From: Octopus bimaculoides
Taxonomy: Eukaryota
Length of the DNA: 32,550 bases
Direction: 5' to 3'
Assembly (NCBI RefSeq): GCF_001194135.2
Contig: NC_069008.1
Coordinates: 3,259,361-3,291,910 of the forward strand
Below the pieces are notes generated by a model. That model was not told the DNA's origin and searched no databases. It was given only the letters and a program-made list of their open reading frames with translations. The stretch's first letter is position 1. Each line of letters begins with the position of its first letter. Shown piece after piece: positions 1-32,550 of this stretch. Position numbers and translations under genes: made by a program.

Positions 1-540
1 AGGATGGACGCACTATATCTGACCACCGCAACTGCCCAGATGTTCATGGCGGTAATCAAATGTTTGGCATTCAGGTTGGATTTCAACACCATCTTCACCC
101 TTTTTTGATGCGCCTCGCTGACCTTGACTTTCATTTCTCTGTGTAGAATGTCATCCAGCTCCAAAATCCCTAAATATCTACACCCACCACTGTCACCGCA
201 ATTCTCTGTAGGATGCTTTCTTCTCCCTTTTCCTTTTAAGTGCTGATCATTTCGTAATCCCAAATTCCATACGGATGTCTCTACCACACTTCTGGACTGT
301 TTTAGTTCAGGAATCTATCTGTTTTTCAGATTTCCCAAACAATTTCAGGTCATCCTTAAACAGAAGATGGTTCACTGATGGGCCTTCCTTCCCATATCGG
401 TAACCTAAGCATCATTGTTAAGGGTATTAGTGCAAATTACAAATAGTAACGGAGAAAACGAGTCACCTTGAAGGATGCCCCTCTTAATATTACCTTCTCT
501 AAGTTAAGTAACCCTTCTTCCTAACCACTCTCACTTGGTT
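1..540 (-). mobile_element. Decayed reverse-transcriptase fragment of a Dong/R4-type (RLE) non-LTR retrotransposon
   Basis: Minus-strand translation gives KRGILQGDSFSPLLFVI (about 440-490), NHLLFKDDLKLF (about 339-373), MEFGITK, RYLGILE and LNAKHLITAMNIWAVAVVRYSA, interrupted by stops and frameshifts. Confidence 0.85.
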
Positions 541-769
541 CATTAGTTTATTTGCTGACCTTTTCCGTCCAGAATTTCAAGGTACGTCGGCCCACCCCGC
601 GACTTCTTTTCAGCTTTGCTCTTTCATGTCATTCAATAAGTCTATCGTACTCTTCCTTCGTCCACTTATGTCTGCTTTTGCGTACACCGTGTACGTGATC
701 TGTTGTGACATAACGACCGTCCGAAGCCATATCACTGCCCTGTTGCCCCTTTGTTGGGTAGTGGTGGAG

Positions 770-1085
770 CAGACACTTCCCGTTATTGTGTTACATCAGT
801 TTGTTTTGTTACGGGGTCTGGTTGCAATCATCTGTTGTATTACTGTTTCTATTGTGTGATGTGTGTGTAATGCGAGTTGGTTTTACGACCTGTTGGTGGT
901 TGTTTATTTTAATGGATATTTACTATATAAAGTGTGGCTTGTGTTTGGGGAATGTTTTGTTTGGTTTGTATTTTTAAATTCACAGTGTCTTGCGTAGTAT
1001 GTGGGACTGTTTTTAGCAGGGCTATTTTGTGGATTGCGTCTATGTTTACGCATGCGTCTTTCACTATTTCAGCTACCAGCTCCAA
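770..1085 (-). mobile_element. 3' end (ORF C-terminus plus probable 3' UTR) of a second Dong/R4-type LINE copy
   Basis: Minus strand reads IHKIALLKT then, after a frameshift, HILRKTL*. This matches the C-terminus of the fragment at 7030-7358 (THILRRTLSI*). It lies 5' of the RT fragment on that strand, so it is a separate copy. Confidence 0.55.
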
Positions 1086-1532
1086 ATCCGAAAGAACCAA
1101 CCGGAAATCGTGAGTAATCTTCGTTTTCTTCGTTTTCTTTGTTGTTGTTGTTGTTGTTGTTGTTGTTGATGATCAAAAGGTGGACGAGAGTGACAAAACT
1201 AATGAGGTTGAATGGATCCACCCTGAGTACGCTTTTCTAAGTAGGAGGAACGAAACGAGAAAGATGGCGCTTCGTATACATTCGGGATGGCAGCGTAATC
1301 CAGGACGACTTTTGCGTGGGGTTTACTCCGAAATACCTTATGTATACTGCCCCCGCGATTCGGGATTCCCTTGATTAATTAATTAATTAATTAATTAATA
1401 TCTCTCCCTTCTATTTATATATCCCTTGATGTTGTAGTGTCTCCCTTTGATCGATGGAAACCCAGCTTGTTTTCTGTGCTGTATCTCGTCCTTTGAATAT
1501 TGTCCTCCATGTGGGCAATAAAAGAAAGCTGG

Positions 1533-1564
<32 letters not shown>

Positions 1565-1752
1565 AGTCATCATAGTCATCATCATCATCATCATCATCAT
1601 TATTATTATTGCACATCAGTTAGTTTCGAGTAGGTTTCTATTGCATAGCTTGCTACACGTTCGTGTTGCCAAGGTGTATGCAGCATTGTGTGTTCTCTGT
1701 TTTTTTTTATTTATTTTTTGCTTGTCGTTTGGGGAGAATTGTATTGCGTAAG

Positions 1753-1837
1753 TATGTTTTATTATGGGGTTTGGTTGGAGTCTTTTGATGTATCAATGTT
1801 TGTATTGTGCAGCGTGTATGTCGTGCGAATTGAGTTC
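1753..1837. repeat. Old second copy of sequence 800-884
   Basis: Ungapped manual alignment gives 62/85 identity. Confidence 0.7.
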
Positions 1838-1898
1838 TTCTTTTGTGTATCGGAACTGTATGGTTTATTCCTGTGTGTTTTGAGTATAGTGTTGCATC

Positions 1899-2220
1899 GT
1901 TGTTGTTGGCACTCCGTCGCTTACGACGACGAGGGTTCCAGTTGATCCCGATCAACGGAAACAGCCTGCTCGTGAAATTAACGTGCAAGTGGTTGAGCAC
2001 TCCACAGACACGTGTACCCTTAACGTAGTTCTCGGGGATATTCAGTGTGACACAGTGTGTGACAAGGCTGGACCCTTTGAATTACAGGCACAACAGAAAC
2101 AGGAAGTAAGAGTGAGAGAAAGTTGTGGTGAAAGAGCACAGTAGGGTTCGCCACCATCTCCTGCTGGAGCCTCGTGAAGCTTTAGGTGTTTTTGCTCAAT
2201 AAACACTCACAACGCCCGGT
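1899..2220 (-). mobile_element. tRNA-headed SINE family A (head lost in the N gap)
   Basis: Reverse complement of the elements at 7886-8273 and 9754-10140, including the 3' end cgtaagcgacggagtgccaacaac. Confidence 0.9.
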
Positions 2221-3043
2221 NNNNNNNNNNNNNNNNNNNNNNNNNNNNNNNNNNNNNNNNNNNNNNNNNNNNNNNNNNNNNNNNNNNNNNNNNNNNNNNN
2301 NNNNNNNNNNNNNNNNNNNNNNNNNNNNNNNNNNNNNNNNNNNNNNNNNNNNNNNNNNNNNNNNNNNNNNNNNNNNNNNNNNNNNNNNNNNNNNNNNNNN
2401 NNNNNNNNNNNNNNNNNNNNNNNNNNNNNNNNNNNNNNNNNNNNNNNNNNNNNNNNNNNNNNNNNNNNNNNNNNNNNNNNNNNNNNNNNNNNNNNNNNNN
2501 NNNNNNNNNNNNNNNNNNNNNNNNNNNNNNNNNNNNNNNNNNNNNNNNNNNNNNNNNNNNNNNNNNNNNNNNNNNNNNNNNNNNNNNNNNNNNNNNNNNN
2601 NNNNNNNNNNNNNNNNNNNNNNNNNNNNNNNNNNNNNNNNNNNNNNNNNNNNNNNNNNNNCTCGTCACTGTTTTTTCTGAAAGTCATTTAGATATCGTGC
2701 TATCAATATTTCACTTGTACGCGTCCGTGTGTGGGTCGAGAAACCGAGAAACAGTAATGTGCATGTTTATAGAGCATTTGTAAAGATCGAAATTAATATG
2801 TGATTATGTATATATTATTAGGGCCAGATTGAACTGTGGATTTCACCAGTCTGGGGCATTAAATCCTTCGTGGCTCAAAGAGGAAGCTTTAGCATATTTA
2901 CAGAGAAATTTATAGGGGGGGGGGGGTTGTTAAGGGACATTGCTGTATTCTACTTAGTCTCAGGTAGAGCATATTCATAAATGTCTCAATATTTCTACCA
3001 ATTACTTTGTTTTATTTATTCTATTTCTTTCTTCTCTTTCCAG

Positions 3044-4162
3044 GTGTTTTTATCCGCAAGAACGAAACGACTCTCACGCAACCAGAAACGCACAACATAT
3101 ATTCCGCAGTAAACCTCTTTTTGAACGACGAACGTGCCATTGGATACGCAAGCTTCTCAGCTTTCCACAATAATCAAAGTAGTTGTGCGAAGAGGTCGGG
3201 TGGAAGCAGTGCATACTGCGCAACACATGGCAAAGCAACCTATCTTCTCTGGAATAGATTGTACCTTGCACAATTAGAACAAGCGCTGGCTTCATACGAA
3301 GGCTTTACTGGTCTTTTTTATTATGACTGGACGAGTATCAAGATTCCCATGAACAAAATGACGTTTGTCAGTCATTATCATACAAAAAACTTTCTGCTAG
3401 AGGGCGTTCTGTTAGCCCTGGAGCAAGACGATTATTGCCGTTTTGCTATTAGGCTTGAAATGGCTCTCATACAATCTTTTTTCCACACCGGCATCAACCC
3501 ATATCGATTGGACGACATGGCTATATGTCACTACACAGTGAACGCTGATCGCATCTTCACCTTGTGGCAGCAACTTCAAGACTACAGAGGCAGGAGAGCG
3601 GCCATTAACTGTGCTTTGAACTTGCTCCAAAAACCGTTGGGATCGTTCGAACGTGTGTACAGGAATCGTATCAATCTCAGCAGGATAAACGCTGAACCGA
3701 TGCAGTTAGTGAATCCCGCTGTTTCATTGGGTTATCATTATGACGATCTTAGTCTCAATGGCATGAACATCTCAAGACTTAGCCAGCTTCTCCAAGAGCG
3801 CCGATCGAAACATAGATCTTTCGCCAGCTTTCATCTACGTGCAATCAAAACGTCGGCCAAATTCCGGGTCTTGGTTTGTGTGCCGCGCAAAGGTAAAACC
3901 GCGCATGTGCTGACAGACGACTGTAACAACGATGCAGGTTCGTTCTTCGTTCTGGGAGGAGATGACATCCACCAACAGAAGTGGGACTACGGCTATCCGT
4001 ACCTCTTCGAAATCACCGATGTAGTGGAATCACTCGGTGTCCCGCTAGATGGCGACTACTACGTTCATGCAGATATATCTGCCCTGAATGGCACACAGCT
4101 CCGAGATGACATCATACCGGCACCCACAGTGTCCTATATCCCAGGCCGAAGACACACAAACG
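3044..4162 (+). CDS. Hemocyanin-like functional unit 1 (degenerate copper site; C-terminal domain resembles FU-a)
   Basis: Acceptor tttcttctctttccag at 3028-3043, donor G|gtaagt at 4162/4163. Translation has FU motifs IRKN, AFH, CATHG, YYDWT, LLALEQDDYCRF, DRIFTLWQ, AINCA, GYHYDDLSLNG, AGSFFVLGG and PTVSYIPG. The LLWNR, EMALIQ and YTVNADR segments lack ligand His. Confidence 0.93.
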
Positions 4163-4249
4163 GTAAGTAGTGAACGCTGTTCACGGTTTCGATCCCACAC
4201 CCGTCTCCAAGGGCCAACAACAAAGAACAACAGAAGGTTTTCTTTTATT

Positions 4250-4720
4250 CGTGGTCACTGACTTGCTGGAGATAGCAGTCAAATTTCTGTCTAGAATAAA
4301 GCCTGTATTAAATGATCATGCCAAGAAGACTCTTCGTGACCATTAGATTTGGTAAAAATAGCAGTCAAATCTCGCTCAACAGGACTATGCTGTCTTATGT
4401 ATGTGCCTTGGGTCCTTAATTCACGATTGGGTCCCAGAGTCTTTGTCGTAATGTACGGTGTTTTAATTTTAGCTTATTTATGTTTTTGTAGACAACTAAA
4501 CTTAGCAGATCCTCTCCCTCCGGGAAAAAGAAAGCGAGAGAAGGAGAGAGAGAGAGAAAGAAAGAGGAAGGGAGAGAGAGAGAAAAATATAAAGATGGCC
4601 TCACTTGTATTTTATTTATCGACCCCGAAAGAGCGTGTGCATATGTAGTTAAGGGCTAACGGCATCTATTTAGTCGTCTCACCAGACAGAAATAGCTGCC
4701 AAACTTCCTTTAAATTAGAA
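4250..4720. repeat. Intronic unclassified repeat fragments sharing an ATAGC(A/T)G(T/C)CAAA motif, plus an AG-rich tract
   Basis: gatagcagtcaaat (about 4272), aatagcagtcaaat (about 4358) and aatagctgccaaac (about 4692); GA-rich tract 4525-4590. Confidence 0.35.
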
Positions 4721-4919
4721 CCAACTGACTTATATACACTTTTATAGGTATATATATGATGGCCATCCACTCGTGACTGAGGAAGATCATTGCTGACCTT
4801 CAGAAACATTATGTGCTCTAGGACGAACTTATATTTTGCATTTGCGGCTCCGTTGGTGGCTAATGAGCCCTGCTCTTGACAAGCACGTGTATATATGTGT
4901 ATATACGTGTATATGTATG

Positions 4920-4960
<41 letters not shown>

Positions 4961-4974
4961 GTGTGTGTGTGTAT

Positions 4975-5010
<36 letters not shown>

Positions 5011-5326
5011 GTATATGTATATACACACACACACATATATATACATATATATGTGTGATGTGTGTGGGGGGCGTGTTTCTGTATGTGTTTGCTTCCCATC
5101 ACCACTTGACAATCGGCGTCGGTGTGTTTACATCCCCCCAAAACTTAGCGTTTTGGCATACATAATTAGATACACACACTCACACACACACACACACATA
5201 TATATATATACGTATACACACACATACACACACATGTATATATATTTGTGTGTGTATAAATGCATATATGTGTCTATGTGTGTGTGTATAAAATTATATA
5301 TTCTTTCTTAAATTTTAATGTTACAG

Positions 5327-5813
5327 AGAAGAAATTGGTGAAGAAACTGCGCAGAAAGTTCCCCAAGAAACTGCACAAAATATTTCCCAAGCGGAAAAAC
5401 GTCAATGATTTAACTAAAAAAGAACGACTCGAACTAAGATTAGCCATGATGTGTTTCGTCAAGGACAAATCCATGCAAGGTTACCAAATTTTAGCAGAAT
5501 ATTCCGGACTGTTGAAGAAATGTCCCCAACCGGAATCAACCTATCAACGGGTTTGCCGCCTCCATGGAAACCCGGTCTTCTTGCATTGGAACCGATTAGC
5601 TGTGAAGCAATTTGAGAATTCACTCAGTGAGTGCGGAACCAGTGTTGCTTTACCTTATTGGGACTGGACAGATCCTGTGAACACCATACCGTTGTTTTTA
5701 TCGAACCACTCCTTCTATGATCCAGACTGGAAACAGCTTAGATTGAACCCGTTTTCCCGTCTCTCAGTTGATTTCATGTCCTATAATGAAGAGGCTTCGA
5801 GAAATACAGAATG
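5327..5813 (+). CDS. Cationic linker plus N-terminal half of hemocyanin-like functional unit 2
   Basis: Acceptor ttttaatgttacag ending 5326 (phase 1); donor TG|gtaagt at 5813/5814 (phase 2). Motifs RKNVNDLT, GYQ, CP, VCRLHG, HWNRL, LPYWDWT and NPF. Confidence 0.93.
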
Positions 5814-6149
5814 GTAAGTCTTGATTCAGTTGTAGCTTTTCGTTGTTTGTTAATGTTATCTCTACAGATTTTTTTTTATAGAAATTACAATCAGCATCGA
5901 TTTTTGCTGGATATAATTTGTATAGAAGATCTGTAAAGATGGTCTTAACAAGGAACGTAAAGTACTGTGCTAACAAGGTATTATTTTGTTCTTTTATTCT
6001 TTTATTTATCAACCCTAGGACTTTATTCCTCTATTTATTCGACCCCAGGACTTTATTCCTCTACCTCTCCATAATTCACGTTTGAAACCTGATCCATATT
6101 TTAATGCTTTGTCGTTGATGATGGCTGATTTATATTTTCTTTGCTTCAG

Positions 6150-6952
6150 GGTCACCGAGTATCTTGGGGACGAGAAACACGGGGCCCTCTTTTCCCAGCT
6201 ACTGCTCGCTTTTGAACAGGAGGACTTCTGCGATTTCGAAATCCAACTGGAAGTTCTACAAAACAGCTTCTACAACATTTTCTTGGTACCGGAATTCCAA
6301 ACGTTGGACCACATGACGTTCGATCCTCTGTTCTGGATGCATAGCAATCAAGTGGATCGTCTGTGGGCAACGTGGCAGGCTTTGCAGTTCCATCGGGGCC
6401 TCTCGTCAGCGGCCAACTGTATACACTCTGACCTTCACCATCCTTTGAAACCGTTCGCCGACGGTCCGCCTATCAACACTAATTTGATTACCTTTGAACA
6501 CTCGACGCCCGATCAAGTGCACGACTACCGAAACAATTTGCATTACGAGTTCGAGTCTCTTAAACTAGGAGCTGATATGTCTATCGATATCCCTGATCTT
6601 CATACTCGTATCGAGGATCTGAAAAAAAAAGACCGTGTTTTTATTGGGTTCTTACTGCGCGGCATCAAGACGTCTGCCAAGATCCAGGTAACGGTGAATG
6701 AAAACTTCAGGGACAATGATAAGAGGAGTGTGCCCACAATTCTGGCTTCCATATTGGTGTACGGAAGTCCTCAAGAGAACGAGTGGAGTTTCGATCGCTA
6801 TTACAAACACGAAATAACCCACAGCCTGTTACTTTTGGACTATAAATACGATGACAAGATCCCTTTAAATGTATATGCCGAAGACATCAACGGTACAACT
6901 CTACCAGACGCTGTTTTACCCGAACCAGTAATTATATACGTACCTAACAAAG
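6150..6952 (+). CDS. C-terminal part of hemocyanin-like functional unit 2 (degenerate CuB site)
   Basis: Acceptor ttttctttgcttcag ending 6149 completes the split TG|G Trp codon; donor G|gtaggt at 6952/6953 (phase 1). Motifs AFEQEDFCDFEIQ, FDPLF, VDRLWATWQALQ, ANC, PLKPF, DRVFIGFLL and SFDRYYKHEIT. Confidence 0.93.
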
Positions 6953-7029
6953 GTAGGTATTCCTTTGTGATTCCATTTGCTTTTGGGTTGTACATTTGTT
7001 TAATGTTCTTCCTACAGGTAAGATGAACG

Positions 7030-7358
7030 ATCCAGGCTAATCGACCAGATGTAGTCATTAAAGACAGTAAAGAAAATACTTGTGGAATAATAGATGTAGG
7101 TGTTCCCACAGACAAAAAATATAACTGTAAAGGAATTTGACAAATTAAGTAAATAGAAGGACAAGGAAATTGAAATACAAAAGATGTGGAATCTTAAAGC
7201 GACAACTGTTCCTGTTATTGTGGGTGCCCTAGGTATGATAAGAAAGTTATGTCAGAAACATCTAGATAATATCCCAGGAGAATCGTGTCTCAGAGAAATC
7301 CAAAAAGATTCAGCTGACAAGTATTACCCACATCCTTAGAAGAACCCTATCCATTTAA
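7030..7358 (+). mobile_element. Restriction-like endonuclease (C-terminal) fragment of a Dong/R4-type LINE, inside intron 3
   Basis: Translates as IQANRPDVVIKD..IIDVGVP..KEFDKLSK*KDKEIEIQKMWNLKATTVPVIVGALG..THILRRTLSI*. This is the RPD..D..P..KE..K pattern of RLE non-LTR elements, with frameshifts and a stop. Confidence 0.85.
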
Positions 7359-7885
7359 AAGTATGTGTTGTATTACATGAAGATATTCTGCTACTGCCAC
7401 TTCCCTGCCATCCGCCCCCCCCCCCCAAGGTTTCAGTCATATTGTAACATCTCTTATCTTTCACTTGCCCTAGGACGCTGGGTGTGTCACGGTGTGTTTC
7501 TAAAATTTATAATTACCTTTGATATTATTAATTATTAATTATATATATATATANNNNNNNNNNNNNNNNNNNNNNNNNNNNNNNNNNNNNNNNNNNNNNN
7601 NNNNNNNNNNNNNNNNNNNNNNNNNNNNNNNNNNNNNNNNNNNNNNNNNNNNNNNNNNNNNNNNNNNNNNNNNNNNNNNNNNNNNNNNNNNNNNNNNNNN
7701 NNNNNNNNNNNNNNNNNNNNNNNNNNNNNNNNNNNNNNNNNNNNNNNNNNNNNNNNNNNNNNNNNNNNNNNNNNNNNNNNNNNNNNNNNNNNNNNNNNNN
7801 NNNNNNNNNNNNNNNNNNNNNNNNNNNNNNNNNNNNNNNNNNNNNNNNNNNNNNNNNNNNNNNNTATGTATGTATGTATGTATGT

Positions 7886-8273
7886 GTGGAGGCGCAATGG
7901 CCCAGTGGTTAGGGCAGTGGACTCGCGGTCATAGGATCGCGGTTTCGATTCCCAGACCGGGCGTTGTGAGTGTTTATTGAGCGAAAACACCTAAAGCCCC
8001 ACAAGGCTCCGGCAGGGGATGGTGGCGAACCCTGCTGTACTCTTTCGCCACAACTCTCTCTCACTCTTTCTTCCTGTTTCTGTTGTGCCTGTAATTTCAA
8101 AGGGGTCAGCCTTGTCACATTCTGTGTCACGCTGAATATCCCCGAGAACTACGTTAAGGGTACACGTGTCTGTGGAGTGCTCAGCCACTTGCACGTTAAT
8201 TTCACGAGCAGGCTGTTCCGTTGATCGGATCAACTGGAACCCTCGACGTCGTAAGCGACGGAGTGCCAACAAC
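7886..8273 (+). mobile_element. tRNA-headed SINE family A, full length, intron 3
   Basis: A-box TGGCCCAGTGG (7898-7908), B-box-like GGTTTCGATTCC (7941-7952) and a CAA-type 3' end. Near-identical to 9754-10140. The head resembles tRNA-Arg; the family name is not verified. Confidence 0.9.
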
Positions 8274-8386
8274 ATGTATATATGTATGTATGTGTGTGTA
8301 TCTATGTATGTGTATAAGTGTGTGTATTTATGTTTGAATGTGTGCGTGTATTTGTCTCGCCTCTAATATGTGCTGTCTTATTGCAG

Positions 8387-9650
8387 ATAATTCAAAATGG
8401 CCGCTACAATATTTGCCGACGCACGAAAGGAAACTGGTGGACACTCTCACGAGTATGGAAGAAGTGGAGATTCGAGAAGCAATGCGCATGTTCAATGCTG
8501 ACAAGACGGCCACCGGGTTCCAGAGAATTTCGGCTATGCACGGCTCGCATCTCTGGTGCCCGTATTTAGCTGCTCCAGTCAAACACATGTGTTGTCACCA
8601 CAACAGCAAGACCTTCCTTCCGTGGCACAGACTACTTATGATGAACTTCGACGATGGCTTGCGAAGATACGGTAACAGGCTTGGAGCCCCGTACTGGGAT
8701 TGGACAAGGCCCTTTTCGGCCTTACCTAAGCTTGCAACTGATAAGGTCTACAGAGATTTGAGCGGGAAGCTGAGAGAGAACCCTTTCTTACGTACGCATA
8801 TTGATTACTTGGGAGTGGATACTGTGAGAGATGTGCAAGCGAAATTATTTCACCCAAGTTATCGCCGACGTGTGTACGAATGTGTTCTAAACGCCCTGGA
8901 GTACATGGAATTTGAGCGTTTCCAGTCCGGACTGGAACATGTTCATAACCTGATACATGTGTTGGTTGGTGGCTCGGCTACCTACTCAATGTCTTGTCTG
9001 GAGTACGCTGCTTATGATCCGATTTTTTTTCTCCATCACAGCATGGTGGATCGCGTGTGGGCCATTTGGCAAGAAATGTATTACGCATTTTTCCCAGATC
9101 CTTCTTATGGGTCGACTAGTCGTTACGGCACAGAATACAATGAAACTTTGAGCCCGTTCAACATTACTTCTGTCAACGTGTATCAGACGACCAGGAAATA
9201 TTCTGTCCCCTGGATGACGTTCGATTACGGAACCAACTTCCAGTATGGTTATGACAGTCTGACTATCAACGGAAAATCTGTGGCGAAGTTGAGCTGGGAA
9301 ATCCAGGAGCGACAGAGAAGAGACCGCTGGTTCATTATAGCTTACGACTTGAAAGACATCAAACAATCATACATTGTTAAATTCTACATAACGCTGACGG
9401 ACACCGCTGGAAAGGCATTTAACTCCAGTGACGAGATTTTTCCTGCGGGTGAGATATACGTGTTTAACGGTAAACGGGCGAGGCCGTGGAAGACAAACGT
9501 CACATACAGGATCGAGATAACAGACTTGAGTAGAAGACAACGTCTTTGGAAGGATAACCATTTTGTTCTGAAGCACAGAGTATTTGACTTACCTGGCAAG
9601 GAAATGCACAACGTGACTCTACGCGCCAGTGTGGTGTTTGTGCCGAGAAA
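8387..9650 (+). CDS. Hemocyanin-like functional unit 3 with intact type-3 dicopper motifs (stop at 9652-9654 if the 9651 donor is not used)
   Basis: Acceptor ctgtcttattgcag ending 8386 (phase 1). CuA motifs AMHG, CCHH and PWHR; CuB motifs EHVHNLIH and DPIFFLHHSMVDR; also GAPYWDWT, NPF and YGYDSL. Ends VFVPR-AA|gtaagt. Confidence 0.95.
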
Positions 9651-9700
9651 GTAAGTATATATATATTACCATATAAAACGTACTGTTGATGCTGCTTTAG

Positions 9701-9753
<53 letters not shown>

Positions 9754-10140
9754 GTGGAAGCGCAATGGCCCAGTGATTAGGGCAGCGGACTCGCGGTCAA
9801 AGGATCGCGGTTTCGATTCCCAGACCAGGCATTGTGAGTGTTTATTGAGCGAATACACCTAAAAGCTCCACGAGGCTCCGGCAGAGGGTTGGTGGCGAAC
9901 CCTGCTGTACTCTTCCACCACAACTTTCTCTCACTCTTACTTCCTGTTTCTGTTGTGCCTGTATTTCAAAGGGTCAGCCTTGTCACATTCTGTGTCACGC
10001 TGAATATCCCCGAGAACTACATTAAGGGTACACGTGTCTGTGGAGTGCTCAGCCACTTGCACGTTAATTTCACGAGCAGGGTGTTCTGTCGATCGGTTCG
10101 ACTGGAACCCTCGACGTCGTAAGCGACGGAGTGCCAACAA
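9754..10140 (+). mobile_element. tRNA-headed SINE family A, full length, intron 4, inserted in a (CTA)n tract
   Basis: Visually more than 90% identical to 7886-8273; flanked by (CTA)n at 9700-9753 and 10150-10238, with a (CAA)n tail. Confidence 0.9.
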
Positions 10141-10148
10141 CAACAACA

Positions 10149-10238
<90 letters not shown>

Positions 10239-10239
10239 G

Positions 10240-10770
10240 GCTAACTACCGCTGTTACTAATACAGCCACTGCTTCTGCTACAAATGCTACTGCTAGTCCA
10301 GACTAACCTTTACTACTCCAGCTACACCATTAACCTACTACCACTAAAACCACCACTACAACATCCCTCACAGTTCCACCACCACGTCCACCGCCACGTC
10401 CACCGCCAACACCGTCAACAATAACGCCGCCCTTATCTCTACTTCAGCCAAAACTGCCGCAGTTACGAACATTAATACAACCATTAGTACTATCACCACC
10501 ACCACCTTCCCTTTTACCTTCACCGCTACCACCACCACCACCACCACCACCACCACCACCACTTCTACCACTACCACTACCACCACCNNNNNNNNNNNNN
10601 NNNNNNNNNNNNNNNNNNNNNNNNNNNNNNNNNNNNNNNNNNNNNNNNNNNNNNNNNNNNNNNNNNNNNNNNNNNNNNNNNNNNNNNNNNNNNNNNNNNN
10701 NNNNNNNNNNNNNNNNNNNNNNNNNNNNNNNNNNNNNNNNNNNCACCACCACCACCGCCGCCATAACCCC
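10240..10770. repeat. (ACC/CTA)-rich low-complexity trinucleotide tract
   Basis: Degenerate CCA/CTA/CCG repeats running into an N gap. Confidence 0.85.
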
Positions 10771-10813
10771 CACTACCGTATATTTTAACCATTTCTCTGA
10801 TTCTCATTTGCAG

Positions 10814-10871
10814 ACCCGATCGCCGATGTAACGAGTTCGCTGGACGCGATGTTTGTAGTGTTGTCCAGTAG
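10814..10871 (+). CDS. Putative terminal exon adding KPDRRCNEFAGRDVCSVVQ*
   Basis: Strong acceptor catttctctgattctcatttgcag ending 10813. Only the phase-2 frame required by the 9650/9651 donor gives an 18-codon extension, ending TAG at 10869-10871. No homology support is available. Confidence 0.55.
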
Positions 10872-11188
10872 ACACCAACCGGAAGTTATGTTGACCAACA
10901 GAAACCAAAGACTACCACTGACCAACAGCAGTCAATTAAGAGCAGTGCTGACCATCACCAAGGCGGATTGGTATAAATCAGTTGTGACCAATGGCATTTA
11001 ATTATGATCAATGTAGATCAAATTAGAAGGACGGTGACCGATTTTAACTAAATAAGGACCAATTGAGACAAGTGTTGACCATAGAATGAGACAATTGGGC
11101 GCAGGTGTTCAGACGCTGGTGACTTGACTTGGCTGGCTGGACACACGAACATGTACACTTCTTAATGCTTCTCTCTCTCTCTTTCTCA

Positions 11189-11256
<68 letters not shown>

Positions 11257-11327
11257 CTACCTATCTGTCTGTCTGTCTATGTNNNNNNNNNNGTATGTAT
11301 CTATCTATCTATCTATCCGACTGTCTG

Positions 11328-11388
<61 letters not shown>

Positions 11389-11879
11389 TCGTTTATTCCT
11401 GCTTATTGCGCCAAAATTTAAGTTTCCTGTCAGTTCTGTTTTGTCAAAGATGTACAGGAATCTAATGTCTGAAAAATGTTCCCGTTTCCCGTTCCTTCAA
11501 TATTTAACTAGCAGTCATATACATATTGTAAAGCAGAAAGTTAAATAAAGTTTAGTAATCAGGTAGCGTAGTAGTTAGCGATTGCGATTTTATTGTTAGA
11601 ATAACATAAAAATTTTGACAGTGCTAAAGGATCTTCGGGGCAGCAACAGCACCATTCATTGATTCAGCGACGCGAAATAGCGAGGGCTTACTTAGTTTTG
11701 ATTTAGTTTTGATTACATAGGGATTTATCACGGAATGGGACAATTGGGCGCAGCTGTTTGGACGCCGGCGATTTGGCGCGGCAGTGTGGACACTGAAGCT
11801 GTTTTGGTGACAGCCCTCTTTTTCGCAATGCAAGAAAACACACACACACATGCACGCTCCCTAATGATTCTCTCTCGCT

Positions 11880-12014
11880 CTCACTCCCTTTTCTCTCTTT
11901 CCCTTTTCCTCTCCTAATCTCTTTCCCTCTTTTCTTCTCCTCTCTCTCTCTCTCTCTTTCTCTCTCTACCTCTGTCTCTCTCTGTATCTCTCTCTCTGTA
12001 TCTCTCTGTCTCTC

Positions 12015-12105
<91 letters not shown>
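11880..12105. repeat. (CT)n microsatellite. Others include (TA)n/(CA)n 4885-5290, (TCTA)n 11240-11385, (GA)n 17985-18255, (TACA)n 18990-19080, (TA)n 23707-23975, (GATG)n 25204-25255, (TATG)n 28690-28790 and (TA)/(GA)n 30780-31060
   Basis: Directly visible simple tandem repeats. Confidence 0.95.
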
Positions 12106-12108
<3 letters not shown>

Positions 12109-12363
12109 GTAATAAAATTTACAGTTGATAAACGATGATCCGTGATAAACAACGATTGAACAATGAAGACTAACGATGACTTATAAGGACTGACGAAGAC
12201 TGATAGTAACAAATGCTGACAGTTGATGACCCTTTTTTTTTTCACTGAAAACAGACAATCATGAACAGCACCTCATTTTTTATCAAAAGTTATTTACCGT
12301 TTGTAGACATAAAAGACCAGGTGAAATTATAAACACGTCGAATATGAAATAAAATTACAATAC

Positions 12364-12406
<43 letters not shown>

Positions 12407-12480
12407 ACTCTCTCCATCTGCAAAATATTTGCTGTGTTCATCATCATCATCACTATCACTATCATTATTATTAATTCTTA

Positions 12481-12689
12481 TTTCTTTATTGCCCACAAGG
12501 GGCTAAACATAGAGGGACAAACAAGGACAGATAAAGGGATTAAGTCGATTACATCGACCCCAGTGCGTAACTGGTATTTAATTTATCGAGCCCGAAAGGA
12601 TGAAAGGCAAAGTAGACCTCGGCGGAATTTGAACTCAGAACGTAAAGACAGACGAAATACCGCTAAGCATTTCGCCCGGCGTGCTAACG
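12481..12689 (-). mobile_element. tRNA-headed SINE family B
   Basis: Reverse complement of 15668-15899, with core cctttcggg(g/c)tcgataaattaa(g/a)taccagttacgcactggggtcgat. Confidence 0.85.
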
Positions 12690-13452
12690 NNNNNNNNNNN
12701 NNNNNNNNNNNNNNNNNNNNNNNNNNNNNNNNNNNNNNNNNNNNNNNNNNNNNNNNNNNNNNNNNNNNNNNNNNNNNNNNNNNNNNNNNNNNNNNNNNNN
12801 NNNNNNNNNNNNNNNNNNNNNNNNNNNNNNNNNNNNNNNNNNNNNNNNNNNNNNNNNNNNNNNNNNNNNNNNNNNNNNNNNNNNNNNNNNNNNNNNNNNN
12901 NNNNNNNNNNNNNNNNNNNNNNNNNNNNNNNNNNNNNNNNNNNNNNNNNNNNNNNNNNNNNNNNNNNNNNNNNNNNNNNNNNNNNNNNNNNNNNNNNNNN
13001 NNNNNNNNNNNNNNNNNNNNNNNNNNNNNNNNNNNNNNNNNNNNNNNNNNNNNNNNNNNNNNNNNNNNNNNNNNNNNNNNNNNNNNNNNNNNNNNNNNNN
13101 NNNNNNNNNNNNNNNNNNNNNNNNNNNNNNNNNNNNNNNNNNNNNNNNNNNNNNNNNNNNNNNNNNNNNNNNNNNNNNNNNNNNNNNNNNNNNNNNNNNN
13201 NNNNNNNNNNNNNNNNNNNNNNNNNNNNNNNNNNNNNNNNNNNNNNNNNNNNNNNNNNNNNNNNNNNNNNNNNNNNNNNNNNNNNNNNNNNNNNNNNNNN
13301 NNNNNNNNNNNNNNNNNNNNNNNNNNNNNNNNNNNNNNNNNNNNNNNNNNNNNNNNNNNNNNNNNNNNNNNNNNNNNNNNNNNNNNNNNNNNNNNNNNNN
13401 NNNNNNNNNNNNNNNNNNNNNNNNNNNNNNNNNNNNNNNNNNNNNNNNNNNN

Positions 13453-13520
<68 letters not shown>

Positions 13521-13835
13521 GCACATACATACACGAATGCACACAAACACAGACATATATACACACAAACATAGACAAACATACATACACACATGCACAC
13601 AAACACTGACATGCACACACAAACACACACACACAAACTTAGATACACATACATACACACATGCACACAAACACAGATATATATACACATACAAACACAT
13701 ACACACACACACACAAACTTAGATACACATATATACACAAATGCACACAAACACAGACATATATACACATACAAACACATCCAAACACATACATGCACAC
13801 ACACACACATACACACATACGTACACACACACAAA
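13453..13835. repeat. (CA)n plus compound ~80-bp CA-rich minisatellite
   Basis: The anchor aaacttagatacaca recurs at about 13635 and 13716 with matching flanks. Confidence 0.8.
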
Positions 13836-14432
13836 CCGTGGCCCTCTGTGATCCCTAAGGCCCCCTTCGACCGTCATTCACTGCTTATATTTATTTAAAT
13901 AATTCTGTAAACCCCGTAACGTGCTGTTTGGCCAAATGTCCGAAATATCATGGATGCTTGTCACTTCCGCTCTTGCTGGAAGCAACGGAACAAATGCTAT
14001 TCTCGTCACCAAAATGTTACCTCTTCGCTGCGCCACCACCATCACGACGNNNNNNNNNNNNNNNNNNNNNNNNNNNNNNNNNNNNNNNNNNNNNNNNNNN
14101 NNNNNNNNNNNNNNNNNNNNNNNNNNNNNNNNNNNNNNNNNNNNNNNNNNNNNNNNNNNNNNNNNNNNNNNNNNNNNNNNNNNNNNNNNNNNNNNNNNNN
14201 NNNNNNNNNNNNNNNNNNNNNNNNNNNNNNNNNNNNNNNNNNNNNNNNNNNNNNNNNNNNNNNNNNNNNNNNNNNNNNNNNNNNNNNNNNNNNNNNNNNN
14301 NNNNNNNNNNNNNNNNNNNNNNNNNNNNNNNNNNNNNNNNNNNNNNNNNNNNNNNNNNNNNNNNNNNNNNNNNNNNNNNNNNNNNNNNNNNNNNNNNNNN
14401 NNNNNNNNNNNNNNNNNNNNNNNNNNNNNNNN

Positions 14433-14560
14433 TCAGTTTCCGTCTACCAAATCCACTCCGAAGGCTTTGGTCGGCCGGAGGCTATAGTAGAAGACATTTG
14501 CCCAAGGTACCACAAAATGGGACTGAATTCGGAACCATGTGGTTGGTAAGCAAGCTACTT
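14433..14560 (-). mobile_element. tRNA-headed SINE family C
   Basis: Reverse complement of 21228-21386 (tcagtttccgtctaccaaatccactc..ggctatagtagaagaca..cccaaggt). Confidence 0.85.
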
Positions 14561-15159
14561 ACTAAACTTCCCCACCAGTGCCTATAGAAGTTTGGCTCTC
14601 GGAGTGTTTAATAAAGAAAATTAAATAAAAAGAACAAACGAGCAATTTTTCCAAAACCTAAGTATTAATAAGATAGAATTAAATGAAATAAATGAATAAA
14701 TTATTAAAATGGAAATTTGGAAAAAAAACCCACAAAACAAGAAAGACATAACACTCGTATTAATTAAACAAAAACAATCCCAATTAAATCATAATCAATG
14801 TTAATCAAAATACACGAACTATAATTACACCAAGTAGCTGGTAAACGTGTTGAATTTAATTACGGGACTAGCGCAGTGAGTGTATACGATGTTGATGAAC
14901 TATACCAAAGTTCTCTTCGAATCTAATCCCAGAAATCGCAACGATAAGAGAAATTAAAAGGTTAAACAAGTATTAAACTAGCGATTAATATGTGAATTAG
15001 GAATAAAGGAATAATCGGACGTGAAGCATTTCATATTAAACCCCGGTCTTAACAGTTATTAAAATGGAATTATACAGAATATAACCATAATGGTATTACA
15101 CTAGTTTTTAATTAAACAATAAAGTGACGTAACGAAAATCACTAATTTTAATCACATTT

Positions 15160-15305
15160 TTTTATTCGTTTACTTGTTTCAGTCGTTTCACTGCGGCCGT
15201 GCTGGAGCACCGCTTTTAGTCGAACGAATCGACCCCAGGACTTATTCATTGCAAGCCTAGTACTTATTCTATCGTTCTCTTTTTGCTGAACCGCTAGATT
15301 ACAAA
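15160..15305 (-). mobile_element. SINE family D (related fragments at about 6003-6063 and 24612-24657)
   Basis: gtttcagtcgtttcactgcggccgtgctggagcaccgc..tcgaccccaggacttat..gtacttattctatcg. The 3' end matches gcggtgctccagcgtggtcacag..gactgaaagaag at 24612 on +, and cgaccccaggactt is duplicated in intron 2. Confidence 0.65.
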
Positions 15306-15331
15306 CACAGACACACAAATACATATATGCA

Positions 15332-15368
<37 letters not shown>

Positions 15369-15371
<3 letters not shown>

Positions 15372-15520
15372 GGGCTTCTTTCAGTTTCCGTCTACCAAAT
15401 CCACTCACAAGGCTTTGGTCAGCCTGAGGCTATAGTAGAAGACACTTGCCCACGGTGCCACGCAGTGGGACTGAACCCGGAACCATGTGGTTGGAAAGCA
15501 AGCGTCTTACCACACAGCCC
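15369..15520 (-). mobile_element. tRNA-headed SINE family C
   Basis: Same sequence as above, ending in an (AT)n tail at 15335-15368. Confidence 0.85.
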
Positions 15521-15667
15521 GTAAAACTTTCGACCGCTCTTCTCAACACTCCAAGCATCAAAACCAGCTATAAATGAAAGTATAAATGCCGAAACACACA
15601 AGAAATATGTCACCACACACACACACAGAAAATAATTTTTCTGCTGCCAATATAGAAAGGGCGAAAG

Positions 15668-15899
15668 TTGGTGAGCTGTCAGAAACGTTAGCATGCCGGG
15701 CGAAATGCCTAGTGGTATTTCGTCTGCCGCTACGTTCTGAGTTCAAATTCCGCTGACTTTGCCTTTCATCCTTTCGGGGTCGATAAATTAAGTACCAGTT
15801 ACGCACTGGGGTCGATATAATCGACTTAATCCGTTTGTCTGTCATTGTTTGTCCCCTCTGTGTGTAGCCCCTTGTGGGCAGTAAAGAAATAGGTATTTC
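15668..15899 (+). mobile_element. tRNA-headed SINE family B
   Basis: Head ggtgagctgtcagaaacgttagc, B-box-like GAGTTCAAATTC (about 15739), core tttcatcctttcggggtcgataaattaagtaccag. The core recalls the Meta/MESC-type SINE domain (from memory, unverified). Confidence 0.85.
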
Positions 15900-16425
15900 N
15901 NNNNNNNNNNNNNNNNNNNNNNNNNNNNNNNNNNNNNNNNNNNNNNNNNNNNNNNNNNNNNNNNNNNNNNNNNNNNNNNNNNNNNNNNNNNNNNNNNNNN
16001 NNNNNNNNNNNNNNNNNNNNNNNNNNNNNNNNNNNNNNNNNNNNNNNNNNNNNNNNNNNNNNNNNNNNNNNNNNNNNNNNNNNNNNNNNNNNNNNNNNNN
16101 NNNNNNNNNNNNNNNNNNNNNNNNNNNNNNNNNNNNNNNNNNNNNNNNNNNNNNNNNNNNNNNNNNNNNNNNNNNNNNNNNNNNNNNNNNNNNNNNNNNN
16201 NNNNNNNNNNNNNNNNNNNNNNNNNNNNNNNNNNNNNNNNNNNNNNNNNNNNNNNNNNNNNNNNNNNNNNNNNNNNNNNNNNNNNNNNNNNNNNNNNNNN
16301 NNNNNNNNNNNNNNNNNNNNNNNNNNNNNNNNNNNNNNNNNNNNNNNNNNNNNNNNNNNNNNNNNNNNNNNNNNNNNNNNNNNNNNNNNNNNNNNNNNNN
16401 NNNNNNNNNNNNNNNNNNNNNNNNN

Positions 16426-17044
16426 CACACACACACACACACGATCACACACACACACGATCACATACACACACACGATCACATACACACACACGATCAC
16501 ATACACACACACGATCACATACACACACACGATGGTGCACATATATTAACTGGAATACACAGATGGCAACATCACACACATCTCCACACACACACATACA
16601 TCCCATAAATCTCACACACAGGACACACAATCATATACACACACAATAGCACACACCACACACCATACACCACACACATCACACACAATCACACAATCAC
16701 ACACACGATCACACACAATCACATACATATTTTAATCTGAAACACAAAGACAGCAAACTTACACACACACGCACACATTCGTTTACACATATACATACAT
16801 AAACACATTTATGCATGAGGAGCACATAGACTTACATTAGCTTTGACAAATACACAGGCATACACATACACACACGTACATCAACACACACACACACACA
16901 CACATATGCATATATGCATATATATATATATATATATATACATATATACACACACATAAATATATTTACACATGGATGCACATATGTTCACTAGAACGCA
17001 CAGAGATTTGCATGAAAATTAGCAAATTTACACACTTATGCACA

Positions 17045-17092
<48 letters not shown>

Positions 17093-17592
17093 AACACACA
17101 CAGAATGACACATACACACACTCGTACACAAGATTGGTAAATTCACACACATGCACACANNNNNNNNNNCACACATATACACACACAAACACACACAGAA
17201 TGACACATACACACACTCGTACACAAGATTGGTAAATTCACACACATGCACACACACACATACGAGCACACACATGCACACACACGTACACAAGATTGGC
17301 AAATTCATACACTCACATATACACACAAGCACACTCATACACACACACACTGACACATACACACACACACGCACACACACACACACACGTACACAAGATT
17401 GATAAATTCACACAGATACACACACATACATATACGCTCAGACTCACATACAAACACACATACACAAGATAGGCAAATTCACATGTACACACACACACAA
17501 ACACACAAACACACACACGTAGAAAGACATACGCGCGCACACTTTCACACACACACACATGATTACACATACACAAGCCGCACACACGTATG

Positions 17593-17630
<38 letters not shown>

Positions 17631-17930
17631 CGCACATACACAAACTTTCACACAAACGCACTCTCGTTCACAGGTAAAAGCACACACACACACATGCACG
17701 TACACACGTACAAACACACGGGCACACACACACTCTTTCACAGGCATAAATACACACATGTACACACATACGCGTAAAACACGTGCAAATACACACGTGG
17801 GTACACTCACTTTCACACACGCACGCATTCATTGACAGTCACACACGCACATACCCACACATACGTGCGTATACACACACACTCACACATACACACATAC
17901 ACACGCACGCACACATACACACGTACACCA
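16426..17930. repeat. CA-rich compound mini/microsatellite field
   Basis: An ~18-bp cacacacgatcacata unit at 16430-16535; the anchor caagat(t/a)g(g/a)(t/c)aaattca recurs at 17129, 17224, 17291, 17394 and 17465. Confidence 0.85.
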
Positions 17931-18047
17931 ATACATTTGGACGCGGAGAGTAAATATACCAACGGTGCTGTTTGAGTGGAACAGAGAGGGAGAGAGAGAG
18001 GGGAAGAGAGAGAGAGGTAGGGAGAGAGAGAGAGAGAGAGAGAGAAG

Positions 18048-18082
<35 letters not shown>

Positions 18083-18083
18083 T

Positions 18084-18123
<40 letters not shown>

Positions 18124-18428
18124 GGGAGAGAGAGAGAAAGAGAGAGAAAGACAGAGAGAGACAGAGAAAGATAGAGAGAGAGAGAAAGATAGATAGATAG
18201 ATAGATAGAGAGAGAAAGACAGAGAGAGAGAGAGAAAGACAGGGAGAGAGAGAGGGAGTAACAATTCTACTCAAATGGTAATTTTCTGCTTGACCTGACG
18301 ATGTGATGGCCATTTCACAGGTCAATGCATTATGTCAACCGCCATCTTGACAAATGGCCACCGTGCTTGTCTTTACTGTTTCGCTGAAGCTGCCAGGTCA
18401 GGACGGCTTATAAACGCGAACACACACA

Positions 18429-18467
<39 letters not shown>

Positions 18468-19085
18468 GCATACACACGCAAGCACATTTACACACGATCG
18501 CACACTGATATCCACAAGAACGCACAGAGATTATCATCGACATTGGGCAAATTCGCACGCGCGCGCAGGCATACTCGTATGAGCACATATATTAAATATA
18601 TAAATGTATGCGAAAATATATTTGCATATGCTTATGTATGCGTATGTGCCTCCCACCATCGCCTTTCTCACTACTCCTCCCCTCTTCCCTTTCCTCCCTC
18701 TCTCTTCACACTCACACATGTATGTAAGCATATATACATGTATATATAGTTATACAGCAAACTTGAGCATGTACACATGCTCGCATATGTGTATATGTGT
18801 ATATTTATACATAAATGCACACACACACACACACACACATGCACTTATATATACATACACAACATATATCCGTGTGTATGTATGTGTCTTCCTCATACAT
18901 ACATACACACACACATGTATACATACACGCATACATGCATACATACGTACATACATGCATGGATGCATACATATGTCTGAATGCATGTAAACATATACAT
19001 ACATACATACATACATACATACATACATACATACATACATACATACATGCATACATACATACATACATACATACATACAAACATA

Positions 19086-19176
19086 TGAGTGGCTGCGTGG
19101 TAAGTAGCTTGCTTAACAACCACATGGTTCCGGGTTCAGTCCCACTGCGTGGCACCTTGGGCAAGTGTCTTCTATT
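19086..19176 (+). mobile_element. tRNA-headed SINE family C (truncated by gap)
   Basis: ggctgcgtggtaag..ccgggttcagtcccactgcgtggcaccttgggcaagtgtcttcta. Confidence 0.85.
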
Positions 19177-19749
19177 NNNNNNNNNNNNNNNNNNNNNNNN
19201 NNNNNNNNNNNNNNNNNNNNNNNNNNNNNNNNNNNNNNNNNNNNNNNNNNNNNNNNNNNNNNNNNNNNNNNNNNNNNNNNNNNNNNNNNNNNNNNNNNNN
19301 NNNNNNNNNNNNNNNNNNNNNNNNNNNNNNNNNNNNNNNNNNNNNNNNNNNNNNNNNNNNNNNNNNNNNNNNNNNNNNNNNNNNNNNNNNNNNNNNNNNN
19401 NNNNNNNNNNNNNNNNNNNNNNNNNNNNNNNNNNNNNNNNNNNNNNNNNNNNNNNNNNNNNNNNNNNNNNNNNNNNNNNNNNNNNNNNNNNNNNNNNNNN
19501 NNNNNNNNNNNNNNNNNNNNNNNNNNNNNNNNNNNNNNNNNNNNNNNNNNNNNNNNNNNNNNNNNNNNNNNNNNNNNNNNNNNNNNNNNNNNNNNNNNNN
19601 NNNNNNNNNNNNNNNNNNNNNNNNNNNNNNNNNNNNNNNNNNNNNNNNNNNNNNNNNNNNNNNNNNNNNNNNNNNNNNNNNNNNNNNNNNNNNNNNNNNN
19701 NNNNNNNNNNNNNNNNNNNNNNNNNNNNNNNNNNNNNNNNNNNNNNNNN

Positions 19750-19796
<47 letters not shown>

Positions 19797-19913
19797 ATAT
19801 GTATGTATATAGATATATAACTATATATGTATATAAGTATATATATATATATATATGCCTACACACATACATACATACATACATACATACATACATACGT
19901 ACGTACATCCATG

Positions 19914-19945
<32 letters not shown>

Positions 19946-20133
19946 CAGACATACATACATATGTACACACTCAAACGCACGAATCCACACACATTTATTA
20001 AATGGTATATTAAATATTTATCTCTCGCAGAATGCAGTTAGAAGATTAATTATCCTACTAATAACAGGACAGTAAACTATACATATATGTATATATACAT
20101 ACTTACACACACGCACGCACGCACACACGCACA

Positions 20134-20210
<77 letters not shown>

Positions 20211-20533
20211 GCATACACACACCCACGCATACATACGTATGTACATAATACATATTTAAAAAAAAAATAAACCAAACCAACAAATTGAATAGTATTTAAA
20301 TATCTTTTCAAATTCATTCAACAGTCGAATTTTAAAACATGTCACATGTCATCGTTTTACGCGCTAAGGCGGTCAAATTTATTGGCTTTACTTCCGCTGG
20401 CAATTCAAAGCGGTTTCCGGTTTAAGATAACGCCTTTAGTGATATTTATAGCTCAGCGTTACTCATTGCCTTACTGTTGTCGGTACAGTAGCAGTAGTAG
20501 TAGTAGTGGTAGTGGTGATGATGGTGGTGGTGC

Positions 20534-20591
<58 letters not shown>

Positions 20592-20661
20592 TGTTGTTGT
20601 TGTACTACATTTAATTATAGTGGAAGTTTCGATCAACAAGCACTGATAAAGATAATCACTT

Positions 20662-20709
<48 letters not shown>

Positions 20710-20917
20710 TAATAAATTATTAAGTCTGACCTTGTAAGATATAATCTTTATCTTACTAAAATTGACTTGAAACCATGGTACAGAATATAGATTGGTAAAA
20801 GTTTTTATTTTTCATTTCCTTTCGAAATTATCCCTAACTTTTGTGGTATGTAGTATTTTTGCTGCTATTTCTAGCGAGTAGATGTCCTATTATAGGCGTC
20901 TCTGCATTTCTAATGAA

Positions 20918-20968
<51 letters not shown>

Positions 20969-21227
20969 GTGACAAAGATGGCCCTTTGAATTACAGGTAC
21001 GACTCATTTTTACTCGCTGAGTGAAATGGATAAGAAGGAATTTGGTATTATGAAACCGTACGTGTTTGCTAATGTTCCGCTATTCTCTTCCTCGTAGAGA
21101 AAAGATTATTATCATATGCACGCCATTATATTCCTAGTTCTATTTTCATAAAGGGAAAAATGCACCACACCAAACTGCAGCAGACCGGTATATACTATGT
21201 CTACGAAGGTTAAGTACATGTGACTGC

Positions 21228-21386
21228 TGGAGTGACTGTGTGGTAAGAAAATTGTTTCTCAACTACAGAATTCCGGGTTCAGTCTCACTGCGTAGCACCT
21301 TGGGCAAGTATCTTCTACTATAGCCTCGGGCCGACCAAAGCCTTGTGAGTGGATTTAGCAGATGGAAACTGAAAGAAGCTCGTCGT
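21228..21386 (+). mobile_element. tRNA-headed SINE family C
   Basis: gtgactgtgtggtaag..gggttcagtctcactgcgtagcaccttgggcaagt..gatggaaactgaaagaagctcgtcg followed by (TA)n. Confidence 0.85.
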
Positions 21387-21725
21387 ATATATATATATAT
21401 ATANNNNNNNNNNNNNNNNNNNNNNNNNNNNNNNNNNNNNNNNNNNNNNNNNNNNNNNNNNNNNNNNNNNNNNNNNNNNNNNNNNNNNNNNNNNNNNNNN
21501 NNNNNNNNNNNNNNNNNNNNNNNNNNNNNNNNNNNNNNNNNNNNNNNNNNNNNNNNNNNNNNNNNNNNNNNNNNNNNNNNNNNNNNNNNNNNNNNNNNNN
21601 NNNNNNNNNNNNNNNNNNNNNNNNNNNNNNNNNNNNNNNNNNNNNNNNNNNNNNNNNNNNNNNNNNNNNNNNNNNNNNNNNNNNNNNNNNNNNNNNNNNN
21701 NNNNNNNNNNNNNNNNNNNNNNNNN

Positions 21726-21823
<98 letters not shown>

Positions 21824-22142
21824 CAGATACATGCATGCGAGCAATACACACACGTACACAGGAATAATGACAATTTAATCTGTGTATGTTGATAAAAATC
21901 TTGGCTGACATTTTCTTTCTCCCTCCTCACCCAACCCAAAAATGACCTTCCAAAGACAGGAAATGAATGAAAAAAAAATACAATAATGAAGACAGAACAA
22001 CGACAACTACAACAACAACAACAACAACAACAACAGCAACAACAACGATTCAAAGAACGATGACAGTGATGACGACGGCAAGTAATACAACAGCAACAAA
22101 CACATCAATGAACAATGACGATAACTACAATAACAACAGTAA

Positions 22143-22467
22143 GTGGTACTCCGTCGGTTACGACGACGAGTGTTCCAGCTGATGCGATCGAAAGAACAGT
22201 CTTCTAGTGAAATTAACGTGCAAGTGAGTGGGTGAGTATTCCACAGACATGTGTACCCTTAACGTAGTTCTCAGCAAGATTCAGTGTGACACACAGAATG
22301 TGACAAAGCTGGCCCCTTTGTACAACTCGTTTTTGTCTGCTAAGTGGACTGCAGTGAAATGAAATGAAGTGTCTTGCCTAAGGAAGCAATGCGCCGTCGG
22401 GAATCGAACTCACGACATTATGGGGTCGTGAACCTAGTGTCCTAAGCACTAAGCCAAGCACCTTCAC
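22143..22467 (-). mobile_element. SINE with the family-A 3' tail but a different tRNA head and centre (family A'); short related fragment at about 20968-21030
   Basis: 22143-22320 is a diverged reverse complement of the family A tail. 22320-22467 reads (minus) tggcttagtgc..gagttcgattcc..ccttaggcaagacacttc, unlike the family A head. (CAA)n tail at 22000-22140. Confidence 0.8.
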
Positions 22468-22516
22468 ATCAACGTAAGTGGTACTTTTTCCATCACCCCC
22501 CCCCCACACCAAAAAA

Positions 22517-22631
22517 AAGGATGAAAGGGAAAATCGAACTCTGCGGAGTTTGAACTCAGATCGTGAAGACAGAGGAATATACTGCTAAGCATCTTCATGG
22601 AGTGCTAAAAATTCTACCAGCTCGCCGCCTT
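22517..22631 (-). mobile_element. SINE family B, 5' fragment
   Basis: ggatgaaagg...tttgaactcaga...ctaagcat...ccagctcgccgcctt matches the family B head. Confidence 0.7.
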
Positions 22632-23706
22632 AAAAACTACCAGTGATTTCATATGAGATCCCTTAAAAATTACAAACTTCGTAATTATCTGTCAATATTT
22701 ACACATATCTAACCTTTTTGCTATATCTACTAGGTATATTTCTCTGATATTCAAATGAGGTTTGCTAATTTTTCACCCAATATCTCGCTTATTTCNNNNN
22801 NNNNNNNNNNNNNNNNNNNNNNNNNNNNNNNNNNNNNNNNNNNNNNNNNNNNNNNNNNNNNNNNNNNNNNNNNNNNNNNNNNNNNNNNNNNNNNNNNNNN
22901 NNNNNNNNNNNNNNNNNNNNNNNNNNNNNNNNNNNNNNNNNNNNNNNNNNNNNNNNNNNNNNNNNNNNNNNNNNNNNNNNNNNNNNNNNNNNNNNNNNNN
23001 NNNNNNNNNNNNNNNNNNNNNNNNNNNNNNNNNNNNNNNNNNNNNNNNNNNNNNNNNNNNNNNNNNNNNNNNNNNNNNNNNNNNNNNNNNNNNNNNNNNN
23101 NNNNNNNNNNNNNNNNNNNNNNNNNNNNNNNNNNNNNNNNNNNNNNNNNNNNNNNNNNNNNNNNNNNNNNNNNNNNNNNNNNNNNNNNNNNNNNNNNNNN
23201 NNNNNNNNNNNNNNNNNNNNNNNNNNNNNNNNNNNNNNNNNNNNNNNNNNNNNNNNNNNNNNNNNNNNNNNNNNNNNNNNNNNNNNNNNNNNNNNNNNNN
23301 NNNNNNNNNNNNNNNNNNNNNNNNNNNNNNNNNNNNNNNNNNNNNNNNNNNNNNNNNNNNNNNNNNNNNNNNNNNNNNNNNNNNNNNNNNNNNNNNNNNN
23401 NNNNNNNNNNNNNNNNNNNNNNNNNNNNNNNNNNNNNNNNNNNNNNNNNNNNNNNNNNNNNNNNNNNNNNNNNNNNNNNNNNNNNNNNNNNNNNNNNNNN
23501 NNNNNNNNNNNNNNNNNNNNNNNNNNNNNNNNNNNNNNNNNNNNNNNNNNNNNNNNNNNNNNNNNNNNNNNNNNNNNNNNNNNNNNNNNNNNNNNNNNNN
23601 NNNNNNNNNNNNNNNNNNNNNNNNNNNNNNNNNNNNNNNNNNNNNNNNNNNNNNNNNNNNNNNNNNNNNNNNNNNNNNNNNNNNNNNNNNNNNNNNNNNN
23701 NNNNNN

Positions 23707-23759
<53 letters not shown>

Positions 23760-23878
23760 ATATATATATGCATATGCATGTATATATATATATATATGTA
23801 TATATACTATATATACTCATATAATCATATATATAAATATACATATAAATATATACATATATGTGTGTGTGTGTGTGT

Positions 23879-23910
<32 letters not shown>

Positions 23911-24093
23911 TTGTGTGTATATATACATGATTGTATATATATATATATATACTTATACATACATACATATTTATACTCACGTATATAGATATTTGCCGCT
24001 ATACACAGAATGCATGATTCGTGCTGTGCTGGCAGTATCGTTTACGGGAATGACATAATCTAGAGCGAGGCGTGAAATAACAAAACTTATCAC

Positions 24094-24136
<43 letters not shown>

Positions 24137-24654
24137 NNNNNNNNNNATATATTGATGTACATATGTATGCATATGTGTGTATATATACGCACATACACAC
24201 ACACATGCACACATATACACACATATACACACACATGCACACTTACACAATATAGTTACATCAATATGCATGAATATACGCACATATACATATACATATA
24301 TGTATGTACACACACACACACACATACGTATGTATGCATGTATGTGTGTATATATATATATATATGCATGTGTGTGTGAGCATATATATATATGTATGTG
24401 TATATATATNNNNNNNNNNNNNNNNNNNNNNNNNNNNNNNNNNNNNNNNNNNNNNNNNNNNNNNNNNNNNNNNNNNNNNNNNNNNNNNNNNNNNNNNNNN
24501 NNNNNNNNNTGTGTGTGTGTGCGTGTGTGTGTGTGGATATGATTTTCACCTGCATATGGGACGAAAGAATACGTACGAGGCTTGAAAAACAGGAAGTACT
24601 AGTGTCGATTTGCGGTGCTCCAGCGTGGTCACAGACACATGACTGAAAGAAGTA

Positions 24655-24693
<39 letters not shown>

Positions 24694-25823
24694 CATACAT
24701 ACATACTACAGCTTCTCTGTCCAGATTGCAAATTCAAGTTTATACCCGTAATTATTGGGGCACTGGGATATGTAACACATACCACTCTTGAGAAATTAGG
24801 CTTCTCAAAACCAGAATGGGGAAAGCTAATTCGAAGACTACAGATCTAATCCATCACTGGAACTGTAAAAATCTCTAAAACTTTCCTGAAGTCTATCATT
24901 TGAATATATATGAGCATATCTAAATATGCAACTATATGGATGAGAATACATACATAAAACATACAAATCTGCACATACATACATACATACATACATACAT
25001 ACATACATACATACTAAAAATACCCTGTTGTTGATGTCGAAATTCCAATGAAGGAGCCTTGGATCTAGGTTAGAAACCGGTTCTTTCTCTATTGGCAAGA
25101 AAGCTTGAAATAAACTGAATAATGACATTCACATATGTGTGTATGTTTGTGTGTGTATATATTTATCTATGTACTTATGCATTTATATATTTATGTATGT
25201 GTATGGATGGATGGATGGATGGATGGATGGATGGATGGATGGATGGATGGATGGATAGACGGGCGGATGGGCATCGATATGCTAATACAATAATTTACTC
25301 TCCGAAACATAGATACAACCGGTTATCTAACACAAATACACAAATCATGATTATATATACATACACACACACACGTGCAGGCACTCACAGACGTATACAC
25401 ACATGTGAATGTCTGTTGTGCGTGACGTTATATAAAAGTTACATAAACTGTTCTCGATCAATTTACTGCTATCATTGTCGAAGAACTTGAGCAGGAAATA
25501 TATTGGTTAACAGTAGATGGGCGGCAAGAATAATCCATTTATGAAATTCTTTAAAATACTCCAGATATCGTGGAGAGTGAATTGAGCGAATATTCTAAAT
25601 GTTATGGTTGTATATCTCGTATGACGAACTCATAACATAAAATTGGTAATAAAACAATATGTCGAACCTTAATACTATGGCGGCATTTTACTTTTGTGGA
25701 GTAAACAGCACATATGCTTTCACAACAACGTACAAAAATTTATAAGGTAATGTCTGTATGTGTATATATGTTGCGAAGTCGAACTCGAGTGAAATTTAAA
25801 CGTTATTACAATGATCGATAATG

Positions 25824-25854
<31 letters not shown>

Positions 25855-25856
<2 letters not shown>

Positions 25857-26400
25857 GCCCGGATGCAGTACCAGGCAGTGGCTCTCATGGCTTCTGATCT
25901 TAATTGATTGGAAGTGTTATCAAGTACATTGTTTTGTCTTGGTATAAAAGATGGGCTACAGCAAATATTCTGCCCCATACCACAGATTTGCTTGTCAATT
26001 GTTTGACCTTAACCAGTTGAGCATGTCCCTTGGTGGCTGACGATATGTGCATCTCTGATCACGAACAGAAGTAGTGGGGGAGCATCATAGCCATGTGTTG
26101 AGAGGAATTCTTTGGGGTTTGAATAATTCACCTTTGAAAACGTGGGTGTTTTGTTCAACATCCTTAAAGAAACCTTATTCAGGGACCTTTTGAACAGGAT
26201 GGGCTACTCAACCTGCAGAAAAATCTAACTGGGCCCCACCTGCGAGGTCATGCGCTGTTTATCTTGATATGAGATCACTATGTTGCACACACATGGTTGT
26301 GATGCATGTGCCTGGTGTATCCTTATCAGACAGGTAGTCATGATGGGTATACTGGGCTTCGTATATTTGTACCCCAGTGTCACTTTGATGGCATGCACTG
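25855..26400. repeat. Probable unclassified interspersed repeat bounded by (AAT)n tracts
   Basis: A complex 550-bp block with no ORF, sharply flanked by (AAT)n at 25817-25853 and 26412-26460. No second copy lies in the window, so its repeat status is inferred. Confidence 0.35.
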
Positions 26401-26411
26401 CTCTCTCACTC

Positions 26412-26460
<49 letters not shown>

Positions 26461-26463
<3 letters not shown>

Positions 26464-27520
26464 TCTACTATAGTCACAAGGCTTGAAATTTTGGGGGAGT
26501 GGGGTAGTCGATTACATCGACCCAATATGTAACTGGTACGTATTTCCTCGATCCCGAATGGACGACTGGCAAGGTCGACCTCGACTGAATAATCGATAAT
26601 TATAACAAAAACAACAGCTACAACAACAATCACAAGAACAACAACAATCTTTTCTGCTATAGGCACAAGGCCTGAAATTTGGGGGAGGAGTAAGTGTGTT
26701 ACATCGAACCCAGTACGTACAACTCTCTAATGCACGGACTCTGGATGATTTCATGCAGGTCTGTTTCGTCGCCCTGCATGCATCTCAGGCAGGTTTGGCT
26801 GTTGGCACGTCCATGCTTGAAGTGCTCGTCTCGAACAGGCAATACTCTCCTGTAGCACTACCAAGCTAAAGATTTTTGAAAATTGTCCGTGATCTACAAC
26901 TCGACAGCGCCCCCGAATGAATCCTAGACCATCGTCTCTCATAATCTCAGCTAGCCCTCTAGAGAAATCATGGGTTGTTTTCCTGCTAACAGTTTTGTCC
27001 AACTGGTACAATGCAGTGAGCGTCTGTCAACATTCTAGATGCCAAGCGCCCAATCTTGGTTTATGTTCGACCCATGTCTGCAGCTCCGTCAATGAGATGA
27101 GTTGCGGATAACCTCTTCTTCTTTTGGTACAAAGCCTGAAATTTAAGGGCAGGGGGTTTGTCGATTACATCTACCTCAGTGCTCGACTGGTACTTATTTT
27201 TATCGACCCCGAAAGGATGGATAGCAAAGTCGACCTCGGCGGCATTTGAACACAAAACAAATAAGGACGGACCAAATGCCGCGATGAATTTTGCCCGGTG
27301 CATTATAATAATATAAGTTTCAAATTTTGAGGCAAGGCCAGCAATTTGGTGGAAAAGGGACAAAGTTAGTATTAGGACCCCCAGTACTTGACTGGTACTT
27401 TATTTTATCAATCTAGATAGAATGATAGGGAAAAAAAAATGTCGACCACAGTAAGATTTGAAACCAGAACGTATAGACCGTTCGTTCGATGCTCTAACGA
27501 TTCTGTAAACTCGCCGCCTT
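26461..27520 (-). mobile_element. Cluster of four same-strand SINE B-like copies (about 26461-26587, 26653-26720, 27120-27303, 27313-27520) around a LINE fragment
   Basis: Repeated aaggc(c/t)tgaaattt..ggg..gtcgattacatcgacc..actggtact..tcga(c/t)ccc..aaagtcgacctcg motifs. Confidence 0.75.
26723..26887 (-). mobile_element. Decayed L1/Tx1-type LINE ORF2 C-terminal (zf-RVT-like) fragment
   Basis: Minus-strand frame reads DNFQKSLAW*CYRRVLPVRDEHFKHGRANSQTCLRCMQGDETDLHEIIQSPCIRE. This fits the W..LP..G..CxxC..ET..H zinc-knuckle region, with one in-frame stop. Confidence 0.65.
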
Positions 27521-27659
27521 AACAACAACAGCAATAACAACAACAACAACAGCAACAACTTGATCACTCGCATTATATAGCCACTTTAACGAGACGTTGA
27601 ACGTAAGTATTGAATACACATCTGATGTTTCAGATATATGTATATTTTCGTTTTCTATT

Positions 27660-28300
27660 GAATAGAGAATAGCGTGCCACCGCCGCCGCCATCGTCACCG
27701 CCACCACTATCACCACCACCATTGAGAACCATGACTACCACCGCTACTACCATCACCATCACCATCACCATCACCATCACGACGAAGACGAGCACGTCGA
27801 CCACCGCCACTACCATAAACGCCACCACAACCACATTACTATCGCCATTACTACCACCACCACTACAACCACTATCACCACAACCCACACCTCCCGCCGC
27901 CACCACCACAACCCACCACCACCACCACCACAACCCACCACCAACAACAACAATAACAGAAAAAAACAACTGTACCACTACCACCGCCACAACTATTAAC
28001 ACCACCACCACTACAACCACTATCATCGCAACCCACACCGCCGCCGCCACCAACATCAAAAACAGTGATACCACCACCGCCACTGCTACCATTGCACCAC
28101 CACCAACAACAACAACCTCAACAATAATTAAAAAAAACAACAACCGTACCACTACGACCGCCATTACAATCAACTCCACCACCTGAACTACCAGCACCAC
28201 CACAACTACCACCGCCACTACCACCACCACCACCATCACCACCGACATTAATAAGTAACTACAAATACAACATCTACGACCACACCTTCTCCACCAAAAC
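27660..28300. repeat. (ACC/CAA/CCG)-rich low-complexity tract
   Basis: Degenerate trinucleotide repeats that generate Thr/Pro-rich and Val-rich pseudo-ORFs. Confidence 0.85.
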
Positions 28301-28998
28301 CACCGGCAGAGTACATAAACTGAAAACGTTTGCGCTCATTTATCGTCTGCTTGTGCTAACATGGCGGCGACGTGTTAAGTTGAATGTGTGTATTCAAATG
28401 GACGTTTGTTAAATACGGTATGTTTGGTAAGTAATTGAGGTTACGATATGAATGAAATGTTTCGTTTTTCACTTGATCAAAAAAAGCAAGACTATAACCT
28501 AAACTATTTATTCATTTTCTTGCTGTTGCTGTGCTTTATTTTCTGTTTGTGTTTTCGTATCTGTCTGTGTCCTTTCTAAGTATGAAATATGCGGATTTTT
28601 TTAAAAGGTAATTTTAAGGAAGGGAACGTTATGCAGTTTCCTCACACACTCATATACATCACCCGCAGACACGCAGACGCCTTTATATATACATATATGT
28701 ATGTATGAATGTATGTATGTATGTATGTATGTATGTATGTATGCATGCATGCATGCATGCATGTATGTATGTATGTATGTGTTTGTGTGTATGTATGGAT
28801 GGATTTATATGCATGCATAGATGCATGTATATAAATATATATAAGTATGTATGTTTGCGTATATATATATATATATATACAAATACGTACATATATATAT
28901 GTGTGTGTATGAATTATGTGTGCATATATATATCATGTATGACACATGTGTATATAAATATATGTATTAGAGTAAGAGAGAGAAAGAGAGGGATTGAA

Positions 28999-29038
<40 letters not shown>

Positions 29039-29248
29039 CGAGTGAGGGGAGGATTGAGAATAAGAGAAAGAGAGCCGGCTTGACAGACGGACTAGTGAGA
29101 GAGATGGATGTATATACACTTGAGTGCAAACAGGAGTAAAAGAGAGAAAAAGAAATAGGAGTACTTACTAGAACCAGAATGAAATATTTCATTGGAATAT
29201 GAAACTTCAGAAATCGCTAACCATCAAATGGGAACACACACACACACA

Positions 29249-29279
<31 letters not shown>

Positions 29280-30443
29280 NNNNNNNNNNNNNNNNNNNNN
29301 NNNNNNNNNNNNNNNNNNNNNNNNNNNNNNNNNNNNNNNNNNNNNNNNNNNNNNNNNNNNNNNNNNNNNNNNNNNNNATATATATACACATACACACACA
29401 CAACCATGGGAATGTGTGTGTACGAAATGATAGCGACAAAAGTAATATGAATATGAAAAGCAATCGTTATATCTAACTTAATGTGGATGTTGTGCTAGAA
29501 CATCGACTACTGTAGAGGATCTTTCATATGCATGGTGCATAAAAGCACTCATATTTGTATCATTAGCAGACGAGAATCGTCTTCTACAGGCGCCTGAGTC
29601 ACCTGATAATGTGATTTCGCCCTGCCCGGGCTCTTCTGTAGCAAACGTCCACTAGATATAAAATATCAGGTAGGCAAGTTTTAACAGGCATCACCAAATG
29701 TTTTGTTTGCTGGCGGCCGGGCAATTTCAAGAACTACTGCCACCGCCTAATTCCAATGTGATGTCACTCACTGAAGAGACATTATTATACCGAAACACCG
29801 ATGTCTGATAGTTTACTGACGTCAGCAGAGCGTATGGGTTGGTTACAGATATCTTCTAAAGAGAGAAGTCCATTCTTTGAAGACAAAATCCAGCTGCTGC
29901 GAAAGGCCATATTTACGTCGGTGCCTGTTGGAAAGTGTTATTACTTAAATATAGAGATGCGCCGAACGAAAGATACTAGCGCGCCACGTTCGGCAAATTC
30001 TTGCTTGTAGATGACCATTTCTATTCCGATCGGACTGGGAAGGATTAGCTCGAGTTGAGGGGGAAGCAAGACGCTGGAAGATTCCACTGACACAGGTTCG
30101 AAATATAAAAGAAATCGGAGAATACGTTATTAGCGAACATCCGTCTGACGAGCGACGAAAGCCGAGTCTGAAAACAAATTCAACCGATTGTTGCTGGAGA
30201 AACTATCGCAGCAGATATCATCCCAAATTACACACATAGCTCTTTGTTTATAATGAAAAAAAAACCCCAGAAAAAAACGGATGCTCTAACTCTGATGGTC
30301 ATCTAAGAAAACAACACAATTATCATATCTGTCTTAATTTTTCTTCCAACGAAGAGATGAAGAGGGAAAAAAATACAGTGCGTGGTGTAATGTCCTAGCT
30401 TTCATTTCATAGCGAATCTGGTATAGTTTACATAGCAATTCTG

Positions 30444-30474
<31 letters not shown>

Positions 30475-30486
30475 CCCCCTCTGGAA

Positions 30487-30521
<35 letters not shown>

Positions 30522-30779
30522 TGTGTGCACACACTCAGGCGCACACATTCTTATGTATATATGCATTCACACACATACGCACACATATATACATACATAC
30601 ACACATACATACATATATACATACACACACACACACACACACACAGATGTTTGTGTGTATATATCGTACACGTTAGCCTTCAGGATATATAATATGTAGG
30701 ACAACTCAGACAAGATAGTATGTCATTTGAAACAACTCTCACTCCCATATATACACGCAATCCAGACATACATACTTAC

Positions 30780-30826
<47 letters not shown>

Positions 30827-30879
30827 TACACAGTTACATACATACGTACGAACATACATGCAAACACGCATTCATATAC

Positions 30880-30926
<47 letters not shown>

Positions 30927-30936
30927 NNNNNNNNNN

Positions 30937-31009
<73 letters not shown>

Positions 31010-31394
31010 CAGAGAGACAGAGAGAGAGAGACAGAGAGAGAGAGATAGAGAGAGAGAGAGTCATTCTCGCTTACATTAAGTTGACACGCCCATTCGTACA
31101 CATGTATACACACACTCGTACACACATATGCAATCACATATACGCACGTACACGTACATACCATATACCGATACACAAGCGTAAACACACGTATAAACAT
31201 ACATAAACACATACACGCATGCACACATACAGACAGCGATATTATGGTGTATTGTTGATGTTTTGGAAAATGCTTGTGACACTTGTACACACATTGAAGG
31301 TTGTATAAAACAATTTACATGTGTACATATACACGTAACGAATGATTATATATGCAAATAATTATCCAATATATATGTATTTGCATACATATAC

Positions 31395-31500
31395 TACGAG
31401 TTAATTTGTTCCCTGAGACTGCCCGTAAAGCGAAAACTCGTAAAGCAAAGCAATAATTTCCCACAGTAGCAATGTTATAAATCGTAATTCGTTCCCAGAA
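31395..31500 (+). mobile_element. Probable pogo/Tigger-like DNA transposon subterminal remnant
   Basis: gagttaatttgttcc..cgtaaagcgaaaactcgtaaagcaaagc..tttccca..aatg..taattcgttcc follows the paired AATT(C/T)GTTCC layout typical of Tigger/pogo element ends (recognised from memory). Confidence 0.45.
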
Positions 31501-31933
31501 AAATATTTTACCAATAAAATTTGTAATATTTGTAAATAAATAGCAATAAAAGAACAATAGAATGTAAAGAATATTTTATGTAAAGTAAAAAGAACATCAA
31601 GACCATTTATAATAATAATAAAAAATTATTATTATAATTGTTTTCTGAATCACGTTCATTTGCACTAGACTCGTGCATACCATCACTTGTAGACGCGATC
31701 GCCAATTCGCAAGCACTCGTAGGCGGACTGGTAGATTTCTTTTTAAAACAAACAAGTCCAGAGTTGTTTGCTTAGAAGCCTTTTTTTTTTGCCCTCTGTA
31801 AATTTCTCACCACGGAGGAATCGGCGTAAGCTTAAAGAATAAACCGAGAGAGGTGAACCGAGATATGGCGAGGCATTACTGTATATTGATTTGTTCATGT
31901 GCATGTGTAAGTGGTAGGAAAAGTCCGTATATA

Positions 31934-31980
31934 TACGAGGGATGTATGAAAAGTTCTGAGCTTTCAAGGCTTTTGAGCCT
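31934..31980 (+). mobile_element. Mariner-like left terminal inverted repeat (TA target site)
   Basis: TA-CGAGGGATGTATGAAAAGTTCTGAG resembles the TACGAGGG..AAAAGT start of mariner TIRs. The partner TIR is not in the window. Confidence 0.55.
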
Positions 31981-32550
31981 TGAAGTCTTGTACGTTCATC
32001 AGAAGTCTTGTACCTTCATCAAAAGTCGTGTACTTTCATCAGAAGTCTTGTACTTTCATCAGAAGTCTTGTACTTTCATCAGAAGTCTTGTACTTTCATC
32101 AGAAGTCGTGTACTTTCATCAGAAATCGTGTACTTTCATCAGAAGTCGTGTACTTTCATCAGAAGTCGTGTACTTTCATCAGAAGTCTTGTACTTTCATC
32201 AGAAGTCTTGTACTTTCATCAGAAGTCTTGTACTTTCATCAGAAGTCTTGTACTTTCATCAGAAGTCGTGTACTTTCATCAGAAGTCTTGTACTTTCATC
32301 AGAAGTCTTGTACTTTCATCAGAAGTCGTGTACTTTCATCAGAAGTCTTGTACTTTCAGTAGAAGTCGTGTACTTTCATTAGAAGTCGTGTACTTTCATC
32401 AGAAGTCGTGTACTTTCATCAGAAGTCTTGTACTTTCATCAGAAGTCTTGTACTTTCATCAGAAGTCTTGTACTGTCATCAGAAGTCGTGTACTTTCATC
32501 AGAAGTCTTGTACTTTCATCAGAAGTCTTGAACTTTCATCAGAAGTCTTG
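31981..32550 (+). repeat. 20-bp minisatellite AGAAGTC(T/G)TGTACTTTCATC, 28.5 units, running off the window end
   Basis: Exact 20-bp periodicity from 31981, a T/G dimorphism at unit position 8, and scattered single substitutions. Confidence 0.97.

What the first reader, a model, noticed from the sequence alone, without database searches (positions are those of the whole stretch)
3044..10871. A three-unit hemocyanin-derived protein with two copper-less pseudo-units and one intact dicopper unit
Seen in sequence: three hemocyanin FUs splice in one open frame, with canonical GT-AG sites, phase-1 linker introns, no stop or frameshift, and 12 N-x-S/T sequons. FU1 and FU2 lack most ligand His, while FU3 has all six and appears to be the last unit. 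Established: respiratory molluscan hemocyanins have 7-8 FUs, each with six His. Inference: this is not the respiratory pigment and probably not a pseudogene, but a repurposed secreted paralogue in which two scaffold, binding or regulatory domains carry one oxygen-binding or phenoloxidase domain. Plausible roles are egg coat or egg fluid, ink, mucus, sclerotisation or immunity. From memory, a truncated hemocyanin-like protein is known from the albumen gland of the snail Biomphalaria, so this could be a convergent cephalopod case. More units could lie upstream of the window.
Basis: partly seen in the sequence, partly recalled or inferred. Interest (0 to 1): 0.88.

Follow-up and report, generated by a model that had tools for sequence, protein, structure and literature searches.

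The report
Octopus three-unit hemocyanin-like gene
This is a real, conserved Octopus gene for a short secreted relative of the blue blood pigment hemocyanin: only the last of its three units can still bind copper, so it is almost certainly not an oxygen carrier, and what it does is unknown.

Summary
Window 3044-10871 (+) carries five GT-AG exons that splice into one open frame of 1242 aa. This frame is identical to residues 31-1272 of RefSeq XP_052833582.1 (Octopus bimaculoides, auto-named "hemocyanin G-type, units Oda to Odg-like").

- **Gaps:** both N gaps lie in introns. The gap-free O. vulgaris orthologue (89% identical) has the same exon chain and the same stop codon.
- **Origin of the units:** they derive from hemocyanin FU-a, FU-b and FU-c.
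- **Copper sites:** against 79 canonical FUs in which all six copper His, the thioether Cys and a Leu "plug" are invariant, FU1 has lost 3 of 6 His plus the Cys. FU2 has lost 5 of 6 plus the Cys. FU3 keeps all seven, but its plug is Phe and one invariant disulfide is gone.
- **Selection:** dN/dS against O. vulgaris is 0.27, 0.26 and 0.20, so it is not a pseudogene.
- **Ends of the gene:** a signal-peptide exon lies about 3.4 kb upstream of the window. No further units exist upstream or downstream.
- **Age:** it shares the FU-b internal intron with canonical octopod hemocyanin genes, so it arose by duplication and 3' truncation after the split from Nautilus.

The closest analogue is the snail BgHcl-1 (FU a-b-h), which arose independently. 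Function is inferred only. I found no paper describing the gene.

The parts
1073..1109 (+). Small exon 2 (LPAPNPKEPTGN plus 1 base, phase-1 donor). It links the signal-peptide exon, which lies outside the window, to FU1.
   Evidence: tblastn of the O. vulgaris protein and reading of the splice sites. The same exon is at L001 13385-13421. It is present in RefSeq XP_052833582.1.
3044..4162 (+). FU1 exon (372 aa), derived from FU-a. Copper site degenerate: H3->N (3253-3255), H4->Q (3472-3474), H6->Y or deleted (3532-3534), thioether Cys->Ala (3220-3222). About 40 aa are deleted between CuA and CuB. The Leu plug and the disulfide pair are kept.
   Evidence: NJ places it with FU-a in at least 99% of bootstraps. 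AF2 model pTM 0.76, TM about 0.8 to solved hemocyanin FUs.
5327..5400 (+). Strongly basic FU1-FU2 linker, EKKLVKKLRRKFPKKLHKIFPKRKN. Its first codon starts at 4162.
   Evidence: 17 K/R in 40 aa, against 6 K/R and 9 D/E in the canonical a-b linker. It is also basic in O. vulgaris.
5327..5813 (+). FU2 exon 1 (linker plus the CuA half), derived from FU-b. H1->S (5503-5505), Cys->Arg (5557-5559), H2 kept, H3->N (5590-5592). Phase-2 donor.
6150..6952 (+). FU2 exon 2 (CuB half plus beta-sandwich). H4->Q (6259-6261), H5->Y (6271-6273), H6->S (6343-6345), Leu plug->Tyr (6760-6762).
   Evidence: The intron between the two FU2 exons has the same position and phase as the FU-b internal intron of the canonical O. 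sinensis hemocyanin gene.
8387..9650 (+). FU3 exon (421 aa), derived from FU-c. All six His present (8539, 8599, 8626, 8944, 8956, 9037) with the thioether Cys (8593). Leu plug->Phe (9463-9465). The FC..NC disulfide pair is lost. Phase-2 donor, with an in-frame TAA lying across it.
   Evidence: Best PDB sequence match is FU-c of squid hemocyanin at 307 bits.
10814..10871 (+). Terminal 58-nt exon encoding PDRRCNEFAGRDVCSVVQ, with the TAG stop at 10869-10871.
   Evidence: Same exon, same stop position and same two Cys in O. vulgaris (L001 30281-30338) and in the RefSeq model.
7554..7864 (.). Assembly gap inside the FU2/FU3 intron.
   Evidence: The exons on both sides are contiguous in the gap-free orthologous locus.
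10588..10743 (.). Assembly gap inside the last intron, within a (CAC)n/(TAC)n microsatellite.

Best explanation
SHOWN. The locus is an intact, conserved Octopus gene. Its product has a signal peptide, a 13-aa leader, three hemocyanin functional units derived from FU-a, FU-b and FU-c, and an 18-aa Cys-containing tail. The polypeptide is about 145 kDa, carries 12 conserved N-glycan sequons and has a pI of about 8.3.

The gene arose by duplication of a coleoid-type hemocyanin gene after the split from Nautilus. It was then cut short after FU-c and gained a new phase-2 donor and a short terminal exon. FU1 and FU2 have lost the residues that build the dicopper centre, so they cannot bind O2. Their alpha domains are nevertheless under purifying selection as strong as FU3's. 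FU3 keeps the full type-3 copper site.

INFERRED. With at most one O2 site per 145 kDa, and without FU-d to FU-g, the protein cannot build the canonical decamer or serve as an efficient respiratory carrier. Most likely it is a secreted, non-respiratory glycoprotein. In this reading FU3 supplies a single dicopper function: a latent phenoloxidase-type activity or O2 binding, with access gated by a Phe in place of the universal Leu plug. FU1 and FU2 would then act as copper-free binding or scaffold modules. The strongly basic linker may be a binding or cleavage site. Tissue and physiological role are unknown.

The confidence given applies to the shown core: a real, conserved, non-respiratory three-unit paralogue. 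The specific FU3-oxidase and scaffold mechanism alone I put at about 0.3.
For: - Gene model: the spliced frame is identical to RefSeq XP_052833582.1. The O. vulgaris orthologue is 89% identical with identical splice positions, signal-peptide exon and stop. A partial O. sinensis orthologue shows the same His losses.
- Selection: dN/dS is 0.27, 0.26 and 0.20 for FU1, FU2 and FU3, with Fisher p of 4e-8, 3e-10 and 9e-15. The alpha domains give 0.18, 0.21 and 0.17. All 12 sequons and 19 of 20 Cys are conserved.
- Unit identity: tblastn and PDB best matches are FU-a, FU-b and FU-c. NJ bootstrap is at least 95% for each.
- Active-site table against 79 canonical FUs in which every site is invariant. 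My recalled O. dofleini FU-g residue numbers map correctly onto the sequence.
- Origin: in the concatenated a+b+c tree the gene is sister to coleoid hemocyanins, after Nautilus, in 98% of 500 bootstraps. The FU-b internal intron has the same position and phase as in the canonical octopod gene. Octopod and Nautilus internal introns are reported to differ completely (PMC7931591).
- No other hemocyanin-like sequence within 10 kb on either side in O. vulgaris, or within 21 kb downstream in the window.
- The FU1 fold is retained in an AF2 model (pTM 0.76; TM about 0.8 to solved FUs).
- Basic linker and pI.
Against: - No transcript, tissue or protein evidence could be examined. Transcription is inferred only from two annotation pipelines that used RNA evidence (PMC10700109) and from selection.
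- The functional part (phenoloxidase or O2 binding in FU3, scaffold role of FU1 and FU2, role of the linker) has no direct test.
- The placement as 'sister to all coleoids' sits on a long branch of 0.75 substitutions per site in a distance tree, so it may be long-branch attraction. Exclusive shared residues weakly favour one octopod hemocyanin lineage (9, against 3 and 2), so the duplication could be octopod-specific.
- The AF2 model of FU1 used an alignment made mostly of canonical FU-a, which biases it towards the canonical fold. Its former active-site loops have pLDDT below 50.
- dN/dS of the FU1 beta domain is 0.79, but it rests on only 6.5 synonymous differences.
Confidence: 0.8

Rival explanations
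1. A decaying hemocyanin fragment: a pseudogene or a recently dead duplicate whose open frame survives by chance.
For: Two of three units have lost their copper ligands, and FU1 carries deletions of about 40 and about 8-10 aa. No transcript data were examined.
Against: The frame of about 1270 codons is open in two species separated by dS of about 0.21. All splice sites are conserved. dN/dS is 0.20-0.27 with p below 1e-7 in every unit, including the copper-less alpha domains. Sequons and cysteines are conserved.
Confidence: 0.03
2. An assembly or annotation artefact: part of a conventional 7-unit hemocyanin, with the His losses or the truncation caused by errors or gaps.
For: The window is a draft assembly with 15 gaps, two of them inside the finding.
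Against: The same substitutions, exon chain, signal-peptide exon and stop are found in the independent, gap-free O. vulgaris chromosome assembly and, for FU1-FU2, in O. sinensis. There is no further hemocyanin homology in the flanks. The canonical hemocyanin genes are separate loci.
Confidence: 0.01
3. A functional protein that makes no use of copper chemistry. It would be a storage, structural, lectin-like or immune glycoprotein, comparable to arthropod hexamerins and pseudo-hemocyanins or to snail egg-fluid Hcl-1. FU3's site would be a not-yet-lost relic, and the cationic linker could release antimicrobial peptides.
For: The copper-less alpha domains are as constrained as FU3's. The protein is basic, heavily sequon-decorated and carries a linker with 17 K/R in 40 aa. 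FU3 has lost an otherwise invariant disulfide and the Leu plug. BgHcl-1 is an egg-mass-fluid protein with every FU missing one His (PMC5201427).
Against: All six His and the thioether Cys of FU3 are kept in both species, although FU1 and FU2 lost theirs on the same long branch. FU3 has the lowest dN/dS, 0.20. That pattern argues for selection on the copper site itself.
Confidence: 0.25
4. A modifier subunit that co-assembles with, or caps, canonical hemocyanin, since FU-a to FU-c are wall units. It would tune assembly or cooperativity rather than act on its own.
For: The units derive from wall-forming FU-a, FU-b and FU-c and keep the overall fold.
Against: Sequence identity to canonical units is only about 39-46%. 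The pI of 8.3 contrasts with about 5.5 for canonical units, and there is a deletion in FU1. No interface analysis was possible.
Confidence: 0.07

Closest known systems
Biomphalaria glabrata hemocyanin-like 1 (BgHcl-1; Pena and Adema 2016, PMC5201427) and Bulinus globosus hemocyanin-like 1
   Same: A secreted hemocyanin-derived protein with three FUs instead of 7-8. Phase-1 linker introns are retained. Canonical copper His and the thioether Cys are replaced. It is conserved rather than decaying.
   Different: - Origin is independent. BgHcl-1 units are nearest heterobranch gastropod FUs, and the octopus units nearest coleoid FUs.
- Composition is a-b-h in the snail and a-b-c here.
- BgHcl-1 loses one His in each FU. 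Here two FUs are gutted (3 and 5 His lost) and one keeps 6 of 6.
- Biomphalaria has replaced hemocyanin by hemoglobin, whereas Octopus still uses canonical hemocyanin.
- The tissue is known for the snail (albumen gland, egg-mass fluid) and unknown here.
Canonical octopod hemocyanin (O. dofleini / O. sinensis G-type, 7 FUs a-g)
   Same: Same FU fold (Tyrosinase plus beta-sandwich). The same exon layout for FU-a, FU-b and FU-c, including the FU-b internal phase-2 intron. Phase-1 linker introns and an N-terminal signal peptide.
   Different: - 3 FUs rather than 7.
- About 39-46% identity per unit.
- Copper ligands lost in two FUs.
- Leu plug replaced by Phe in FU3 and by Tyr in FU2.
- One disulfide lost in FU3.
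- Basic rather than acidic.
- A new C-terminal exon.
Arthropod copper-free hemocyanin derivatives (insect hexamerins, crustacean pseudo-hemocyanin/cryptocyanin). From my own knowledge, not tested here.
   Same: The concept is the same: a respiratory type-3 copper protein duplicated, lost its copper ligands and was kept for a non-respiratory role.
   Different: A different, non-orthologous protein family and architecture. Those proteins lose copper binding entirely, whereas this one keeps one complete site.
Argonauta hians hemocyanin FU-f (P0164/P0013)
   Same: A cephalopod hemocyanin unit with several copper His (H2, H5, H6) and the thioether Cys replaced.
   Different: It sits inside a full-length 7-FU hemocyanin rather than a truncated paralogue. 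I did not study it further.

Membership tests
Molluscan hemocyanin (respiratory subunit) | Functional units built of a type-3 copper alpha domain plus a beta-sandwich domain | tested here: met
   Pfam PF00264 plus PF14830 in each of the three units. PDB sequence matches to hemocyanin FUs. The FU1 model has TM about 0.8 to solved FUs.
Molluscan hemocyanin (respiratory subunit) | 7-8 FUs per polypeptide | tested here: not met
   Three FUs lie between the signal peptide and the stop in two species. The flanks contain no further FU homology.
Molluscan hemocyanin (respiratory subunit) | Six copper-ligand His and the thioether Cys in every FU | tested here: not met
   These sites are invariant in 79 of 79 canonical FUs. 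FU1 lacks 3 His plus the Cys, FU2 lacks 5 His plus the Cys, and FU3 is complete.
Molluscan hemocyanin (respiratory subunit) | Phase-1 linker introns between FUs | tested here: met
   The leader/FU1, FU1/FU2 and FU2/FU3 introns are all phase 1.
Molluscan hemocyanin (respiratory subunit) | Decamer assembly and reversible O2 transport in hemolymph | not testable with these tools
   Needs the protein itself. I infer it is unlikely, given 3 FUs and at most 1 site.
Hemocyanin-like (Hcl) proteins as defined in planorbid snails | Fewer FUs than a hemocyanin, with canonical His replaced, yet conserved | tested here: met
   The definition is from PMC5201427.
Hemocyanin-like (Hcl) proteins as defined in planorbid snails | Common descent with BgHcl-1 (FU a-b-h architecture, heterobranch intron set) | tested here: not met
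   The architecture here is a-b-c. The units cluster with coleoid FUs, while BgHcl-1 units are nearest Aplysia and Bradybaena FUs. The intron layout is octopod-type.
Hemocyanin-like (Hcl) proteins as defined in planorbid snails | Expression in a reproductive gland and presence in egg fluid | not testable with these tools
   No expression data could be reached.
Type-3 copper phenoloxidase/tyrosinase (functional class, FU3 only) | Complete CuA and CuB His sets | tested here: met
   FU3 has 6 of 6 His with canonical spacing.
Type-3 copper phenoloxidase/tyrosinase (functional class, FU3 only) | Substrate access to the dicopper site (no blocking residue, or a removable one) | tested here: inconclusive
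   The beta-sandwich is present. The plug position is Phe instead of the invariant Leu. The effect on access cannot be judged from sequence.

The most novel reading that the evidence does not exclude
This would be the first cephalopod 'hemocyanin-like' protein: a paralogue that may date to the base of the coleoids. A single surviving dicopper unit, carrying an arthropod- or plant-style Phe gate instead of the universal molluscan Leu, would work as a dedicated extracellular phenoloxidase zymogen or O2-dependent enzyme. Two copper-free ex-hemocyanin units would have been re-used as binding modules. Molluscs would then have converted hemocyanin units into copper-free modules independently, as arthropods did with hexamerins.
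Probability: 0.3. Interest if true: 0.75.

Novelty: new variant of a known kind. Interest (0 to 1): 0.6.

Why it matters
Truncated hemocyanin-like proteins with replaced copper ligands have been described only from planorbid snails, which no longer rely on hemocyanin for oxygen transport. In Octopus an animal that still breathes with hemocyanin keeps a separate three-unit paralogue under purifying selection.

Within one polypeptide, two units have been stripped of copper ligands and one keeps them all. This is a natural experiment on what a hemocyanin unit is good for without copper. It also bears on which second-shell residues (Leu plug versus Phe, the lost disulfide) tune O2 carriage versus oxidase chemistry.

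The gene also needs re-labelling. Databases call it "hemocyanin G-type ... -like" or "hemocyanin subunit 1", which can mislead transcriptomic and proteomic studies that count hemocyanin isoforms.

Tried and rejected
- **In-window start codon.** I looked for an in-window start codon for a signal peptide at 960-1110. The only in-frame Met gives a poor leader. The O. vulgaris and RefSeq models show that this stretch is a spliced 37-nt exon and that the true first exon lies outside the window.
- **Bradybaena similaris P0004.** I first took P0004 (Bradybaena similaris, 1288 aa, three intact FUs) for another three-unit protein. It is almost certainly half of a split gene model, because its neighbour BsWGS_17572 has 2180 aa.
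- **Dating the duplication.** Per-FU NJ trees gave unstable depth: coleoid, cephalopod or mollusc-wide. Concatenation gave 'sister to coleoids'. A count of exclusive shared residues was weak and pointed slightly towards one octopod lineage. The timing is left open.
- **Orthologues outside Octopus.** The word-indexed search and the exhaustive HMMER search of 50%-identity representatives found none. Coverage of cephalopod proteomes in those collections is unknown, so this is weak negative evidence.
- **Literature.** Searches with 'hemocyanin-like' plus cephalopod or octopus, with truncated and functional units, with oviducal gland, and with the accession numbers found no description of this gene. 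A squid skin proteomics hit was irrelevant.
- **Rest of the window.** The 21 kb downstream holds only simple repeats and SINE-like elements, with no convincing ORF. ARAGORN found no tRNA.
- **Not used.** I did not run the second structure job or the third homology search, because their results would not discriminate between the functional hypotheses.


Full report
**1. What is in the sequence**

The window is Octopus bimaculoides chromosome record CM046628.1 (assembly GCA_001194135.2). Window base 1 equals base 13395 of locus L002, directly after a 2.8-kb assembly gap, and the 20,871 overlapping bases are identical. GC content is 40% and there are 15 N gaps.

On the + strand, five exons join into a single open frame of 1242 codons ending at TAG 10869-10871. 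They lie at 3044-4162, 5327-5813, 6150-6952, 8387-9650 and 10814-10871. Each is bounded by AG and GT, and four of the five donors read GTAAGT or GTAGGT. The frame holds exactly 12 N-x-S/T sequons.

A further 37-nt exon at 1073-1109 (LPAPNPKEPTGN plus one base) precedes them.

The translation is identical, residue for residue, to positions 31-1272 of RefSeq XP_052833582.1. That record is 'hemocyanin G-type, units Oda to Odg-like [Octopus bimaculoides]' and has 1272 aa. An older partial model (UniParc UPI000695983F, 1045 aa) uses the same internal junctions.

**2. The assembly gaps**

Gap 7554-7864 lies in the intron between FU2 and FU3. Gap 10588-10743 lies in the last intron, inside a trinucleotide microsatellite.

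The orthologous O. vulgaris locus (L001, OX597841.1, no N in 40 kb) is colinear with the window. I rebuilt its coding sequence from seven exons with splice positions identical to those in the window, and it translates exactly to CAI9743244.1, 1271 aa. Nothing coding is hidden in the gaps, and the frame across them is confirmed.

**3. The ends of the gene**

In both O. vulgaris and the O. bimaculoides RefSeq model, the first exon encodes MAI(I/V)TVLQLSALLQIFW, a hydrophobic signal-peptide-like leader. In O. bimaculoides it sits at L002 10001-10051, about 3.4 kb upstream of window base 1.

FU1 therefore follows the signal peptide directly, just as FU-a does in canonical hemocyanin.

A canonical hemocyanin query finds homology only in the FU1-FU3 exons. 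This holds in the window (21 kb downstream of the stop), in L002 (10 kb upstream) and in L001 (10 kb on each side).

An in-frame TAA lies exactly on the donor of the last intron. Even intron retention would therefore end the protein at ...VFVPRK.

**4. What the units are**

Each unit has Pfam Tyrosinase plus Haemocyan_bet_s.

- By tblastn, FU1, FU2 and FU3 best match FU-a, FU-b and FU-c of squid hemocyanin, at 39%, 41-42% and 39% identity.
- FU3's best PDB stretch is FU-c, at 307 bits against 193-235 bits for the other units.
- In a neighbour-joining analysis of 92 FUs from 12 hemocyanins, FU1 groups with FU-a in at least 99% of 200 bootstraps. FU2 groups with FU-b in about 95%, and FU3 with FU-c in about 96%.

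**5. Copper sites**

I calibrated the site columns on O. sinensis FU-g. With an offset of 23, the O. dofleini FU-g residues that I recalled fall on H, H, H, H, H, H, C and L. These are His2543, 2562, 2571, 2671, 2675 and 2702, Cys2560 and Leu2830. In 79 canonical FUs all ten columns examined are invariant.

| Site | FU1 | FU2 | FU3 |
|---|---|---|---|
| H1 | kept | Ser | kept |
| Thioether Cys | Ala | Arg | kept |
| H2 | kept | kept | kept |
| H3 | Asn | Asn | kept |
| H4 | Gln | Gln | kept |
| H5 | His, next to a 2-aa insertion | Tyr | kept |
| H6 | Tyr or deleted, depending on the alignment | Ser | kept |
| Leu plug | kept | Tyr | Phe (both species) |
| FC..NC disulfide pair | kept | kept | lost (Glu and Arg/Pro) |

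FU1 also has a deletion of about 40 aa between CuA and CuB. All changes are identical in O. vulgaris and, for FU1 and FU2, in O. sinensis.

'FU3 intact' holds for the ligands but not for the second shell.

**6. Alive or dead**

Nei-Gojobori dN/dS between the window and O. vulgaris, at dS of about 0.21, is as follows.

| Region | dN/dS |
|---|---|
| FU1 | 0.27 |
| FU2 | 0.26 |
| FU3 | 0.20 |
| Tail | 0.25 |
| Whole gene | 0.24 |

The excess of synonymous change is significant in each unit, with Fisher p of 4e-8, 3e-10 and 9e-15.

The former copper (alpha) domains of FU1 and FU2, at 0.18 and 0.21, are as constrained as FU3's at 0.17. The beta domains are looser, at 0.29-0.79, and the highest value rests on only 6.5 synonymous differences.

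All 12 sequons and 19 of 20 cysteines are shared. An AlphaFold2 model of FU1 has mean pLDDT 69 and pTM 0.76. It keeps the helical core and a confident beta-sandwich, with low confidence only around the former active-site loops and the deletion. It superposes on solved hemocyanin FUs at TM about 0.8. The alignment behind that model was mostly canonical FU-a, which biases it towards the canonical fold. This is not a pseudogene.

**7. Origin**

Concatenating the a, b and c units, the gene is a long branch of 0.75 substitutions per site. It joins at the base of the coleoid hemocyanins, after Nautilus, in 98% of 500 bootstraps with corrected distances.

The intron inside FU2 is phase 2 and lies exactly 18 residues before the conserved LAFE motif. 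The FU-b internal intron of the canonical O. sinensis gene has the same phase and the same spacing. FU-a and FU-c are single exons in both genes.

Schäfer et al. 2021 (PMC7931591) report that internal introns differ completely between octopod and Nautilus hemocyanin genes. The duplication therefore post-dates that split.

Whether it pre-dates the octopod-decabrachian split is open, for three reasons.
- The basal position may be long-branch attraction.
- A count of exclusive shared residues weakly favours one octopod hemocyanin lineage, at 9 against 3 and 2.
- No orthologue outside Octopus turned up in the word-indexed search or in the exhaustive search of 50%-identity representatives.

The 3' end is new. 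The FU3 exon stops short of the usual c-d linker intron, uses a phase-2 donor and splices to a 58-nt exon encoding PDRRCNEFAGRDVCSVVQ. This exon is conserved in O. vulgaris.

**8. How it probably works**

Shown:
- The mature chain is about 145 kDa.
- At most one dicopper site per chain can form.
- The protein is basic, with pI 8.3 against 5.4-5.6 for canonical FU a-c.
- The FU1-FU2 linker, EKKLVKKLRRKFPKKLHKIFPKRKN, has 17 K/R in 40 aa, where the canonical linker is acidic.

Inferred:
- Without FU-d to FU-g, and with one site per 145 kDa, it cannot be an efficient oxygen carrier or build the canonical decamer.
- Retention of all seven copper-site residues in FU3, on the same long branch where FU1 and FU2 lost theirs, argues that the copper site is used.
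- The change of a universally conserved Leu plug to Phe suggests altered access to the site. Phe is the blocking residue in arthropod hemocyanins and many phenoloxidases (my own knowledge).
- My preferred reading is a secreted glycoprotein with one phenoloxidase-type or O2-binding module on two copper-free modules.
- The main rival is a protein that makes no use of copper chemistry (storage, structural or immune), as proposed for arthropod hexamerins and snail Hcl-1.

**9. Comparison with what is known**

The nearest described case is Biomphalaria glabrata Hcl-1. It has three FUs (a, b, h), each missing one His. It is made in the albumen gland and is present in egg-mass fluid (PMC5201427).

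In my table BgHcl-1 loses one His and the thioether Cys per unit but keeps the Leu plug and the disulfide. Its units are nearest heterobranch gastropod FUs, so the octopus gene is an independent, convergent case with a different composition and a different pattern of decay.

Databases label the octopus gene as hemocyanin, but it fails two defining features of a respiratory subunit: FU number and ligands in every FU.

The five searches listed in Tried and rejected found no paper on this gene. The O. vulgaris annotation pipeline used Iso-Seq, RNA-seq, protein alignments and ab initio models (PMC10700109). This makes transcript support plausible but does not prove it.

**10. Verdict**

It is wrong on possible upstream units and untested on function. 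This is a new variant of a known kind, already present in databases under a misleading name. It is of solid interest to hemocyanin and type-3 copper specialists.

Noticed in passing
window 7888-8264, 9756-10132 (+) and 1911-2220 (reverse, cut by the gap at 2221): Three copies of a SINE-like element of about 380 bp, with a tRNA-like head (TGGCCCAGTGGTTAGGGC ... GGTTTCGATTCCC) and about 89% column identity. Two of them flank the FU3 exon in the same orientation. Several copies also sit in the O. vulgaris introns. ARAGORN calls no tRNA.
   Followed up: partly
window 31982-32550: Tandem array of a 20-bp unit, GAAGTCTTGTACTTTCATCA, with 28.5 copies at 95% match. It runs off the end of the window.
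   Followed up: no
window 12473-12689, 15670-15899, 22516-22637, 26506-26590, 27160-27298; L001 10167-11126: A repeat family of about 200 bp, scattered downstream of the gene. In O. vulgaris it forms a tandem array inside intron 1 of the orthologue.
   Followed up: no
window 25818-26454 (- strand) versus L001 12242-12876: A 637-bp stretch 15 kb downstream of the gene is 92.6% identical, in reverse orientation, to part of intron 1 of the O. vulgaris orthologue. It is probably a mobile element or a rearranged piece.
   Followed up: no
window 9649-9654: An in-frame TAA lies exactly on the GTAAGT donor of the last intron, in both species. Retaining that intron would give a protein only 18 aa shorter (...VFVPRK) and lacking the two tail cysteines.
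   Followed up: partly
window 4162 + 5327-5400: The FU1-FU2 linker is extremely basic (EKKLVKKLRRKFPKKLHKIFPKRKN) and contains several dibasic motifs. The whole mature protein has pI 8.3, against about 5.5 for canonical units. Its dN/dS is relaxed (0.65 over 33 codons) but the charge is kept in O. vulgaris.
   Followed up: partly
related proteins P0164 / P0013 (Argonauta hians hemocyanin), FU-f: FU-f of this otherwise full-length 7-unit hemocyanin has H2->Thr, H5->Asn, H6->Asp and the thioether Cys->Ser. It is a copper-less unit inside a respiratory hemocyanin, or an annotation of a paralogue.
   Followed up: no
related protein P0004 (Bradybaena similaris BsWGS_17573, 1288 aa): It looks like a three-unit hemocyanin with intact ligands. 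The neighbouring locus tag BsWGS_17572 on the same contig is a 2180-aa hemocyanin piece, so it is probably a split gene model and not a true three-unit protein.
   Followed up: partly
window 4890-5060, 5160-5300, 9700-9755, 10137-10587 and much of 11100-31300: Dense microsatellites fill the introns and the downstream 21 kb: (TA)n/(TG)n, (TAC)n, (CAC)n and (GA)n. Most assembly gaps sit inside them. I saw no convincing ORF downstream of the gene.
   Followed up: no
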